A stretch of DNA of 45,417 nucleotides, taken from the IMG/VR virus record IMGVR_UViG_2706794697_000014, one strand, 5' to 3'. The notes below the pieces were generated by a model. It did no database searches. It was not told the origin of the DNA and saw only the letters and a list, made by a program, of their open reading frames with translations. Source of the DNA: a virus (lineage: Duplodnaviria; Heunggongvirae; Uroviricota; Caudoviricetes). Shown one piece after another: positions 1 through 45,417 of the stretch (positions are counted from its first letter, which is position 1; each line of letters opens with the position of its first letter). The translations under genes were made by a program, and so were the position numbers.

Positions 1-165
1 AAGAAATAGGGCTTCCACCTGGGAAGCCCTTTCTTTTTATAGTTCGGCTGTATGTAGGGTACAGCACGATGAATCTGTTAGAGGCGCAATAGTGACAGAT
101 TTGATTATCAATTCCTATTTTGTTCTAAGGATAAAACCTTAGGTTGTGATCATCCGCACAATCCC

Positions 166-408
166 TTAGTAACGCCAGCGGTCATAACGCTGATATTTCG
201 GCACTTTTGGTGCTTTAATCGCCTTAATAACCCACACCACCGCAATCGCCAGTAGTAACCACGGCAGCAACTTAATCATCAATGCCAGCATACCGCCGAG
301 GAACATAATGGCCGTCGCCACAACCAGCGCGGCGATAATGCCCAGCAACGAAACGCCGGTGACCATCAGCATGACAAAAAAGCCAATCACAAAAAGTAGT
401 TCCAGCAT
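166..408 (-). CDS. pspG: phage shock protein G (host)
   Basis: 80-aa hydrophobic product MLELLFVIGFFVMLMV...KYQRYDRWRY recognised as PspG; track ORF 166..618 trimmed to the internal Met. Confidence 0.7.
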   Translation of the reverse strand: MLELLFVIGFFVMLMVTGVSLLGIIAALVVATAIMFLGGMLALMIKLLPWLLLAIAVVWVIKAIKAPKVPKYQRYDRWRY

Positions 409-541
409 GATGCTCTCCCAAATATGAAATCTCTTGCTGGCATTACAAGAATCATGCCAAAAATAATCTATTGATTTAACAGCAAAACGCCCCGCGACGG
501 TGCGCAGGGCGTGGTGAATTTGACTACTTTTTGGTGAAAAG

Positions 542-1579
542 TTAACGCTTATCCGCCACCAGTTTGAGCGCGTGTTCCAGCACATTAATGTCTGCACCCG
601 CTTTATGGGCATTTTCACTTAAATAACGCCGCCACTGCCGCGCGCCAGGAATACCCTGGAACAAGCCCAACATATGCCGGGTAATATGGCCGAGATACGT
701 CCCCTGGCTGAGTTCACGCTCAATGTACGGATACATGGCGCGCACTACCGCCACCGGATCGGCATCGGTATCCGAGGAACCAAAGATCTCCCGGTCTACC
801 GCCGCCAGAATACCCGGATTCTGATACGCCTCGCGCCCGACCATCACGCCATCCATATGTTGCAGGTGTGCTTTGGCCTCTTCCAGCGACTTGATACCAC
901 CGTTAATCGACATTGTCAGATGCGGAAAGTCACGCTTCAGTTGATACACACGCGGATAATCGAGTGGCGGGATTTCACGGTTTTCTTTCGGGCTTAACCC
1001 CGAAAGCCAGGCTTTACGTGCGTGGATGATAAACATCTCACACTCGCCTTTGCCGGAAACGGTGTTGATGAAATCGCAGAGAAATTCATAGCTGTCCTGG
1101 TCATCGATGCCAATACGCGTTTTCACCGTCACTGGAATCGACACCACATCGCGCATCGCTTTCACGCAGTCGGCAACCAGCTGCGCATTACCCATCAGAC
1201 ACGCACCAAACATGCCGTTCTGCACCCGGTCAGACGGGCAGCCGACATTCAGGTTGATCTCATCATATCCACGCGCTTCTGCCAGCTTCGCACACTGTGC
1301 CAGCGCCGCCGGATCGCTACCGCCGAGTTGCAACGCTACCGGATGTTCTTCTTCACTGTACGCCAGGTAATCACCTTTACCGTGAATAATCGCCCCTGTG
1401 GTCACCATTTCGGTATACAGCAACGTATTGCGGGAAAGCAGACGCAAGAAATAGCGGCAATGTCTGTCCGTCCAGTCGAGCATAGGAGCAATGCTAAACC
1501 GAGAACTCCAGTAAGCGCCAGTTTTTTCAGGCATCACGCTGGTTTGATTAGTTTTCTGTGTTTCAGGATTATCGTGCAT
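542..1579 (-). CDS. dusA: tRNA-dihydrouridine synthase A (host; 5' end adjoins prophage)
   Basis: 345-aa ORF with Dus/TIM-barrel sequence ([28 protein letters not shown]) recognised as E. coli DusA. Confidence 0.9.
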
Positions 1580-1611
1580 TTTTGAACATTTCAGGCTATT
1601 TTTCTCGCGTT

Positions 1612-1647
1612 AGGTTCCCGCACAGGTTCCCACGCTTTATGGGAACC
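1612..1647. promoter_or_regulatory. three rGGTTCCC repeats (two direct, one inverted) in the dusA-int divergent intergenic region
   Basis: aGGTTCCC at 1612-1619 and 1624-1631, inverted GGGAACC at 1641-1647, between divergent start codons. Confidence 0.3.
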
Positions 1648-1667
1648 CGAAATAACGAGGTCGTGTA

Positions 1668-2765
1668 ATGGCGTACTATAACATAGAGAAACGACTAAAA
1701 TCCGATGGCACACCACGCTATCGCTGTAATGTGATTATCAAAGAAAAAGGTGTTATCACTTACAGGGAAAGCAAAACATTCCCTAAACATGCTCATGCCA
1801 AAACATGGGGCGCACAGAAAGTGATGGAATTAGATCTATATGGCATTCCATCATCAAATGCTGTTGACGGACTTACAGTCCGTGACTTACTACACAAATA
1901 TTTAAATGACCCAAATGCCGGAGGTAAAGCAGGCCGTACTAAAAGATATGTGCTGGAACTGCTTATGGATAGTGACATCTCCGCGATCAAACTATCTGAA
2001 CTGACAGAAAATGACGTAATTGAACATTGCAGGCTAAGAAACAACGCTGGTGCAGGCCCAGCAACAGTCAGCCACGATGTTAGTTATCTTGGCAGTGTTC
2101 TGGATGCGGCAAAACCTGTATACGGAATCAATTACACATCAAACCCGGCGAAAAGCGCTCGTCCATATCTACTTAAACTCGGTTTGATTGGTAAATCAAA
2201 CCGTCGTAATCGTAGACCAGCATCTGATGAACTGAACATGCTCATTGAAGGCCTTCAACAACGATCTACTCATAAATGCTCAAAAATTCCGTTCGTTGAT
2301 ATCCTCAAATTTTCTGTGTGGTCCTGTATGCGAATCGGAGAAGTATGCCGGTTACGATGGGAAGATCTCGACCAGGAACAAAAATCTATACTAGTAAGAG
2401 ACAGGAAAGATCCACGTAAAAAGGAAGGCAACCATATGAAAGTTGCCTTGCTTGGGGAAGCCTGGGATATCGTCCAGCGACAACCCAAAAAATCAGAATT
2501 CATTTTTCCATATAACAGCACTTCTGTTACCGCAGGATTTCAGAGGGTAAGAAGCAAATTAGGTATTAAAGATCTGAGATACCATGATTTGCGTAGAGAA
2601 GGGGCAAGTCGCTTATTTGAGGCTGGTTTTAGTATTGAGGAAGTCGCTCAGGTTACAGGGCATCGTTCATTAAACGTGCTATGGCAGGTATATACCGAAC
2701 TGTATCCGAAATCTTTACATAATCGTTTTGAAGAACTCCAAAGGAGCAGAAATAAGACCTCTTGA
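1668..2765 (+). CDS. int: tyrosine-type phage integrase (dusA-associated)
   Basis: 365-aa ORF, GAGG RBS 8-11 nt upstream; C-terminal catalytic region (HDLRREGASRLFEAGFSIEEVAQVTGHRS) typical of tyrosine recombinases; divergent from dusA 5' end. Confidence 0.9.
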   Translation: MAYYNIEKRLKSDGTPRYRCNVIIKEKGVITYRESKTFPKHAHAKTWGAQKVMELDLYGIPSSNAVDGLTVRDLLHKYLNDPNAGGKAGRTKRYVLELLMDSDISAIKLSELTENDVIEHCRLRNNAGAGPATVSHDVSYLGSVLDAAKPVYGINYTSNPAKSARPYLLKLGLIGKSNRRNRRPASDELNMLIEGLQQRSTHKCSKIPFVDILKFSVWSCMRIGEVCRLRWEDLDQEQKSILVRDRKDPRKKEGNHMKVALLGEAWDIVQRQPKKSEFIFPYNSTSVTAGFQRVRSKLGIKDLRYHDLRREGASRLFEAGFSIEEVAQVTGHRSLNVLWQVYTELYPKSLHNRFEELQRSRNKTS

Positions 2766-2793
2766 CACTGTTTATCCATACAGTTAAAAATAA

Positions 2794-2813
2794 TACTGTA
2801 TACAAATACAGTG
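2794..2813. promoter_or_regulatory. LexA (SOS) box upstream of dinI-like gene
   Basis: TACTGTATACAAATACAGTG matches CTGT-N8-ACAG consensus, 13 nt upstream of the dinI-like start; possible -35 TTGACA at 2762-2767. Confidence 0.6.
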
Positions 2814-2825
2814 TAGGGGACTTTT

Positions 2826-3074
2826 ATGCGTATTGAAATCTGCATAGCCAAAGAAAAAATGACTAAAATGCCAACCGGTGCTGTGGATGCGTTAAAGGAA
2901 GAATTAACCCGACGCATCAGTAAACGTTATGACGATGTAGAAGTGATCGTAAAAGCCACCAGCAACGATGGCCTTTCTGTTACGCGCACCGCTGATAAAG
3001 ATTCAGCTAAAACTTTTGTTCAGGAGACTCTGAAAGATACCTGGGAGTCTGCTGACGAGTGGTTTGTTCATTAA
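2826..3074 (+). CDS. DinI-like damage-inducible protein
   Basis: 82-aa product [10 protein letters not shown]...[16 protein letters not shown] resembles DinI/MsgA family (C-terminal TWESADxWF); preceded by a LexA box. Confidence 0.8.
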
Positions 3075-3105
3075 GTTCATCATCTCTGGACACCATTCAC
3101 TTGTA

Positions 3106-3135
3106 TTGACTTTAAGATCATTAAATTGTAATAAT
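3106..3135 (+). promoter_or_regulatory. candidate sigma70 promoter for structured leader and TM-RT operon
   Basis: TTGACT (3106-3111), 18-nt spacer, AATAAT (3130-3135) with TG two nt upstream; predicted start about 3141. Confidence 0.3.
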
Positions 3136-3140
3136 TCAAA

Positions 3141-3277
3141 GGGATGGGGCAGGTTTTTCCTCTTGCGCATGCAAGGGCGGCTCTGATAATGAACAGTAAT
3201 ATTTTACTGTTGAGCTTATGCTCACTGATCCTGCCGGGCAGGATGTTCAACGGTTCCAATATATCCTGCCCCTTCCG
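3141..3277 (+). ncRNA. candidate structured non-coding RNA upstream of the RT module (retron msr-msd-like or DRT-type ncRNA)
   Basis: 13-nt inverted repeats GGGATGGGGCAGG (3141-3153) and CCTGCCCCTTCC (3265-3276, 12/13 complementary) flank three internal hairpins: CTTGC-GCAT-GCAAG (3162-3175), AACAGTAA-TATT-TTACTGTT (3192-3211), perfect palindrome ATCCTGCCGGGCAGGAT (3228-3244); no ORF. Confidence 0.3.
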
Positions 3278-3296
3278 CTTTTAAAAAGGATCTTTT

Positions 3297-3848
3297 ATGC
3301 ATGACAATATTTGGTTTACATATAAAGCACGTATCCAAGCGCACCATCGACTAGAATGGCTTGAAAAACACTCTCAATTTATCCTCGTTTGGTATGCTAT
3401 ATTGAGTGCGGTACTTTCAATTGTAACGTTGCGATTTCCAAAGGTTCTAGGAGATAATACAGATGTCGTTGCGGCGATACTTTCAGTGGCTCTACTGGGT
3501 ATTTCTCTGATCGTATCTAACCTAGATTTTCGTGGTCGAGCAATAGCCATGAGAAGGAATTATATTGCACTACAGCGACTCTATTTTGACATTACCACCA
3601 GTCAACAGTTATCTCTTGAACAGAAAGAAAAATATTTTAATTTGCTCAATGAGGTTGAGAATCACCGTGACATAGATGATAAAATTTCAAGGGTAACTCA
3701 AGTTGGACTTAAGACGAGGATCCCCACACAAAAAGAAAAAATAATTGTTATTTTATGGATATTACTTCGAATATTTATTACTGCCGCACTTTATATACTC
3801 CCATTAATATATCTTTGGATTGACTATGACTGCAAGCAGAATTTTTAA
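3297..3848 (+). CDS. small multi-pass membrane protein, putative effector partner of the RT
   Basis: 183-aa ORF, AGGA RBS; hydrophobic segments FILVWYAILSAVLSIVTL, VVAAILSVALLGISLIVSNL, IIVILWILLRIFITAALYILPLIYLWI; AT-rich; overlaps RT start by 23 nt. Confidence 0.7.
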   Translation: MHDNIWFTYKARIQAHHRLEWLEKHSQFILVWYAILSAVLSIVTLRFPKVLGDNTDVVAAILSVALLGISLIVSNLDFRGRAIAMRRNYIALQRLYFDITTSQQLSLEQKEKYFNLLNEVENHRDIDDKISRVTQVGLKTRIPTQKEKIIVILWILLRIFITAALYILPLIYLWIDYDCKQNF

Positions 3849-5196
3849 AAAGTCATTCTCGAAAAAAAATCTTCTAAAAGTATACTCTGAAAAAATCAAA
3901 GAATCAGGAGCGATTGGCATAGATCGGATTCGCCCATCAAAACTTGATTTGACAATAAAAAATGAGATCACTTTCATTTTTGAAAAGGTTAATTCTGGCA
4001 ATTACAAATTTACAGCATATAAAGAAAAATTAATATCTAAAGGCGCTAACTCTACACCCAGACAGATTTCCATACCAACTGCTAGGGACAGAATTACTCT
4101 TAGAGCTCTCTGTGAATGCCTTACGGAAATATATCCTAAGTCCAGATTAAAACTACCACATACAGTAATTGACTCATTGAAAGAAGCATTAAACAACAGT
4201 CTATATGCTGAATATGCAAAAATAGATCTTAAAAGTTTCTATCCTTCAATTGAACATAAATTGATAATTAATGCAATAAAAAATAAAATTAGAAAAAAAG
4301 AAATTAGACAGTTAATAACATCATCATTAATCGTGCCTACTGTAAGTGGAACCACAGGAAGCAAAGGTATCCCTAATAATACCAGAGGAGTACCTCAGGG
4401 ATTAGCGATATCAAACATTTTAGCTGAAATATCACTATCTAATTTCGATGATGAAATCAATAAAATGCATGACATATGGTACATGCGATACGTTGATGAC
4501 ATTCTTATTTTAACACCAAAATATCAAGCAACAAAAATAGCTTCTCATATCATTGATAAGCTTCAATCATTAAATTTAAACCCACATCCATTAAATGAAG
4601 AGAACTCAAAATCCAAAGTAGGCAGCTTGGATGAAAGTTTCAACTTTTTGGGCTACCACATAAAAAATCGAGAATTATTGATAAAACATGAGAGCATTCT
4701 TAGATTTGAGTCATCCTTAGCAAAAATTTTTACTGCATATAGACACGCTCTACTACAAGCTAAAAATAAGCGCGATAAAGAACGAGCTGTTGCATATTGT
4801 CAGTGGAAACTAAATCTTAGAATTACGGGATGTGTGTTTGAAGGTAAACGATTGGGATGGGTATCGTACTTCTCACAAATAACGTCAACAGCTCAACTTC
4901 GAGCTGTTAATCATACGATCAATAATCTTATCCGCCGATTCGGCCTTTCATCAGAAATAAAACCAAAGTCTTTGATTAAAACTTTCTATGAACTCCGCAG
5001 GGGTAGAGCGGAGACTTTTAAATACATACCTAACTTTGACAATCTACATATATCTCAGAAACGAGAAATTGTTTCTATGTGGATAGGGAAAGAGAATGAA
5101 AAAAAACTTAGCAATAGTGAAATAGAGAGAAAATTTAAATTTAAAATTGCGAAATCAGTAAAAGAGCTTGAAGAGGACATTTCAGGGATATCATAG
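3826..5196 (+). CDS. reverse transcriptase (defence-associated/retron-like; family unassigned)
   Basis: RT motifs in translation: ISIPTARDRITLRAL (motif 1-2), KIDLKSFYPSIEH (3), GVPQGLAISNILAEI (4), YMRYVDDILIL with YVDD catalytic box (5), FNFLGYHI (7), thumb-like GKRLGWVSYF; ATG at 3826 within track ORF 3820..5196. Confidence 0.85.
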   Translation: MTASRIFKKSFSKKNLLKVYSEKIKESGAIGIDRIRPSKLDLTIKNEITFIFEKVNSGNYKFTAYKEKLISKGANSTPRQISIPTARDRITLRALCECLTEIYPKSRLKLPHTVIDSLKEALNNSLYAEYAKIDLKSFYPSIEHKLIINAIKNKIRKKEIRQLITSSLIVPTVSGTTGSKGIPNNTRGVPQGLAISNILAEISLSNFDDEINKMHDIWYMRYVDDILILTPKYQATKIASHIIDKLQSLNLNPHPLNEENSKSKVGSLDESFNFLGYHIKNRELLIKHESILRFESSLAKIFTAYRHALLQAKNKRDKERAVAYCQWKLNLRITGCVFEGKRLGWVSYFSQITSTAQLRAVNHTINNLIRRFGLSSEIKPKSLIKTFYELRRGRAETFKYIPNFDNLHISQKREIVSMWIGKENEKKLSNSEIERKFKFKIAKSVKELEEDISGIS

Positions 5197-5308
5197 ATAT
5201 GTAATCCATTAAATCCTTTATATATAAAGCAATAAACACACTATTTAAATTCACAAATCAGCCGCAGTATCCTGCCATGACAAGTTGCTGCGGCATATCA
5301 CAAAACGA

Positions 5309-5893
5309 TTACTCCATAACAGGGACCGCAGGCCACTCAATATCAGGTGCAGTTGATGTATCAACACGGTTCAGCAACACCCGATACTTCTTCCAGGCTT
5401 CCAGCAACGAGTTTTCTTCCTCCGTTGCGATCTCCAGATCTACAGCATCCTGAAGTGGCGCTATATGCTCACTGGCTACCTGCATCAGGCTGTTTTTTGT
5501 TTCTTCCGCCTCCCGGATCCGGAACAGTTTTTCTGCTTCCGTATCCTTCACCCAGGCTGTGCCGTTCCACTTCTGAAACTCCCCTTCCGGGGATAACCAG
5601 GTAACATTTTCCGGTAACGGACCGAGTTCAGAAATAAATAACGCGTCCCCTGACGCTACGTCATAAACCGTTTTACCCCGATGGTCTTCAACGAGATGCC
5701 ACGATGCCTCATCACTGTTGAAAACAGCCACAAAGCCAGCCGGAATATCTGGCGGTGCAATATAGGTACTGTTTGCTGGCAGACCTGTATGAGGCGGAAT
5801 ATATGCGTCACCTTCACCAATAAATTCATTAGTTCCGGTCAGCAGATTATAAATTTTTATGGTCCGTGGTTGTTCACTCATTCTGAATGCCAT
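5309..5893 (-). CDS. tfa: tail fibre assembly protein
   Basis: 194-aa product [18 protein letters not shown]...[10 protein letters not shown] closely matches lambda Tfa as recalled. Confidence 0.9.
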
Positions 5894-8800
5894 TATGCAA
5901 GCCTCACAATATAGTTAAATGCGATGTTTTTGACGGTGTTTTCCGCGTTACCCGCAGCGTTAACGGTGATGGTATGTCCATGTGAACCAATCGCAACGGA
6001 GTGCGTATGAGCACCAATACCGACAGTATGCGCGTGTGCACCTGCAGATGCTGCTGTGCCGGACAGTGAGTGGCTATGATTACCATCTGTACTGGTATTC
6101 GCTAACCACCCCGTAGACATACCTACTGAGCCTTGTACACCCCAGGTATTTTGACCTGAGCTTGTATAACCATATTGATAAGTATCTTTAAAAACACTGG
6201 GGTTAAATCGACGGCCATCTCTATGGCTGTGATTACCAGCTGCATTCGTGCTGCCACTTAAACTATGGGTATGCGCACCAGTGTTATTCGTGGATTTAGT
6301 GCCGTAATCAAACGACGATGTGGTTTTCGTCCCCAAATCCGTACTGGATGCGCTGGCGCTGTGGGTATGCGATTTAATGCCGTCCTGTTCCTGAGACAAT
6401 ACGGCCCGACCACTGGCAGGTTTGCCCTTAATCGTCCAGCCACGCATATCAGGGATCACACCTGACGGATAAACGGCTGCAAGTTTCGGGTAAGCAGATT
6501 TGTCAAAAGTCTGTCCCTGCATCAGGGCATAACCAGACGGAACGGTATCTGATGGCCACGGGATTGGTGCACCGACTGGGTAGCTTTCTGGTGGAAGATT
6601 TTTCGAGGTATAAACTTCTGCCCAGTCTTCCTCAAAACCATAACCGTCTCTTGAAGAACGGTAGAACAGACCACCATTTCTGTAATGCGCCTTCATCTGC
6701 AAGGTCCGGCAACTTCCGACTCCGGTATAGAAGTTAACCAGAATATAGCTGTTGCCAGAGCGGGTGACATTGTAAGCGCCTGATTCGGCATTCCATGGAA
6801 CGCCACCATCCGCATCGGCATATGTATCCGTTGCCCTTCTGGCAAAAGCAGCCACATGCGCGGCGGTTAAAGTAATATCTTTGGAACCATCAAACTCAAC
6901 ACCAGAAACCAGTCTTGGCGTTTGCAGCTTTGTTGCTGTCAATGCGTTACCGTTCAGACTTGCAGACAGTTTGGTTCCAATAACCAGTTCGCCGGTTGCG
7001 TTATCAATAACAAACGGTCTTAATGTATTCCAGCCACCATAAACATCACCTTGATTGGTAAGCAGCAGGTAAGTTTTAGCGCCATCATTACGCCATAATG
7101 CACCATACTCCCCACCTATCATTCGAATCTGATTACCACCACGCGCTACAATTTCGTCTGTGGCAAAAAGTTTTTTGCACGACAAGTTATCGTTAACGAT
7201 TAACGAATGAGACTCATAAAAACCACGCCCACTCTTAAAATCAAGGATAACGTCCGCCGCGATACATTCAGTCGCCGGATTTGTTGCCCCAAACTTATAG
7301 GTCGTATCATTAACAACGAGATCAGCACCAGGTGCGGATATTGACAGGCCATCTTCGAGAAACGCAAAAACAGGGAAAGCAGCGCCATCAACATAGAACA
7401 CAGAGCGCAAATCATCGCCCTTATTACTCATCATTATTGAGTGGATGGCTCGTTCATTGTTTTGATATTGCCAGAACATTCCATAAGCATAACGCCCCCT
7501 GTCAGTCCAGCCACCAGGCATAACAAATCCGTTAAACTCGCAGTTATTCATCGGATCGCCTGCGATTCGCGTTGCCGTGGTGATAATGACCCTTGATGCC
7601 AGTTCGCTTACTGAGCCAGCAGAACGCATAACAACAACAGGGTAATATTTTCCAGATGTTGCACCTGCAGGAGCGTTAACCCGCACATAACGCATACCAC
7701 GCTTATCAGCAAAGTCTGTTTTACTGACCGCGTTAATGTTGTTCAGGAAGCGTCCCTTATCGGGTATATCAGCGCCGTTCTGGTCTTTCTGCAGACGTTT
7801 CTCAGCATTGTCATTGGCTGCTTTTACTGCCTTTGGCGTTGCCGCCAGCGTTTCAGACGTGCTATTAGTCGCACTACTGAGCTGTACTATCCCCTTTTTC
7901 GTCGTGCTCGCATCCTCAAGCGCCACGGCGGATGCAATATCCTCTGCACGTTTTGCCGCTGTCTCGGCGCGCGTTGCCGCGGATTCCGCCGTACTTTTGC
8001 TCTGTGCTGCCGCCGTCGCACTGCCAGCAGCCTCTGTCGCCTTCGTGGATGCTGTCGTGGCGCTGCCCTTCGCTGCGGACGCTTGTCTGGTCGCCTCATC
8101 TTTTGAAGCAGACGCCGATGATGCCGATGACGCCGCCGAACTGGCGGACGATGCGGCAGCCGTTTTTGAGGATTCTGCGCTGGTCTCCGACGCTTTCGCG
8201 TTCGTCTCCGATGTCTTCGCTGCGGAAGCAGACCTCGCTGCTGCACTGGCCTGTTCAGTGGCTTCGCCAGCCTTCGTTGTGGCTGTTGAAGCGGACGATG
8301 CGGCGCTTTCTGCCGATTTTCCGGCGGCGCTAGCACTGGCTGAGGCCTGCCCGGCACTTGTTGACGCTGCACTGGCAGACGACGCAGCCGCTGTTTTTGA
8401 GCCTGCTGCTGCGGAGGCACTCTGTGCTGCTGCCGTTTCAGAGGACTTAGCGTTTGTCTCAGACGTCTTTGCCGCCTTCGCGGAATTTCCTGCCGCCGTT
8501 GCCGAGGAAGCGGCATTACTGGCGCTCGAAGCTGCGCTCGTTTCTGATAATTTTGCCGCCTCTTTTGAAGCCGACGCATCTCTGGCTGAGGTGGCTGCTT
8601 CTGACGCTTTCGTGGTCGCGGTGGATGCAGAAGTGGCAGCTGATTGTTGTGACGCTGCCGCATTCGTTTCTGACGTTTTCGCCGCACCGGCTGATGTGCT
8701 GGCATCGCTGGCTGATTTCTTCGCGGCTGCCGTGTTCTGTGCCACCGCGGACGCGTTACGCGCCACCTCTTCCACCATCAGTTCAAAGCGGCGCAGTGCC

Positions 8801-9108
8801 TCAGGACGGGCATCATCCTCCGTCATGGCACCGAGAAAATCATTCAGCGTACCGGGTCGGGAATCTTCATACACGGTGATGGTCCCGGCATGTGACGGCG
8901 GGAATCCTTCCACCAACAGAATAACGCTGTACTGACCGTACTCAACGTCCATGCTGTAACGCCCGGCTTCATCCGGATTTTCTGAGGCCAGCGTGTTCAC
9001 CACCACCGTGGTGCTGTTACGTTTTGCTTTCAGCTGGATTGTGCAGTTCTGTACCGGTTTTCCTGTGCCGTCTTTCAGTACACCTGAAATCTTTACTGCC
9101 ATATTCAC
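5893..9108 (-). CDS. stf: side tail fibre protein (mosaic)
   Basis: 1071-aa ORF; N-terminus [26 protein letters not shown] and C-terminus ...[28 protein letters not shown] match lambda Stf; Ala/Ser/Thr-rich repeats and His-rich GAHTHS repeats. Confidence 0.9.
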
Positions 9109-9112
9109 CCCA

Positions 9113-9140
9113 CAAAAAAGCCCGCCTGAACCGGCGGGCT
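9113..9140 (-). terminator. intrinsic terminator downstream of lom
   Basis: stem AGCCCGCC/GGCGGGCT, loop TGAACC, followed on minus strand by T6. Confidence 0.5.
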
Positions 9141-9166
9141 GTCATAACACTGTGTTACCTGGCTAA

Positions 9167-9766
9167 TCAGAATTTATAACCGACACCCACGATGAAACCG
9201 TCAGTGCGCCAGTCGCCACTGCCGGAGCCTTCATAAGCAATATCAATGGCCACGGATTCGGTCGGGTTAAACTGCACGCCAGCTCCCCACGCCAGAGACG
9301 TGTTGCTGTGGCGACCGTCATCACTTCCGGTCAGCACATCGTGCGTTTTCCCCTTGTTGTCAGTTACGCGGAGATAATCCCCGGAGAAAGTCGACACACG
9401 GCTGTAAGCCACACCCGCCATCGCATACGCGCTGAACCATTCATTCACGCGCACAGACGGCCCCGCCATTACGCTGAACCAGCGGTTACGAACGGAATCT
9501 TCATGCCAGCGGGTATCGCTGTAACGGGTCAGCTGGCGATTCTTGTCTCCTGCATAGCTGAATGACGTCACCAGCCCCAGTGTGTCCGTAAACTCATAAC
9601 GGTATTTCACGTTAATCCCGTTCAGATCATCACTGCCGGGAACGTTGGTCCGGGCATGAAGATACCCCGCGCTCAGCGTGGACTGATGTTCAGACGCCCA
9701 TGCAGGCGCACCGGATACGGCCAGACAAATGGCTGCGGACAAAATTGCTGCACAAACTTTACGCAT
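9167..9766 (-). CDS. lom: Lom/Ail/PagC-family outer membrane protein
   Basis: 199-aa product with signal peptide MRKVCAAILSAAICLAVSGAPAWA and C-terminal beta-barrel ending GVGYKF; flanked by terminators. Confidence 0.85.
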   Translation of the reverse strand: MRKVCAAILSAAICLAVSGAPAWASEHQSTLSAGYLHARTNVPGSDDLNGINVKYRYEFTDTLGLVTSFSYAGDKNRQLTRYSDTRWHEDSVRNRWFSVMAGPSVRVNEWFSAYAMAGVAYSRVSTFSGDYLRVTDNKGKTHDVLTGSDDGRHSNTSLAWGAGVQFNPTESVAIDIAYEGSGSGDWRTDGFIVGVGYKF

Positions 9767-9790
9767 AATTACCTCTCGCTTTTCTGCAAT

Positions 9791-9814
9791 AAAAAAGGCG
9801 TCATTCCTGACGCC
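9791..9814 (-). terminator. intrinsic terminator downstream of J
   Basis: stem GGCGTCA/TGACGCC, loop TTCC, followed on minus strand by T6. Confidence 0.5.
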
Positions 9815-9836
9815 CTTTATTGGGGTTATAAATATT

Positions 9837-12800
9837 TCAACGAATACTGATGCCGGAAGCGGCTTTTTTGGTCACAATCACCGTACAGTCGGTGATATTG
9901 CCTGCCCCCTGATTGCCTTTCTGGAAAATCTTAAACTCCAGAGTGACGCTTCCCCTGCCACTCGGCATATCAATAACTGCACTGTAACTACCGGGAATGG
10001 CCCCTTTAGTTTCTCTGGATGCGATTAATACGCCGTTTTTGCGAACTTCAAAACCATAACCCGTGTATCGCGTGCCTCCTGGGTTATTTCCGCTCCCCGG
10101 ATCGTCATACGCTATACCGTTAAAAATAATGGGCGGAATAATAATCTGGCGGTCAAAGTTATGATCATCGCTGATGGTGACTGTAACCGTACCGTTTGGT
10201 GTTTCCGTGTTACCCCACGTACCGACTTTTTTCGGGAAGGCTTTTGATACAGCTTTAACGAAATCCCCTCTGACCTGGGTCGCCTCCAGCATGCCCTTAA
10301 TCGTACAGTTCTGGTTAATCGTGACATTGTTGAGCGTCCCTGAATTTGCATTCACATTACCGCTGATATCCGCATTTTTAGCGGTCAGCTTTCCGTCTGG
10401 TGTCAGGGAAAATGCCGGCGGATTTCCACCGCTGGTAATGGTGGGAGCCGTCAGGCGTTTCAGGAACACGTCATTCATGAATATCTGGTTGCCCTGCGCC
10501 ACAAACATCGGCGTTTCATTCCCGTTTGCCGGGTCAATAAACGCGATACGGTTAGCGGCAACCAGAAACTGGCTCAGTTTGCCTTCCTCCGTGTCCTCCA
10601 TGCTGAGGCCAATACCCGCGACATAATGTTTGCCGTCTTTGGTCTGCTCAATTTTGACGCCCCACATGGCATTCCACTTATCGTTGGCGTCCTTCCACTC
10701 TTTCGAAAACTCCTCCAGTCTGCTGGCGTTATCCTCCGTCAGGTCGACTTTTTCCAGCAGCTCCTGGCCGAGATGGGATTCGGTTATCTGGCCTTTGAAA
10801 AAATCCAGGTAACCTTCCGCATCATCGCTCGCCCGACCGACAGCCTCCACGAATGCTGATTTGCCGACGGTGTTCACACTGCGGATATAAAAGTAATAAT
10901 CATGGCCCGGCTTAATATTGATACTGGCGGCTATCCAGTACAGCCCCGTGCCAAGGTAGCGGGCTGTGGTTTCAACCTGCCTGATATCCGCAATCCGTTT
11001 TTCCGAGAACCAGAACTCAAACTGTACCGTCGGGTCATAAACCGCAAGATGCGGCGTGGCGGTTATCTGAAAATAGCCCGGCGTCAGCTCAATCCGCGAC
11101 GGCGCTGCCGGTGCGGCAATCCGGAACGATACCGACGCCGGATCGCCCTGCTGCCCCCACGCATTTACTGCCCGGACTGTCAGCCTGTAGTTCCCCAGAG
11201 CCAGTTGTGTGAAGCGGTAAGTGGTTTCCGTCGTCCGGGCCGTGCTGACCAGCCGCTCACGGCCGTCATCCGCTGCCACGGTCAGGCGAAGCAGGAAGCT
11301 CACGCCCTTCACCACCTTCGGCGTGTCCCAGCGGGCCAGCACCTGGTATTCCCCGCTGTCTGCGGTGACTTCTGCGGTCAGGTGCTGCACCGCTGGCGGC
11401 GTGACACCATTTACCGTGCCGCTCTGGTCGCCGTCAAAGTGCGCCCCGTTATCCACGATGGCCTCTTTTTCCGGTACATGCTGCACGGCAGTGATGGCAT
11501 ACGTGCCGTCGTCGTTCTCACGGATACTCACGCAGCGGAACAGGCGCTGGCGCAGCGTCGGCAGCTTCAGCCCCCATACGCTGTATTCAGCAACGCCGTC
11601 AGGAACACGGCTCACTTTCACCTTCACGCCGTCGGTGACGGACTGAACCTCCACGCTGACCGGACTCCCCTGCCCGTCAACCAGGCTTATCAGCGTGGTG
11701 CCGGAAGATGGCAGCGTGATTTCACGGTCGAGCGTCAGCGTCCGGGTCTGGCTGTTTACCGCCAGCACGCGCCCGCCGGTGCGGATACCGGCATAGTCAT
11801 CATCGCAGATTTCAATGACATCGCCCGGTACATGACGAAGCCCTTCAGCACCCACGCTGAAGTCCACGGTCTGCGTTTCCAGCAGTTCTGTTTTAATCAG
11901 CCACAGCCCGGCGCGGTGTGCCTGCCCCCGGCTGGTACAGCCAAAAGCATCCATCTTCGTGACGTTACGACCGTAACGGGCAATGGCCTGCGTGTCCTCC
12001 ACAAGCTCTGTCGCCGTCTCCCAGCCGTTATTCGGGTCAATCCAGTTCACCTCAACGGCATTATGGCGGTCCTTCAGGGCGCTGAANNNNNNNNNNNNNN
12101 NNNNNNNNNNNNNNNNNNNNNNNNNNNNNNNNNNNNNNNNNNNNNNNNNNNNNNNNNNNNNNNNNNNNNNNNNNNNNNNNNNNNNNNNNNNNNNNNNNNN
12201 NNNNNNNNNNNNNNNNNNNNNNNNNNNNNNNNNNNNNNNNNNNNNNNNNNNNNNNNNNNNNNNNNNNNNNNNNNNNNNNNNNNNNNNNNNNNNNNNNNNN
12301 NNNNNNNNNNNNNNNNNNNNNNNNNNNCGGCATCACCACATTACTGCGGTTATAGGTCCACACCTTATCCGACGGTCGGTCCTGCACGAACGTCAGCGTC
12401 TGCCCGTTCCATACCGGCATACAGCGCATCGCCGAGCAGAAATCACTGAGCACATCCCACGCCTTGCGCTGTGTGGTCAGGTACGCATTACAGGTGATGC
12501 GCGGCTCCGTGCCGCCAAAACCGTCCGGCACCGACTGATCGCAATGCTGGCCGATGACATACAGCGCCCATTTGTCCACATCCGCCGCACCAAGACGTTT
12601 CCCCATGCCGTAGCGCGGATGGGTCAGCATATCCCACAGACACCAGGCCATGTTGTTGCTGTATGCTGGCTTAAACGTTCCGTCCCAGATACCGCTGTAT
12701 TGCCGCGTCTGCGGGTTATAGCTCGACGGCACCTGCAGAATGCGCCCGCGCAGATGATAATTACGGCTCACCTGCTGGCTGCCGAACTGCTCCGAATCCA

Positions 12801-13464
12801 CCTGCACGCCGACCAGTGCCGTGTTCGGGTAGCACTGTTTCACATCGATGATTTCGGTGTATGACGACCAGAGCGTTTTGTTCTGCAGCTGGTCTGTGGT
12901 GCTGTCCGGCGTCATCCTGCGCATCCGTATATTGAACGGGCGCGGCGGCAGGTTACCCACCACCACCGAGGCCAGATACTGCGAGGTGGTTTTGCCCTTA
13001 ATGGTGATGTCTTTTTCCGTCACCCAGCCACCATTACGTTGTATCTGAACCAGCAGGCGGACTTCCGACGGATTCCTGTCCCCCTTTGAGGTGGTTTCCA
13101 CCAGTGCCTGCACACCGAAGGTAAAGCGCAGACGGTCAATGTTTGCCGACGTGATGGTCCGGGTGATCGGCGTGTCGTATTTCACTTCCGTACCCAGTAC
13201 CGTCTCGGAACCTGATGATTCAAATCCCTCCGGCGGTGTCTGTTCCTGCTCACCTGCCCGGAACACCACCGTGACACCAGAGATGTTGGTATTCCCCTCA
13301 CTGTCCAGCACCGGTGTACTGTTCAGCAGCACGCTTTTTAATCCATCCACCGGACCTTCAACCGGCCCTTCGCTGATGGTATCGATCACACTCAGCAACT
13401 GCGTGGACTTCAGGTTGTCCTTTGCTTCGCGCGGGGTATGCCCCTTACTGCTGCCTTTACCCAT
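9837..13464 (-). CDS. J: tail tip / host specificity protein J (interrupted by N-run)
   Basis: two collinear minus-strand ORFs (9837..12050 and 12061..13464) separated only by N-run 12087-12327; N-terminus [24 protein letters not shown] and fibronectin-like central region as in lambda J. Confidence 0.85.
12087..12327. other. assembly gap (241 N)
   Basis: run of n within J. Confidence 1.
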
Positions 13465-13524
13465 TCCTCACGCTCCATAAACGACAAAACCGCCCGGAGG
13501 CGGTTTCACATAAAACATTTTGCA

Positions 13525-14172
13525 TCAGCGACCAATCACCACAACCTGACCACCATCCCCTTCGTCTGCCGTGCTGATCTCCTGAGAAACCACACGTGAC
13601 CCCACGCGCATTTCACCGTACAGAACAGGCAGAACATTGCCCTGGGCAACCATGTTATCCAGTGAGGAGAAATAGGTGTTCTGTTTGCCGTTATCTGTAC
13701 TGGCTGCCGTGGGCGTCCTGGCTTTCGGTGCCAGCATCTGCGCCACTCCGCCCAGGATCATACTGGCCCCTGCCGCATACATGCCCGATACAGCCGCGGC
13801 CCCCAGCCAGCCCACAGGGTTCCACCATGCCACCGCAATCAGCGCCGCCCCAAGCACCACCTGAAACACACCGCCACTTTTAGCTCCCGCCAGACGCGGC
13901 ACGATGTGGATCACGGCACCATTTGCCAGCGGCTCATTAAGACGGGCAGATAATTCATTTTCGCCTGCATCACGCCCGGCAATGCGCACCTGATACCAGC
14001 CCTCATTCAGTTTCTGACGAAACGCCGGGATCTGCATGGCCAGCGCCCGGATGGCTTCGGACCCCGTTTTCACTCGAAGGTCGATGCGGCGGCCAAATCG
14101 TTGTAAATCCCCGTAAAGGCAGATGCGTGCCATGCCCGGTGACGCCAGAGGGAGTGTGTGCGTCGCTGCCAT
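13525..14172 (-). CDS. I: tail assembly protein I
   Basis: 215-aa product MAATHTLPLASPGMARICLYGDLQRFGRR... matches lambda I as recalled. Confidence 0.85.
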   Translation of the reverse strand: MAATHTLPLASPGMARICLYGDLQRFGRRIDLRVKTGSEAIRALAMQIPAFRQKLNEGWYQVRIAGRDAGENELSARLNEPLANGAVIHIVPRLAGAKSGGVFQVVLGAALIAVAWWNPVGWLGAAAVSGMYAAGASMILGGVAQMLAPKARTPTAASTDNGKQNTYFSSLDNMVAQGNVLPVLYGEMRVGSRVVSQEISTADEGDGGQVVVIGR

Positions 14173-14813
14173 TTGTCGGTATACCTCTCTCGTTTGCTCA
14201 GTTGTTCAGGAATATGGTGCAGCAGCTCGCCGTCACCACAGTAAATGGCGGCATGATTCGGCACCGATGAACCAAAACAGCACAGCAGCACATCGCCCGG
14301 CTGCGCCGCTGACAACGGCACCTGATACAGCCCTGTAGCCTCCAGATTATCCAGATAGAGATTCTGACCGTGACGCCACCAGTCATCCCCGCGATGAAAA
14401 TCCGGCATCTCAATCCCCGCCAGATGGTAAGCATCCCGGAACAGCGTGTAACAGTCCGTCACCCCGTGCTCAAAGCGCCGCCCGGTAAGATGTGGCACAC
14501 AGCGGAACTTGTGAATCGCCCCCCGGCAGACCAGCCACCACGGCAAATCACTCTGCACCTGCAGCCGCCGGTCGGCCTCACTCAGCCAGGGCAGACCACC
14601 GGGGTGGCTGTGGACCAGCGCCACAATCTCACCCTGCATCTCTGCCCGCAGCCAGTCCTCCGGCGACATCCGGAAATACTCCTCCGGCTCACCGGAGATA
14701 TTCACGCAGGGAAAATATCTTTCCCCCTCCGGTGTTCTCACCACGAAGCCGCACGACTCCGCTGGCGCACATCGCCGGGCGTGCGCCAGAATCGCTGATT
14801 CTGTCTCTGTCAT
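14070..14813 (-). CDS. K: tail assembly protein K (JAB/MPN plus NlpC/P60)
   Basis: 247-aa product MTETESAILAHARRCAPAESCGFV...HSHPGG matches lambda K; overlaps I. Confidence 0.85.
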   Translation of the reverse strand: MTETESAILAHARRCAPAESCGFVVRTPEGERYFPCVNISGEPEEYFRMSPEDWLRAEMQGEIVALVHSHPGGLPWLSEADRRLQVQSDLPWWLVCRGAIHKFRCVPHLTGRRFEHGVTDCYTLFRDAYHLAGIEMPDFHRGDDWWRHGQNLYLDNLEATGLYQVPLSAAQPGDVLLCCFGSSVPNHAAIYCGDGELLHHIPEQLSKRERYTDKWQRRTHSLWRHRAWHASAFTGIYNDLAAASTFE

Positions 14814-14818
14814 GGGAT

Positions 14819-15299
14819 TTACTGCGAAAGTTTGTTAATGGAAAGGAAGCCGCCAAAGTTGCCGACGTTATTGCGAAACTTACAGCCGCTCAGGCATTTG
14901 CTGCATTTATCCTTCGTGATATCGGACGTCGGCTGATCATATTCATCCGCGACCGCCGGACCGTGATAACCGCACTCATCGCCGCGATAGGTCCAGGTGC
15001 AGGTGTTGGCCAGCATGATACGTCCCGGAAAAACGGCACCGTCCGTTTCCGTCGGCGTGGACAGTACAANNNNNNNNNNNNNNNNNNNNNNNNNNNNNNN
15101 NNNNNNNNNNNNNNNNNNNNNNNNNNNNNNNNNNCTGTCGCCCCTGCCAGGTGACCGGCTCACCTTTTTCGTTCTGCTCATTACAGAAAAAATAACGTTC
15201 TCCACCGACCTCTGTCAGATCGATTTCCCAGAGCACCACCTGGGCTGACTGAGTGAGGCGTGTCGTCTCATGATGTGTTTCCTGTGGAATATCCTGCAT
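14819..15299 (-). CDS. L: minor tail protein L (interrupted by N-run)
   Basis: N-terminal piece MQDIPQETHHETTRLTQSAQVVLWEIDLTEVGGERYFFCNEQNEKGEPVTWQGRQ and C-terminal piece ...CKFRNNVGNFGGFLSINKLSQ match lambda L; N-run 15070-15134 breaks the frame. Confidence 0.8.
15070..15134. other. assembly gap (65 N)
   Basis: run of n within L. Confidence 1.
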
Positions 15300-15308
15300 C
15301 AGAGACTC

Positions 15309-15638
15309 CTATGCCACGACCTGTTCAAAATCTGCCGTTATGGTTACCCACAACGCCCCCACGCTTGCCGACCATTTACGACAAACCACCCTGATCGGCT
15401 TCCAGTCATAAGGTGGCGTCCACTGAAATGCGCGGACGCCACCGTGCCGTTCCAGAAAGGCTTTTAAAGATGGGTGTTCACATTTACGAACACGTATCGT
15501 CACGCTGTAAGTCGACAACTGGTTATTCAGTCCCGCCGCACGACGCTGTTCATAACCATCGCCCAGCTTCACTGTCACCACTTTCGGCTCTGATACCACA
15601 TTCATATCCGGGCGCACTTTCCAGTGAAACGTCTCCAT
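15309..15638 (-). CDS. M: minor tail protein M
   Basis: 109-aa ORF at the lambda M position between L and H. Confidence 0.8.
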   Translation of the reverse strand: METFHWKVRPDMNVVSEPKVVTVKLGDGYEQRRAAGLNNQLSTYSVTIRVRKCEHPSLKAFLERHGGVRAFQWTPPYDWKPIRVVCRKWSASVGALWVTITADFEQVVA

Positions 15639-18600
15639 TACCGATATGCTCCACTTAACCGACCACCATCACGGGCCTGCTGTTGCATAAAGTCCGCTGC
15701 CGCTTTTTTCCCAAGGTCATAAACCACCTTCAGGGCAGCCGGACCTATCTGCCCGTTCGTGCCATCGTTATTGATCTCGATGTTGTACTGCGGGGCAAAC
15801 ATCGCCATACCTGAACCACCAATATCCGCCACAACCCCCAGCTTACCGTCAGCACCACGACGCAGTGGCAGAATGGCTTCAGGTCCCGCTTCCCCCATCA
15901 CACCCGCGCCTTTTGCAAAAGCAAAAAACGTCGGACGGTTAACCACCGTGCCACTGTAACGACTCAAATCAGCAGACTGATAAATCCCCCCATTGGCATT
16001 CAGGGAAAGGCTGCTGAGATCAAATCCCAGTACACTGCCAATCCCTTTTATCGATTTCATCATGGTTGCCTGCGCCAGGATTTTCGCCATATCTGACAGC
16101 ACAGAAGAGGTGAAGGATTTGAAATTGAGTTTGCCGGTAGTGACAAAAGTTGCCAGGCCATTTCCCATGTTGCTGAAGGCTGACGAGAACACCTGTTCTG
16201 CTGTTCCTGCCGTATTATCTGCATCCACGGTAAAATCCTGAAATGCACGCAGGACTCCGTTTTTCCAGTTACCCTGCACAACTTCAAGCTGTTGCCAGTA
16301 ACGGCGATTCTCATTCAGTTGTCGGTTCAGGCTCTCCGTCAGCGCCTGCTCGGCCTTTCTGTAGTCATCCGTGTTATATGTTCCTTTCTGCTCACTATCC
16401 CGCCTCAACTGCTCCAGCTGTTGCTGGTATTTCTGGCGAAGACTCAGTTGTACCTGATATCGCTGCCGCTGCTGATCACCCATACCCACCGTGGCGATAT
16501 CCAGGTCATGTTGCTGACGCTGAGCGCGCTCTTCTTCAGCCAGTTGACTGGTCAGCTGAATTGTTTTTTTCTTCAGCTCGTTGAGTGCCGTCTGTTTCTG
16601 AAGCTCCTGCTGTTTTACATCCAGCAGCGTCAGTGCCTGAATCAGTTCATCTTTACGGGCCAGCACACTCTTTTCATCTGCCGTCAGTTTTTTCCCGTCC
16701 AGGTCGCTGATGCGCTGCTGCAGAGCCAGAAGCTGTTTATGCGCTTCTGTCATCCTTTCCGTGGCAATGCCTGCTGACTGTCTGGCAGCAGCAATCTGTC
16801 CTTCCACCTGTGCCTGTTGCTGACTGTACTGCAGCAATAACCGGGTGGCCTCATCATTACGGGGTTCGCGTGTTTTTTTCTTACCGGATGCCAGGGCTTT
16901 CTCGTAACGTTCATTTTCACGTTGTATCGCCGCATCCCTGACAGCCTGATCGGCGTACTGCATGGAATTAATACGCGCAATTTCACGCTGATGTCGTGCT
17001 GCTTCCGTTTCATTCATCCGGTTCAGTGCAGCATTTTCAGCATTACGGCGTTTCTGTTGCTCCTGATAATTCCGCTCTGCCTGCTCTTTTGCATCCTGCA
17101 AATCCTTCTGGCGTTTTTTCTCCTGAAGCTCGTTAAGACGCTGCTGATCGTACTCAACCTGAGAAGATGATGCCGTCCAGGGGAGTCTTTTCGCCCGCGA
17201 CACTTTCTCCTGTAAAGCGGAAATCTGTTCATCCAGCGAGTCTTCACGACCAATATTCATGGCCGCATCCCAGAAACGACTCCATAAATCAGACAGATAC
17301 TTCAGCGTACTGCCCAGCGCATTGAGGTTATTATCAATATCCGCAGTACGCCGACCGGTTTCCTCTGCCAGTGCAGACATGGCTATCCGTGCCGCATCAC
17401 TGGACCGCCCCTGTTCCCCAAGGACGCGTATCTGCTCAAGCTGAGTGGCAGTAAGAAAATGCAGCTCATTGTCCAGAGCCTTCGCGGCATTTACAGGATC
17501 ATCCTTCAGCCGCTTAAACTGATTTATGGTATCGCTGACCGACTGGCCAACCGATCGCTCCATCTGTGCGGCAGCTCTCGCCACCATACCGATATCGTTT
17601 CCACGAAATGCACCACTCCCCACCACCTGAGCCAGCGCACCGGCTGCAGCATGTTGCGTAATACCATTCCCGGAAATAGCACGACTGAGCGTCCACAGCT
17701 GCCCGGCAGTGACTCCGGCATAATGCCCCGTCAGCGACAACTGGCGGTTAAATTCTTCCCCCTCCTTCTGACCGTCATACCAGGCTTTACCCAGACCATA
17801 GACAGCCGCGGCAATACCGCCAATAACCCCGCCCAGCATCATGCCTTTCGGTGACATCAGTGTGTCTATCCATCCGGCACGGTTAGCCAGCGTTATTCCG
17901 GACCCCCTCAGCGCCCCTAAATTGCCGCGGGCCAGTTCACCTATCAGAACGCCTATCTCCTGGCGGGCTGCTGCACTTTTCAGACCCAGCGAATGCGTGG
18001 CTTTTCCTGCCTGCTCCATTTTGCGGATATACACTTCTGCAGCACTGCTTACCCCCAGCTGGGCAGCCTTAGCACGAAGCAACTCAGAAGATGAAAGATT
18101 CTGGCGGGTTGCCTGCTCTTTAAGCTGACGGATAAACGCCACTTTCTGTCGGGTAGCCTCTTCCTCAGCCTGTGTAAGAACACGGGTTTTCGCCGTAACC
18201 TCAGAAATCAGCGCCAGATAATCCTGCTGACCAATCCCGCCACTGTTTCTGGCCTGTCGGATCTGCTGCTGAATACGCTGTAATTCCTGCAGCCCCGCAC
18301 TGGCCTGTTTCACACTGTCAATCTGACGATAAAACGCAGCAGCCGCTTTATCCTGAGCCTCCGCCAGAGCCATGGCCTGCGCCTGTTCCTCGCGCATTTT
18401 CTGGCTCAGTGCCTCCATGCGCTGGCGGGTTTTCTCCACCTCGCGGGACATGCGTTCATGAGCCTGTGCGTTCTTCTCCACCGTCTGCGCATGGACGGAT
18501 GCGGCTGTTGCAGCCGAAGAAGCCGCCTGCGTTGTCTGCCGGGCGGCCTGAGTCTGACGCTCCATAAAACGCTGCATACGGGCAGAAGACCGTTCTGCAT

Positions 18601-18703
18601 CGCTGGCTGCACCATTCAGAAGGTTTTTGATACGGGGAATTTCATTTTTAAACTCTGCCGCATCAATCCCCAAATCAATGACCAGGTTGGCTATCTGGTC
18701 CAT
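15638..18703 (-). CDS. H: tail tape measure protein H
   Basis: about 1020-aa coiled-coil-rich ORF; C-terminus NNDGTNGQIGPAALKVVYDLGKKAAADFMQQQARDGGRLSGAYR matches lambda H; start set at MDQIANLVIDLG. Confidence 0.85.
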   Translation of the reverse strand: MDQIANLVIDLGIDAAEFKNEIPRIKNLLNGAASDAERSSARMQRFMERQTQAARQTTQAASSAATAASVHAQTVEKNAQAHERMSREVEKTRQRMEALSQKMREEQAQAMALAEAQDKAAAAFYRQIDSVKQASAGLQELQRIQQQIRQARNSGGIGQQDYLALISEVTAKTRVLTQAEEEATRQKVAFIRQLKEQATRQNLSSSELLRAKAAQLGVSSAAEVYIRKMEQAGKATHSLGLKSAAARQEIGVLIGELARGNLGALRGSGITLANRAGWIDTLMSPKGMMLGGVIGGIAAAVYGLGKAWYDGQKEGEEFNRQLSLTGHYAGVTAGQLWTLSRAISGNGITQHAAAGALAQVVGSGAFRGNDIGMVARAAAQMERSVGQSVSDTINQFKRLKDDPVNAAKALDNELHFLTATQLEQIRVLGEQGRSSDAARIAMSALAEETGRRTADIDNNLNALGSTLKYLSDLWSRFWDAAMNIGREDSLDEQISALQEKVSRAKRLPWTASSSQVEYDQQRLNELQEKKRQKDLQDAKEQAERNYQEQQKRRNAENAALNRMNETEAARHQREIARINSMQYADQAVRDAAIQRENERYEKALASGKKKTREPRNDEATRLLLQYSQQQAQVEGQIAAARQSAGIATERMTEAHKQLLALQQRISDLDGKKLTADEKSVLARKDELIQALTLLDVKQQELQKQTALNELKKKTIQLTSQLAEEERAQRQQHDLDIATVGMGDQQRQRYQVQLSLRQKYQQQLEQLRRDSEQKGTYNTDDYRKAEQALTESLNRQLNENRRYWQQLEVVQGNWKNGVLRAFQDFTVDADNTAGTAEQVFSSAFSNMGNGLATFVTTGKLNFKSFTSSVLSDMAKILAQATMMKSIKGIGSVLGFDLSSLSLNANGGIYQSADLSRYSGTVVNRPTFFAFAKGAGVMGEAGPEAILPLRRGADGKLGVVADIGGSGMAMFAPQYNIEINNDGTNGQIGPAALKVVYDLGKKAAADFMQQQARDGGRLSGAYR

Positions 18704-19004
18704 AACGCACACCTCCGGAAATACCTTCCCCAAGATGCATCAGTTCTTCGTCCGTTCGCTCCGGTATCCCGTTCTCTTCCGGTAAAAGGCTGAAATCAGC
18801 CACCGCAGCATCACTGCTGCCGGACACCATTCTCACGATCAATGCCTTCAGCGAGGCAAACTGCGCATCCATCCACACATCACTGAAGCTCTGCATCCGG
18901 AAATAATCGCCCCACTGACCAAGCTCAGTGGCCGACATTTCCGACAGCATCCGCCGCCAGTCTGCCCGCCGGAACTCCCGGGCAAGCCGCATGACAAACT
19001 GCAT
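18675..19004 (-). CDS. T: tail assembly chaperone T segment (expressed as G-T by -1 frameshift)
   Basis: ORF in -1 frame relative to G, open from just upstream of the G stop; position between G and H as in lambda. Confidence 0.55.
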   Translation of the reverse strand: MQFVMRLAREFRRADWRRMLSEMSATELGQWGDYFRMQSFSDVWMDAQFASLKALIVRMVSGSSDAAVADFSLLPEENGIPERTDEELMHLGEGISGGVRYGPDSQPGH

Positions 19005-19012
19005 TTCCCGCG

Positions 19013-19404
19013 TCAGGACTTTTCCGGCGTCAGCCCCTCATGCTCCAAATCCCCGGCATTATCAATGGCCCCCATACCGCTCAGCGACAGAACCATCTCC
19101 GCCCCCGCACCCAGGGCATCATACGACCATGTTGTAATAACGGATGCGTAAAGCGTCTCAACATCCTGAGACTGTTCCGCATTCCACAGTGAGCGGGAAA
19201 CCAGCCAGGCATTGATATCCATCCCCATCCGCAGAAAAGCAATCTGTCGTTCAGCCTCCGGCAGTTCTCCCTCCCCGGCATCAAACTTTGCCGTTCGCTG
19301 CTGAACAAACGTCAGATATTCAATTCTCTGCAGCCCGGACAGCTCACTGAGCACCACGGACTGTTTTTCATAATTAAACGTGTCCTGTTTCAGAAACATC
19401 ATGT
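19013..19404 (-). CDS. G: tail assembly chaperone G
   Basis: product MMFLKQDTFNYEKQSVVLSELSGLQRIEYL resembles lambda G; GGTGGAG RBS. Confidence 0.7.
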
Positions 19405-19459
19405 TCTCCACCTGTAAAAAAGCCCCGAATAACCGGGGCAAATGATGAGTATCGTCCTG

Positions 19460-20203
19460 TTAACCTGCTGCGCTGACAGTCACCGTAGCCACTGCCACAA
19501 AATTCCCGTCAGCGGTCATGCCCACAATGCTGACACTGCCCTGCTTCACGCCTTTCACCGTGGCCACAAGCCCGTTCAGGGTCACCGTGGCAGTCTGTGG
19601 ATCTGTCGAATGCACACTGATCGCTTTGTCACTGGCTCCGTCAGGTTTTACTGTAAAGGTCAGCGTGGTGGTTGCTCCCACTTTTACACTGGCAGATGCC
19701 GGTGCCACCGTCAGCCCGGTAACGCTCACTGTTTCAGTGCCTTCCTCTGCCAGATACGGACGCCCCACACCGCTGATTTTCACTGTGCGGGTCATCACGT
19801 CTTTTGAGGCAATGGTTTTACCCAGTGAACTCAGCCAGCCACGGAAAACATCAACAGTACCGTTGGGATATTTGATACGAAACGCGCAGACTTCACCGGA
19901 GTCGAACAACTGAACCAGTTTTTTCTGCCCGCTGTCACCCGGACGCCAGGCCAGCGTCGCCGAAGTATCACCAACGGATTTCTGCCCCTGGGTTGTCGTT
20001 TTCCAGTCTGCATCTTCATCATCGAGATAAGTGTCATCTTCTGCATCAGCGGTCATTTCGCCAGGTTGCAGATCCTTCACCATCGCAAGACGCAGCCAGT
20101 CAGTGTCCGATAAAGGGTTCGCAAACGCATCGCCCTTGCCGGTATACATCCAGAACGTCGTTCCCGCACCTTTCGTTTTTGCCAGTGGATTTGGTGTGGT
20201 CAT
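19460..20203 (-). CDS. V: major tail protein V (with C-terminal Ig-like domain)
   Basis: MTTPNPLAKTKGAGTTFWMY...YPNGTVDVFRGWLSSLGK matches lambda V; AAGGAGG RBS; start trimmed from track ORF. Confidence 0.85.
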   Translation of the reverse strand: MTTPNPLAKTKGAGTTFWMYTGKGDAFANPLSDTDWLRLAMVKDLQPGEMTADAEDDTYLDDEDADWKTTTQGQKSVGDTSATLAWRPGDSGQKKLVQLFDSGEVCAFRIKYPNGTVDVFRGWLSSLGKTIASKDVMTRTVKISGVGRPYLAEEGTETVSVTGLTVAPASASVKVGATTTLTFTVKPDGASDKAISVHSTDPQTATVTLNGLVATVKGVKQGSVSIVGMTADGNFVAVATVTVSAAG

Positions 20204-20213
20204 TACCACCTCC

Positions 20214-20627
20214 TTAATTCGTGTACGTGATCTGGTACGTGATTTCCGCCATCGCCCAGGTGGCCATCTCATTATCACGTTGATAGTTAAAACCGAGTGG
20301 GATCAGGGTGTCGATGAGTCCGGAAAGTGCTGGTACATCATTCAAGGCCGGGAAAATGGTGCTCTCCATCCACATATCCAGCTCTGAATCCGGTGCCTGT
20401 GCCCGGATGAAGACAGCAATATGCAGAACAGCCTGCCAGTCATCTTCATCCGTCATTTTTCCGGTGTACTGAGCATCACTCAGCCACACCGCCACGGCAG
20501 GCAGTTCCTGCGCATCAACAAATGCCGGAAGCCCGTCAAAAAACGTGGCGCTGTCTCCACACTGTTCCCGAAGGCGTGCCAGTACGACCTGGCGGATTTG
20601 TGTATGTCGGTTCATCGGGTCAGCCAT
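20214..20627 (-). CDS. U: tail terminator protein U
   Basis: 137-aa product with ATFFDGLPAFVDAQELPAVAVWL and PDSELDMWMES matching lambda U. Confidence 0.8.
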   Translation of the reverse strand: MADPMNRHTQIRQVVLARLREQCGDSATFFDGLPAFVDAQELPAVAVWLSDAQYTGKMTDEDDWQAVLHIAVFIRAQAPDSELDMWMESTIFPALNDVPALSGLIDTLIPLGFNYQRDNEMATWAMAEITYQITYTN

Positions 20628-21190
20628 AACCTCAGTTGTTGTTTCAGTGCATACCCCAGCTGTTTCGGCATTTCCGCAGCAATGATGCGGTCGCGGGCAT
20701 CTTCAAATGCCTGTGTCAGCGGTCCGGACAGCGGGATTTTCACCACATCAATGGGGTAACGATTTTTGCCATCAATACGCCGCATCACATGCCAGCGACC
20801 ATTCGCCAGTTGCTGAATAAACGCATCCCGGAAAAGATATTTACCCACCTTCAGCACACTGCCACGGTACTGCAGTTTTCCACCACGCCGGGCCAGTCTG
20901 ACCCGGGCTGTCCCCAGCTTAATGGCGGGCAGATTGCCCCGGTTAACGCGGATCCTGGCCGTCATTTTTCCTGACGGACTGGCTTTAAACACCCGGACAC
21001 GCTGACGTACCAGTTTCAGGGGGATCCCTTTCACCTGGTTATCTCCCGCAACGGTATTCCCGGCAACCTGCCGGGTGGCAACCGAGACCGCTTTCTGTGC
21101 CACACGGTTTATCGCCCATGCGCTGGCCTGTGGCACCATACGGGTATCAAGGCTGTTCAGATTGCGGATGGCATTCTCAAGCCCCTTCAT
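20612..21190 (-). CDS. Z: tail completion protein Z
   Basis: 192-aa ORF at the Z position between the head-tail joining gene and U. Confidence 0.7.
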   Translation of the reverse strand: MKGLENAIRNLNSLDTRMVPQASAWAINRVAQKAVSVATRQVAGNTVAGDNQVKGIPLKLVRQRVRVFKASPSGKMTARIRVNRGNLPAIKLGTARVRLARRGGKLQYRGSVLKVGKYLFRDAFIQQLANGRWHVMRRIDGKNRYPIDVVKIPLSGPLTQAFEDARDRIIAAEMPKQLGYALKQQLRLWLTR

Positions 21191-21201
21191 CCCACACCTC
21201 T

Positions 21202-21477
21202 TTACTCAATAAAGATCATTGGCTTACCGTTAAAGCGTTCATGCCGTGTGACCGTCCATTGTTGTCCGTCATAAACAACGCGATCCCCGCGCCGTGGGCG
21301 GTATCCCGAAGAAAACACCACCAGAGAGACCGCAGGTCCGGACAGAGCATTCAGCTCTGCCAGTGTTTCTCCCGGGATCACAGTCATATCGACATCATTA
21401 ATCGAGGCTGTCTTTCCCATCTTTCTGACCGTGATCGCATCCATACGCGCTGCCAGCCGGGAAAAGGGATCAGACAT
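21202..21477 (-). CDS. head-tail joining protein (FII position)
   Basis: 91-aa ORF in the conserved slot upstream of Z. Confidence 0.5.
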   Translation of the reverse strand: MSDPFSRLAARMDAITVRKMGKTASINDVDMTVIPGETLAELNALSGPAVSLVVFSSGYRPRRGDRVVYDGQQWTVTRHERFNGKPMIFIE

Positions 21478-21793
21478 TGAGTTTTACCGGCACTTCTTCT
21501 GCACTGGTTCCGGCATCTGCCCAGACAACCCCGACCAGCGGATCAGAGCCGCTGTTAGTCAGCTGAACTTTTCCGGACTTCAGATAAACCTTCTTACCCG
21601 TTTTCATGTCATCCGTTTTCAGCTTAGGCAGCATAAACACACCTTCGGTCAGGCCGTCGCCTGTTTCACCCTGTGGAATATCGGTCAGTGCCACCGCAAA
21701 AACATCACCCACCTGCACCAGATCTCCGCTGCTGATGGCTGCACTGGCAACAATCGCCACCGTTTTTCCTTCTTCTACAAAATTCTTTGCCAT
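21470..21793 (-). CDS. small head-associated protein (DUF2190-like, possible decoration/cement)
   Basis: MAKNFVEEGKTVAIVASAAISSGDLVQVGDV...; GGAGA RBS; sits between capsid and head-tail joining genes. Confidence 0.4.
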   Translation of the reverse strand: MAKNFVEEGKTVAIVASAAISSGDLVQVGDVFAVALTDIPQGETGDGLTEGVFMLPKLKTDDMKTGKKVYLKSGKVQLTNSGSDPLVGVVWADAGTSAEEVPVKLNV

Positions 21794-21879
21794 AACTGTC
21801 TCCGCACAGCCCCGTTCAGGGGCTGATTTCAGGTACAAAAAAAGCCCTTACGGGCCATCAGAGTTGTTGTCTGCGACGT

Positions 21880-23838
21880 TTACGCCGTACATTTCACCAG
21901 ACCGCGGTGATCAACTGGCGCGACACCGGCGTCAATACGCACTTTCGTTGTCACGCCATCCACACTGAAGCCCTCCATCTGATCAATATATGGCGTATCC
22001 ACACCGTTGAGATAAGCCACTTCAATCGTATCGGAGCCTTTTGACGCAGCCAGGTAGAAGGTGGTCTGGCTGTTATCATCAAGACGAGGCTCTGCAATAA
22101 CGGTCGCAAAATCTTTCACCGGGTTAATAATACCGGCGTTAATGTCGGCCCCCTTGACACTTGAGGAGCGAATGACCTGGTTAGCAACAGACTCCATCGC
22201 CGTCGGTACCAGTACGAACGCAGGACGAATATTCAGATGACGCTCCCCCTCTTTCTGAACGCGCATCAACTGGCGGGCTTTATCCAGCGATGCCACGTCC
22301 ATTGCAGCGCTATCCAGTACGTTTGCATGTTTCGCTTTATCGAACAGACTTACATTATCTGTGGAGATTTTCGGGTTAGACGTCAGAATGGCATAAACCA
22401 GATCGGCAATAGTGGATTTCGCCGCACGGCCCAGTTTCATCGGGACATCGGTCAGCATATTCAGATCATCATTGATAATGGCCTGACGGGTGATACTGAA
22501 CAGCTCGCCATAGGTCGCCAGTGCAATAGTGGCCTGTTTATCTCCGGTGGTGACGTATTTATATTCCGCCCCTTCACGCACCTGACGCAGAGCACTGAAG
22601 CCCCCCATACCCACACGATGGGCAATTTTAAAATCAGACAACTGACCTTTCCGCGTCCACTGTTCATAGGTTTCAGGGGCATCTTCCCAGCCCTGCAGAA
22701 TGGCTTTGTTCGCAACATCCAGCAGAATATTACCGAAGTCAGACGTACTGTGTGTGAACGCCGCACCGACCATCTGCATCGGGTTATAACTGGAAACCCC
22801 AATACCCCGTTCAGTCAGTGACATACGGGCATATTCACGCAGGGTCATCCCGTTGTAGACATTATCACGTTCGGTTTTTTCAAATCCGGCACGCGCCATC
22901 AGCGCCTGGCGGATCCCGTCCCCCACAAAATTACCGTTTCCGGCATAAATATGAGCCGGGGTATTTTTATTGGATGGCGTGGACTCGCGCCCCATCTCGT
23001 TCAACAGCTTTTCGCGGGCCTGCTCCAGCGAACATTCAGGATCGGCAAGACACTGAGCCTGCAGCGTCTGATAACGCCCGCCAAACATGGCAAACAGATC
23101 ATTAATACCGTTTACACGCGCTTTTTGCTCTGCCAGTACCTGCGCACGGATACTGTTTTCATCCACCACGGGTGCTGCTGCCTGCACTGGCGTCCGGGAG
23201 GCTGCAGGTTCATCATCCTGTACGCGTGGAGCACTGTTGCGTGGCGGAGTAATCATGTTTCGAATGGATTCCGGCATCTTTTTAAATTCCTCTGTACGTT
23301 TTGACTGAATACATGCCATTGCCTTAACGGCTGGCGTCACCTGATCAGCAAATCCCTGTGCCAGACATTCGGCACCGGACATCCAGGTCTCATCCGCCAG
23401 CATGGCAGCAATTTCATCGGTGGTTTTCCCGGTTTTCTGTGCATAAGCGGGTAACAGAACCGCCTCAACCTTATCGAGCAGGTCGGCATAGGTGCGCATG
23501 TCCTCCGCATCACCGCCCGTAAAGCCAAATGGTTTATGAATCATCATGAAGGTGTTTTCCGGCATAATGACCGGGTTTCCCACCATCGCAATGACCGACG
23601 CCATTGACGCCGCCACACCGTCGACATAAACGGTAATGGACGCACCATGTGTTTTCAGCGCATTAAAAATGGCGATGCCTTCAAAGACATCGCCACCCGG
23701 TGAATTAATATGGAGATTAATGTGGGTGATATCGCCCAGTGCATTCAGATCACTGATAAACTGCTTCGCTGTAACACCCCAGAAACCAATCTCGTCATAA
23801 ATATAAATATCCGCGTCACTCTGGTGACCAGCCTGCAT
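21880..23838 (-). CDS. prohead protease (ClpP/S14-like) fused to HK97-fold major capsid protein
   Basis: single ORF; N-terminal third has protease motifs (INSPGGDVFEGIAIFNAL, MASVIAMVG, MMIHKP), C-terminal part capsid-like; start taken at MQAGHQSD just downstream of the portal stop. Confidence 0.7.
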   Translation of the reverse strand: MQAGHQSDADIYIYDEIGFWGVTAKQFISDLNALGDITHINLHINSPGGDVFEGIAIFNALKTHGASITVYVDGVAASMASVIAMVGNPVIMPENTFMMIHKPFGFTGGDAEDMRTYADLLDKVEAVLLPAYAQKTGKTTDEIAAMLADETWMSGAECLAQGFADQVTPAVKAMACIQSKRTEEFKKMPESIRNMITPPRNSAPRVQDDEPAASRTPVQAAAPVVDENSIRAQVLAEQKARVNGINDLFAMFGGRYQTLQAQCLADPECSLEQAREKLLNEMGRESTPSNKNTPAHIYAGNGNFVGDGIRQALMARAGFEKTERDNVYNGMTLREYARMSLTERGIGVSSYNPMQMVGAAFTHSTSDFGNILLDVANKAILQGWEDAPETYEQWTRKGQLSDFKIAHRVGMGGFSALRQVREGAEYKYVTTGDKQATIALATYGELFSITRQAIINDDLNMLTDVPMKLGRAAKSTIADLVYAILTSNPKISTDNVSLFDKAKHANVLDSAAMDVASLDKARQLMRVQKEGERHLNIRPAFVLVPTAMESVANQVIRSSSVKGADINAGIINPVKDFATVIAEPRLDDNSQTTFYLAASKGSDTIEVAYLNGVDTPYIDQMEGFSVDGVTTKVRIDAGVAPVDHRGLVKCTA

Positions 23839-23851
23839 CCTGAACCAGGAA

Positions 23852-25360
23852 TTATTCTTCGGACTGGTCGTCGGTGTGCTGCGGCTCCTGTCGTTTCGTT
23901 GCGGCACTGCTGCCTCCTTTATCACTGGCCGGATCGGTATCAAATACCAGATCCAGCTTGCGGTTTTCATCAATTTCGGCCTTGCGCCGACGTTTGACAT
24001 CATCCGGATTACGACCACCTGCACGTACCCAGTCTGATTCTGTCGCCGCTCCACCACGAATCTGGATTTTCCAGGCCTCAGCCTCCTTAACAGGGTCAAT
24101 CCACGGCATCACCGGTCCGGAATACACCGCGGTATACAGTGAAGAACGGTCAAGATCGCGGGGTAGCCTGATAACACCGGATGCCACAGCCTGTTTCAGC
24201 CATGCACGATACATCGGGCGGGTGACGGCACCAATAAACCAGTCCTGCAGGATCAGGTAGCCATCAGTAGATTCAACCAGCTCCTGACGCTGGGCGCTGT
24301 AAGTGCCGTTATAGTTGCGCGCTGTACTGGAAAAACTCAGACGACTGCCCGCCGCCACGGCACGCAACTGACCATTACGAAAAGTTTCAAGGTTAGGATT
24401 GGGGCGATCCGACTTCACCATTCCGATTTCTTCGCCGGGTTTCAGATCGTCGTAAATAATGCCTGGCTGAATGGTAAGCTCGCGTTCCTTATCCTTGCTG
24501 CCATTACCATCCGGTTCATAGCTCTGCCCGTCGCCTTTGCGGATGTACATCCCCAGAGCAGCGGCGATCCTTGCTGCAGTCAGCTCATAATCTTCATAAT
24601 CTTTCAGGGCACTGAGGCGGATCAGCACACCGGACAACAAAGACGTCCCGCGCATCTGGTGCAGACGGCGAACAAATTTAAGATGCAGCATTCGCTCTGC
24701 ATCCACTTCTTTGGTTTCCATCTGCCGTCCGGATACGGGACGGCTTTTATACACCAGATATTTTTCGGGACGCCCCCAGTCATCAACAAACACGCCCTGA
24801 TTCAGCCTGTTGCTCTCATCACTGGTCATGGGAATAAAGTCCGGCTCGAGCGCCTCCAGCCAGAAATGAACACCGGCAGAAGGCGTCAGGCTGTTTATGC
24901 GCCCGGAAACCATCTGGGCAAACACCTCACCATCGCGCAGCCAGGTACGCAGCATCAGACGTTCCAGCATCGGACGGGTAAACTGCCCGGTGACTTCCGG
25001 GCTGACAGACCATTCACTCCATCGGGTGCGAATCTCCGCAGCCAGGTCACGGGCAATGGCCCCATTGCGTAATACCGGATGTGGCTCGACAATAATCCCG
25101 TTTTTCCCCACCACCCGTTCTTCCAGCTTGTCAAATACACCAATAACCAGATCGTGGTTGTTATCAAGGTAACGGGCCTGCTCACGTAACGACACGGCCC
25201 CGTACTGGCTTAACTGGTCGGCAGTTCGGTTTTCCCGCCGGCCTTTGTGTGTCCGCGTCGTTTTTACGGCCTCATAAGCCTGGATCACCGCACGGGAACG
25301 CAGCCTTGCCGCTTTCCATCCTGGTGAAAAAACGCCAATCACATCATCAAGAATTGCCAT
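23852..25360 (-). CDS. portal protein
   Basis: about 500-aa ORF between W-like gene and protease-capsid; start at MAILDDVIG overlapping the upstream stop (ATGA). Confidence 0.8.
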   Translation of the reverse strand: MAILDDVIGVFSPGWKAARLRSRAVIQAYEAVKTTRTHKGRRENRTADQLSQYGAVSLREQARYLDNNHDLVIGVFDKLEERVVGKNGIIVEPHPVLRNGAIARDLAAEIRTRWSEWSVSPEVTGQFTRPMLERLMLRTWLRDGEVFAQMVSGRINSLTPSAGVHFWLEALEPDFIPMTSDESNRLNQGVFVDDWGRPEKYLVYKSRPVSGRQMETKEVDAERMLHLKFVRRLHQMRGTSLLSGVLIRLSALKDYEDYELTAARIAAALGMYIRKGDGQSYEPDGNGSKDKERELTIQPGIIYDDLKPGEEIGMVKSDRPNPNLETFRNGQLRAVAAGSRLSFSSTARNYNGTYSAQRQELVESTDGYLILQDWFIGAVTRPMYRAWLKQAVASGVIRLPRDLDRSSLYTAVYSGPVMPWIDPVKEAEAWKIQIRGGAATESDWVRAGGRNPDDVKRRRKAEIDENRKLDLVFDTDPASDKGGSSAATKRQEPQHTDDQSEE

Positions 25361-25578
25361 CAGAACCTCGCCAGCCGGTACCCGGGATGCCCCCGTCGTC
25401 GTGTAATCAGAGCCGCAAGGCGGCGCTCCCACTCCTGCCGTCCCTGCCGGATCTCAGATAAGTTTTCCATGGTCATCTGCTGACCATTAAAGGTGACGGA
25501 TTTTCCGTCCAGCACCGCCATTTCAGCTTCCGTATAACGCTGAATCATGGCTTCAATATCATTCTGGTTCATAACCAT
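25360..25578 (-). CDS. gpW-like head-tail connector / head completion protein
   Basis: 72-aa ORF between terminase large subunit and portal, position and size as lambda W. Confidence 0.5.
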   Translation of the reverse strand: MVMNQNDIEAMIQRYTEAEMAVLDGKSVTFNGQQMTMENLSEIRQGRQEWERRLAALITRRRGHPGYRLARF

Positions 25579-27671
25579 CCTCCGGAAGTCAGCCAGGGGT
25601 TAACATCGTCAGTTACTGTTTTCTTCCGTTTTTGTTTTTTAACAGGCGTGGATACCGGTTCCGGTGAGGGTGACGGTTCGGTACTGTCCGGGACACACTC
25701 CAGCCAGGTTTCCCGGCTCGCCCACTCCGGTGCATCCGGCCAGCGGATCTTTTCGTATCCATGCAGAATGACCAGAGCCTCGGCATACACCATCAGGTCA
25801 AAAGCTTCGTTGGCACCGCGACCCGGCTTACTCCATTTCCCGTCACTGCTCCGCTCTTCATACGTCAGTTCGTCGTAAAACCAGCTCCCCAGCCAGTCAG
25901 GGAAATGCACATAGCCGGGACCTGGCGAGTCACGCCATAACGCGTTATTCACCCGGTCTTTCAGTGCATCCGTCTGAAGAAGCCAGAGCGGCACATCACC
26001 TGCGGCCTGCGCCCGTCGGCCCGTTCGTCCGGTGTTATCAGGGAATGTACGGGTGATCAGTTTTGCGCGCCGGATGCTGTCGCCCTTAAACAGGTAAATA
26101 CGTTTACCAAGGCCATCACGACGGCAACGACGCCAGAATTTATAGGCATTATCAGTGACCCCGTCTTCACCGCCGGAGTCCACCGCCATTGCCATCAGTC
26201 GCATTTGTTGAGAAGGATCGGAGGCCAGCGGCCAGCTTTTATGAAAAACATCCGTCAGCAGGACATCCCAGTCTTCCGGATAGCTGGCCGGATCAATTCG
26301 CTGGCTCTCCCCGTCGCTGTCACCGCGCAATGACTGCGTGATGTTGTAACGATCAATAATCCAGCGTTCGCCACGGCTGCCATAGCCCGTTACCTGAACC
26401 ACAAAACGGCGATGACGTCCCGCCTGCACATCCACTGTCGCCACAAGGAAATTAACGCCATCCGGCACACTGCGGGAAGGAACTGGCTCTGCCCGCTGCT
26501 CAAGCAGTTCACTTTTTCGTTGCTCCATGCTGGCGCGGGGAAGATAAGGTAATCCCCAGTCGGTATTGATAACCGTCTTGAGTGTTTCTTCACTTCCGGT
26601 TGTCTCGTATTCCTGTTCTGCAGTAAGCAGTTTGTAAACGAGTTGCGAGAGTGTCTGGTAAGCAGCTGCCGGACCCTCCATCCAGAATGACGCAATACGT
26701 GAGCGTCGGGGATCACCATAACGACTGCCATCCGCATTGATGGATTCACCATCCCGCAACCAGACCCCACGTCCGTTCAGCTCACGTTTGTGTTCAGGCA
26801 TAATCCGTCCTGAACAGGAAGGACACTGAATATAAGCCGCCTCACTTGCCAGCACGGGATCGGCAATATCACGGAAACCAGCAACCACATCGCCGCAGGG
26901 CTGAAAATACTCACCACAGTGTGGACAGGGCCAGTACCAGCGACGGCGATCGCCACGGTTATAGAGCGACAGTATCCCCGTGGTTGGTGGAGCCTCATGC
27001 GGTGAAGTCCGTCGCCATTTCACATCCTTCACATCCCTGCCGGGGGAACTCTCCACAAGCGTCATACCACTGGACATAAATGTTGTGGTACGTTTTGAGG
27101 CAAGAGAGAAAGCATCCCCCTCGCCATCAATATCTTCCGGAAAACGGTCATAATCCGTCAGCGCGACGCATTTATAATCTGATGAGGACATGATATTGAC
27201 TGACGGCCAGCCGATTTTCAGGTAGTTACCAGCAAGGAATGTTCTGTCATAAACGTTGTTGTCATTTTTGTTCGGACTCAGGCGACTGACCACTTCCGGG
27301 CTGACGCGAAACGTTCTGGCGAGTCGTTTTTTGGAGTGTTCGCGGGCTTTTTCCTCCGTCATCTGAATGATCAGCATATCAGCAGGATCGCAAATCACGT
27401 TGTAAATCACCCAGCCGTCAATCAGGCCGATAGTCTTGCCGGTTCGTGCCGGGCCAACAAATATCACTGCGTCGTATTCACGCGAGGCCAGGCAGTTCAT
27501 CGGCTCAATAACATACGGTGCCACCAGCGGATCCCACGGGACTGAGTTCCCTGCCCCCATGGGCACCCGCATATACTGAGCAACGGCATCAGCAACCCGC
27601 ATTCGTCTCGGTGCGCGAAGGATATAACCTGAATCGGTTCGTGCTGCCTTTGCGGTTTCCTGATTCAGCAT
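25569..27671 (-). CDS. terminase large subunit
   Basis: 700-aa ORF with Walker A-like VGPARTGKT and C-terminal nuclease region; immediately follows small subunit (TAATG overlap). Confidence 0.85.
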   Translation of the reverse strand: MLNQETAKAARTDSGYILRAPRRMRVADAVAQYMRVPMGAGNSVPWDPLVAPYVIEPMNCLASREYDAVIFVGPARTGKTIGLIDGWVIYNVICDPADMLIIQMTEEKAREHSKKRLARTFRVSPEVVSRLSPNKNDNNVYDRTFLAGNYLKIGWPSVNIMSSSDYKCVALTDYDRFPEDIDGEGDAFSLASKRTTTFMSSGMTLVESSPGRDVKDVKWRRTSPHEAPPTTGILSLYNRGDRRRWYWPCPHCGEYFQPCGDVVAGFRDIADPVLASEAAYIQCPSCSGRIMPEHKRELNGRGVWLRDGESINADGSRYGDPRRSRIASFWMEGPAAAYQTLSQLVYKLLTAEQEYETTGSEETLKTVINTDWGLPYLPRASMEQRKSELLEQRAEPVPSRSVPDGVNFLVATVDVQAGRHRRFVVQVTGYGSRGERWIIDRYNITQSLRGDSDGESQRIDPASYPEDWDVLLTDVFHKSWPLASDPSQQMRLMAMAVDSGGEDGVTDNAYKFWRRCRRDGLGKRIYLFKGDSIRRAKLITRTFPDNTGRTGRRAQAAGDVPLWLLQTDALKDRVNNALWRDSPGPGYVHFPDWLGSWFYDELTYEERSSDGKWSKPGRGANEAFDLMVYAEALVILHGYEKIRWPDAPEWASRETWLECVPDSTEPSPSPEPVSTPVKKQKRKKTVTDDVNPWLTSGGWL

Positions 27672-28165
27672 TACTCCTCCTGCTGTAATTCCTCCTCATC
27701 ATCCGCACCTGCTTCAGTCACCCGCAGGGCTATCTGATCGCGCAGATCATCAATAATGGACTGAACACGGCTCACAGCGGCAGGCTGCAGACCGCAGTCA
27801 CGTTCCAGAATATCCGGTAATGTCTCCAGCACCTGCACGACCGCTTTTGCCCAGATGGCAAACTCCCGTCTGACATCACTGGCCGGAATGAGTTGTGCCG
27901 TTTCCTGTTCGAACTTAAGACGCTCACGTTCAGACTGATACCAGGCTTTGCGCTCATGCGCGTCCATTTCGCCTTCTGCAACCGGCGGTGGCAATGCCAG
28001 AAATGCCGACACAATATCAACCACCCGATAAAGCTTGAGGTTGCTTTCATGCCCCCCTGCAACGGGTAGATTTTGCAGCCTTGCCGCAGCAGTCTGGCGA
28101 TGTACACCTGACAGTGCCGCCAGTTGACTGATATTCAGCGTCAGATTTTTTAACTCTCGATCCAT
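27671..28165 (-). CDS. terminase small subunit
   Basis: 164-aa ORF with N-terminal HTH (ISQLAALSGVHRQTAAARL), acidic C-terminus, directly upstream of large subunit. Confidence 0.6.
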   Translation of the reverse strand: MDRELKNLTLNISQLAALSGVHRQTAAARLQNLPVAGGHESNLKLYRVVDIVSAFLALPPPVAEGEMDAHERKAWYQSERERLKFEQETAQLIPASDVRREFAIWAKAVVQVLETLPDILERDCGLQPAAVSRVQSIIDDLRDQIALRVTEAGADDEEELQQEE

Positions 28166-28980
28166 ACCCGCTCCAGAATGTTTTAAACATGCATCTCGCG
28201 AACAACTTTAGGCAAACGGTGTTAGTGATGAACAAAAAACAATCAAAATCGACACCATAAAAACAAAACCACTGTAATATCAATCTATTACAGTGGTGGT
28301 GATGACGAATGAAATTTCAAAAACTAGCCTTTTTCCGCGACGCTCCCGCCCCGTGGCAGGCCACTCCACCGGGAGGACCCGTCAGCCTGACAGACATGAC
28401 GAACGTCTGATACAGCGCCTTGCATGAATGGCATCGGGATAATCCAGAAAGGAATAGCATCGTGCCCACAAGAATCTGTGTGAGTATCCTGTTTCTTCCA
28501 CCCCCGCACAGGACTGGCGAGCATGAGGGACAAACCCGCGAACCATAAACGCGGTAAAAACCCGGTGTGCATCGTTTTTGATTATTCCCGCACACTCTCG
28601 CAGAAGGAGTTCCCCGTCGGGCTACGGTCTCTGTTAATACGGGAATACGGCGACGATACAGCGCATGATGTGTCAGGCTTGAATACCTTTATCCGTTAAA
28701 AGGGATATCAGTTAAGTTATCCCGTGTAGGGTATAAGCCATTATCAAAGCCACTCTGTAGGGAGTGGCTTTTGTAATGGCAATAAAAAGCCCCGCGAATG
28801 CGAGGCTAAATCCAGGTATTTTTAATGACTGGCTCTTATTTCAACGCAGCCCCTTACCGCGCGCCAGATGCTCAACTTCAAGCATCAGCAATGAGATGTT
28901 TAATCTGGATTCACTCCAGAAGTGATCACCACCCTGTCTACAGAGCCAAATGTGAAGGATGATGAGTAAAATTATCGCTA

Positions 28981-29463
28981 TCATCGAAGGCATTGCGTCC
29001 TGATATATTCCTGAAGCGTTCTCAGTGCTGTCTGGTCTCTGATGATTCCGTCCCGGATACCGAGAACGTTTCGTCCAGCAACTGGAGAGAGTTCGACGGT
29101 GGCATCATTGCCCATGCCGGAGGCGCTGGAGGTTTCGGCTGAGGATGGCACAGAGCATTTTCCTTTGACGAGCACCCGACCACCATTATCAAGCTTGCGC
29201 CGAAGAGCATCATTTTCAGCTTTCGCATCAGCCAACTCCTTCGTGTATTTAGCATCGAGTACATCAGCAGCACGCTGGCGTTGCTGCATGTCAGTAATGG
29301 TGGCGGTCGCCTGCTTCAGCTCACTGACTTTTTTATCACGCTGTTCTTTGTAGGCGATGGCGTTATCACGGTAATGATTGACCGCCCACGACAGGCAGAC
29401 GATGATGCAGATAACCAGAGCATAAATAATCGCGGCGACTCTGCTCACTGATCTATCCCCCAA
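28981..29463 (-). CDS. Rz: spanin Rz (i-spanin)
   Basis: 160-aa ORF with N-terminal TM anchor and coiled-coil, downstream of endolysin; contains embedded +1 frame ORF. Confidence 0.7.
29022..29228 (-). CDS. Rz1: spanin Rz1 (o-spanin lipoprotein) embedded in Rz
   Basis: [21 protein letters not shown] lipobox, Pro-rich, wholly inside Rz in another frame. Confidence 0.55.
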
Positions 29464-29978
29464 CAGGCTAATGCGCTTTCCTGGTCACGACGAATAACCT
29501 GTCCATAGCAGTTATTTGAACGTATGCGGCAATCGCGCCCACCATCTTTTATCCACCAGCGAATCGCCTCGCATGCACCTTTACGATCACCAGCATTCAG
29601 CCGCTTATAAAACGTCGACGGAAAACACTTACCGGGGCCAATGTTATAGGGACAAAATGACGCGATACCCGCTTTTTGTGGCTCGGTCAGTGGTACTTTA
29701 ATATTGCGCTCCACCCATGCCAGCGCCTTATCACGCTCAATGGCGTTGACCTGGTCGCATTTTTCCTTCGACAGTTTCATACCGGGAAAAACGGGTTTTC
29801 CATCCACCATCGTGGCACCCCGACAGATGGTCCAGATGCCGGACCCATCGCGGTATGCCGTTGTGTGGTTACCTTCTTTTTCATCCAGAAACTGGTCGAG
29901 AATATCAGGCGCGGGCGCACCGACGGCAATCAGTGCCAGAACGGCAGCCGACAGGCCGTATCTGATTTTTGCGTTCAT
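29445..29978 (-). CDS. R: SAR endolysin (T4-lysozyme-like, GH24)
   Basis: N-terminal weakly hydrophobic [15 protein letters not shown] segment; catalytic E-x8-D-x5-T pattern in [18 protein letters not shown]. Confidence 0.8.
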
Positions 29979-30127
29979 GGATATTTATCAGGATTTATCG
30001 GTTTCTGCCCACGGACAGGTTTATCTGTTCCGGTCAGTGACTTAAGGTTGTGATTCCGGAGGAGTCTTCAGAGAACCAGTAATTCTTCCTGGTAGCTTTC
30101 CTTTGTAGGTTATCCAAACATTCTGCG

Positions 30128-30583
30128 NNNNNNNNNNNNNNNNNNNNNNNNNNNNNNNNNNNNNNNNNNNNNNNNNNNNNNNNNNNNNNNNNNNNNNNNN
30201 NNNNNNNNNNNNNNNNNNNNNNNNNNNNNNNNNNNNNNNNNNNNNNNNNNNNNNNNNNNNNNNNNNNNNNNNNNNNNNNNNNNNNNNNNNNNNNNNNNNN
30301 NNNNNNNNNNNNNNNNNNNNNNNNNNNNNNNNNNNNNNNNNNNNNNNNNNNNNNNNNNNNNNNNNNNNNNNNNNNNNNNNNNNNNNNNNNNNNNNNNNNN
30401 NNNNNNNNNNNNNNNNNNNNNNNNNNNNNNNNNNNNNNNNNNNNNNNNNNNNNNNNNNNNNNNNNNNNNNNNNNNNNNNNNNNNNNNNNNNNNNNNNNNN
30501 NNNNNNNNNNNNNNNNNNNNNNNNNNNNNNNNNNNNNNNNNNNNNNNNNNNNNNNNNNNNNNNNNNNNNNNNNNNNNNNNNNN
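30128..30583. other. assembly gap (456 N)
   Basis: run of n between endolysin and holin 5' end. Confidence 1.
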
Positions 30584-30655
30584 AAACCAGTACCCGGCAC
30601 TACCTGCTGAGGTGCCATAGGCGACACCCGTTGTTAACTTATCCATGGATTTCAT
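30584..30655 (-). CDS. S: pinholin (S21-like) N-terminal fragment, truncated by N-run
   Basis: [24 protein letters not shown] matches the N-terminus of phage 21-type pinholin as recalled; remainder lies in the gap. Confidence 0.6.
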
Positions 30656-30722
30656 AACCCCACCTCGCAGATGCGGGTGCTGTGTAATGGAAATAAAAAG
30701 GCCACCTGACGTGGCCACCAGA

Positions 30723-31775
30723 TTATTTCCCCACCAGCTCGTTTATCTCTTTCACTGTCTGATTAAACCGCTCTGACTCAAGCTCAACACCTAAGGCCCG
30801 ACGCCCCAGCGCCATTGCTGCTTTTATTGTGGAACCGGATCCCATAAAAAAATCAGCAACCAGATCACCTGGTCGACTACTGGCATTGATTATTTGCCTG
30901 AGCATATCCGCCGGTTTCTCACACGGATGTTTCCCCGGGTAGAACTGAACGGGTTTATGCATCCAGACATCGGTATAAGGCACGGAGACTGATACGGAGA
31001 AATAGCGCCGGAGAGATTTAAACTCATCCAGCAATTCAGAATATTTACGATTCAGTGAATCATAAGATGCCACCAGCTGGTGGTGTGGTTGTTCCAGTTG
31101 TTGTTCCTGAAACTTCTCTGCCGCTATACGGGAAAACAGTGCCTGTAACTTCCGATAGTCAGCCTCATTCGGCAACTGCCACTGACTGGCACCAAACCAG
31201 TGGGAAACCATATTTTTCTTACCTGTGGCTTCGGCAATTTGTTTTGCCGTTATACCCAGTTCGGCACGAGCATCCCTGAAATACGATATCAGCGGTGCCA
31301 TTATGTGCTGTTTGAGTTCCCTTTCTTTTGCCGCATAGCCGTCACTTTTGCCGCGATATGGCCCCTGGTAATGTTCAGCAAACAGAACGCGCTCTGTGGC
31401 AGGAAAATATGCGCGCAGACTTTCTTTATTACACCCATTCCAACGTCCGGACGGCTTCGCCCAGATGATATGGTTAAGCACGTTGAAACGTTCACGCATC
31501 ATGATCTCAATATCAGATGCCAGGCGATGCCCACAGAACAGGTAAAGGCTTCCGGCAGGTTTCAACACCCGCCAGAACTGGGCCAGACAGTGGTCCAGCC
31601 ACTTAAGGTAATCTTCGTCCCCTTTCCACTGATTGTCCCAACCGTTGGGTTTCACCTTGAAGTAAGGCGGATCGGTAACAATCAGGTCAATGGAATCATC
31701 AGGCAGGGACTGAATAAAATGCAGGCAATCAGCGTTGATTAAATCAACACTGTTTATTTTTACAGTATTTTTCAT
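30723..31775 (-). CDS. orphan DNA N6-adenine/N4-cytosine methyltransferase (beta-class)
   Basis: 350-aa ORF with DPPY (LIVTDPPYF) near N-terminus and AdoMet motif DFFMGSGST near C-terminus. Confidence 0.8.
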
Positions 31776-31925
31776 GGATCAGTAAGCGTAACTCTGGTAG
31801 GCTCACTCTGCTTTTGCGCTAAAGCAGTGGGCCGTGGTTCGCTTGTGACCAGTAAGCATGAGCGAATGGCTGGCAGGTGCTACCAACACCCACCAGCCGC
31901 CCATTTTCACAGCAGGAAACCGCCA

Positions 31926-32153
31926 TTACTGGCAGCGTCTGAATTTATTCCCGTACCCGCCGTTATCCTTCGCCAGACCCGCCAGAACTAACTGAGTCAG
32001 TATTAACTGGCACCGGGCTTCGCTTACTCCGGTAGTTCTCGTCATCATGCGTGGCGTTACCCACTTGTCAGCAGGTAAGAAATGAAGGACTGCGGCGGCG
32101 GTTTCTGTCATATCTTGCTGTTTTAGCATGTCTTTTTCCCTTCTGGTTAACAT
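31926..32153 (-). CDS. hypothetical small protein
   Basis: 75-aa ORF only; no recognisable motif. Confidence 0.3.
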   Translation of the reverse strand: MLTRREKDMLKQQDMTETAAAVLHFLPADKWVTPRMMTRTTGVSEARCQLILTQLVLAGLAKDNGGYGNKFRRCQ

Positions 32154-32250
32154 GACATACCAATAACTCTTGTCTAAAAAGCCAGCAAGATAAAAAGTCA
32201 GTATTCACGACCACCAGCGTGTTTACTGTACTGCACCAAGTTTACGGGTA

Positions 32251-32277
32251 CAAAAAACCCGCTCAGTGGCGGGTTGC
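32251..32277 (-). terminator. intrinsic terminator downstream of lipoprotein moron (copy of tR'-like hairpin)
   Basis: minus strand reads AACCCGC-CACTGA-GCGGGTT then T6; 27/28 identical to the hairpin at 32927-32955. Confidence 0.45.
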
Positions 32278-32352
32278 TATCACAGCTATATATTTACTTA
32301 TTATGCCGTTACTAACATTTATCTTCGACATATAATCGAAAACAAGGTTTGC

Positions 32353-32778
32353 TTAAAACTCTGCTTTCATTTTATCCGGGAATTTTTTATTTGCAGCATA
32401 ATAACTACCAAGTACATAAGCGTTCATTTGCTGCTCTACATCAACCCGACATGCCGCACTAGAACAAGCTCCACTGATAAGCCCAAAAGAACTCCCTTTA
32501 GCAGAGAGATCAGCTTTGATTTCCTCTACAGTGTTTTTCCCCATAGCAACTACACACCCTGTCACAATATATCTAGCTTTCACATCATCCATGCTAAGGA
32601 TAGTAGTTTTCGCAATTTTGCTGTATCCATCATTTTTATAAACATCCATGGCAAACGCACGGCAATCTGTATAATACGGACTTGCTTTAACTTGCGAATA
32701 CTCAGGTAATTTCATACCTGCACAACCAACTAAACAAAAACCTATCGCTGCTATTAATACCTTTTTCATTACAGTCAT
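32353..32778 (-). CDS. lipoprotein (moron)
   Basis: 141-aa ORF with signal peptide and lipobox MKKVLIAAIGFCLVGCAG; AT-rich; flanked by near-identical terminator hairpins. Confidence 0.65.
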   Translation of the reverse strand: MTVMKKVLIAAIGFCLVGCAGMKLPEYSQVKASPYYTDCRAFAMDVYKNDGYSKIAKTTILSMDDVKARYIVTGCVVAMGKNTVEEIKADLSAKGSSFGLISGACSSAACRVDVEQQMNAYVLGSYYAANKKFPDKMKAEF

Positions 32779-32926
32779 AACCTAGAAGCATCATTGAAAC
32801 TAATTTATTAAATAACCATCGAGTTTCTGGAATACAGACGTTAACCATCTCTCCAAAATCTAAAAGATAATAAGAAAAAATGTTTAACGCACCAATCCAT
32901 TTCATAGTTTCATGAGACATCAGGCA

Positions 32927-32955
32927 CAAAAAACCCGCTCAGCGGCGGGTTTTTG
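32927..32955 (-). terminator. tR'-like intrinsic terminator about 100 nt downstream of Q
   Basis: minus strand reads AACCCGC-CGCTGA-GCGGGTT then T6. Confidence 0.5.
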
Positions 32956-33057
32956 ACATTTACCAACGGTAGACATACAAGGCCCATCGTTGAGAAAATC
33001 TTATCCATATTTTTTGAAAAATGCAAGTATCACGTCGACATCTTCGGCGAAAATTAT

Positions 33058-33810
33058 CTATCTTGTCACTTTTCTCAATTGCGATTCAGCATACGCTTCT
33101 TCCTGCCAGCACTTTGTAACCAGTTTATTAATAACGTCTGCATATCCTTTGTACCACTGATAATCCGTCAGGTCCGGTACCAGTTTCTGGACATGATGCC
33201 GCGCCAGTGTGGTTGGTAAACGGCTAAACCGGTTGCCATTGCAACGCCCACAAATCTTATAAACAGGCACACCATGAAGCCGGGTTCTTTTTTCATCCAG
33301 GACAATACCTTTACCCTTACACCCTCTGCACGCTGTGCTGACTTCTCCCTTACCATGGCAATGCTGACATAGTTCCTTCACCCACTCTTCCTTGATAACA
33401 GATTCCCCGCTTCTGGAGTGTTTCACCACTTCGCGCAATACATTATGAAATCCAGTACCAGCACAATGCTCACAGCGAGCCTTACTTGCCGCAGACCTGG
33501 AATAATCAGCAAAGGCAAAATTCACAAGGTAAGGGATGATCTGTAACCGGGTTTCTTCACTCAATTTGTTCAATGTCGGGTTATCCAGTGCCATCGCGTA
33601 ATTGAGCAGACCTTCAATCGCAAATTGAGGATCCTGAACACCAACTTTTGCCAGGAATAAGGCAAACCCAAGCGGTGCTTTCGACTGCACCATCCCCTGC
33701 GCAGCCATCACATCCGTAATCGTTAAACCACCTGAGCCTGTCGCCGGTGCGTCATCGCTCAATTTTGGAGATTTTGGGGAGTAATATTTTGGTAAGGCTT
33801 CAAGGTTCAT
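33058..33810 (-). CDS. late-gene antitermination protein Q-like
   Basis: Cys/His zinc-binding motifs CEHCAGTG...CQHCHGKG...CRGCKGKG, position immediately upstream of tR' and lysis/structural genes. Confidence 0.6.
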   Translation of the reverse strand: MNLEALPKYYSPKSPKLSDDAPATGSGGLTITDVMAAQGMVQSKAPLGFALFLAKVGVQDPQFAIEGLLNYAMALDNPTLNKLSEETRLQIIPYLVNFAFADYSRSAASKARCEHCAGTGFHNVLREVVKHSRSGESVIKEEWVKELCQHCHGKGEVSTACRGCKGKGIVLDEKRTRLHGVPVYKICGRCNGNRFSRLPTTLARHHVQKLVPDLTDYQWYKGYADVINKLVTKCWQEEAYAESQLRKVTR

Positions 33811-33823
33811 GCTCGTTCTCCAC

Positions 33824-34819
33824 TTACGCCAATACGCCAATTGCCAGCGCACGATCGATAAAACGAAATATCAGCTCCAGCTGGGAGCCATACTTCTCTT
33901 CAAATGCCACGGTATCCGCATGCAGCTCGTCGTGATGCTTTCTGCACAAAGGCAACACAAAGAGGTCATGCGCTTTTGTACCCATTCCACCCTGACCGTG
34001 GCCTATCAGGTGGTGGGGATCATCAGCAGGCTTTCCACAACATGCACACGGCTGTGTCTTAACCCAGCGCGTGTACTTTTCATTAACCCAGCGGCGGCGT
34101 TTTGGGCGTAACATAAAAGACTCCGGCGACTCCGGATCCACTTTCAGCGCCAGCACCTTTTTTGCCTTATCCTGGATGATGCTGGTGGCAGGAACCGAAG
34201 GCACAAGGTCACTTTCCCGGGTGACAGACGGCACAACAGGCTTTGGTAATCTCAGTGCCTTACGGGCTGCACTTTCCGGTAAGGCATCCGCCAGGTCATT
34301 ACGAATCAGCCACCAGCACAGTTCCGGCATTGTCACAACGTGACTATCATCAAAACCGAGATCCCGACGCACAACAGACAACACCCAGCGGGCACAGTTA
34401 TCCGTTGCCATTGATTCCAGCCGTTCCGTGAACTGATCGCGCAGCTGGTTATCGCAGTGCCAGCACAGACGGATTGCGCCCGGAGCGTGTCGCATTGTGG
34501 TCATGTTCTCGCTGTGCCAGTCGGAATGAGGCCACTGGCAGCCTTTTTCACGAAGTAACCAGCTTTCAAGACATTCCACGCCACCAGCACGACGGATCAC
34601 TGCCTCATTGCGGAACACGGCCCGAACGGCAGGATCATCCGCCAGCGGTTGTGATGCCGCCGGAACGGCACCACTGGCGAAAGATGAATAACGTTCCGGC
34701 TCAGGCTCCAGCAGAACACGCCCCTGCATAAACAGGGGCATCAGCTCTGAACCTGGCCTGAACAATACGATCCCCATACGCGGGGCAATTTCAGGGGTCA
34801 GTAGTGCTCTCACGGTCAC
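33824..34819 (-). CDS. DUF968-like prophage protein
   Basis: 331-aa ORF; C-terminal Cys/His cluster CACCGKPADDPHHLIGHGQGGMGTKAHD...CRKHHDELH recalled from DUF968-type E. coli prophage proteins. Confidence 0.5.
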   Translation of the reverse strand: MTVRALLTPEIAPRMGIVLFRPGSELMPLFMQGRVLLEPEPERYSSFASGAVPAASQPLADDPAVRAVFRNEAVIRRAGGVECLESWLLREKGCQWPHSDWHSENMTTMRHAPGAIRLCWHCDNQLRDQFTERLESMATDNCARWVLSVVRRDLGFDDSHVVTMPELCWWLIRNDLADALPESAARKALRLPKPVVPSVTRESDLVPSVPATSIIQDKAKKVLALKVDPESPESFMLRPKRRRWVNEKYTRWVKTQPCACCGKPADDPHHLIGHGQGGMGTKAHDLFVLPLCRKHHDELHADTVAFEEKYGSQLELIFRFIDRALAIGVLA

Positions 34820-34820
34820 C

Positions 34821-35630
34821 TCAATGAACGGTATCGAGCAGCTTTAACAGCTCAGGGAATCGGGATTCGAAGAAATGCGGCTGCGTCTCGCGCGGATTTG
34901 CAGGACTGGTGATGTTCTTGCCGAACATGCAGCCTTTCGCCGTCAGCGACCAGAATTTTTTGATGTTGTTAATCGCGGTACGGCTGTATCGTTCGCGTTG
35001 TTCAACGATCCCCAGCTTCACCATCTGGTGATATGCCTGATTAGCCGTCAGGCGGATACCATACTGCTTCAGCAGTGCACTCAGCGACAGCGTGGGGCGA
35101 CTTGAGCCATCAGGCGCGTCAGCAGGAGCATCAATGGCATAGCGCGGTGCCAGATTCGGTAAGCCAACAGCCTCCTGAAGCTTCTGACAGGCTCCAAGCA
35201 CTGATGAGTTAGACAGATTTAATTCCCGGCGCATAAAGTCCAGCAGGATCACGCCAGCCTGCATCTTGTCAGCAGCCTGTCCGGATAATTTTTCCGGTGC
35301 GCTGGTTACCATGTCGAAAGTACGGATCACCTTCAGATGGAATGACGGGCTGATCCACATTGCATAGGCATACACCAGTTCTTTGCAGACATACGTCCCC
35401 TGGTTATTTCCGCCATTAATGACGCTAACTGGTTGATTTTGTTCCAGAGGCGGAATTCCACCCTCGGTGAAAAGTTGTTCAATCAATTCACAGGTTTGCT
35501 TATTGGAGAGCCAGTATTTCGGGCGGTTTTTTTGTTCTCCCCCGGCTGCCCTGTGCAGATCGTTCAGGCTGTAACGCCCATAAGCATCACGACGAACTTC
35601 AATACCATCAATGACCATCAGATTATTCAT
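34821..35630 (-). CDS. KilA-N domain protein (antirepressor-like)
   Basis: N-terminus MNNLMVIDGIEVRRDAYGRYSLNDLHRAAGGEQKNRPKYWL typical of KilA-N; GAGGAG RBS. Confidence 0.6.
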   Translation of the reverse strand: MNNLMVIDGIEVRRDAYGRYSLNDLHRAAGGEQKNRPKYWLSNKQTCELIEQLFTEGGIPPLEQNQPVSVINGGNNQGTYVCKELVYAYAMWISPSFHLKVIRTFDMVTSAPEKLSGQAADKMQAGVILLDFMRRELNLSNSSVLGACQKLQEAVGLPNLAPRYAIDAPADAPDGSSRPTLSLSALLKQYGIRLTANQAYHQMVKLGIVEQRERYSRTAINNIKKFWSLTAKGCMFGKNITSPANPRETQPHFFESRFPELLKLLDTVH

Positions 35631-35649
35631 ACTTCGTTTCTCCTCTTGA

Positions 35650-36039
35650 TCAGGCGGCTGCACCCGCCGGTTTCTCATACTTACTGATAGTGATCTCGAC
35701 CTTCCCTTTCTGGATAACCGGTCCCCACTCCACCAGCATTCTTTTCACCTGGCTGTCGTCTTCCCACACCCCCGCGTGGGTCAGGGCGTCAAACAGCGCC
35801 TTGTTATAGTTGTCCAGATCGCGGATCCGGTTATCCGGAGGAAACAACACGATCTCCACTGAAGCAGGTGCCGACGTTGGTTTTGGCAGACGACGTAACT
35901 GCTCAACTATTGCTGCGCACGCCGCGCTCTGAAATTTTCGCCCCGCCGCGCTTATCAGGCTCTTACCAGCAAATGCCCCTTTGTTGGGGTGTCGCCAGTA
36001 CGTGTTCACGCTGGGCGGGAAAGGCAGGATCAGCTTCAT
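35650..36039 (-). CDS. rusA: Holliday junction resolvase RusA
   Basis: 129-aa product MKLILPFPPSVNTYWRH...DLDNYNKALFDALTHAGVWEDDSQV with conserved RusA acidic residues. Confidence 0.8.
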   Translation of the reverse strand: MKLILPFPPSVNTYWRHPNKGAFAGKSLISAAGRKFQSAACAAIVEQLRRLPKPTSAPASVEIVLFPPDNRIRDLDNYNKALFDALTHAGVWEDDSQVKRMLVEWGPVIQKGKVEITISKYEKPAGAAA

Positions 36040-36362
36040 ACTTTCAGGCCTCTCTCATGTAACCAGTGGGTTGCACGCAGCCTGGCGTTTTCCTCACCGG
36101 CAAGCAGTGAGCGGATAATCCCGACCGCCTCGCTGTCGTCGTCCTTCACCGCGGTATGAAGAGTGATACCCCGGGCCATGCCACGCTTTATCGTGATGAC
36201 GCCTTTTTTCTCCAGTGCGCGAAGATGTTCCACCGCTGCATTCACTGAACGGTATCCCAGCATGGTTGCCACCTCCTGATTGGTTGGCGGGAAGCCACGT
36301 TCTTTCTGGTAAGAAATCAGCATATCCAGCACCTGCTGCTGGCATTGAGTTAACGTCGTCAT
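36036..36362 (-). CDS. LexA N-terminal DNA-binding domain protein (no S24 peptidase domain)
   Basis: 108-aa product LTQCQQQVLDMLISYQKERGFPPTNQEVATMLGYRSVNAAVEHLRALEKKGVITI aligns by eye with the LexA winged-helix domain. Confidence 0.65.
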   Translation of the reverse strand: MTTLTQCQQQVLDMLISYQKERGFPPTNQEVATMLGYRSVNAAVEHLRALEKKGVITIKRGMARGITLHTAVKDDDSEAVGIIRSLLAGEENARLRATHWLHERGLKV

Positions 36363-37012
36363 GCCGCCATCTCCCTGACCAGTTTTTCCGCCTGCTGGCG
36401 AACCTGCGCCAGAAACGCCTCACCACATGCCTCAAGTTCATCGCGCCCGATGTAGCTGATTGCCGGTCCCTTCCAGGTCTTGTCGAAAACAGCAATAGCA
36501 CCAGCGAAGAAAGCGCCTGTCGGCACCTGCTTCTCGTCCTTCGGGATAAACCAGGCAGGCAGTTCAAAACCAATACGCCCGCGAATAAAAGCAATATGAT
36601 CTGCATCTTCCGGCCACCACACTTCGCTGGTGGCAGCTTTGATCAGGAAAACATAGCGTCCGCCCTTATCACGCATGGCACTGGCATGTTTCATGATGTA
36701 ACGCATGCCGGTGATGTATTGCCCTTCATGCTGACTGGCGCGGCTGTACGGGGGATTACCAAAGGCAGCACCTTTAAGCTCCGCAAGACGTTCAGACCAG
36801 TCATGCGCCAGCGCGTTGTCTTCCGCAGTGTAATAAGCGGCACATTTGGCGTTATCACCATCAGTGAACAGATCCAGAACAAACGGGCCAAACAGGGTGT
36901 TAATTCCCCAGAAAATGTTATCCGGCGTGCGCCACTGATCGCCCACTTCCTTCAGTTCATGGGCTGGTTTGTTCCGCAGCTCCACCAGCGCCTGGCAATA
37001 TTTATTACTCAT
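36359..37012 (-). CDS. phage Dam-family DNA N6-adenine methyltransferase
   Basis: NPPY motif (AAFGNPPYS) in about 217-aa product starting MSNKYCQALVEL. Confidence 0.75.
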   Translation of the reverse strand: MSNKYCQALVELRNKPAHELKEVGDQWRTPDNIFWGINTLFGPFVLDLFTDGDNAKCAAYYTAEDNALAHDWSERLAELKGAAFGNPPYSRASQHEGQYITGMRYIMKHASAMRDKGGRYVFLIKAATSEVWWPEDADHIAFIRGRIGFELPAWFIPKDEKQVPTGAFFAGAIAVFDKTWKGPAISYIGRDELEACGEAFLAQVRQQAEKLVREMAA

Positions 37013-37500
37013 TAAGCCCCCACGTAATTCCCTGACAGATACCACTCTTCACCCGATGCAGCGCGCTTGCTGCTTTTCCGTAAGCACCGCTCACGACGCG
37101 CCAGAAAATTGTTTCGTTCTGGCTGGGAGTGGCTTTCACGGAATGCCGCCATCCACACCGTTGCAGCACGACGGTATAAGCCCCTGGACTCCAGTTCTTC
37201 CGCCTGGCGGGTCAGGCACAAAATCACCCGGGGATCGTTAGTGCCGACATAGAAATTGCGCACAGGTCTGGTTTCACGAACTGGTTGTGGTTCCGGCTCC
37301 TGCGCTCTCTCAGTCAGGCGTGGGAAATGTCTGCGTGTATCTCCTTCATAACGGTGAGCCACACGCCCACTCTGACGTAACTTGCTTGCTGACTGCAGAA
37401 CGCGCTGCCGTGAGTAACCTGCAAAAGCATCCGCAATGTCTCCGGAAGTACACCCCGGATGGGCTTCAATGAATTTCTGAACTTCATTCAAAAGACTCAT
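37012..37500 (-). CDS. hypothetical early protein
   Basis: about 162-aa ORF MSLLNEVQKFIEAHPGCTSGDIADAF..., overlaps neighbours by 1-4 nt in operon-like fashion. Confidence 0.45.
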   Translation of the reverse strand: MSLLNEVQKFIEAHPGCTSGDIADAFAGYSRQRVLQSASKLRQSGRVAHRYEGDTRRHFPRLTERAQEPEPQPVRETRPVRNFYVGTNDPRVILCLTRQAEELESRGLYRRAATVWMAAFRESHSQPERNNFLARRERCLRKSSKRAASGEEWYLSGNYVGA

Positions 37501-37502
37501 GA

Positions 37503-38321
37503 TCACCCCCTGAATCCTGCCGGGATCTGGCTGTAGTCCACGTTGTCGTAACTGGCTTTGAAGTACGGGTCCTCGCGTCTGGCTGCAGATACCGCAGGAA
37601 CTTCCCAGAATTCTTCGAAATGACGATCCGGACCAAAGAACGTGACAGCCTGTTTCACAAATTGTGTGCCGCTGTTACCCATCGCAGATACCCATCCCGC
37701 GTAGCGTTTCACACCTTCCAGCATGGTTTCGGGGTTTACTCCCTCATTCAAACGGGCTTTCCAGGCTTTGAAGGCTGCAGATTTTGAATTGCCACCAGCA
37801 CGTTTGGGATATGCCAGCCATGCCTGCTCAAACTCCGGAGAGTATTCCGGTCGGTTTGAACGAACTCGCACGGACTCATCAACTGATGCACCAACAGCTA
37901 TTGGTTCATTGACTGGTTCTTTGACTGGTTCAAAAGAGTGACTGGTTCTGGGTGAATCTCCTGCACTACCCCCTGGTGCAACTCCTGCACTACCTGGTGA
38001 ATTTGCTGCACCAGATAGTGAATTATTTGCACTACCCCCTAGTGAATCTCCTGCACCATCCAGATGAAGGAGATAGATATTACTTGAGTTACCTTTTTCA
38101 CCTTTCCGGGTGACTTTTTTTACCAGCCCGGACTCACAAAGGGCCGCAATATGATTCATCACAGAACGTTTGCTAATTTCGCACTGGTCAGCAATATGCT
38201 GGTAGCTGGGCCAGCACTCACCCTGATCGCTGGCATTATCAGCCAGCTTGATCAGAACCAGTTTTCGCAATGGATTACCCACTCGAATTTTCATCGCTTT
38301 AACCATCAGCTCCATACTCAT
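37503..38321 (-). CDS. replication initiation-like HTH protein containing internal iterons
   Basis: N-terminal HTH (LADNASDQGECWPSYQHIADQCEISKRSVMNHIAAL), low-complexity G/S/A/P linker encoded by tandem DNA repeats. Confidence 0.55.
   Translation of the reverse strand: MSMELMVKAMKIRVGNPLRKLVLIKLADNASDQGECWPSYQHIADQCEISKRSVMNHIAALCESGLVKKVTRKGEKGNSSNIYLLHLDGAGDSLGGSANNSLSGAANSPGSAGVAPGGSAGDSPRTSHSFEPVKEPVNEPIAVGASVDESVRVRSNRPEYSPEFEQAWLAYPKRAGGNSKSAAFKAWKARLNEGVNPETMLEGVKRYAGWVSAMGNSGTQFVKQAVTFFGPDRHFEEFWEVPAVSAARREDPYFKASYDNVDYSQIPAGFRG
37901..38065. repeat. tandem direct repeats (putative origin iterons) inside replication gene
   Basis: TGACTGGTTC x3 (37910, 37922, 37939) followed by five imperfect 21-24-bp repeats of GGTGAATCTCCTGCACTACC type. 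Confidence 0.45.
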
Positions 38322-38554
38322 GCTGCACCTCCGAGATGCTTCATGTTTTTTCCGGAGCGAAAGGCTATAAGCGGCATACTGACGCGGTAATTACGGCCCA
38401 GCGGTTCACAAATCACCTTCTGGCATTCACGGTCAACCAGGCTAACACGTAGAACATGCCCTGCAGGCGTGGTGTACCACTGCCCAACTGTAGGAATTGA
38501 TATTTTTTTACGCTGAAGCAAACGGCAAATATTGAGGATCAACGGATTAAGCAT
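38318..38554 (-). CDS. hypothetical small protein
   Basis: 78-aa ORF overlapping neighbours by 4-8 nt. Confidence 0.35.
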   Translation of the reverse strand: MLNPLILNICRLLQRKKISIPTVGQWYTTPAGHVLRVSLVDRECQKVICEPLGRNYRVSMPLIAFRSGKNMKHLGGAA

Positions 38555-39383
38555 GACGATGCCCTCCGCTGATATTCAGGAGACGGTGAATATGAAAATT
38601 AGCCTTATCCGCCAGACGAATACGTTCAGCTTGCAAGTTAAGAAGGGTTTCTACCAGAACCTGATGTGCCTGCGGATCCGAAAGAGTTACCTTGCGCAGA
38701 GCACGTAGTGCAGTTGTTACATAACTGAGTTTATGTAAGTCTTCATCATTCAGACGAGTGAGGGCTGGGACAGTAGCCATGATGGCAGCCTCCTTGATCG
38801 GTGAAATACTTCCACCACCGGAAACGCCAATTTCGCTGGTGGTGAACTGAACGGGGTTGGCGTAACCGGTGATCAAGGAAACCGGCGCATCTTTCGATGC
38901 CCCCGCCCAGCCCACCATAACTTTGATGTGAGCAAATGCGGACGATAAAAAAGACGCTGGCGCGTCATATATCGCCTTGATCAATTCCAGGACGCCAATC
39001 CCGGCACCCGCTTTATAAGGTGCCTGAACAGTGTAACGTCCCGGAATGGCAGAATCAATGTGCTGGTGGTCCTTCACACTCAACAAAATCACGCCTGAAT
39101 TTCCACAAAGGACTAAAGCACTCATGCGGGTAGTCTTTGCGAAGATAGATAACGCGCTGTGTTTCTGGCTCCCAACGAATAACATGAACATAAAGTCCTC
39201 TTCCGTCACGAAACCAGCGGTTAAGTTCCTGCACAACTCGCCCCCCACAGTCAGGTAAAGTTCTCTGTGGTTACTTACAGCCAGGTGATTTGGTAATCTG
39301 CATTCATGCCGTAACAACAGGTGTTCAGCGACGCTGACCACCAGCTGTTGCGACAAACGGTTATTTGCCGTTAAACTGTTCAT
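38547..39383 (-). CDS. hypothetical early protein
   Basis: 278-aa ORF in early-right operon; no motif I can name. Confidence 0.45.
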   Translation of the reverse strand: MNSLTANNRLSQQLVVSVAEHLLLRHECRLPNHLAVSNHRELYLTVGGELCRNLTAGFVTEEDFMFMLFVGSQKHSALSIFAKTTRMSALVLCGNSGVILLSVKDHQHIDSAIPGRYTVQAPYKAGAGIGVLELIKAIYDAPASFLSSAFAHIKVMVGWAGASKDAPVSLITGYANPVQFTTSEIGVSGGGSISPIKEAAIMATVPALTRLNDEDLHKLSYVTTALRALRKVTLSDPQAHQVLVETLLNLQAERIRLADKANFHIHRLLNISGGHRHA

Positions 39384-39943
39384 GCGTTAGTTTCTCCACA
39401 GACACAAAACGCCACGACGCCCGGAGCTGCACACTCGCGGGCGTCACTCTTTTCTGGAGCGCAAAAGATTTTGTAGACCAGTGCTGCATGCTCCTGGAGC
39501 TTCGAAATTGACAGATACAACTCATCATTAATTGCTGTCTGCTCGTGTGGCTCCACTACCCCATCTTCGATTGCCGAACGAATCTGCTTTGAGTAACTCC
39601 CGATCTGTTCGATGACTTCCAGCAGGCGCTGGTTTATATCGGCGTTCTCTACTTCCTCAATTTCAGGAAGCGATACAAACACCCCACCAGCAGACTGTGC
39701 GACAGCATCCGCAATGTAGTGAGTGCCAGCCGCGCGCTGTAAAATCATTGCCCATCCCAGCGGGAAAATCTGATCGCCATCTGCACGAAGGCGGTTGAAT
39801 AAAGCGTTCTCTGTTACATCCAGCCACTCAGCAGCTTCAGCGTAACCCCCCGGCAACGCCGCGATAGTTTTTCTGACAGCTTTCACGTACCACTCAGGCT
39901 GTTTTTCTACTTTCCAGTGATGCTTACCCACGGTTAGCCTCAT
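39380..39943 (-). CDS. putative early regulatory protein (CII/CP76-like position)
   Basis: 187-aa ORF immediately downstream of cro; weak resemblance to CP76-type CII regulators. Confidence 0.4.
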   Translation of the reverse strand: MRLTVGKHHWKVEKQPEWYVKAVRKTIAALPGGYAEAAEWLDVTENALFNRLRADGDQIFPLGWAMILQRAAGTHYIADAVAQSAGGVFVSLPEIEEVENADINQRLLEVIEQIGSYSKQIRSAIEDGVVEPHEQTAINDELYLSISKLQEHAALVYKIFCAPEKSDARECAAPGVVAFCVCGETNA

Positions 39944-39974
39944 CGTTCTGTGGTTAAAAATTGAAGGTGTTCTG

Positions 39975-40175
39975 TTAATCTTTCGGATAGATATCCGGTC
40001 TTAAGTCAGATTTCGTAATTGCACCTGACGTGCATTGCTCAAGTTTTTTAGCCAGCACAAAACTGGCTTTTTTATAACCATTGAAAACCAGCCGTAAGTA
40101 GCCTGGTGTTGAGCCAACTTTTCCGGCCAACTCACCCTGCTGTTCTTTGGTTAAAGAGTCCCAATACGCTTTCAT
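39975..40175 (-). CDS. cro: Cro-like HTH repressor
   Basis: 66-aa product MKAYWDSLTKEQQGELAGKVGSTPGYLRLVFNGYKKASFVLAKKLEQ...; divergent from cI across operator region. Confidence 0.7.
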   Translation of the reverse strand: MKAYWDSLTKEQQGELAGKVGSTPGYLRLVFNGYKKASFVLAKKLEQCTSGAITKSDLRPDIYPKD

Positions 40176-40179
40176 ACAA

Positions 40180-40248
40180 TATGTACCTCCGGTATACATA
40201 TTACATGATTGAGATGAACCTTCAAGATACTTGTACCTTATCGGTACA
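40180..40248. promoter_or_regulatory. OR-like operator region with two 19-bp palindromic sites
   Basis: ATGTACC-TCCGG-TATACAT (40180-40198) and perfect TTGTACC-TTATC-GGTACAA (40230-40248) between cro and cI. Confidence 0.5.
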
Positions 40249-40265
40249 AAGGTTTTAATTTCTTT

Positions 40266-40940
40266 ATGAAAACAGTCCATGACATCCGGCGGTCTAACGC
40301 CAGAAAACTGAGAGATGGTGTTGGCGGGAATTCTTCCTTTGCCACCATGATTGATCGCGAGCCAACCCAGACCAGCAGGTTTATGGGAGATGGTGCAACT
40401 AAAAATATCGGTGACAGCATGGCACGGCACATCGAAAAATGTTTCGACCTGCCTGTCGGATGGCTTGATCAAGAACACCAGACAACGAACATCACAAAAA
40501 AACCTGACGTTTCAATCACTAACAAACAAATAACGTTAGTCCCTGTCATATCATGGGTACAGGCCGGAGCATGGAAAGAAGTTGGCTATTCTGAGGTTGA
40601 TTTGAGCACAGCAGAAACTTATCCCTGCCCTGTACCCTGTGGCGAAATGACTTATATCTTGCGGGTGATTGGTGATTCAATGATTGATGAGTACCGCCCG
40701 GGAGACATGATTTTTGTTGATCCTGAAGTCCCTGCCTGCCACGGTGACGACGTTATTGCATTGATGCACGATACAGGCGAAACCACCTTCAAGCGGTTGA
40801 TAGAAGATGGAACACAGCGTTATCTCAAAGCATTAAACCCAAACTGGCCTGAGCCTTACATTAAGATTAACGGTAATTGCTCTATAATTGGTACAGTGAT
40901 TTTCTCAGGAAAACCAAGAAGATACATAATAAAGGCCTAA
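40266..40940 (+). CDS. cI: CI-like repressor (S24 LexA-type peptidase family)
   Basis: C-terminal S24 domain (VIGDSMIDEYRPGDMIFVD, TFKRL) preceded by DNA-binding N-terminus. Confidence 0.8.
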   Translation: MKTVHDIRRSNARKLRDGVGGNSSFATMIDREPTQTSRFMGDGATKNIGDSMARHIEKCFDLPVGWLDQEHQTTNITKKPDVSITNKQITLVPVISWVQAGAWKEVGYSEVDLSTAETYPCPVPCGEMTYILRVIGDSMIDEYRPGDMIFVDPEVPACHGDDVIALMHDTGETTFKRLIEDGTQRYLKALNPNWPEPYIKINGNCSIIGTVIFSGKPRRYIIKA

Positions 40941-40950
40941 TCAATATTTA

Positions 40951-40974
40951 TAACCTGCTTCGGCAGGTTTTTTT
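40951..40974 (+). terminator. intrinsic terminator after cI
   Basis: AACCTGC-TTCG-GCAGGTT followed by T7. Confidence 0.65.
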
Positions 40975-40977
40975 ATA

Positions 40978-41005
40978 CTTGACAATGTACCTTTGGGATA
41001 CATAA
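40978..41005 (+). promoter_or_regulatory. PL-like promoter overlapped by third operator
   Basis: TTGACA (40978-40983), 16-nt spacer, CATAAT (41000-41005); operator ATGTACC-TTTGG-GATACAT at 40984-41002. Confidence 0.5.
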
Positions 41006-41445
41006 TGTATCTAAAAGAAACACAGCACAGGCAAGATTAAACAAAATTTGGTTGTAACACGGCGTATGGCACATGCGTCGTTAGCGGTCTGGGGACGTTA
41101 AAGGGGACAATCCACTCCTTGCTCGGGCAAACAAACCAGGTAGCCGGAATGTGCAAGTCAATGATGATGCTGATAAGACGCCTAACCAGCGTGGCGATTC
41201 GGTTTGACGCCTGGGAAGAGACCAGGGTGCAACGATGAGGACATTTATGGAACCGCGACAAAGTGTGGTGCCGTAACTGGCTAAGTGCTCTCAGCGTTGT
41301 GGTGAATGCGCAGGCTGATGCGCGAAAGACATTGCAGCTAATGCGGAAAAGAGCTGTTCGGCGGGGCAATTAAACGCCCGTGAGAGTCTGAAATAACCGC
41401 AAGCCGGAGATCAGCACCGGTCACCACAACAGCCACTGCTTTGGC

Positions 41446-41580
41446 GGTACCAGTTTGTACACTTGCTTCCGGCTGGTACCGCTCTTTTTACAAAACAGAG
41501 AAGAGCATCACCGGACGACGGGCTCATAACCAAATCCATCCGGGCGGCTGCCACCGCAGGTGTTCTTCTCTGTTTTGTGG
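41446..41580 (+). promoter_or_regulatory. two large inverted repeats in the early-left leader
   Basis: GCGGTACCAG/CTGGTACCGC 10-bp perfect inverted repeat (41446-41484) and ACAAAACAGAGAAGA...TCTTCTCTGTTTTGT 15-bp perfect inverted repeat (about 41490-41578). Confidence 0.4.
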
Positions 41581-41626
41581 AGAAACCAACCGACCTTGCA
41601 GGGTCGATATGATTAGGAGCAGCAAA

Positions 41627-41989
41627 ATGGCTAGCGAACGCAGTACTGATGTGCAGGCATTTATTGGGGAGCTGGACGGCGGCGTATTTGAAACCAAAAT
41701 CGGCGCAGTTCTCAGTGAAGTCGCTTCCGGTGTGATGAACACGAAAACCAAAGGTAAGGTCTCACTCAACCTGGAAATCGAACCATTTGATGAGAACCGT
41801 GTGAAAATCAAACACAAACTCTCATATGTTCGCCCGACTAACCGCGGGAAAATTTCCGAAGAAGACACCACCGAAACGCCGATGTATGTCAATCGCGGTG
41901 GTCGCCTGACTATTCTGCAGGAAGACCAGGGACAATTACTGACTCTTGCCGGTGAACCTGACGGAAAACTCCGCGCAGCAGGTCATTAA
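41627..41989 (+). CDS. YfdP-like prophage protein
   Basis: 120-aa ORF with AGGAG RBS; position directly upstream of yfdQ-like gene as in CPS-53. Confidence 0.5.
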   Translation: MASERSTDVQAFIGELDGGVFETKIGAVLSEVASGVMNTKTKGKVSLNLEIEPFDENRVKIKHKLSYVRPTNRGKISEEDTTETPMYVNRGGRLTILQEDQGQLLTLAGEPDGKLRAAGH

Positions 41990-42054
41990 TATCGTTCTTA
42001 ATTAACCGATTATTTATCTCATCACTGAATATCTTTATATAGTGAGGACTTATT

Positions 42055-42879
42055 ATGTCTCAGAACTTAGACGCAACCGCAATTAATCAAATCCATGCCC
42101 TTATTTCTGCTCAGGGTGTTAATGAAATTATCAGTAAGATTGGTGCCGATGCTGTGGCATTGCCTGAGAATTTCCGCATTCATGATCTGGAAAAATTAAA
42201 TTTAAATCGTTTCCGTTTCCGTGGTGCGCTTTCCACTGCCAGCATCGATGACTTTACTCGTTATTCTAAAGATCTTGCAGATGAAGGCACCCGCTGCTTT
42301 ATCGATGCTGATAATATGCGTGCCGTCAGTGTTCTTAACCTGGGTACTATTGATGAACCAGGTCACGCAGATAACACCGCCACTCTCAAACTGAAAAAGA
42401 CAGCTCCGTTCTCTGCTCTGTTGTCTGTTAATGGCGAGCGTAACTCCCAGAAGTCACTGGCAGAATGGATTGAAGACTGGGCCGACTACCTTGTGGGCTT
42501 TGATGCTAATGGTGACGCCATTCAGGCAACCAAAGCGGCTGCGGCGATCCGTAAAATCACAATTGAAGCGAACCAGACCGCTGATTTTGAAGATAATGAC
42601 TTCAGCGGCAAACGCTCCCTGATGGAGTCTGTCGAAGCGAAGACCAAAGACATTATGCCAGTGGCATTTGAATTTAAATGCGTTCCGTTTGAAGGTCTGA
42701 AAGAACGTCCGTTTAAATTACGCCTCAGCATTATCACTGGCGATCGTCCTGTACTGGTTCTGCGCATTATTCAGCTGGAAGCGGTACAGGAAGAAATGGC
42801 TAACGAATTTCGTGATCTGCTTGTTGAGAAATTCAAAGACAGCAAAGTAGAAACCTTTATTGGTACTTTCACCGCCTGA
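42055..42879 (+). CDS. yfdQ: YfdQ-family (DUF2303) prophage protein
   Basis: 274-aa [24 protein letters not shown]... recalled as YfdQ-like; GTGAGGA RBS. Confidence 0.6.
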
Positions 42880-43016
42880 TTTCATTACTGCAAATGCCCC
42901 TGCGGGGGCATTTACGGAAGCGATAATTTTAACTATTGCCGCCCCTATAAAGAACCATTAAACAATAACGTGACGTAGCTATTGATAGTAAATGAAGCAC
43001 TTGCAAAATAATTGCA

Positions 43017-43850
43017 TTGCGTATATATACACACATGTGTTGTATTACAGCGATAATGGTAAAGCAAATGATTAACTCTGAAGCAATTGAGCAACTAATG
43101 TGGCTATGGTCCTTATTTGACATTAAATTCTTATCTATTCTTGCCGCTGCCTTCACTATATATTTTGGCGTGCAAAAAATATCAAAAAAGGTGACAGTGT
43201 CGTATTCAGCAAATGCAAGTAGAATATATGACATGCATATATCAACCATAATCCTGAATAATAAAAGAGATAATGCAATTGCTATATCTTCAATCAATAT
43301 GGAGGTTGAAGGTAAAGGGATACTACAAGTTATTAAATTTGACTCCCCTCTTCTTTTAAAGAACTATGATTCTTTAAAAGTTGAACCACCAAAATTTAGC
43401 AGCCTTTACAATAATGATGGCGTAGTTAAGTTAGATATTTCTGATAAGTTTCATTTTTATATAATCACGACATCTGGAGATGAAATTAAATGTATTTCTG
43501 AAAATAAATATGTAGCACCAAACATGGAAAACAAAATAGCTACAGACATAAGAAAATTTAATGGCATTGTCTTAACAAACAGAATGTCTTATATTTTTTT
43601 CTATGCAAATGACAACGGAGAGAAATACTGCATAATAGATGTTTCATTGTTCATAAATGGTGACAACCCATTTCATTTTAATTTTTTAAAAGAAGATGAA
43701 TTAAGAGATTTTTCTAGCATCCTTATTAGTTACGGATATCACCAACAGTTTAAAAGTTATGCATTGTTTAAAATAGACAACCATCTTGCTCCTTCTTTGG
43801 TTTTAAATAAATCAATGATAGAAAATAATATTATTGAAATGAATAAGTAA
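43017..43850 (+). CDS. AT-rich hypothetical protein with N-terminal membrane anchor
   Basis: ORF with hydrophobic segment LMWLWSLFDIKFLSILAAAFTIYF then about 220-aa Asn/Lys/Ile-rich domain; start uncertain (track start is TTG; ATG candidates at MVKQ/MINSE). Confidence 0.55.
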   Translation: MRIYTHMCCITAIMVKQMINSEAIEQLMWLWSLFDIKFLSILAAAFTIYFGVQKISKKVTVSYSANASRIYDMHISTIILNNKRDNAIAISSINMEVEGKGILQVIKFDSPLLLKNYDSLKVEPPKFSSLYNNDGVVKLDISDKFHFYIITTSGDEIKCISENKYVAPNMENKIATDIRKFNGIVLTNRMSYIFFYANDNGEKYCIIDVSLFINGDNPFHFNFLKEDELRDFSSILISYGYHQQFKSYALFKIDNHLAPSLVLNKSMIENNIIEMNK

Positions 43851-43886
43851 CTCACCGGGTGCAGCCGGTTATGATGGAGAAATGAT

Positions 43887-44168
43887 ATGAATACCTTGTT
43901 TTTACTGATGGCTGAATTCAATACCCCAAACATTGAACTCTCAGCAGTTAGTCAAAAATACTTTGGTATGAGTCCAGCCACAGCAGAAGCAAAAGCAAAC
44001 GCTTGTAAGTTGCCTGTACCTACATATCGCATCGGTACATCACAAAAAGCAAAACGTTGCATCAATATTCAGGATCTTGCGGAATACATAGACAAAAGAC
44101 GAGAAGAAGGACGTATCGAGTGGGAACAGGTCAGAACAGGCAAACAGAAGGGCAAAGAACATCACTAA
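43887..44168 (+). CDS. PrtN-like pyocin activator family protein
   Basis: 93-aa product MNTLFLLMAEFNTPNIELSAVSQKYFGMS... recalled as PrtN family; GGAGA RBS. Confidence 0.6.
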   Translation: MNTLFLLMAEFNTPNIELSAVSQKYFGMSPATAEAKANACKLPVPTYRIGTSQKAKRCINIQDLAEYIDKRREEGRIEWEQVRTGKQKGKEHH

Positions 44169-44169
44169 A

Positions 44170-44200
44170 GAAAAAACCCGCCTAAAGGCGGGTTTTCAAA
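44170..44200. terminator. bidirectional intrinsic terminator
   Basis: A6-AACCCGCC-TAAA-GGCGGGTT-TTT between convergent genes. Confidence 0.6.
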
Positions 44201-44216
44201 AAGCACCAGCTATGAT

Positions 44217-44390
44217 CATGCTGCTTTGCGACGACGAAGCTTACCCTGCTGCTCTTTACCAGAGACAGTAGCGTGAGTGAACGCATTAGGAGCAGCCTTC
44301 ATCAGAACTTCAACAGCAGCACCCATACCTGCGAATGCTTTCATTGTGTCGAACTTAACCTGTGGCTTGGTTGCTTTTTGATCTTCCATA
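44217..44390 (-). CDS. hypothetical small protein (58 aa)
   Basis: ORF below track cutoff: MEDQKATKPQVKFDTMKAFAGMGAAVEVLMKAAPNAFTHATVSGKEQQGKLRRRKAA; GGAG RBS; followed by terminator. Confidence 0.3.
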
Positions 44391-44428
44391 GAAAACTCCA
44401 GAAGCTATACCGAAACAATTCCTGTTGT

Positions 44429-44848
44429 TTACTCATCATCAATAGATGATACGCAATATTTATTTTTAAATTTAAGGTTCTTTGGCGTAACTTCATCAGA
44501 TATATCAAAACCGTCCAGAATTCTATTGAATGTAGCTTCTGGCATATCATCATGAACGGAAATCTCACCCGATCGCTGCTTTCTAACCATGTTATCCACT
44601 CGCCAAATTATAGCTTCAGCGTAAACAACATAACTTGGATGCTTGATAAAGCGATGATCACCAGAATTCAAGACGCAAGACGGATCGTGGGGGACACCAT
44701 CCTTGATACTAGAAATATTAACAACTAAAACACAATAACAATCGTTAACGGGGTAATAAACAGGATCATTACAAATCACATGAAGATGATTGCATGGCCC
44801 AGTTGGGGCAAGCACAGTTCCTTTCCTGTATGGCTGATAATCCGTCAT
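44429..44848 (-). CDS. hypothetical protein, candidate toxin partner of Panacea-like gene
   Basis: 139-aa ORF overlapping upstream gene by 4 nt (ATGA coupling). Confidence 0.5.
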   Translation of the reverse strand: MTDYQPYRKGTVLAPTGPCNHLHVICNDPVYYPVNDCYCVLVVNISSIKDGVPHDPSCVLNSGDHRFIKHPSYVVYAEAIIWRVDNMVRKQRSGEISVHDDMPEATFNRILDGFDISDEVTPKNLKFKNKYCVSSIDDE

Positions 44849-45417
44849 GATAATTGCAAAGAAAATTCCTTAAGTTTCTGAGATTCTTCCATTTTGCCAA
44901 TTATACGATTAGCCTCATCCTCGCTTTTACCCTCACTGATCAGCATTTCTTTCAGGTCTATAGGCTTACGAGAATTGCCAGGATTGTGCCACTCTGGACA
45001 AACGCTTTCTAAATGCGTCATGTTTGCGAGATCAAATCGGTTCATATGCCCATACAGAGAATAGATTTCATCTAAAATCCGGATATCTGCACGGCTCAAC
45101 TCATCAAAGACCTCGTCTGCATCCATTTCCCTCGGATCTGAACGCAACAACACATCATGCCCGTTCGTCTCTATCAGGTTGTACCAGTAGTCACCAATAC
45201 CTTCAGCCTTACCACGAATCAAGTTCAGCGTATTCGACATGACTGGACCAAATTTCATAGAGTAAAGGCTATCTTCGCCGATCATCCTGCCATGCTTCAA
45301 AATCGACTTGCGGTTAGACAGATAGAGCAGCTTCATCAATTTCAGATATGCCATGCGCCCACCTCGCTTAAGAAGTAGGTATGCAGCCATTTGAGCTACT
45401 TTTTCTTCGCAAAACAT
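44845..45417 (-). CDS. Panacea/DUF4065 (SocA/GepA)-like protein; start coincides with window edge
   Basis: N-terminus MFCEEKVAQMAAYLLLKRGGRMAYLKLMKLLYLSNR resembles DUF4065 phage-associated proteins as recalled; ORF begins at the last codon of the window, so may be 5' truncated. Confidence 0.45.
   Translation of the reverse strand: MFCEEKVAQMAAYLLLKRGGRMAYLKLMKLLYLSNRKSILKHGRMIGEDSLYSMKFGPVMSNTLNLIRGKAEGIGDYWYNLIETNGHDVLLRSDPREMDADEVFDELSRADIRILDEIYSLYGHMNRFDLANMTHLESVCPEWHNPGNSRKPIDLKEMLISEGKSEDEANRIIGKMEESQKLKEFSLQLS

Follow-up and report, generated by a model that had tools for sequence, protein, structure and literature searches.

In phage SPP1 (G38P and oriL) and in the lactococcal phages TP901-1 and Tuc2009, winged-helix, DnaD-N-like initiators bind repeats within their own genes, and the iterons of plasmids are bound by Rep monomers of the WH1-WH2 fold, which usually act with DnaA boxes. 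In phage lambda, the ori iterons lie within the O gene, as the first-pass annotation of the DNA analyzed here had noted; the lambda record (NC_001416) annotates four of them inside O, followed by an A+T-rich tract. The origins in gene 18 of P22 and gene 18 of phage L share this lambda-type arrangement (PMC8022706, PMC5043065). In the plasmid RK2, the unwinding element contains specific 13-mers, which the initiator contacts as single-stranded DNA (PMC5043065).

Here, we compare with these systems a locus in a 45,417-nucleotide stretch of phage DNA, the whole of which is referred to as the window. The open reading frame at 37503-38321 is, by family assignment, a replication initiator (Table 1). 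Its product, 272 aa in length, matched Pfam HTH_36 at aa 17-67 (44.1 bits against a cut-off of 25, E = 1.8e-11) and PHROG 270 "replication initiation protein" at aa 3-271 (E = 2.4e-88), and the DNA of the gene is 98.6% identical to SfV orf39 ("replication protein"). The DnaD_N score in Pfam was 24.3 bits, under the cut-off of 27. A sequence search of the PDB returned nothing significant, and Foldseek against the PDB gave only generic winged-helix matches (E >0.01), including the DnaD N-domain 2v79 (E = 0.04). In the AlphaFold2 model, the winged helix has an H-H-H-H-E-E topology, with the recognition helix at aa 51-64 and the wing at aa 67-85, and a helical domain is modeled at aa 160-240. The C-terminal domain, for which neither NCBIfam nor Pfam returned a model, matched PHROG 1701 "DnaD-like helicase loader" and PHROG 9327 "primosomal protein," and is presumed to be an adaptor to the host replication machinery.

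The gene occupies the O-gene position of a lambdoid early-right operon, which is ordered as S24 repressor gene, cro-like region, CII-like gene, Ash-family gene, small ORF, and initiator. Downstream of the initiator are PerC/yfdN, then a Dam methylase, a LexA-DNA-binding-domain protein and RusA (Pfam and PHROG assignments); the same assignments identified no P-like, DnaC-like or DnaB-like helicase-loader gene directly downstream of the initiator in the window. The 1 kb around the repeats is 98%–100% identical to SfV, mEp460, Ayreon, 2H10 and E. coli strain A14, and also to many Stx2a, Stx2c and Stx2k toxin-converting phages. Of 5,426 complete E. coli genomes, 881 carry at least 80% of this 1 kb query. 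The records of SfV (GenBank U82619) and mEp460 (JQ182728) list neither an origin nor a repeat feature.

Table 1. Positions of the initiator gene, its predicted domain-coding parts, the candidate origin elements and neighboring genes in the window (for the iteron cores, the strand is that of the sequence given)
Feature	Position	Strand	Basis
Replication initiator gene by family assignment, 272 aa, SfV orf39 / mEp460_043 type	37503..38321	minus	ORF, Pfam, PHROG, DNA identity
N-terminal winged-helix domain-coding part, aa 1-88 (predicted)	38058..38321	minus	AlphaFold2 pLDDT 72-93
Disordered-linker-coding part, aa 89-157, overlapping the candidate origin elements (predicted)	37851..38057	minus	AlphaFold2 pLDDT <50, aa 91-157
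C-terminal helical domain-coding part, aa 158-272 (predicted)	37506..37850	minus	AlphaFold2, PHROG matches
Putative iteron core 1, first in gene orientation, GTGCAGGAGATTCAC	38042..38056	minus	
Putative iteron core 2, GTGCAAATAATTCAC	38018..38032	minus	
Putative iteron core 3, GTGCAGCAAATTCAC	37997..38011	minus	
Putative iteron core 4, GTGCAGGAGTTGCAC	37976..37990	minus	
Putative iteron core 5, last, GTGCAGGAGATTCAC; joins the invariant block via the dinucleotide CC	37952..37966	minus	
Family-invariant block AGAACCAGTCACTCTTTTGAACCAGTCA, two GAACCAGTCA copies 17 bp apart	37922..37949	minus	
Third GAACCAGTCA copy, 12 bp after the second	37910..37919	minus	
CII-like gene	39380-39943		
S24 repressor gene (cI)	40266-40940	plus	

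Two sets of repeats inside this gene had been reported by the first-pass annotation, namely three copies of TGACTGGTTC within 40 bp and five imperfect 21-24-bp repeats, and both were recovered. Exact copies of TGACTGGTTC are located at 37910-37919, 37922-37931 and 37939-37948 (spaced 12 and 17 bp) and are the only exact ones in the 45 kb window; those at 37939-48 and 37922-31 are the two GAACCAGTCA copies of the block. The five longer units start at 37952, 37976, 37997, 38018 and 38042, giving spacings of 24, 21, 21 and 24 bp, and their cores span 37952-38056. The tandem-repeat check that the annotation had called for agreed with this (TRF: period 24, 4.6 copies, score 77). The core pattern GTGMA-N5-TKCAC matched the window five times, each match being one of the five units, compared with 0.32 matches expected from shuffles and 0 of 100 shuffles reaching five, although this comparison is post hoc, as the pattern was derived from the units themselves. 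No further iteron clusters were found elsewhere in the window.

On the coding strand, the repeat tract reads GAGDSLGGSANNSLSGAANSPGSAGVAPGGSAGDSP-RTSHSFEPVKEPVNEP, and the five units account for aa 89-124, which places them after the winged helix (aa 1-88) and ahead of the C-terminal domain (aa 158 onward). The minus-strand product of the tract (aa 89-140, GAGDSLGGSANNSLSGAANSPGSAGVAPGGSAGDSPRTSHSFEPVKEPVNEP) is, as also stated previously, a low-complexity linker; it is rich in Gly, Ser, Ala and Pro and predicted to be disordered. The repeats could thus be a slippage-prone, low-complexity coding tract that provides a flexible peptide linker and has no function as DNA. Consistent with this, near-identical E. 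coli relatives differ in repeat number only (proteins of 242-302 aa), and variation in copy number is expected from replication slippage. Comparison across more distant relatives argues strongly for a different explanation. We assembled 80 homologous loci, one per species, with proteins 39%–78% identical (81 genes including that of the window), from Enterobacterales, Pseudomonas, Shewanella, Marinomonas, Aeromonas, Xenorhabdus, Photobacterium and others. In nearly all 80 homologs, the winged helix is immediately followed by tandem units, 2-7 in number (mostly 4-5), and unit spacings are 21-24 bp in all but four of 245 cases. Of the 245 spacings, 69 are not multiples of 3, so the gain or loss of such a unit would shift the initiator reading frame, and a spacing of 22 or 23 bp puts neighboring units in different frames. 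As a result, 37 of 81 genes translate one and the same DNA unit in two or three frames. For example, the Pseudomonas unit GTGCAGCAGATTCAC is read as GAADSL, VVQQIH or SAAGSP (in longer form, the peptide readings of one DNA unit are GAADSLG, VVQQIHQG and SAAGSPP). Judged from the sequences, a peptide repeat cannot show such multi-frame reading of one unit. Moreover, the units are extended palindromes of the form (C)CCCTAGTGmA-N5-TkCACTAGGG(G), with A-GGGGG-T or its complement as spacers, and this dyad symmetry and the agreement in class among the units of each gene are further evidence against a purely coding tract. Hence, the 21-24 bp units are selected as DNA and not as peptide, and are interpreted here as putative initiator-binding iterons; that they are a coding repeat and nothing else is very hard to reconcile with these data.

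The half-site class of the units varies between lineages, while all copies in one gene share a class, and each class pairs with particular residues of the N-terminal domain. Half-sites of the GTGCA/GTGAA class pair with S(K/R)RSVM(N/S)HI...KGNSSN.Y, those of the GTGAC class with SKRSVMRHID, and those of the GGGGC class with (G/S/A)RSTVK.HIRELE...RRKGELNQSN.F; TGTAGGC is found with DRSTVRKHIKQLE, and TGCCG with CSKSAVR.HI...GNHNGKGNASNVY. The residues that covary with iteron class fall in the recognition helix and wing of the AlphaFold2 model, a covariation that is partly expected from physical linkage and shared ancestry. In an anchored alignment, the last unit directly adjoins the invariant block in 81 of 81 genes, and the last unit spacing is 24 bp in all 11 genes for which spacings are listed.

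In every gene anchored on these motifs, the last iteron is followed by CC and then by the block, AGAAyCAGTmACyyTyyTGAAyCAGTCAnnGAACC. Its codons are fixed to an unusual degree: Arg is AGA in 74 of 74 genes, Ser is AGT in 78 of 78 and, at a second position, TCT in 72 of 72, His is CAC in 66 of 66, and the first and second Glu are GAA in 76 of 76 and 73 of 73, respectively, with Pro CCA (94%) and Val GTC (96%) less fixed. By comparison, equally conserved residues of the N-terminal domain use 2-6 codons each, with the top codon accounting for 26%–88% and a codon entropy of 0.5-2.5 bits. Fixed codon columns make up 8 of 9 in the block versus 0 of 57 in the control (Fisher p = 1.6e-9; 78-79 homologs). 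Where the block does vary, the substitutions nearly always alter the amino acid (T/I at 54:25, H/N, F/S/L/P and P/S). The fixation of silent sites while amino acids vary indicates selection on the nucleotides and not on a disordered peptide, and provides another argument against a tract with a coding function only. With 17 bp from one to the other, the two universal GAACCAGTCA copies stand in different codon phases (xTSH and EPVx).

The block was identical in every iteron class. The variable recognition helix therefore cannot be its reader, and the TGACTGGTTC copies, being the same in all classes, have a role that differs from that of the iterons. The third GAACCAGTCA copy (37910-19) differs from lineage to lineage, and 2-4 copies are present in close relatives. 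When viral contigs were searched for the block, each of two scans returned more than 120 loci, all inside genes of this initiator family, and neither scan found the block outside it. Among the relatives, one from Pasteurella has four perfect 21-bp units and the block, followed by a lambda-P-like gene; one from Arsenophonus has 23-bp units and a block with 14-bp spacing, the first copy being in another frame; and one from Massilia, a betaproteobacterium, has units of 17-22 bp and a degenerate block.

Helix stability also sets the block apart. With the 81 loci averaged, the sole conserved stability minimum within ±450 bp falls on it (mean z 1.4-1.7). For the window alone, the AT content of the block is just 61% (z ~1), a mild enrichment, and no strong AT-rich unwinding element was found there; the most AT-rich stretch (38060-38100, 66% AT) lies beyond the iterons, on the side away from the block, and relatives do not conserve it. 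The origin elements (37910-38056) contain no DnaA box, IHF site or GATC cluster, and 37300-38600 contains no consensus DnaA box, the best DnaA-box-like 9-mer having one mismatch and lying at 38094, ~40 bp beyond iteron 1. Two further readings of motifs in this region were considered and rejected. TTGACT in the 10-mers was dismissed as a promoter element because the scan of 37000-40400 returned no sigma-70-like site and no plausible -10 hexamer follows, and a BoxA-like reading of CACTCTTTT was discarded because the pyrimidine run varies in relatives (CTCTTCT, CTCTCTT, CCTTTCT).

At least seven unrelated C-terminal domain families were found behind the same N-terminal domain, iterons and block. 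In one relative, the C-terminal domain aligns with that of lambda O (37% identity over 140 aa, E = 3e-22), and the alignment begins right at the block; as a lambda-O C-terminal domain directly follows the same elements, their position is equivalent to that of ori-lambda. Another C-terminal domain found in this place is Phg_2220_C, and among isolate genomes the window-type C-terminal domain occurs with several iteron classes. The N-terminal domain and iterons assort independently of the C-terminal domain, with linkage and shared ancestry contributing to the module pattern. Sequence comparison therefore indicates that the N-terminal domain, iterons and block together are a modular cassette. Two E. 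coli metagenome contigs (L204 and L205) match the window at ~100% identity on the downstream side of AGAACCAGTCAC and have no relationship to it on the upstream side. As proof of recombination at the block, these were down-weighted, since both are low-coverage contigs and possible assembly chimeras.

That module crossovers fall exactly at the block, and that the block is invariant in sequence and not merely AT-rich, would also suit a function other than DNA opening. The block could be a site for a conserved host or phage factor, a conserved junction that promotes recombination of N-terminal with C-terminal modules, or a signal at the mRNA level, such as a rare-codon pause (AGA, AGT) that lets the nascent N-terminal domain bind in cis. 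The block starts with AGA in 74 of 74 genes, and this Arg codon is rare in E. coli and Pseudomonas. However, each of these versions meets an obstacle. Against a factor site, the block does not match the DnaA, IHF or sigma-70 promoter consensus; recombination alone cannot explain 28 invariant bp between flanks whose synonymous sites are saturated; and, against an mRNA signal, the fact that the copies of this direct DNA repeat differ in codon phase speaks for recognition as DNA. We regard such a function in place of DNA opening as rather unlikely, though a serious contender. An opening element, weighed against a host-factor site, a recombination junction and an mRNA signal, is a reading that we adopt tentatively, with confidence close to even or slightly below.

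A different question is whether the units serve initiation at all. They might instead bind the winged helix of their own gene product for autoregulation, as a transcriptional roadblock, or for centromere-like partition. Dyad-symmetric sites are typical of the operators of dimeric repressors, the Foldseek matches of the initiator include the centromere-binding winged-helix proteins TubR and AspA, and circular records of ~40 kb with this replication module exist as episomes, which counts in favor of an origin as well. The genomic setting points the other way: the gene is in the O-gene position, the PHROG families that it matches are named for initiators, relatives have a lambda-O C-terminal domain or a P-like loader gene after the cassette, and no partner ATPase gene adjoins the initiator. 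In addition, an array of 4-5 sites with two-turn phasing beside an invariant block of low stability is the anatomy of an origin. Autoregulation or partition in place of initiation is hence improbable, and we consider it likely, with good confidence, that the region is the phage replication origin and that the 21-24 bp units are the initiator sites. The first-pass annotation had taken both repeat sets to be candidate origin iterons. For the 21-24 bp units, this is borne out by their frame-free conservation, symmetry, phasing, covariation, and exchange together with the N-terminal domain. It does not extend to the TGACTGGTTC copies, which are invariant across the family and not initiator-specific; the element that they form is the proposed DNA-opening region.

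From these comparisons we infer binding, DNA opening, helicase loading and origin activity, which could be connected as follows. An SfV/mEp460-type lambdoid prophage would have its origin here, within the stretch of the initiator gene that codes for the disordered linker. Dimers of the N-terminal winged-helix domain would bind the five dyad-symmetric GTGMA-N5-TKCAC sites, and, with a site every 21-24 bp, or about every two helical turns, the dimers would lie on roughly one face of the helix and may form a nucleoprotein complex similar to the lambda O-some. Stress from this complex would open the adjacent 28-45 bp block, in which GAACCAGTCA direct repeats are parted by a pyrimidine run and which is predicted to be the locally least stable DNA. 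The block is constant in its actual sequence as well as in base composition, which makes a specific contact with it probable; the 13-mers of oriC and RK2 oriV, and the capture of single-stranded DNA by initiators, provide an analogy (PMC5043065). The interchangeable C-terminal domain would then bring in the host helicase and primosome, a role assigned to it because no P-like or DnaC-like gene adjoins the initiator. Transcription of the early-right operon would run through the site, as in lambda.

A broader reading, which is possible but which we put forward with reserve, is that GAAYCAGTMA-C(Y)6-GAAYCAGTMA is a sequence-specific, universal element for origin opening or helicase entry and part of a portable "origin cassette." The block would then be common to a very large initiator family of Gammaproteobacteria phages and degenerate in Betaproteobacteria. 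Its reader, acting on double- or single-stranded DNA, would be either a conserved host factor or a surface of the winged helix that does not vary, and the N-terminal domain, iterons and block would form a cassette onto which phages graft interchangeable host-adaptor domains.

The origin call as such is ordinary, since the SfV gene has long been named a replication protein and the prediction of iterons inside such genes is routine. Four features were not found in the searchable literature and are apparently undescribed: the family-wide 28-bp block with its frozen silent sites, the iteron spacing that departs from multiples of three, the pairing of recognition helix and wing to half-site, and the cassette-like reuse with many C-terminal domains. 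Searches (SfV, Stx2c, iterons, repeat sequences) returned unrelated primer and miRNA matches or general background, and an earlier mention in the SfV genome paper (J Bacteriol 2002) is possible. The replication module is common, being present in E. coli genomes, SfV, mEp460 and many Stx2a, Stx2c and Stx2k toxin-converting phages. In toxin-converting phages, phage replication drives toxin gene dosage. The comparative data also offer a ready-made specificity code, in which recognition helix and wing are set against the iteron half-site, and in the 28-bp block a gene and a cis-site overlap on the same bases with unusual clarity. Moreover, for initiators without an AAA+ module, the block could reveal what is responsible for DNA opening or helicase loading, and it provides a simple DNA signature for finding origins in thousands of uncharacterized prophages.

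Among the described systems, lambda resembles this locus in general layout. In both, the initiator gene contains the origin (here the candidate origin), which coincides with the stretch coding for the linker that joins a DNA-binding N-terminal domain to a C-terminal domain for recruitment; 4-5 dyad-symmetric repeats of ~20 bp have roughly two-turn spacing, with the opening region (here the proposed one) next in the direction of transcription; and the iterons and N-terminal domain form one specificity module. The components differ. The N-terminal domain of the window protein is an HTH_36 domain with weak similarity to DnaD_N, and the iteron sequence is different from that of lambda. BLASTP of the window protein against lambda O gave nothing significant, and its Pfam match is not to the lambda-O family; because no similarity of its N-terminal domain to lambda O was found, we do not count the window initiator as a member of that family. 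The position after the iterons is held in lambda by a 40-bp A+T-rich, purine-asymmetric tract, whereas here it is held by the block, with its invariant pair or triple of GAACCAGTCA 10-mers. Furthermore, no P-like loader gene follows the initiator in the window.

The replisome organizers of Gram-positive phages also bind repeats in their own genes, but differ from the window system in hosts, repeat sequences and C-terminal partners, and we know of no significant sequence relationship between them and the window initiator. The iteron plasmids (RK2 oriV/TrfA, F/RepE, pPS10/RepA) differ in that their iterons are direct repeats outside the rep gene, in contrast to palindromic sites inside the gene, and in the matter of DnaA boxes, as the origin elements of the window are without one (apart from the one-mismatch 9-mer beyond them). 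They nonetheless share with the window an array of initiator sites (putative in the window) beside an opening region (in the window, the proposed one) that carries short, specific direct repeats, and in this respect RK2-type plasmid origins are the best analogy for a sequence-specific repeat block adjacent to iterons.

In some family members (the genome loci L016, L043 and L047; also L243), the HTH_36 N-terminal domain of the initiator, together with the iterons and the family-invariant 10-mer block, is fused to a lambda-O-type C-terminal domain; in L243, a Pasteurella member, a 'replication protein P' gene comes next. The origin-recognition and loader-recruiting halves are therefore swapped between initiator families that are otherwise unrelated. 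The replication module is also present on circular 'plasmid' records of ~38-54 kb in PLSDB (e.g., NZ_CP148393.1, locus L240). An E. coli record of 44,611 bp is 100% identical in N-terminal domain and linker, and no plasmid replicon type was assigned to it. Other hosts in PLSDB are Salmonella, Klebsiella, Microbulbifer, Shewanella, Pasteurella, Edwardsiella and many Arsenophonus strains. These circular records resemble phage genomes that have been captured as episomes.

Iteron number and reading frame vary among relatives. Iteron spacing is frequently 22-23 bp, so that gain or loss of one unit shifts the frame of the initiator gene. The N-terminal domain is out of frame with the 10-mer block and C-terminal domain in two genome loci (L031 and L035) and one viral contig (L157), where the block is translated as PEPVTLLNQSKNQS; these mismatches could be pseudogenes, sequencing errors or switch-like inactivation. 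Some natural E. coli variants of the protein, P0042 (242 aa) and P0028 (250 aa, found on 64 contigs), have only one or two iterons; in P0041 (247 aa), the final iteron is missing together with the entire 10-mer block. All three may represent replication-defective prophages or minimal origins.

A terminator-like hairpin lies ~40 bp from the first iteron, where local AT content is highest (38060-38100). Both the hairpin and a nearby DnaA-box-like 9-mer are absent from the family alignment; this stretch, which encodes the wing of the predicted winged helix, is not conserved among relatives. These features are listed below with those of the surrounding operon and the gaps in the window.

Features around the initiator gene and gaps in the window
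Feature	Position	Strand	Remarks
Terminator-like hairpin, then T run	38098-38113	+	TCACCTTTCCGGGTGA CTTTTTTTAC; antisense to initiator gene
DnaA-box-like 9-mer	38094		TTTTTCACC; one mismatch
Four-base start/stop overlap, ATGA	38318-38321		Links small upstream ORF (PHROG 1153, 'unknown function') to initiator; checked in sequence
Four-base start/stop overlap	37503-37506		Links initiator to PerC/yfdN gene
PerC-family activator (yfdN-like), phage Dam methylase, LexA-DNA-binding-domain-only protein	36036-37506		Downstream of initiator
N runs (masked or unresolved)	12087-12327, 15070-15134, 30128-30583		Prophage structural and late region

The four-base overlaps at both ends of the initiator gene suggest that translation is coupled along the operon. 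About half of all complete E. coli genomes (2,720/5,426) contain the yfdN end of the query, which often adjoins a different initiator N-terminus. SfV and mEp460 carry this set of genes downstream of the initiator too: PerC-family activator, Dam methylase and LexA-DNA-binding-domain-only protein.

Follow-up and report, generated by a model that had tools for sequence, protein, structure and literature searches.

A predicted cI/cro immunity switch of the e14/SfV type with five candidate operators in a Caudoviricetes genome

The e14 element of Escherichia coli K-12, with its regulators ymfK (cohE) and ymfT (croE), falls into the same immunity group as phages SfV, SfIV, cdtI and Ayreon and the Stx2c phages, the CI proteins of which are 99-100% identical. 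Parts of this type of region have been annotated before. The GenBank record of SfV carries a "putative operator region" that corresponds exactly to positions 40181-40249 (69 bp) of the DNA considered here, the record of phage Ayreon marks the PL promoter, and the intrinsic terminator of cI is annotated in both records. YmfK has been listed among SOS-sensitive repressors, and co-variation with sulA and recN has been seen for e14 genes. According to the paper on SfIV, phages SfII, SfV and SfIV are without N. Operator mapping, binding, footprinting and mutational data for this repressor family were not found in the literature searched, a search to which the original SfV and e14 genome papers did not belong.

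Here we analysed the immunity region of a viral sequence of 45,417 bp; this whole stretch is called the window throughout. Judged by its sequence, this is a cI/cro switch as found in prophages of the e14/SfV/cdtI type, and its palindromes are almost certainly binding sites of the repressor. The switch belongs to a very common type of E. coli prophage that includes the e14 element of K-12, and among 5,426 complete genomes 564 carried at least 80% of a 1.5 kb stretch. This is an ordinary region, most of it annotated before, and the finding of operators in it is already known. A preliminary description made from the letters of the window had read the palindromes as the CI and Cro operators of an immunity region, which was essentially right: the core of that reading is strongly supported by comparison with relatives, yet the architecture it gave was incomplete. 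What is added here is a precise map of five sites together with promoter assignments, by which the K-12 regulators YmfK/CohE and YmfT/CroE become directly testable. The operators themselves are of little importance, and the RNA in the leader of the PL promoter could matter more.

The two regulatory genes, cro (40175-39975, minus strand) and cI (40266-40940, plus strand), are divergent and separated by a 90-bp gap. The cI gene encodes a repressor of 224 aa of the YmfK/CohE type, with an N-terminal helix-turn-helix and a C-terminal S24 self-cleaving domain. The protein is identical to K-12 YmfK (CohE) at 222 of 224 residues and is 99.6% identical to the cI product of SfV and cdtI. Its C-terminal part matched Peptidase_S24 (E = 1.5e-26) and the C-terminal domain of lambda CI (E = 2e-9, with the GDSM and FKRL motifs aligned), and the features of self-cleavage are present as Ala100-Gly101, Ser138 and Lys176. 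The helix-turn-helix was not detected by Pfam itself, and a profile of the N-terminal part matched solved phage repressor domains (PDB 5d50, E = 3e-5; 7nkv, E = 0.002). The cro-like gene (66 aa, YmfT/CroE type, ymfT in RefSeq) is the first gene of the PR operon. Its product gave weak Pfam matches to YdaS and HTH_3 and matched the PDB 'Cro' entries 8co2/8c7k at E = 0.01. The recognition helix of Cro, GYLRLVF, is conserved in 20 loci, and both this helix and that of CI, PTQTSRF, are kept in the loci in which the operator half-sites are conserved. The cII gene of the window is of the phage-186 CP76 type. Downstream of cI lies its intrinsic terminator (40952-40976, plus strand; 7-bp stem, UUCG loop, U7; -10.3 kcal/mol, z = -4.8), the stem of which is kept in relatives through compensatory changes.

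Sites were scored as 7-5-7 palindromes of 19 bp, WTGTACC-N5-GGTACAW, and all mismatches given below are counted against this model. Three 19-bp palindromes had been proposed in the preliminary description; all of them exist, each one base further along than given there. The perfect palindrome occupies 40231-40249; at 40230-40248 there is no palindrome, with 6 of 7 positions mismatched. Matches with at most two mismatches occur in the entire window at 40181-40199, 40231-40249 and 40985-41003 alone. In first-order Markov shuffles such matches numbered 0.37 on average and 2 at most, and none of the 300 shuffles reached three. When three mismatches were allowed, eight matches were found window-wide against 4.3 expected, which is not significant, and thus the outlying matches at 5356, 6133, 37161 and 44022 were taken as chance.

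Relatives provided a second line of evidence. The footprint set consisted of 21 diverged prophage loci whose cI products are 73-88% identical, with a median DNA identity of 71% over the first 270 nt of cI. Across these 21 loci the OR region is colinear; a 1-bp shift occurs in only three of them. A motif search across related prophages, suggested in the preliminary description as a check, bore out the proposed sites: in the 21 loci the half-sites are kept (conservation 0.80-0.99), and the 5 bp between them are free to vary (0.47-0.54 in operators C and OL1, where the spacer is unconstrained). Since all 21 relatives share one specificity, the footprint carries no co-variation between protein and operator.

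Operator A (OR1-like; 40181-40199, ATGTACCTCCGGTATACAT, ATGTACC-TCCGG-TATACAT) has 2 mismatches and is present at the equivalent position in 21 of 21 diverged loci with 0-2 mismatches. It adjoins the -10 hexamer of the predicted PR promoter and spans the PR start, predicted near 40191, and the ribosome-binding site of cro (GGAGG, minus strand). PR is placed at 40198-40225 on the minus strand, with a -35 of TTGAAG (40225-40220), a 16-bp spacer and a -10 of TAATAT (40203-40198). These hexamers were read from the sequence; they are weak, agreeing with consensus at 8 of 12 positions and lying under the threshold of the promoter scan. In relatives a -10-like hexamer (TAATAT, CATAAT or TAGAAT) and the TTG of the -35 are kept.

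Operator C (OR3-like; 40231-40249, TTGTACCTTATCGGTACAA, TTGTACC-TTATC-GGTACAA) is the perfect palindrome and is kept in all relatives, with halves conserved at 0.81-0.90 and an unconstrained spacer at 0.47. Its left half is also the -35 (TTGTAC, 40231-40236) of a PRM-like cI promoter at 40231-40266 on the plus strand, which continues with a 17-bp spacer and a -10 of TTTAAT (40254-40259). The cI gene begins at 40266, 16 nt past the end of operator C, and its closeness to that site had been pointed out before. Transcription from this promoter is placed at the A of the ATG, so that the mRNA would be leaderless. Across 22 loci the -10 (TnTAAT) is kept 6-7 nt upstream of the ATG; the bases between the two lack conservation (0.45) and contain no Shine-Dalgarno sequence. 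The earlier suggestion of a leaderless cI message is confirmed by published RNA-seq of K-12, which maps a class I transcription start of ymfK to the beginning of the gene, with a leader length of 0.

Beyond cI, the PL-like promoter (40979-41006, plus strand) is composed of TTGACA at 40979-40984, a 16-bp spacer and CATAAT at 41001-41006, the hexamers named in the preliminary description as flanking the third site. It agrees with consensus at 11 of 12 positions, and both hexamers are invariant across 22 loci; the PL start itself is predicted near 41013. Operator OL1 (40985-41003, ATGTACCTTTGGGATACAT, ATGTACC-TTTGG-GATACAT) has 1 mismatch and fills the PL spacer. Its halves are conserved at 0.94-0.99 and its unconstrained spacer at 0.54.

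The preliminary description had placed two of its sites at OR and the third at PL. Those sites stand, and the footprint in the 21 loci adds two that had been missed, at 40214-40232 and 41005-41023, leading to a layout of three OR and two OL sites as in other lambdoid phages. The first of these, operator B (OR2-like and weak; ATGAACC-TTCAA-GATACTT), is recognised by conservation only. Its centre lies 43 bp upstream of the cI start, and it overlaps operator C by 2 bp, with the two centres 17 bp apart. The second, OL2 (ATGTATC-TAAAA-GAAACAC), is weak in the window, covers the last bases of the PL -10 as well as the predicted start, and has its centre 20 bp from that of OL1.

Both added sites are poor matches, with 3 mismatches in B and 4 in OL2; the spacer of B holds the PR -35, the left half of OL2 shares its first bases with the end of the PL -10, and the right half of OL2 is missing in about six relatives. 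These features would fit an arrangement in which only A, C and OL1 are operators (two at OR and one at OL), with B and OL2 conserved through promoter overlap or descent, and the embedded PR -35 could be the source of part of the conservation of B. However, the left half of B, ATGAACC, lies in the PR spacer, where there is little promoter constraint, yet it is conserved at 0.90 with the same single deviation everywhere. The right half, upstream of the PR -35, is likewise kept, and the full set of deviations (ATGAACC ... GRTACTT) recurs in 19 of 21 relatives. Similarly, the left half of OL2, which reads ATGTACC in relatives, reaches 5 bp past the PL -10 and is near-invariant (0.97), whereas conservation drops to 0.56 over the following 20 bp; the right half, GAAACA, is variable (0.69). 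Weighing these points, we consider it unlikely that A, C and OL1 are the only operators.

Far less probable is that the palindromes act as RNA or DNA hairpins, that is as terminators or attenuators, and not as protein sites. A scan did flag 40231-40249, followed by AGGTTTTAAT, as terminator-like on the plus strand, but the stem there is just 7 bp with three G-C pairs. The half-sites of A, B, OL1 and OL2 are asymmetric (for example GATACAT and TATACAT) and show no compensation on the other arm in relatives, which argues against a hairpin, since a selected hairpin would show compensation. Furthermore, relative to the transcripts in question the sites are placed at the start or before it. The LexA box is a 16-bp palindrome, CTGT-N8-ACAG, i.e. 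TGT-N8-ACA. That the sites are host LexA (SOS) boxes placing the prophage under direct LexA control is the least credible reading of all: e14 genes are SOS-induced and the sites contain TGTA...TACA, but they read TGTACC-N5-GGTACA, i.e. TGT-N11-ACA with no C before the TGT, the literature places the e14 division inhibitor outside LexA control, and the prophage has a LexA-like self-cleaving repressor of its own.

Taken together, the sequence features and their conservation, the homologies of the protein domains and the leaderless start of the K-12 message point to a lambda-like switch with two repressors, five operators and immunity of the e14/SfV type, a reading that we regard as very probable on sequence grounds. 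In such a switch CI (YmfK/CohE) and Cro (YmfT/CroE) would be produced from divergent promoters, and dimers of each would most likely bind 19-bp sites with the pattern ATGTACC-N5-GGTACAT. Operator A would cover the edge of the PR -10 and the start, B the PR -35, and C the -35 and spacer of the cI promoter, while the leftward early promoter PL would be covered by OL1 and OL2 over its spacer, its -10 and its start. With CI bound at A, B, OL1 and OL2, both PR and PL would be kept off in a lysogen, and CI at B may stimulate the cI promoter from its position upstream of the cI start. That promoter would in turn be shut off when C is filled, whether by Cro or by CI in excess. The cI message would be translated without a leader, and after DNA damage RecA-stimulated self-cleavage of CI at Ala100-Gly101 would release PR and PL. 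The binder at each site, the order of filling, any cooperativity and the activation of the cI promoter are given here as we infer them.

Transcription from the PL-like promoter first yields a structured RNA, conserved and covarying, at 41060-41300 (plus strand). The core of this leader RNA occupies 41060-41227, with a long closing stem reaching to about 41300, and it scored 133 bits with the R1 model. Covariation was found in four helices. Homologues occur in P1, P7, D6 and phiV10-like phages and in at least 120 viral contigs, and the element was also found 2.3 kb into the P1 ban operon and beside tRNA genes. In the window it is present as a single copy, with no second copy downstream of PR. 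No match to Rfam 15 was obtained in 40900-41700 at E-values up to 5, and when five diverged copies of the RNA were searched at E up to 1 only flanking tRNAs scored. Weak matches to STnc370 and STnc50 at 40942-41015 on the minus strand are merely the cI terminator read backwards. A tRNA-like reading of the leader was likewise dropped, as ARAGORN found nothing even at 80% thresholds. The fold of the whole leader is not more stable than that of shuffled sequences (z = -0.48), the structure being seen by comparative analysis only. RNAalifold proposed a long-range pairing of an invariant 5' segment with an invariant part of the core, a pairing that is invisible to covariation; the supported alternative is a local 5' hairpin.

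A terminator-like hairpin (41443-41490, plus strand; 13-bp stem, 15-nt loop, then CUCUUUUU; -21.2 kcal/mol, z = -5.35) also lies between PL and the first protein gene of the early-left operon; a simple scan missed it because its loop is longer than 8 nt. That first gene is a member of the YfdP family (41627-41989, plus strand; an ORF named yfdP in RefSeq) and is followed by a DUF2303/YfdQ gene (42055-42879; DUF2303, E = 8e-93). Viral contigs were also surveyed for terminators that follow the RNA, but near-identical contexts and a spurious 66-aa frame confounded the outcome.

The arrangement resembles putL and putR of phage HK022 in that an N-less lambdoid phage has a structured RNA soon after PL and before a terminator. 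It differs from them in size and distribution: the HK022 put RNAs are about 70 nt with two stem-loops and follow both PL and PR, whereas the RNA described here measures about 170-245 nt, has at least four helices and lacks a copy downstream of PR. Identity with put RNA was rejected, since the only blastn matches between the immunity region of HK022 and the leaders of the window, SfV and Atlantibacter were chance 10-15-mers. The RNA at 41060-41300 belongs to an uncatalogued family that is widespread, covarying and named by no database, and it stands ahead of a terminator in a phage group without N. That it might act in cis on RNA polymerase in a put-like manner, leading to readthrough of the terminator at 41443-41490, is a speculative and improbable proposal; if true, it would represent a second, unrelated class of phage antiterminator RNA in N-less lambdoid phages.

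Within the e14/SfV group the OR and OL regions are near-identical to those of the window, with the same five sites and a leaderless cI mRNA; the K-12 e14 region differs from the window at 5 of 109 positions. OL2 is more degenerate in the window (ATGTATC...GAAACAC) than in e14 or SfV (ATGTACC...GAAACAA). Past OL2 the leaders diverge: e14, SfV and most relatives have a conserved element of about 60 nt, whereas the window, cdtI, Ayreon and the Stx2c phages have the R1-type structured RNA instead. As the repressors are more than 99% identical and the operator sequences the same, homoimmunity is predicted for e14, SfV, SfIV, cdtI and the Stx2c phages.

With lambda the region shares the divergent cI and cro genes, three OR sites (over PR, near -42/-43 of the cI promoter, and over the cI promoter), a leaderless cI mRNA, a homologous S24 self-cleaving C-terminal domain, and OL over PL beyond cI. 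In lambda OR2 sits at -42. The operators themselves differ in sequence and in length, being 17 bp in lambda and 19 bp in a 7-5-7 arrangement here, and the OR sites are spaced by 24 and 23 bp in lambda compared with 33 and 17 bp here. Additionally, OL has three sites in lambda and two here, and in the window cII is of the phage-186 CP76 type and Cro is YdaS-like and all-helical. An N gene and a nut site are absent here, with no N-like ORF between PL and YfdP, so the switch would work in a lambda-like way but early antitermination would not. A counterpart in layout is the immunity region of phage 933W, which Koudelka et al. reportedly described in 2004 as having three OR and two OL operators; its repressor specificity and operator sequence are probably unrelated, and the arrangement of three plus two sites is shared.

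Five predicted operators, three (A, B and C) between cro and cI and two (OL1 and OL2) over the promoter PL, were identified in the immunity region. The cI repressor ORF (40266-40940, + strand) encodes a 224-aa protein with a Peptidase_S24 match (E 1.5e-26), whose C-terminal part is homologous to the lambda CI C-terminal domain (E 2e-9) and whose self-cleavage motifs are in place: Ala-Gly (100-101), GDSM (Ser138) and FKRL (Lys176). Pfam detected no helix-turn-helix in CI; a profile of 17 N-terminal domains, searched against solved phage repressor DNA-binding domains, matched 5d50 (E 3e-5) and 7nkv, 'Phage repressor protein CI' (E 0.002). The divergent cro-like ORF (40175-39975, - strand; 66 aa) encodes a YdaS/Cro-type helix-turn-helix protein and is followed by a gene in the cII position (39380-39943, - strand) that belongs to the phage-186 CP76 family rather than to lambda CII. 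cI is followed by an intrinsic terminator (40952-40976), a PL-like promoter, approximately 620 nt in which no ORF is credible, and the YfdP and YfdQ (DUF2303) genes.

The motif WTGTACC-N5-GGTACAW was searched over the 45,417-bp window. Only three matches had two or fewer mismatches, all also visible on reading 39400-41800: site A (40181-40199, ATGTACC TCCGG TATACAT), site C (40231-40249, TTGTACC TTATC GGTACAA, a perfect palindrome) and OL1 (40985-41003, ATGTACC TTTGG GATACAT). First-order Markov shuffles (n=300) gave a mean of 0.37 such matches and none reached three (0/300), while at three mismatches the count in the window, 8 against 4.3 expected, was within chance. All three 7-5-7 palindromes named in the preliminary description are therefore present, although each of its coordinates was one base too low; at 40230-40248, where it had placed the perfect palindrome, six of seven arm positions mismatch.

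A phylogenetic footprint added site B (40214-40232, ATGAACC TTCAA GATACTT, three mismatches) and OL2 (41005-41023), which begins one base past OL1. The footprint was drawn from 21 diverged loci (cI protein identity 73-88%; median DNA identity 71% over the first 270 nt), including Hafnia phage yong2, Edwardsiella phage EPP-1 and prophages of Atlantibacter, Pseudocitrobacter, Leclercia, Klebsiella, Phytobacter, Enterobacter, Pantoea, Trabulsiella, Kluyvera, Limnobaculum, Rahnella, Edwardsiella and other hosts. These loci are colinear from cro start to cI start, with a 1-bp shift in three, and in a whole-locus scan the motif fell at the same five cI-relative positions in almost all of them, with very few matches elsewhere. 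Retention of the sites in homologous immunity regions, a check proposed at the outset, is thus borne out. The arms of site C are 81-90% conserved against 47% for its spacer; at OL, conservation is 94-100% in the half-sites and the two PL hexamers, only 54% in the 5-bp centre of OL1, and 56% in the 20 bp past OL2. Fixed arms around a free centre are, as read from the alignment, the pattern expected of a dimeric DNA-binding protein. Both predicted recognition helices, PTQTSRF in CI and GYLRLVF in Cro, hardly vary among these loci, so a single specificity is common to all and protein-DNA co-variation is uninformative here. Overall, the earlier reading of an immunity region with CI and Cro operators was right in essence, given the strong footprint and the published mapping of a start site. 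Its three sites, two at OR and one at PL, belong to a predicted set of five.

The sites are interleaved with predicted promoters. PL (TTGACA 40979-84, 16 bp, CATAAT 41001-06, + strand) matches consensus at 11 of 12 positions, with the hexamers exactly as first described around OL1; its -10 combines the last bases of OL1 and the first of OL2 with a single A between them, and the two operators overlap the PL spacer, -10 and predicted start. The putative PR (TTGAAG 40225-20, 16 bp, TAATAT 40203-198, - strand) retains TAATAT, CATAAT or TAGAAT at its -10 position in relatives. Site A overlaps the PR -10 edge, the predicted PR start and the cro ribosome-binding site, and site B overlaps the PR -35, whose TTG is carried in the spacer of B. 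The putative cI promoter (TTGTAC 40231-36, the left arm of C; 17 bp; TTTAAT 40254-59, + strand) is overlapped by site C at its -35 and spacer.

With such overlap, the switch could have only three operators, B and OL2 being kept for promoter reasons alone. The right arm of OL2 (GAAACA) is weak and absent in about six loci; its left arm is ATGTACC almost everywhere and ATGTATC in the window. The deviant arms of B (ATGAACC ... GRTACTT) are retained in 19 of 21 relatives, and the left arm sits within the PR spacer, whose sequence would not be kept by promoter function alone. We consider the three-site switch unlikely. The palindromes might instead act as hairpins or terminators, a reading we reject because asymmetric arms lack compensation, and in view of their positions relative to transcript starts. 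LexA boxes are likewise rejected, since the spacing is TGT-N11-ACA here against TGT-N8-ACA and the e14 inhibitor is reported not to be LexA-controlled.

In lambda, PRM is activated by CI bound at OR2 (centred at -42) and repressed from OR3, the site that Cro prefers, and RecA-stimulated Ala-Gly cleavage inactivates CI. By analogy, CI dimers at A, B, OL1 and OL2 would silence PR and PL. CI at B, centred 43 bp ahead of the cI start, may activate the cI promoter, which could be shut off through C by Cro or by excess CI, and the prophage would be induced through SOS-triggered CI cleavage. The centre-to-centre spacings of A-B (33 bp, about three helical turns) and OL1-OL2 (20 bp, about two turns) would permit CI to bind cooperatively via a lambda-like C-terminal domain; that of B-C (17 bp) does not obviously do so.

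The cI-promoter -10 sits 6 nt (7 in three loci) ahead of the ATG in 22 of 22 sequences, with no Shine-Dalgarno in any of the 22 between the two and the intervening bases unconserved (45%). Differential RNA-seq of E. coli K-12 reported only five leaderless mRNAs, among them e14 ymfK, whose class I start is the first base of the gene (leader length 0; PMC4681348). The K-12 allele shares the identical -10 and spacing, and so the suggestion of a leaderless cI mRNA is experimentally confirmed for that allele.

The PL leader was examined because PL output is what the OL operators control. This 620-nt gap is mosaic, and part of it matches unannotated DNA of unrelated phages. A conserved structured RNA (R1 type; 41060-41300, + strand) begins about 47 nt past the predicted PL start. 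At least 120 IMG/VR contigs contain its invariant 19-mer, GGTAGCCGGAATGTGCAAG (41139-41157). In an alignment of 42 representatives (<90% identity), four helices were supported with 87% of cells paired; double-change cells numbered 85 against 24.9 +/- 5.6 in shuffles (0/500), and the covariation score was 0.277 against 0.129, with slid controls at most 0.079. One base pair is AU in 23 sequences, GC in 19 and broken in none. For this RNA, neither the window nor five diverged copies gave an Rfam match, and no tRNA was found in it. A covariance model found a single copy in the window (41060-41227, 133 bits). Of the 21 diverged loci it picked out only those of Ayreon, Phytobacter and Klebsiella spallanzanii, where PL precedes the RNA in every case.

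Other copies lie in P1 (L003, 2515-2689) and in compared loci L032 (1202-1370), L014 (3669-3818) and L012 (3753-3907), as well as in P7, D6 and SJ46. The P1 copy directly follows trnI and precedes ban in the C1-controlled ban operon; the D6 copy also directly follows a tRNA, and in phiV10/SPN1S-type phages the RNA is directly ahead of tRNA-Arg(UCU). Of 120 viral contigs, 42-53 encode, about 120-155 nt ahead of the RNA and on its strand, a cI-type repressor from another family; most of these contigs share the downstream genes of the window and hence are not fully independent. Because the RNA also occurs well inside the P1 ban operon and next to tRNA and DicF-like genes, it seems no less likely to be a processed, trans-acting early RNA than a cis-acting antiterminator.

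Between PL with its structured RNA and the first protein gene stands a strong terminator-like hairpin (41443-41490, + strand; 13-bp stem, then CUCUUUUU; -21.2 kcal/mol, z -5.4), which early-left transcription must pass in a phage group reported to be without N. A stem-closed segment (41296-41430, + strand; 10-bp stem GUUGUGGUGA...UCACCACAAC, z -2.1) takes the place of tRNA-Arg in relatives. It is 95-97% identical to unannotated DNA of Klebsiella/Salmonella phage IME207 and P1-like phage JL22, and its first ~40 nt recur at ~92% identity in many lytic phages of Klebsiella and Erwinia. The GUUGUGG of its stem doubles as the 3' strand of the long closing stem of the upstream RNA, making the two pairings mutually exclusive.

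Most relatives, e14 and SfV included, carry a different conserved ~60-nt element directly after OL2: SfV (L001) at 2626-2690, L006 at 3260-3325, loci L009-L015, L019 and L023, and K-12 e14 just downstream of ymfK. Its layout is CAGGCAGGACGCCCACGAAGTAGCCGCC-[stem]-GGCRTATGAA-[stem]-GATGATTCG, with one covarying hairpin (compensatory changes at three positions) and complete divergence beyond the element, which may be a 5'-leader RNA element. Neither it nor the R1-type RNA has sequence similarity to the HK022 antiterminator RNA put.

Elsewhere in the window, the PR operon carries, after the cII-like gene, matches at Rfam gathering level to C4 antisense RNA (38835-38922, - strand, 82 bits) and isrK (38947-39023, - strand, 64 bits), suggesting a second, RNA-based control point of the P1 immI or P4-like kind. 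Both lie inside a 278-aa ORF (39383-38547) annotated 'immunity region' in SfV and Phage_ASH by Pfam. The Ash match (residues 117-210, ~38754-39035) spans both RNA genes, so the ORF, or the Pfam family, may in part represent translation of an RNA locus. The same operon encodes a PerC-family transcriptional activator homologue (37012-37506, - strand) downstream of a DnaD-like replication gene. The YfdQ gene is followed by an AT-rich stretch (42929-43850) with a 277-aa ORF of unusual composition (43017-43850), a candidate accessory ('moron') gene acquired by insertion. Far from the immunity region, IS009 RNA gives a full-length Rfam match (5352-5550, - strand, 225 bits).

At 39900-41700 the window is 98% identical to cdtI, Ayreon and Stx2c phages and, the different leader excepted, 96% identical to SfV and SfIV; RefSeq names the genes ymfK and ymfT. 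The ends of the SfV GenBank 'putative operator region' map exactly to 40181 and 40249, and an Ayreon-annotated promoter to 40979-41006. The same switch is found in the K-12 cryptic prophage e14 (YmfK 222/224 identical; 5 differences in the 109 bp preceding the cI start), and at least 80% of 40150-41650 is found in 564 of 5,426 complete E. coli genomes. In the literature YmfK/CohE is a CI-like, SOS-sensitive repressor and YmfT is CroE, and e14 genes fall in one expression module with sulA and recN. Of the features described, only the structured RNA of the PL leader may be new. The region itself is the e14/SfV immunity region, which is common in E. coli and has been annotated before, and its predicted switch is, by analogy, mechanistically a standard lambdoid switch without N.

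Follow-up and report, generated by a model that had tools for sequence, protein, structure and literature searches.

What fills the long interval between the early-left promoter and the first gene of this prophage, and what would an RNA transcribed from it do? In the window, the whole 45,417-nt stretch of Caudoviricetes DNA analyzed here (IMG/VR record IMGVR_UViG_2706794697_000014), an earlier note had described about 600 nt poor in open reading frames between a PL-like promoter and the first gene. The gap measured ~620 nt and contained only short unconserved ORFs. The span 41013-41626 on the + strand is a leader with at least four conserved RNA modules inside. Along the + strand the order is promoter, element A, element B, a variable segment, hairpin 1 and hairpin 2, continuing with a GGAGAAAC motif, hairpin 3, the ribosome-binding site and yfdP. 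Each module occurs once in the window. Elements A and B are conserved modules upstream of both repeats that the earlier note had described, and were absent from that note.

The PL-like sigma-70 promoter (TTGACA-16-CATAAT, 11/12 consensus matches) was located at 40979-41006 (+). It sits immediately past the intrinsic terminator (40952-40975, +; 7-bp stem, 4-nt loop, and T-run) that ends the cI-like repressor gene (40266-40940). The counterparts of these two features in phage Ayreon are annotated as promoter and terminator. Operator-like half-sites TGTACC...GATACA (40986-41022) overlap the promoter and are similar to the palindrome TTGTACCGATAAGGTACAA found at 40231-40249 near PR. The PL transcript probably starts near 41013. 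At the other end of the leader, a Shine-Dalgarno sequence AGGAG (41615-41619) precedes the yfdP-like coding sequence (ATG at 41627, stop at 41989; the two together 41615-41989, +). This is the first conserved gene of the operon, named "protein YfdP" by PGAP, and yfdQ comes next (42055-42879). The first operon genes match phrog_204 (1e-49) and phrog_210 (2e-119). That an N gene is not evident was confirmed: there is none at the canonical first-gene position, where yfdP and yfdQ are found instead.

The segment 41436-41626 has a predicted folding energy of -85.7 kcal/mol (z = -6.6 vs 200 shuffles), so its folding exceeds chance. Whole-window and leader scans of Rfam (E <= 10) gave no relevant match in the leader, and the C4/CI antisense RNA model (RF01695) had no match in 40900-41700. 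A true C4 is present elsewhere in the window, at 38835-38922(-). No lambda-type nut site with N was recognized, as no N comes first and the boxA-like string CGCUCUUUUUACA at 41480-41492 is unconserved, its place being taken by CGCAAUUUUUU or CGCCCUUUUU in relatives. Other look-alikes of T-box, ops, and boxA (GGUACCGC, GGCGGUA, CGCUCUU) were set aside as unconserved or missed by the models.

Hairpin 1 and the DicF terminator

The first inverted repeat is a perfect 10-bp pairing of 41444-41453 with 41473-41482 around a 19-nt loop, as described earlier, and lengthens to 13 bp when G-U pairs are counted. The accompanying statement that neither repeat is followed by a U-run was incorrect for this one: UCUUUUU at 41483-41489 follows it, and relatives have 5-8 U there. 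The complete hairpin 1 (GGCGGUACCAG...CUGGUACCGC and then UCUUUUU; 41443-41489, +) is of the intrinsic-terminator type, with a 13-bp stem of -19 kcal/mol and UUUUU two nt 3' of the stem. When relatives were clustered below 97% identity, 58 of the 61 representatives had a run of 5-8 T lying 1-3 nt past the end of a GC-rich hairpin, and the stem sequences used are several and unrelated to each other. In hairpin 1 a U-tract thus comes directly after a GC-rich stem, and the loop has 13-19 nt, far beyond the short loops (3-8 nt) of typical terminators, and a simple consensus terminator scan did not flag the site. By its anatomy hairpin 1 is a predicted intrinsic terminator, and a conserved one.

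A profile of the hairpin-1 family matched dicF nt 14-53 plus the U-tail (E = 2.4e-4), the sole significant match. The Ayreon leader carries a 123-nt block with 89% identity to the Qin sequence directly 5' of dicF, and after this Qin-like block hairpin 1 occupies the dicF position. The hairpin reads UUUGGCGGUACCAGUUUGUAC in the window vs UUUGGCGGUAUCAGUUUUAC in DicF. Judged from position and sequence, hairpin 1 is a homologue of the DicF terminator stem-loop. The two share the same place in a repressor-controlled early-left-type operon of a lambdoid prophage, and hairpin 1 has the 3' Rho-independent stem-loop and U-tail expected of DicF in a dicB/PL-type prophage operon. The differences concern the rest of DicF. 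The Rfam DicF covariance model (RF00039, membership at the gathering cut-off of 48 bits) had no match at E <= 10 in 40900-41700, in 41380-41500 or in locus L009; the same library detects Qin dicF at 76.7 bits. The DicF 5' seed UUUCUGGUGACG is absent from 41420-41443. DicF-like pairing of hairpin 1 with ftsZ was rejected, the duplex with ftsZ -60..+40 being not above chance in a crude comparison with shuffles (z = +0.28 vs -1.43 for DicF). Pairing between the hairpin-1 loop and the GGAGAAAC motif was also discarded: 7-9 nt can pair in ~15/56 lineages, and the 6 nt in the window are at chance level.

The DicF hairpin is a working but leaky Rho-independent terminator, at which ydfABC-dicF transcripts end and beyond which longer read-through transcripts extend (PMC10448788, PMC5069750). 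The window resembles the Qin ydfC-dicF-dicB leader in this layout of a leaky Rho-independent terminator, predicted in the case of the window, and then downstream genes. If hairpin 1 behaves in the same way, a fraction of the transcripts made upon derepression would end there, giving a non-coding leader RNA of ~475 nt, and termination would lower the expression of yfdP, yfdQ, and xis.

Hairpin 2, element B, and predicted RNA processing

The second inverted repeat, correctly reported as 15 bp of perfect pairing (41490-41504 with 41564-41578), lies within a 25-nt arm pair of 84% complementarity. It is part of a three-way junction, hairpin 2 (41483-41586, +), which we defined by alignment A1, its pair counts and model R1. 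P1 pairs 41490-41509 with 41559-41578 (20 bp), P2 pairs 41511-41517 with 41537-41543, and P3 pairs 41544-41547 with 41554-41557. The U-tract 41485-41489 can extend P1 by pairing with GGAGA (41579-41583), resulting in a closing stem of 20-25 bp that begins inside the U-tract of hairpin 1. In alignment A1, 92.3% of cells are paired vs 41-58% with slid partners, with 15 compensatory pairs (0/500 shuffles). The 20 pairs of P1 and the five U-tract pairs are formed in 94 and 91% of cells, respectively (33 sequences). Internal mismatches in P1 (27/33 sequences at one pair) and in P2 are conserved as well. The check that had been proposed for the repeats, RNA folding and covariance across related prophages, came out in their favor, as both hairpins are conserved across genera with compensatory changes. 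The idea of RNA structures acting in cis stands in so far as they are RNA-level and + strand features, judging from covariation, G-U pairs and the strand asymmetry of model R1 (107.4 bits on the + strand vs 39 bits on the - strand).

P3 is 14, 15, 16, 17 nt or longer among relatives, lengths that break any reading frame, and hairpin 2 is therefore non-coding. It seems extremely unlikely to us that the repeats act as DNA (operator, recombination site or miniature transposon) or that the region encodes protein, either as an N-terminal extension of YfdP or as small ORFs. A mechanical ORF (41441-41989) does run through both hairpins in frame with yfdP, and "hypothetical proteins" are annotated here in some deposited genomes. 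However, indels that are not multiples of three occur in P3 and in the hairpin-1 loop, compensatory changes preserve pairing and not sequence, the G-U pairs and the strand asymmetry favor RNA, the prophage position is constant, and the median copy number per genome is one. Hairpin 2 precedes differing first genes (yfdP-like and RdgC-like) and in locus L196 is placed directly 3' of promoter-like sequence; it is therefore an autonomous module and not a yfdP operator.

The 3' foot of hairpin 2 carries a motif conserved in relatives' sequences, UGUGGAGAAAC(C/U)AAC (41576-41590, +), which is retained even in relatives without hairpins 1 and 2 and is also found at 39400-39386(-). Hairpin 3 (CGACC-UUGCAG-GGUCG, 41591-41606, +), with a GC-rich stem and an NGCA-type loop, is located just 5' of the ribosome-binding site. 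Its arms differ among relatives yet pair (GGCGG/CCGCC, CGACC/GGUCG, GCCC/GGGC, and GCGCC/GGCGC). A kissing interaction between the P3 loop and the UGCA loop of hairpin 3 was considered and dropped; the loops do not covary.

Element B (41230-41299, +) is a long-range stem in the predicted fold, formed by CAACGAUGAGGACAUUU (41230-41246) and AAGUGCUCUCAGCGUUG (41283-41299) with 15/17 pairs and with GUGGUGAAUGCGCAGGCUGAUGCGC directly 3'; homologues with 16/17 pairs were found. Paralogues of it are the hairpin 2 closing stem and the stem that RNase III cleaves in Qin. The Qin leader likewise has long CAAC.../...GUUGUGG stems near its terminator, one of which is the Qin RNase III site (PMC10448788, PMC5069750), and model R1 weakly matches the Qin long stem at 2671-2761 of L350, the 5-kb dicB stretch (14.7 bits, E = 0.046). 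The Qin leader differs in being without the three-way junction of hairpin 2. In Qin, RNase III creates the 5' end of the 190-nt DicF species (PMC10448788), which we mapped to L350 ~2746 in the 3' arm of the long stem. The 72-nt form, too, owes its 3' end to RNase III, at a position 19 nt beyond the terminator (PMC10448788, PMC5069750). The position 19 nt beyond hairpin 1 falls inside the 5' arm of P1, and P1 offers the ~two turns (>=20 bp) of mostly regular double-stranded RNA of an RNase III substrate.

The explanation that we favor with moderate confidence, by analogy with Qin, is that the window carries a structured, untranslated leader of the repressor-controlled PL operon in an N-less lambdoid prophage, built from mobile RNA modules and working through leaky termination and RNase processing. 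The modules are mobile and occur also in the Qin dicB/dicF operon and in the P1 ban-operon leader. In transcripts that read through hairpin 1, hairpin 2 would form; RNase III would cleave element B as well as P1 of hairpin 2, both long stems, and RNase E would cut single strands close by, as in Qin dicF. Processing may yield stable small RNAs, namely a hairpin-1 RNA and a P2-P3 RNA, and a yfdP mRNA with a new 5' end that hairpin 3 would shield. Each of these processing steps is modeled on the likeness to Qin. Among the functions that the earlier note had offered, processing sites or a small RNA fit best, because hairpin 1 is the DicF terminator homologue and the long stems are like the Qin stem cut by RNase III. 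Antitermination, the other option, gains no support from the hairpins: hairpin 1 is itself the predicted terminator, and hairpin 2 is downstream of it.

This explanation does not cover the strictly conserved P2 loop, the internal mismatches of P1 and P2, or any part of element A.

In the RNase III hairpins of the lambda N-leader, the T7 early region and metY-nusA-infB, too, a helix of >=20 bp separates an RNA element near the promoter from the first gene. The metY-nusA leader runs from an initiator tRNA through leaky terminators to an RNase III hairpin, an order that the window repeats. These hairpins are unrelated in sequence to those of the window, where the predicted substrate stem, unlike theirs, encloses a conserved branched RNA with an invariant loop.

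Element A, antitermination and attenuation

Element A (41056-41229, +) is a conserved structured RNA of ~170 nt, defined by alignment A2, pair counts and model R2. It consists of hairpin H1 with the invariant apex UAUGGCACAUG, the long hairpin H2/H3 with a UCCUU-type loop and a GUA bulge, the variable H4, H5 with a CACC/GGUG pseudoknot, and H6 with a GAAGAG loop. Many of its unpaired bases are invariant. In alignment A2, 91.8% of cells are paired vs 30-41% with slid partners; 20 pairs show compensatory changes and 0/500 shuffles reach the observed pairing. Model R2 scored 128.6 bits in the window (E = 2e-33) and 124.6 bits in the ban-operon leader of phage P1, where the 15 nt preceding element A are identical to those of the window. 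The R2 scan covered 61 loci, the majority of them with hairpin 2, and found element A in fewer than half of the 61; some hairpin 1 loci are without it, and it was not found in the examined 5-kb Qin dicB stretch, a further difference from Qin. Between element A and hairpin 1 there are >200 nt of variable, modular sequence. In several relatives element A starts no more than about 10 nt from the predicted transcript start.

The P1 ban operon has a layout of its own, with the C1-controlled Pban, a "dicF-like region," three tRNA genes, and ban. Like the window it has a long, mostly non-coding early leader. Its 3-4 long-stem modules are relatives of hairpin 2, and two of these contain GGG-NNCAUAN-CCC hairpins. 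The P1 leader differs in the order and number of modules and in the real tRNAs interspersed among them; the P1 modules are unannotated and overlap the minus-strand ORFs plp and upl. We found no reported function for them, and no relevant paper on P1 ban-leader RNAs or initiator-tRNA mimics in prophages, in the literature.

RNA-only processive antitermination of the put kind would have element A and/or hairpin 2 bind and modify RNA polymerase in place of N and thereby carry it past hairpin 1 and terminators farther on. The put RNAs of HK022 and HK639 are also promoter-proximal structured RNAs in N-less lambdoid phages. The absence of N agrees with such a mechanism, as do the position of element A upstream of a conserved terminator, the complex, conserved folds of both elements, and locus L196, in which hairpin 2 comes directly after the promoter. 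In addition, putL begins near the transcript start (PMC9378689), as element A does (~10 nt) in several relatives. We nevertheless judge this mechanism unlikely. Neither R1 nor R2 matched in the HK022 or HK639 loci with put sites (E <= 1). A put RNA has ~70 nt and two stems, whereas element A is ~170 nt and pseudoknotted and hairpin 2 is a three-way junction. Sites of the put type have copies at both early promoters, upstream of the terminators they suppress, and their read-through depends on the beta-prime zinc-binding domain; the window has one copy per module and none in the PR operon. Element A does lie upstream of hairpin 1, and in almost every relative hairpin 2 comes after the terminator. 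Only a minority of the scanned loci have element A, and its P1 copy follows a tRNA and leads directly into ban, no intervening terminator having been noticed. HK022 putL and putR and the annotated HK639 putL were read directly, and a short string shared by put and H1 of element A in the window, ACGGCG...CAUGCGUCG, was considered as a sign of put homology and rejected. The sharing is probably coincidental because the string lies in a covarying stem, and for the same reason the CAUGCGUCG shared with putL disappears in other subfamilies. Antitermination by element A may be possible but drew no positive support.

Alternatively, element A might be a riboswitch-like attenuator, an aptamer for a ligand or factor that sets the fraction of transcripts stopping at hairpin 1. 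Its pseudoknot, its many invariant unpaired bases and its position ahead of a terminator are what such an element would have. Against this stand the long variable segment that separates it from hairpin 1, the lack of a conserved alternative pairing between the two, the occurrence of element A without a following terminator (P1) and of hairpin 1 without element A, and the lack of any Rfam riboswitch match, and we consider this very unlikely.

The initiator-tRNA-like hairpin and the spread of the modules

The apical hairpin of P2, (C)GGG-CUCAUAA-CC(A) at 41519-41532 (+), resembles a piece of tRNA. The family consensus CGGGCUCAUAACCC is identical to positions 29-42 of the metZ string, the E. coli initiator tRNA, which covers three G-C pairs and the CAU anticodon loop. 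The exact match is 14 nt for the family consensus and 13 nt for the window copy, in which 41532 is A instead of C and one G-C pair of the most conserved hairpin is lost. The invariant columns G39-U45 of alignment A1 fall in this hairpin. CAU is kept in 64/66 distinct contexts including paralogues, a count with partly biased ascertainment. ARAGORN detected no tRNA in the window and there was no Rfam tRNA match, so that no cloverleaf was recognized; only the anticodon arm is copied.

The main action of hairpin 2 could be in trans. As a stable small RNA it would use the initiator-tRNA-like hairpin as mimic or decoy toward a factor recognizing the anticodon arm of tRNA-fMet, or would pair through its CAU loop, in which case processing would be merely the route of RNA production. 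The 14-nt identity to the metZ anticodon stem-loop coincides with the invariant columns of the family; GGG/CCC and CAU are kept in paralogues of P1 and other phages while loop positions 1-2 and 6-7 vary; and tRNA genes are located in such leaders too. We regard a main role in trans as improbable all the same. No target complementary to the P2 loop is present in the window, so that an antisense target there was rejected, and neither ARAGORN nor the Rfam tRNA model detects a tRNA at hairpin 2. Some copies vary at the positions corresponding to U33 and A37/A38, and the window copy has lost one G-C pair. The whole-length alignment with metZ scored 32 vs 18.4 +/- 3.6 for shuffles, whose maximum was 36. 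A more specific version, for which we see only a slim chance, is that hairpin 2, probably released by RNase III, is a phage mimic of the initiator-tRNA anticodon arm that engages a reader of this arm. Candidate partners are the 30S P site with IF3, methionyl-tRNA synthetase, and tRNA-fMet-cleaving VapC-type toxins. If VapC-type toxins were the target, hairpin 2 would be a decoy protecting the induced phage.

The region of hairpins 1 and 2 was found in 2,491/5,426 complete E. coli genomes (~46%), with up to 5 copies per genome. Should the mimic prove true, an unannotated RNA device for counter-defense or translation control would be present in that share of the genomes. Element A was found in 1,376 genomes, including P1-type plasmids. 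The module family is common to the lambdoid phages SfV, SfII, ST64B, mEp460, cdtI, and Stx2 phages and to P1. PGAP leaves the hairpin region blank or places spurious "hypothetical proteins" in it. The two RNA families, well supported here, are absent from Rfam. They broaden the dicF paradigm, a small RNA cut from a prophage early operon, to a modular family of structured RNAs. The modules are candidates for control of early-left transcription in N-less lambdoid phages, and the copy of the initiator-tRNA anticodon arm suggests hypotheses on phage control of translation or defense. CPS-53 is entirely without the leader. K-12 pawZ, which had been considered as a possible RNA, is actually a tRNA pseudogene at attR.

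The leader of the leftward operon

The window holds the immunity region of a lambdoid prophage, with cro-like and CII-like genes on the side opposite to the leader. A canonical terminator (40952-40975) closes the cI-like S24 repressor gene (40266-40940, +) and is immediately followed by a strong sigma-70 promoter (40979-41006, TTGACA-16-CATAAT). Operator-like half-sites overlap this PL-like promoter and resemble those of the divergent PR side. The yfdP-like gene (phrog_204, ATG at 41627) comes next among the conserved genes of the + strand and is followed by yfdQ, a 277-aa ORF and an excisionase gene; the leader (41013-41626, +) is thus ∼620 nt long. Its ORFs are all short and unconserved, and the operon has no N-like gene in first position, in agreement with an earlier note that described about 600 nt without a credible ORF and no evident N gene. 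Both inverted repeats reported there are real: the first pairs 41444-53 with 41473-82 (10 perfect bp, or 13 bp if G-U pairs are counted), and the second pairs 41490-504 with 41564-78 (15 bp perfect, within a 25-nt arm pair). RNA folding, a check proposed in the same note, gave -85.7 kcal/mol for 41436-41626 (z = -6.6). The K-12 copy of yfdP (L001, CPS-53, 9248-9604) has lost the entire leader, and only the last ∼33 nt that lead up to and into the start codon still match; K-12 data sets are therefore uninformative on the leader RNAs.

Hairpin 1 and the dicF locus

The claim that both repeats lack a following U-run was wrong for the first one, hairpin 1 (41443-41489), after which we found UCUUUUU. 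Relatives were gathered by three routes (YfdP protein, DNA pattern, and BLAST) and represented by 61 sequences clustered below 97% identity. In 58 of them a GC-rich hairpin with 8-24 pairs and a folding energy of -12 to -30 kcal/mol stands 1-3 nt before 5-8 T. The stems are diverse (GCGGUACCAG, GCGGCGUC, GCGGCAUC, UGCCCAUC, CUGGCGG, GGGGCGGUAAC). A GC-rich stem and T-run kept in this way mark a conserved intrinsic terminator, and we conclude with moderate confidence that hairpin 1 terminates transcription. The loop is unusually long for a terminator (13-19 nt or more), and a simple terminator scan left the site unflagged. In some lineages (L014, L132, L141, L202, L010, L168, L171, and L214) 9 nt of the loop are complementary to the downstream GGAGAAAC motif, e.g., UUUCUCUAC with GUGGAGAAA; the complementarity in the window is 6 nt only, which is at chance level.

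The leader of phage Ayreon is 90% identical overall to that of the window. It carries a 123-nt block with 89% identity to the sequence immediately upstream of dicF in Qin, the E. coli K-12 cryptic prophage, and after this block its hairpin 1 occupies the dicF position. DicF reads UUUGGCGGUAUCAGUUUUACUCCGUGACUGCUCUGCCGCCCUUUUU and hairpin 1 of the window UUUGGCGGUACCAGUUUGUACACUUGCUUCCGGCUGGUACCGCUCUUUUU. With a profile of the hairpin 1 family, dicF nt 14-53 plus the U-tail was the sole significant match (E = 2.4e-4, small test set). Since profile and synteny agree, but the Rfam DicF model gave no score for window hairpin 1 or a DicF-looking relative, the DicF 5' seed is absent from the window copy, and complementarity to the ftsZ initiation region did not exceed chance, we treat hairpin 1 as a homologue of the DicF terminator stem-loop and not as a DicF gene.

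Conserved structures: hairpin 2 and elements A and B

Hairpin 2 (41483-41586) contains the second repeat. Its alignment A1 (33 sequences from Escherichia, Shigella, Mangrovibacter, Enterobacter, Leclercia, Kosakonia, Phytobacter, Pseudocitrobacter, and viral contigs) supports a three-way junction of helices P1 (20 bp, plus 5 pairs of the terminator U-tract with GGAGA), P2 (7 bp, then an apical 3-bp stem) and P3 (4 bp). The covariance across related prophages that the earlier note suggested looking for is present: 92.3% of cells are paired vs. 41-58% with slid partners, compensatory changes occur at 15 pairs, and 0/500 shuffles reached the observed values. Wobble pairs and the scores of the hairpin 2 model R1 (107 bits on the + strand vs. 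39 bits on the - strand) place the structure in RNA of the + strand. P3 differs in length by 1-25 nt among relatives, which rules out coding at hairpin 2; more generally, a coding or DNA-level role of the repeats is contradicted by the indel pattern, G-U pairs and strand asymmetry. Hairpin 2 precedes differing first genes (yfdP-like, RdgC-like), and in contig L196 it lies right behind a promoter-like sequence, with neither long leader nor terminator; it is therefore an autonomous module. R1 detected a single copy in the window; it found no copy in the PR operon, nor any in HK022 or HK639.

The P2 tip is the invariant core of hairpin 2. Its consensus CGGGCUCAUAACCC has a 14-nt identity with the anticodon stem-loop of E. 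coli initiator tRNA (metZ), spanning the three initiator-characteristic G-C pairs and the loop CUCAUAA; the window copy, with A for C at 41532, shares 13 nt. In phage P1 and other phages, related modules with long stems keep GGG / NNCAUAN / CCC, then AAUC, in a conservation survey partly biased by one collecting pattern that demanded CTCAT. tRNA finders reported no tRNA at the tip, and no complementary target was found within the window. Position 41532 is C in 31 of the 33 aligned relatives; A, which costs the initiator-tRNA-like stem its outer G-C pair, occurs only in the window and one identical contig. The motif UGUGGAGAAAC(U/C)AAC at the hairpin 2 foot (41576-41590, +) recurs in the last codons of the CII-like gene (39386-39400, -) and resembles the DicF-targeted ftsZ initiation region CGGAGAGAAACUAUG.

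Element A (41056-41229) is likewise a conserved RNA, for which alignment A2 (27 sequences) supports seven helices including a CACC/GGUG pseudoknot, with a compensatory A-U in the window subfamily; 91.8% of cells are paired vs. 30-41% slid, 20 pairs are compensatory, and 0/500 shuffles matched on all five measures. As element A and hairpin 1 occur independently of each other, riboswitch-type coupling between them is unlikely. In several contigs element A starts at most ∼10 nt from the predicted transcript start. In the phage P1 ban operon it lies 5 nt past tRNA-Ile and ∼100 nt upstream of ban, and it was also found in P7, D6, phiV10-type and further phages. RNA-only antitermination by the leader RNAs is attractive, since the phage has no N and a put-like mechanism was suggested by specialists for this phage group (PMC12315714). 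The positive evidence is positional only, the put membership tests fail, and a model search revealed no relation of put RNAs to element A.

A stem of 17 positions forms element B (41230-41299), with 15 pairs in the window and 16 in relatives. It shares a CAAC...GAGCAU / GUGCUC...GUUGUGG make-up with helix P1 and the Qin long stem, to whose 3' arm we map the RNase III cut making 190-nt DicF; R1 matched the Qin stem weakly (E = 0.046). In the P1 ban leader (L349 2043-3076 (+), record 69056-70089), 3-4 modules with long stems are relatives of hairpin 2, and two of these carry GGG-NNCAUAN-CCC hairpins. The modules are opposite in strand to ORFs annotated as plp and upl, so that these ORFs may be questionable. 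Genuine tRNA genes occur inside homologous leaders: one in Phytobacter (L018 2223-2296), just upstream of hairpin 1, and tRNA-Asn, tRNA-Thr and tRNA-Ile in phage P1 (L349 2335-2488, 3920-3995). Other contigs carry tRNA-like T-arm fragments.

Candidate processing of the leader and other RNAs in the window

The leader has a defined module order, conservation at the RNA level, terminator anatomy and kinship with the dicF locus, and we have high confidence that its elements are functional RNA structures. The processing of small RNAs out of an early prophage operon is an arrangement already known from dicF. In Qin, the DicF hairpin is a functional yet leaky terminator and the polycistronic RNA is cleaved by RNases III and E; RNase III generates the 5' end of the 190-nt species and the 3' end of the 72-nt form, the latter 19 nt past the terminator (PMC10448788, PMC5069750). 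In the most likely mechanism, by analogy with Qin, a fraction of transcripts would stop at hairpin 1 upon derepression, and hairpin 2 would fold in the read-through RNA. RNase III may cut the long stems (moderate to low confidence) and RNase E their vicinity, which would free small RNAs; a Qin-like cut 19 nt past the terminator would fall within the 5' arm of helix P1. The resulting yfdP mRNA would begin near the conserved GGAGAAAC motif, capped by hairpin 3 (41591-41606). A role of the tRNA-like hairpin in trans or as a decoy is compatible with this processing and not opposed to it. Of complete E. coli genomes, 46% carry hairpins 1 and 2 and 25% carry element A; Rfam 15 contains neither hairpin 2 nor element A, and no description of them was found in the literature searched.

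In the PR operon, an Rfam isrK match (64 bits) directly adjoins one to C4 antisense RNA (82 bits) at 38835-39023 (-), within a mechanical ORF (38547-39383); deposited phage genomes annotate the region as an "immunity region" CDS of 278 aa. The loop of C4, UUUCCUUGAUCA, is the complement of UGAUCAAGGAGG, where a 77-aa ORF starting at 38780(-) has its ribosome-binding site; the arrangement is of the P1 c4/icd-ant type. The ∼360 nt from the CII-like gene to isrK (39024-39383, -) are ORF-poor and hold a CAAC...GUUG long stem like those of the PL leader; the PR operon may thus have a structured non-coding stretch of its own. Rfam IS009 matched full-length at 5352-5550 (-) with 224.6 bits. Beside the excisionase gene, two overlapping ORFs at 44429-45417 (-), of 139 aa and 190 aa (the latter to the window end), look like a putative toxin-antitoxin-type pair.

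What the first reader, a model, noticed from the sequence alone, without database searches (positions are those of the whole stretch)
43017..43850. Low-GC membrane-anchored protein of unknown function in the early-left operon
Seen directly: strongly AT-rich ORF with one N-terminal hydrophobic helix and a ~220-aa Asn/Lys/Ile-rich domain, between yfdQ-like and prtN-like genes and preceded by an AT-rich spacer. Inference: horizontally acquired cargo in the operon position where lambdoid phages carry exclusion genes (rex, sieB); a candidate superinfection exclusion or abortive infection factor.
Basis: inference. Interest (0 to 1): 0.5.

Follow-up and report, generated by a model that had tools for sequence, protein, structure and literature searches.

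The report
Orphan membrane-anchored prophage cargo gene
A real, AT-rich 260-residue gene for a membrane-anchored protein has been swapped as a cassette into an E. coli prophage; its small, undescribed family rides as solo cargo in variable slots of phages, satellites, islands and plasmids, so it is a reasonable but untested anti-phage candidate.

Summary
Window 43017-43850 is the longest possible ORF; the real gene most likely starts at ATG 43068 (260 aa). It has 29% GC against 49% for the window and lies between yfdQ (DUF2303) and a PrtN-type excisionase.

It is a 925-bp cassette (42930-43854). It replaces the yfdR-yfdT block that related prophages carry in the same slot.

No member matches Pfam, NCBIfam or PADLOC. 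About 220 clusters at 50% identity exist, with no conserved partner gene and always low GC.

Homologues occupy cargo slots:
- the P2 gpQ-gpA defence hotspot;
- next to a type II-A retron;
- beside integrases in satellites and islands;
- on small Acinetobacter plasmids.

Near-identical Klebsiella prophages carry alleles only 43% identical.

"Acquired cargo" is supported. "Rex/sieB position" is wrong: this is the xis-proximal slot, where lambda and P22 carry their ea genes. A defence or exclusion role is the best guess (about 0.45) and rests on context alone. The finding is a moderately interesting test candidate.

The parts
42930..43854 (+). Exchanged cassette: 138 nt of AT-rich upstream DNA, the gene, and 4 nt. 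It replaces the yfdR...exonuclease block of related dusA prophages.
   Evidence: blastn against the O157:H7 prophage: homology ends at 42929 and resumes at 43855. The alternative gene content of the slot is shown.
43068..43850 (+). Coding sequence, 260 aa (WP_047654657.1).
   Evidence: All 16 copies intact with dN/dS 0.3-0.5. phrog_14996, unknown function, 2.3e-178.
43101..43172 (+). Residues 12-35: single hydrophobic membrane-anchor helix. It is followed by the conserved basic stretch Q-K-I-S-K-K, in which K37 is nearly invariant across the family.
   Evidence: AlphaFold helix 4-39. Hydropathy and flanking charges across 126 members: N-tail net -0.4, 12 residues after the helix net +1.9.
43191..43499 (+). 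Residues 42-144: Ig-like beta-sandwich domain. It carries the family motifs N65-K-R-D-N, P94-L-L-L-K98, S111 and C142.
43521..43847 (+). Residues 152-260: compact alpha/beta C-terminal domain with no recognisable structural relative.
42930..43067 (+). AT-rich upstream part of the cassette. Any promoter of the gene's own would lie here, for example TTGATA-16-CAAAAT at 42982-43009 (9 of 12 matches).
   Evidence: Promoter-like sites in the scanned region are no more frequent than in shuffled sequence. The TTGATA hexamer reads TAGATA in the 93%-identity allele group. A promoter is therefore unproven.
42893..42914 (+). Hairpin AAATGCCCC-TGC-GGGGCATTT just after the yfdQ stop. It is conserved in about 2700 E. 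coli genomes and lies just inside the left border of the conserved flank.
   Evidence: Read directly from the sequence. The first about 50 nt after yfdQ match at 92-95% in 2714 genomes. It was not called a terminator by the scan, as it lacks a T-run.
42055..42879 (+). Upstream neighbour yfdQ (DUF2303), an early-left operon gene of unknown function.
43887..44168 (+). Downstream neighbour: PrtN-family protein, most likely the prophage excisionase. It starts 36 nt after the stop, with no terminator-like site found in between.
   Evidence: Pfam PyocinActivator 3.1e-23. phrog_1300 excisionase 1.1e-39. Sequence.
40979..41006 (+). Consensus-like sigma-70 promoter (TTGACA-16-CATAAT, 11 of 12) downstream of the repressor gene. 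It is the probable pL that would drive yfdP-yfdQ-gene-xis.
   Evidence: gene order. The function of this site is inferred.

Best explanation
The gene is a self-contained accessory cassette that was swapped into the xis-proximal end of the early-left operon of a lambdoid prophage integrated at dusA.

It encodes a single-pass inner-membrane protein. The short acidic N-tail probably faces the periplasm. One hydrophobic helix anchors the protein. A two-domain body (an Ig-like sandwich plus a small alpha/beta domain of unrecognised fold) is held at the cytoplasmic face. No catalytic-looking motif is conserved.

Its most likely role is that of a stand-alone anti-phage or inter-element competition factor. 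The tethered body would recognise a component of an incoming phage at the inner membrane, such as genome-delivery machinery or an early protein. It would then either block productive genome entry (exclusion) or, through its membrane helix, compromise the membrane (abortive infection).

Shown: the gene is real, the cassette was exchanged, the domain architecture is as described, the family exists and has no annotation, and homologues sit in cargo slots. Inferred: the topology, expression in the lysogen, the anti-phage role, and every mechanistic step.
For: 1. Cassette swap with sharp borders, and presence in only 99 of 5426 genomes against about 2700 that carry the flank.
2. The family always occurs as a single gene with no conserved partner. 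It is always at 25-34% GC in hosts of 40-52% GC.
3. Homologues occupy recognised cargo or defence positions:
- A 30%-identical homologue lies between portal gpQ/ogr and replication gpA of a P2-like phage. That is the P2 defence hotspot defined in PMC9122126.
- The Pantoea homologues are adjacent to a type II-A retron (RT 5.6e-107, NDT effector 1.9e-59).
- The Buttiauxella homologue is next to an HNH nuclease.
- Citrobacter homologues sit beside the integrase in a primase-bearing satellite-like element and in CbtA/CbeA islands.
- Acinetobacter plasmid copies lie beside MazEF and an HNH protein.
- A homologue of unidentified host lies in an island that also encodes a HEPN protein, a DUF4062 protein and an MvaT-like protein.
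4. Klebsiella prophages with flanks 93-98% identical carry alleles only 43% identical, with different companion genes. This is the rapid replacement typical of conflict genes.
5. The same prophage carries other defence-type cargo at its ends: a UG17 reverse transcriptase with a SLATT protein, and a Panacea-type pair.
6. dN/dS of 0.3-0.5 with all copies intact indicates a maintained function.
7. Charge bias and variable, often odd cysteine counts favour a cytoplasmic body.
8. Priors from the literature: 6 of 8 randomly chosen unknown loci in P4 hotspots gave protection (PMC13586616). SNIPE shows that a membrane-bound defence protein can act at the phage genome-injection site (PMC13190303).
Against: - No experiment exists, and no characterised homologue was found.
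- None of 126 members matches PADLOC, Pfam or NCBIfam.
- The accession is absent from the DefensePredictor supplementary tables and from all searched full texts.
- The gene points the same way as the pL operon and sits 36 nt from xis. No promoter or terminator of its own was demonstrated. It may therefore be silent in lysogens, which would not suit a classical exclusion gene.
- Hotspots also hold non-defence cargo such as partition systems and toxins (PMC9122126). The retron neighbour is seen only in Pantoea and a related metagenome contig.
- tblastn finds no copy in 50,697 deposited phage genomes.
- Topology rests only on charge and cysteine statistics. The hydrophobic run is short, at 16-21 residues.
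Confidence: 0.45

Rival explanations
1. It is a lytic-cycle accessory of the phage itself, transcribed from pL only after induction or infection. It would be a membrane-tethered host-takeover or counter-defence factor, comparable in logic to lambda kil, gam, ral or the ea genes. It would not protect the lysogen.
For: - It has the same orientation as the pL operon and lies 36 nt upstream of xis with no terminator-like site found between them.
- It occupies the slot where lambda and P22 carry their ea genes.
- In other prophages it sits in early-right positions after the replication genes or a methylase.
- Several homologues lie directly upstream of xis-int.
Against: - Homologues also occur on small plasmids and in integrative islands that have no phage lytic programme.
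- One homologue lies in the P2 gpQ-gpA slot, convergent with gpA, which is where old and tin sit.
- By general knowledge, counter-defence proteins are usually small and soluble; a membrane anchor is unusual for them.
Confidence: 0.2
2. It is an envelope-facing conversion or exclusion factor with the opposite topology: N-terminus inside and the Ig-like body in the periplasm. It would mask or inhibit an inner-membrane or periplasmic component used for phage entry, as T4 Sp or HK97 gp15-type proteins do.
For: - The body starts with an Ig-like sandwich. Among the top structural neighbours are extracytoplasmic proteins: archaeal pilins, which also have an N-terminal helix followed by a sandwich, PapD-like chaperones and carbohydrate-binding modules.
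- A K/R residue also precedes the hydrophobic run in most members.
Against: - The charge balance favours a cytoplasmic C-side: net +1.9 after the helix against -0.4 for the N-tail.
- Cysteine counts in the body are variable and often odd, and C142 is a nearly invariant cysteine. This is atypical of periplasmic domains.
- No signal-peptidase or lipobox motif was seen in the sequence.
Confidence: 0.12
3. It is selfish or neutral cargo with no role in phage conflict. Possibilities are a membrane toxin or addiction-type gene, an element-maintenance factor, or a decaying passenger kept silent by H-NS because of its AT-richness.
For: - It has no recognisable functional domain.
- It is extremely AT-rich, and in one island it lies next to a gene for an MvaT-like silencer.
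- dN/dS is higher than expected for housekeeping genes (the comparison with housekeeping genes rests on general knowledge).
- One E. coli strain carries IS1 inside the gene, and truncated versions exist in the database.
Against: - All 16 full-length copies examined are intact, and selection is purifying.
- The architecture is conserved down to about 20% identity across 126 sequences and several genera.
- Both domains give confident folded models.
- No adjacent antitoxin-like partner is conserved.
Confidence: 0.13

Closest known systems
Lambda/P22 SieB and lambda RexAB (classical lambdoid exclusion genes)
   Same: They are prophage-borne and membrane-associated (the membrane association rests on general knowledge). 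They are non-essential accessory genes on the left arm of the immunity/early region, and they exclude other phages.
   Different: - No sequence or profile similarity: hhalign probability is below 1%, and an hmmsearch of the family profile finds nothing among all lambda and P22 ORFs.
- Different position. rex lies between cI and pL. sieB lies between N/24 and ral on the opposite strand, with its own annotated promoter in P22.
- Different size. SieB is 184-192 aa, RexA 279 aa and RexB 144 aa, and Rex works as a two-gene pair.
Single-gene prophage blockers of genome entry (P22 SieA, HK97 gp15 moron, T4 Imm/Sp)
   Same: Each is one small membrane protein, carried as accessory cargo, proposed or shown to act at the inner membrane during genome entry. 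HK97 gp15 is the textbook 'moron' with deviant composition.
   Different: - No similarity to P22 SieA. HK97 gp15 and T4 Imm/Sp were not compared by sequence here.
- The present protein is larger, at 260 aa, and has a folded body of about 220 residues that is probably cytoplasmic.
- Entry blocking is untested for it.
SNIPE, the membrane-bound nuclease that cleaves phage DNA during injection (PMC13190303)
   Same: It is a membrane-localised defence protein that works at the phage genome-injection site by contacting the tape measure protein and ManYZ. It is the best precedent for how a membrane-tethered body could work.
   Different: SNIPE carries DUF4041 and a nuclease domain. The present family matches no Pfam domain and has no conserved catalytic motif. 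It is an analogy of logic only, not a relative.
Cargo of the P2 gpQ-gpA and P4 psu-int antiviral hotspots (old, tin, PARIS and others; PMC9122126, PMC13586616)
   Same: These are short, often single-gene, low-GC, rapidly replaced cassettes next to conserved anchor genes of temperate elements. One family member sits in the P2 hotspot itself.
   Different: - The window copy is in a lambdoid prophage at a different anchor pair (yfdQ and xis).
- The family is not among the systems named in those papers, as far as their main texts show.
- Not all hotspot cargo is defensive.
Lambda and P22 'ea' genes (xis-proximal early-left accessory genes)
   Same: Same slot: between the recombination or unknown early-left genes and xis, transcribed with pL, non-essential and variable between phages.
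   Different: No similarity was found to any lambda or P22 ORF, including ea8.5, ea22, EaA and EaC. The ea genes are themselves mostly of unknown function, so the comparison gives position but no mechanism.

Membership tests
SieB (lambda/P22 superinfection exclusion B) | Sequence or profile homology to SieB | tested here: not met
   hhalign of the 126-sequence family profile against lambda SieB gives probability 0.3%. hmmsearch of the profile against all lambda and P22 ORFs has a best E-value of 0.51, which is noise.
SieB (lambda/P22 superinfection exclusion B) | Location between N/24 and ral, antisense to pL, with its own promoter | tested here: not met
   The lambda and P22 records show sieB on the strand opposite to the pL genes, next to N/24, with an annotated promoter in P22. 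The present gene is co-oriented with the operon and lies next to xis.
RexAB | Two-gene rexA-rexB pair between cI and pL; homology to RexA or RexB | tested here: not met
   It is a single gene, about 2 kb downstream of the repressor and beyond yfdP and yfdQ. hhalign against RexB gives probability 0.2%. No hit to RexA or RexB ORFs.
P22 SieA | Homology to SieA, the 164-aa superinfection-exclusion protein of P22 | tested here: not met
   The family profile gives no hit to the P22 sieA ORF. The architecture also differs: a single helix plus a body of about 220 aa.
Any catalogued anti-phage defence protein (PADLOC-DB v2.0.0) | Match to a PADLOC profile | tested here: not met
   There were 0 hits for the window protein. 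Among 126 members only two isolated marginal hits appeared, with E of 0.0016 or weaker. The database dates from 2023, so later systems are not covered.
Moron (independently acquired accessory cassette of a temperate phage) | Present in some and absent from closely related phages at the same site, with deviant base composition | tested here: met
   The borders are at 42929/43855 relative to the O157 dusA prophage, which carries other genes there. It is present in 99 of 5426 genomes. GC is 29% against 49%.
Moron (independently acquired accessory cassette of a temperate phage) | Own promoter and terminator, giving expression from the repressed prophage | tested here: inconclusive
   Only weak promoter-like sites were found (9 of 12 matches), no more than in shuffled sequence. 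No terminator-like site lies after the stop, and xis starts 36 nt later. RNA data from a lysogen are needed.
P2/P4-type antiviral hotspot cargo | Location between the anchor genes of a described hotspot (P2: gpA and gpQ) | tested here: met
   This is met for a 30%-identical homologue (L046). The order there is P2-family capsid, terminase, portal, Ogr/Delta, homologue, a 361-aa ORF, then gpA convergent; the hotspot definition is. It is not met for the window copy, which is in a lambdoid phage.
P2/P4-type antiviral hotspot cargo | Demonstrated protection against phages | not testable with these tools
Brenes & Laub 2025 (Cell Host Microbe), a screen of E. coli prophage defences, is not held and could not be checked.
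Ig-like / E-set beta-sandwich fold (residues 42-144) | Structural match to Ig-like sandwiches | tested here: inconclusive
Bitopic inner-membrane protein, N-out / C-in | One transmembrane helix with a positive-inside charge bias towards the C-side | tested here: inconclusive
   The uncharged run is 16-21 residues. The N-tail is net -0.4 and the 12 residues after the helix are net +1.9 across 126 members; cysteine counts are odd and variable. No dedicated topology predictor or experiment was available.

The most novel reading that the evidence does not exclude
The family is a previously undescribed single-protein immunity module. A membrane-tethered, cytoplasm-facing sensor is built from an Ig-like sandwich and an alpha/beta domain of new fold. 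It intercepts phages at the inner membrane without any enzymatic domain, and it is shuttled as a gene-sized cassette between lambdoid and P2-like phages, satellites, islands and plasmids of Gammaproteobacteria.
Probability: 0.35. Interest if true: 0.6.

Novelty: new member of a known kind. Interest (0 to 1): 0.4.

Why it matters
If the protein protects against phages, it would add a new non-enzymatic, membrane-tethered defence family. It would also flag the yfdQ-xis slot of the very common yfdP/Q-type lambdoid prophages as a defence hotspot; the yfdQ-side flank occurs in about half of complete E. coli genomes.

The cassette is about 0.9 kb with defined borders. Natural allelic series exist, with alleles 43% identical in otherwise near-identical prophages. 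This makes it an easy system for mapping specificity determinants.

If it gives no phenotype, it remains one of many orphan prophage genes, and the finding is ordinary.

Tried and rejected
- **Family libraries.** Pfam, NCBIfam, PADLOC and PHROGs were scanned with the protein and with 126 family members. Only phrog_14996 (unknown function) matched.
- **Partner gene.** The 427-aa gene upstream of the Acinetobacter copy and the 477-aa gene upstream of the Citrobacter copy are unrelated. The excisionase-like genes downstream are also unrelated.
- **Conserved upstream promoter.** MAFFT suggested similarity between the E. coli and Citrobacter upstream regions. blastn shows that the shared unit starts only 2 nt before the ATG.
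- **Deposited phages.** tblastn against 50,697 phage genomes found nothing.
- **Wider context sampling.** Most distant representatives sit on contigs of 1-2 kb.
- **Literature.** Searches by accession and by gene neighbourhood found no report. Brenes & Laub 2025 could not be read.
- **'Not a gene'.** This reading was rejected on intact copies, purifying selection and confident folds.

Full report
**Where the window comes from.** Window 42000-45417 is 100% identical to part of a prophage in E. coli A14 and several other strains. Annotation of that record shows a lambdoid prophage integrated at dusA. In window coordinates the host dusA is at 542-1579 (-), the integrase at 1668-2765, and a LexA-type repressor (ymfK) at 40266-40940. 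The early-left genes yfdP (41627-41989) and yfdQ (42055-42879) follow, then the gene in question, then a PrtN-family gene at 43887-44168. A minus-strand cluster ends at the window edge, with a dusA fragment just beyond.

**The observation.**
- RefSeq starts it at ATG 43068 (260 aa, WP_047654657.1). The homologue alignment begins with a nearly invariant M-x-N, so 43068 is the better start.
- The gene has 29.0% GC (GC3 26.4%) against 49.3% for the window, with Ile 12.7%, Ser 9.6%, Asn 9.2% and Lys 8.5%. The 188-nt spacer before it has 37% GC.
The latter also scores as an excisionase PHROG at 1.1e-39.
- The gene is real. All 16 copies recovered from IMG/VR keep 260 codons, in 10 distinct alleles. 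Pairwise dN/dS is mostly 0.3-0.5.

**A cassette swap.** Compared with the O157:H7 dusA prophage, homology ends at 42929 and resumes at 43855. Position 42929 is 50 nt after the yfdQ stop, just past a conserved hairpin; 43855 is 5 nt after the stop of the gene. In that phage the interval holds yfdR, a hypothetical gene, a methyltransferase pseudogene, another hypothetical gene and an exonuclease fragment. In other prophages yfdQ is followed by yfdR-yfdS-yfdT and xis-int. The yfdQ-side flank is present in 2714 of 5426 complete E. coli genomes, the gene in only 99. The shared unit with the 64%-identical Citrobacter gene is 43066-43889, essentially the ORF alone. The downstream excisionase-like genes are unrelated.

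**Position in the phage.** The repressor is followed by a terminator-like hairpin (40952-40969) and an 11-of-12 consensus promoter (40979-41006). yfdP, yfdQ, the gene and xis then follow on the same strand. The literature places yfdP/yfdQ/yfdR homologues in the early-left operon of lambdoid phages such as ST64B and LLS; yfdP and yfdQ have no known function (PMC12315714). So 'early-left operon' is right.

The comparison with rex and sieB is not right. In lambda and P22, rex lies between cI and pL. sieB lies next to N/24 on the opposite strand, with its own annotated promoter in P22. The slot next to xis corresponds to the lambda and P22 'ea' genes. Only weak promoter-like sites occur in the 138 nt that travel with the gene, no more than in shuffled sequence. 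The best one is altered in the second allele group, and xis begins 36 nt after the stop with no terminator-like site found. Expression in the lysogen is therefore open.

**The protein.**
- An AlphaFold model from 11 sequences (pLDDT 80) gives a long N-terminal helix (residues 4-39), a beta-sandwich (about 42-144), a poorly defined linker (145-151) and a mixed alpha/beta C-terminal part.
- Across 126 family members the uncharged hydrophobic run is 16-21 residues. The N-tail is slightly acidic (net -0.4) and the 12 residues after the helix are basic (net +1.9). Cysteine counts in the body are variable and often odd. This favours an N-out, C-in orientation with the body in the cytoplasm, but it is an inference.
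- Nearly invariant positions in the wide family are K37, N65, P94, S111, C142 and G194. No recognisable catalytic set is conserved.

**The family.** A word-indexed search of 5.8 billion proteins found 11 clusters, all enterobacterial and all 'hypothetical'. A full HMMER scan of 1.84 billion representatives with the profile found 221 proteins at E up to 0.001 and 141 at 1e-10. Apart from truncated fragments they are about 230-290 residues long with the same plan. None of 126 members matches Pfam, NCBIfam or PADLOC beyond isolated marginal hits. The only named family is phrog_14996, of unknown function. The family profile shows no relation to any lambda or P22 ORF, including SieA, SieB, RexA/B and the Ea proteins.

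**Where homologues sit.** The gene is always single. Its neighbours differ and no partner is conserved. It is at 25-34% GC in hosts of 40-52% GC. The contexts are:
- Other lambdoid prophages, directly upstream of excisionase and integrase.
- Klebsiella prophages, between the replication/methylase genes and the DUF1367-RecA-dependent-nuclease genes that precede the head genes. Other lambdoid elements carry it after the replication genes or a methylase.
- A P2-like phage, between portal gpQ/ogr and replication gpA. This is the hotspot where P2 carries old and tin and where Rousset et al. found many defence systems (PMC9122126).
- Pantoea chromosomes, adjacent to a type II-A retron.
- Buttiauxella, adjacent to an HNH endonuclease.
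- Citrobacter, beside the integrase of a primase-bearing satellite-like element and of CbtA/CbeA islands.
- Small Acinetobacter plasmids, beside MazEF and an HNH-domain protein.
- An island of unidentified host that also encodes a HEPN protein, a DUF4062 protein and an MvaT-like protein.

Two Klebsiella prophages whose flanking proteins are 93-98% identical carry alleles only 43% identical, with different companion genes. The window's own prophage also carries a UG17 reverse transcriptase with a SLATT partner next to the integrase. It also has a Panacea-domain gene pair at the other end.

**Interpretation.** These features are the signature of conflict-related cargo: gene-sized exchange, no partner, deviant composition, occupancy of variable slots in many kinds of mobile element (including a described defence hotspot), and rapid allele replacement. 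A stand-alone anti-phage factor is the best-supported reading.

The architecture suggests a membrane-tethered binding module rather than an enzyme. The recently described SNIPE system shows that a membrane-bound defence protein can act at the injection site through contacts with the tape measure protein and ManYZ (PMC13190303). In P4 hotspots, 6 of 8 randomly chosen unknown loci protected against phages (PMC13586616), which gives a favourable prior.

Against this, the evidence is contextual only. Hotspots also hold non-defence cargo. The gene may be silent in the lysogen, since it lies inside the pL operon without a proven promoter. No current defence model recognises it. I therefore put the defence reading at about 0.45. 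The rivals are a lytic-cycle accessory of the phage (0.2), a periplasm-facing entry blocker with inverted topology (0.12) and selfish or neutral cargo (0.13).

**Limits.**
- No topology predictor, AFDB search, DefenseFinder or current PADLOC was available.
- Most distant family members lie on contigs too short for context.
- The one paper most likely to have tested E. coli prophage genes of this kind, Brenes & Laub 2025, is not held.
- The accession was not found in any searched full text or in the DefensePredictor supplements.

**Verdict.** The 'acquired cargo' inference is supported, the positional analogy to rex and sieB is wrong, and the exclusion or abortive-infection idea is plausible but unproven. 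The gene is an uncharacterised family member of a familiar kind, prophage accessory cargo. It is of moderate interest as a cheap, well-delimited candidate for a new defence family.

Noticed in passing
window 3297-3848 (+) and 3820-5196 (+): A SLATT-domain protein (PADLOC RTasSLATT 1.5e-56) and a UG17-class reverse transcriptase (RT_UG17 1.1e-158) form a DRT-type defence pair. They lie between the integrase/DinI genes and the tail-fibre genes of the same prophage.
   Followed up: partly
window 44429-45417 (-): A Panacea/SocA-like antitoxin-domain gene (44845-45417, Pfam 1.8e-18) overlaps by 4 nt a 139-aa ORF of unknown function (44429-44848, phrog_19071). This looks like a PanA-type toxin-antitoxin pair at the prophage end. 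The O157:H7 dusA prophage has a different gene in this slot.
   Followed up: partly
window 43887-44168 (+) and 1668-2765 (+): The 'pyocin activator PrtN' gene scores as an excisionase PHROG (1.1e-39). It sits at the opposite end of the prophage from the integrase, so xis and int are separated by the whole prophage.
   Followed up: partly
window 38835-38922 (-) and 38947-39023 (-): Rfam matches above gathering score to C4 antisense RNA (82 bits) and the IsrK Hfq-binding sRNA (64 bits). They lie side by side, inside or next to the 'ash family' gene of the early-right region.
   Followed up: no
window 5352-5550 (-): Full-length Rfam match to IS009 (RF02111, 225 bits) inside the tail-fibre assembly gene region.
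   Followed up: no
window 40952-41626 (+): Downstream of the repressor gene lie a terminator-like hairpin (40952-40969) and then an 11-of-12 consensus promoter (40979-41006). About 620 nt at 50-54% GC follow, with no annotated gene before yfdP. Related prophages carry small genes in this stretch.
   Followed up: no
L009 8001-8774 versus L058 7992-8780 (Klebsiella-type prophages): The flanking proteins are 93-98% identical, but the two alleles of this family are only 43% identical. Each has a different companion: a 113-aa ORF on the same strand in L009, and a low-GC 236-aa ORF on the opposite strand in L058.
   Followed up: partly
E. coli E89, NZ_CP121157.1 4392497-4394279 (hit H16): In this strain the match to the spacer-plus-gene query is split in two pieces by an IS1-like element. 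This looks like a natural knockout of the cassette.
   Followed up: no
L009 14352-14612 (+): The Klebsiella prophage that carries a family member also encodes a protein with the Acb2/Tad1 hairpin domain, a counter-defence family, among its head genes.
   Followed up: no
L046 8777-9862 (+): In the P2-like phage hotspot the family member is followed by a second low-GC ORF (361 aa, 26% GC). That ORF has no Pfam or PADLOC match and is another uncharacterised hotspot gene.
   Followed up: partly

Follow-up and report, generated by a model that had tools for sequence, protein, structure and literature searches.

The two genes at the right-hand end of the window, which here denotes the whole 45,417-nt stretch of IMG/VR record IMGVR_UViG_2706794697_000014, very probably form a type II PanA-PanT toxin-antitoxin (TA) module. 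As a piece of cargo (a "moron"), the module would sit at the att-proximal end of the prophage, with a translation-blocking PanT neutralised by PanA.

Layout of the locus

The features of the locus are listed in Table 1. The 190-aa ORF, the 139-aa ORF coupled to it by an ATGA overlap and the strong terminator reported in the first-pass annotation were all found in place, as was a third ORF, whose reported length of 58 aa was corrected to 57 aa, the stop codon having been counted in the larger figure. The genes panA and panT lie on the same strand, and their overlap falls within the spacing of ≤100 nt used by Kurata et al. (2022) to define PanAT loci. The proteins PanA, PanT and Orf57 each matched a PHROG family (3/3). 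The terminator hairpin, with an 11-bp stem followed by a T-run and with T-runs on both strands, lies 4 nt past the stop codon of xis and separates the panAT-orf57 operon from this convergent gene, the product of which matched Pfam PF11112 (E=3e-23) and phrog_1300, "excisionase". The GC content of the panAT region was 38 to 44%, compared with ~50% for the adjoining phage genes. The flanks of homologous pairs varied between phages, giving no sign of an operon of more than three genes.

Table 1. Features at the panAT end of the window
Feature	Position	Strand	Description	Basis
panA	45417-44845	-	190 aa, Panacea-domain antitoxin (predicted)	ORF list, Pfam
panT	44848-44429	-	139 aa, putative toxin, MazF/PemK/CcdB-like barrel plus three C-terminal helices	
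panA/panT ATGA stop/start overlap	44845-44848	-	4 nt	read from sequence
orf57	44389-44216	-	57 aa, small backbone gene	
Intrinsic terminator hairpin	44197-44172		GAAAACCCGCC-TTTA-GGCGGGTTTTT	terminator scan (E. coli A14, identical locus)
xis	43887-44168	+	PrtN-type excisionase, convergent to panAT-orf57	

The antitoxin candidate PanA

PanA matched the Pfam family SocA_Panacea/DUF4065 (PF13274) with 67.9 bits against a cut-off of 25.7 (E=1.8e-18), the match spanning positions 1 to 109 of the 113 in the profile and placing the Panacea domain at PanA residues 27 to 137. The resemblance to DUF4065/Panacea proteins that had been noted by eye was therefore borne out by the profile search. The protein belongs to phrog_1281, and its RefSeq entry (WP_000458583.1, "Panacea domain-containing protein") has the same 190 aa. 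Since its N terminus, MFCEEKVAQ, also agreed with those of homologues, the panA ORF is not cut by the window end. In an alignment of 52 PanAs partnered with T6 PanTs (see below), the length was constant at ~180 to 197 aa, and the Panacea domain gave way to the conserved motif C.EW.DP.GSS.PI, with a variable C-terminal tail of ~40 aa after it.

SocA of the SocAB system of Caulobacter crescentus, a type VI TA system, is a DUF4065 protein that acts as a ClpXP adaptor. SocA shares its Pfam domain with PanA, but its partner is SocB, whereas PanT has a predicted MazF fold, and PanA is not a SocA equivalog, scoring 13.5 bits against the cut-off of 190 of the NCBIfam model NF047745. Neutralisation by PanA was reported to be independent of ClpXP and Lon (Kurata et al., PMC8832971).

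Start site, predicted fold and conserved residues of PanT

The N terminus MTxYxPYRKGTVLAP was conserved in 24 PanT homologues. In RefSeq/PGAP the protein (WP_014640052.1, "hypothetical protein") is 128 aa long and starts from a GTG at 44815. The conserved N terminus identifies the ATG at 44848 as the true start, so that the ATGA overlap is real and the PGAP call too short; an experiment built on the RefSeq start would use an N-terminally truncated PanT. The protein belongs to phrog_19071, which has no assigned function, and homologues of 130 to 150 aa were found across Enterobacterales, Vibrio and Shewanella. An exhaustive search at E≤1e-3 recovered 871 homologue clusters (50% identity). Searches of Pfam, NCBIfam and PADLOC with PanT returned no significant match, only a sub-threshold chance match to ICMT in Pfam.

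An AlphaFold2 model of PanT, built from an alignment of 24 sequences, had a mean pLDDT of 88.4 and consisted of a beta-barrel at residues 10 to 83 followed by three helices. In a structure search with this model, the nine best matches were all MazF/Kid-type toxins, ahead of CcdB. As modelled, PanT has the SH3-like barrel fold of MazF, Kid and CcdB. At the level of sequence, a per-member Pfam scan gave no match to PemK_toxin (PF02452) for PanT or any of 118 family members, and PDB sequence searches with the 24-sequence and 118-sequence profiles gave only chance matches (E above 0.2). An hhalign comparison of the PanT family with four MazF-type sequences was collinear and not significant; this non-significant alignment, a weak lead for mapping residues, set H21 beside H28-R29 of MazF, and S46/S47 on T52/T53.

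Twelve positions were at least 86% conserved in the 118 diverse relatives (H21, L22, V43, D55, C58, G63, H65, F67, S72, Y76, G113 and S117), and the window PanT carries every one of these residues. H21 was 97% conserved, and positions 46 and 47 were mostly Ser or Thr. In MazF the catalytic residues are an Arg at the start of beta-2 (R29 in E. coli, R25 in B. subtilis) and a Thr or Ser in the beta-3/beta-4 loop (T52 and T48, respectively). In PanT, the places of the active-site Arg, Thr and Ser of MazF may be taken by H21, S/T46-47 and S72, respectively; no Arg was conserved at the position of the catalytic Arg. MazF relies on a pair of Arg and Thr, whereas the polar residues conserved in PanT are His, Asp, Cys, His, Ser and Tyr, so the chemistry of PanT could differ. 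The T6 PanT family has a non-canonical set of conserved residues, and neither a Pfam model nor a solved structure exists for it.

Relationship to cluster T6 and to other TA systems

Kurata et al. (2022, PNAS, PMC8832971) set out criteria for PanAT loci and sorted the partner proteins into 88 clusters; the window locus falls within their sequence criteria for PanAT. The available entries for cluster T6 in their Dataset S1 include Pantoea septica LMG 5345 (A|T, gap -4), "Yersiniaceae bacterium 2016Iso4" (gap -1) and Corticibacter populi DSM 105136. By tblastn, PanT homologues were recovered with 55 to 56% identity in Pantoea septica LMG 5345 and 2016-Iso4 (Chimaeribacter/Yersiniaceae) and with 33% identity in Corticibacter populi DSM 105136. 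The recovered junctions of -4 in Pantoea septica LMG 5345 and -1 in 2016-Iso4 equalled the gaps given in those entries. On these entries, the homology to listed T6 strains and the matching gaps assign the window PanT to cluster T6. The RefSeq accessions of the window pair were absent from the accessible portions of the supplements of Kurata et al. and of the literature searched.

The only T6 member tested is the pair of Pseudomonas moraviensis, consisting of PanT WP_083201923.1 and PanA WP_083354365.1 (PMC8832971). This PanT was toxic in E. coli and was neutralised by its cognate PanA, with which it formed a stable complex in pull-down; it specifically inhibited protein synthesis (35S-Met), not DNA synthesis, and HHpred pointed to the EndoA/PemK/MazF RNases (PMC8832971). 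The 139-aa partner had initially been proposed to be a novel toxin, a proposal that has to be given up: the protein belongs to a catalogued cluster, with a predicted MazF/PemK fold and one validated member. The cloning primers for the P. moraviensis genes encode MPGNIL...IRQNNF for PanT and MIFSEQ for PanA (PMC8832971). The pair of Pseudomonas phage Sirocco, which starts MPGIIF (PanT) and VIFSEQKVAQ (PanA), resembles these primer-derived termini, the comparison covering the termini alone. Identity to the window proteins was 48% for the Sirocco PanT and 46% for the Sirocco PanA.

The P. moraviensis and window pairs have in common the antitoxin-first order with a -1 or -4 overlap, a standalone Panacea antitoxin of ~185 to 190 aa with the N terminus M(I/F)xxEQ/EKVAQ, and a partner of ~135 aa with a predicted MazF/PemK fold. 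They differ in that the window pair lies on an E. coli dusA prophage, whereas the P. moraviensis locus was scored "NotPhage", and the window pair is only ~46 to 48% identical to the Pseudomonas branch of T6. The E. coli copy would presumably behave like the P. moraviensis pair.

MazEF, Kis-Kid and PemIK (PF02452) resemble panAT in being antitoxin-first and translationally coupled, and inhibition of translation is a likely further point in common. The differences lie in PanT, which has no HMM-level similarity to PF02452, has its own set of conserved polar residues and bears the C-terminal extension of three helices, and in the antitoxin, a globular Panacea protein where MazEF-type antitoxins are of the AbrB/SpoVT or MazE type. 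Cluster T1, represented by E. coli MOD1 and Salmonella phage Emek ("mRNase", not toxic), resembles the window locus in having the Panacea antitoxin first and in its occurrence in enterobacterial prophages. Its partner family is unrelated to PanT and looks RelE/ParE-like by eye, and the PanAs are only 25% identical. An identity of the window PanT with the E. coli MOD1 "mRNase, not toxic" entry was considered and rejected, the Emek T1 protein giving no alignment and an hhalign probability of 0.1%.

Pairing of the genes and selection

Loci carrying a relative of PanT were collected in a genome scan with one genome per species. Of 50 such loci, three were too short or at a contig edge and were left out. 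PanA was found directly upstream and on the same strand in 45 of the 47 evaluable loci, and the two exceptions were both N-terminally truncated PanT remnants lacking H21. The absence of an intact PanT without PanA among these 47 loci is as expected of a toxin. Adjacent PanA and PanT genes in the same order were also found by tblastn in nine phages of Escherichia, Yersinia, Vibrio, Pseudomonas, Klebsiella and Helicobacter. In the phage loci inspected, the neighbours of the pair were unrelated to one another and included integrase, portal, terminase or tail genes. The homologous loci share panA/panT overlaps of -4 or -1. By these comparisons, PanA and PanT make up a two-gene, TA-like module that is conserved and coupled in translation.

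Compared with the Kosakonia and Pluralibacter copies, both genes gave pN values of ~0.08 to 0.10 and pS values of ~0.73 to 0.82, the latter being saturated. Both panA and panT are under strong purifying selection, with a pN/pS of ~0.1 each. Together with the Pfam and PHROG matches, this selection sets the locus apart from a chance arrangement of ORFs.

The two orphan remnants (L040, 3944-4294; L046, 4031-4354) are missing the N-terminal strands with H21. The ORF in L040 starts with MVFNERKVSQ, a PanA-like N terminus, pointing to a deletion in which panA codons 1 to 10 became joined to the 3' two-thirds of panT. In a further locus, from a Candidatus Poriferihabitaceae MAG (OZ245364.1; L053, 550-4348), three tandem PanA-PanT pairs and a fourth PanA were observed on one strand.

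Prophage setting and completeness

The 1.6-kb region was 100% identical to chromosomal segments in many E. coli strains. A partial match was present in 742 of 5,426 complete E. coli genomes, and a match over at least 80% of its length in 194 of them. In E. coli A14, position 45417 is followed by 254 bp of non-coding DNA. Next comes dusA (tRNA-dihydrouridine synthase), present there as a truncated 5' fragment that marks the attachment site. On its left, the window carries an intact Dus gene (dusA; 542-1579, minus strand) that abuts a tyrosine integrase gene (1668-2765, plus strand). Mobile elements specific for dusA classically restore the 5' end of the gene, leaving an intact dusA by the integrase and the native 5' fragment at the opposite end. 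The free phage SKA5 has the gene order int, dusA fragment (attP), panA, panT, orf57, xis. The dusA fragment on the right, the intact Dus gene and integrase on the left and the SKA5 gene order together identify the window as a dusA-integrating prophage, with panAT at its att-proximal end in E. coli.

The coding part of the panAT module is complete, and outside the window lie only its 5' region and the dusA att site. The earlier concern that the module might be incomplete, because panA starts exactly at the window end, is thereby removed: what follows 45417 is a promoter region of ~254 bp and then the att site. In the E. coli A14 locus, a sigma-70-like promoter candidate, TTGACC-17-TAAACT, was found ~127 bp upstream of panA, outside the window. 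An operator-like inverted repeat was searched for upstream of panA, and none was found. The position at a prophage end, the candidate promoter and terminator of its own and the low GC content make up a placement typical of lysogen-expressed genes.

Also outside the window, a 14-nt block, GCCTATTGGGAACC, was observed ~200 bp upstream of panA (L001, 8795-8808; also in L008 and L009). Despite divergence of the sequence around it, the block was invariant between E. coli, Kosakonia and Pluralibacter; it may serve as an arm-type site for the integrase or in regulation.

The gene orf57 follows panT after 39 nt, has a GGAG Shine-Dalgarno sequence of its own and is probably co-transcribed with panAT. 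Its product matched phrog_2741 (E=8e-36). In phage mEp460, orf57 occurs beside xis without PanAT, which makes orf57 a gene of the phage backbone, and no orf57-like gene was present beside the pair in the four phage loci read (Yersinia, Klebsiella, Pseudomonas and Helicobacter). The small ORF had been listed as a possible member of the module, and on both counts it falls outside it. A different, unrelated gene, gp23 of mEp460 (L058, 1784-2317), occupies the panAT position between attP and orf57/xis; its 177-aa product had no Pfam match. This replacement indicates that dusA-integrating phages have a variable slot for cargo between attP and orf57.

A 277-aa ORF (43017-43850, plus strand; 260 aa in RefSeq) was observed between xis and a yfdQ-like gene. 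It has a GC content of 0.26 to 0.33 and an N terminus that is hydrophobic by eye, and it matched phrog_14996 (E=3e-178), which has no assigned function; no significant Pfam match and no NCBIfam or PADLOC match was obtained. The ORF resembles a second piece of cargo gained by horizontal transfer and possibly acts in superinfection exclusion. PADLOC-DB 2.0 gave no match for PanA, PanT, Orf57 or this ORF, which places the pair outside the catalogued defence systems.

Proposed mechanism and alternatives

In the favoured reading, panA and panT would be transcribed inward as a single mRNA from the candidate promoter just outside the window, with translation of panT coupled to that of panA through the ATGA overlap. 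Free PanT, with its predicted MazF/PemK fold, would most likely block translation, probably by RNA cleavage, and PanA would most likely neutralise it through direct binding. Such a pair could plausibly defend by abortive infection or against superinfection, or could stabilise the prophage.

It is possible, if rather doubtful, that the T6 PanTs are non-canonical in mechanism as well, with H21, D55, C58, H65, S72 and Y76 forming a distinct nuclease or a metal- or Cys-dependent enzyme on a MazF scaffold. The Panacea domain would then sense superinfection and release PanT, and the attP-xis cargo slot would hold an uncatalogued abortive-infection defence.

A conserved pair that is not a TA system, with a harmless PanT and a function as sensor and effector against an infecting phage or as a regulatory pair, is unlikely. 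Several predicted PanTs were non-toxic in E. coli (Table S1 of Kurata et al., PMC8832971), the partners in eight tested pairs being scored "not toxic", among them those of an E. coli and a Salmonella phage pair. Ernits et al. (2023) proposed Panacea to be mainly a sensor domain, and the conserved residues of PanT differ from the catalytic ones of MazF. However, the non-toxic MOD1 and Emek cases belong to cluster T1, which has no detectable relation to the PanT family, and the sole tested T6 member was both toxic and neutralised (PMC8832971). In addition, the orphan copies of PanT are truncated, as expected if intact PanT is harmful without PanA.

That PanT instead poisons gyrase in the manner of CcdB, or is a different non-RNase toxin on the same barrel, killing by DNA damage rather than by a translation block, is very improbable. 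Such a toxin would fit the lack of a conserved canonical MazF catalytic Arg, but the MazF/Kid-type toxins that made up the nine best structural matches came ahead of CcdB, and the P. moraviensis T6 homologue inhibited the synthesis of protein, not of DNA (PMC8832971).

Least credible of all is a three-gene PanA-PanT-orf57 unit with the 57-aa protein as an accessory factor or chaperone, for which the short spacing, separate Shine-Dalgarno sequence and common terminator of orf57 could be cited, but against which stand the mEp460 comparison, by which the three-gene module was ruled out (orf57 and xis without PanAT, and another gene in the slot), the lack of an orf57-sized gene of that kind beside the Yersinia, Klebsiella, Pseudomonas and Helicobacter phage pairs, and the only sporadic occurrence of third genes (Kurata et al., PMC8832971).

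Significance

On the present analysis, the window pair is a real and complete PanAT module of a catalogued kind, and it is probably functional. No new kind of system is revealed, and what modest interest remains attaches to T6 as a family. A module present in ~194 of 5,426 complete E. coli genomes gains a cleaner annotation, its toxin being entered in RefSeq in those genomes as a "hypothetical protein" with a start 11 codons too late. A native E. coli member is added to a PanT family in which only a Pseudomonas pair had been tested, and this E. coli pair would lend itself to experiments on the signal that the Panacea domain senses and on a possible defence of lysogens by prophage PanAT.
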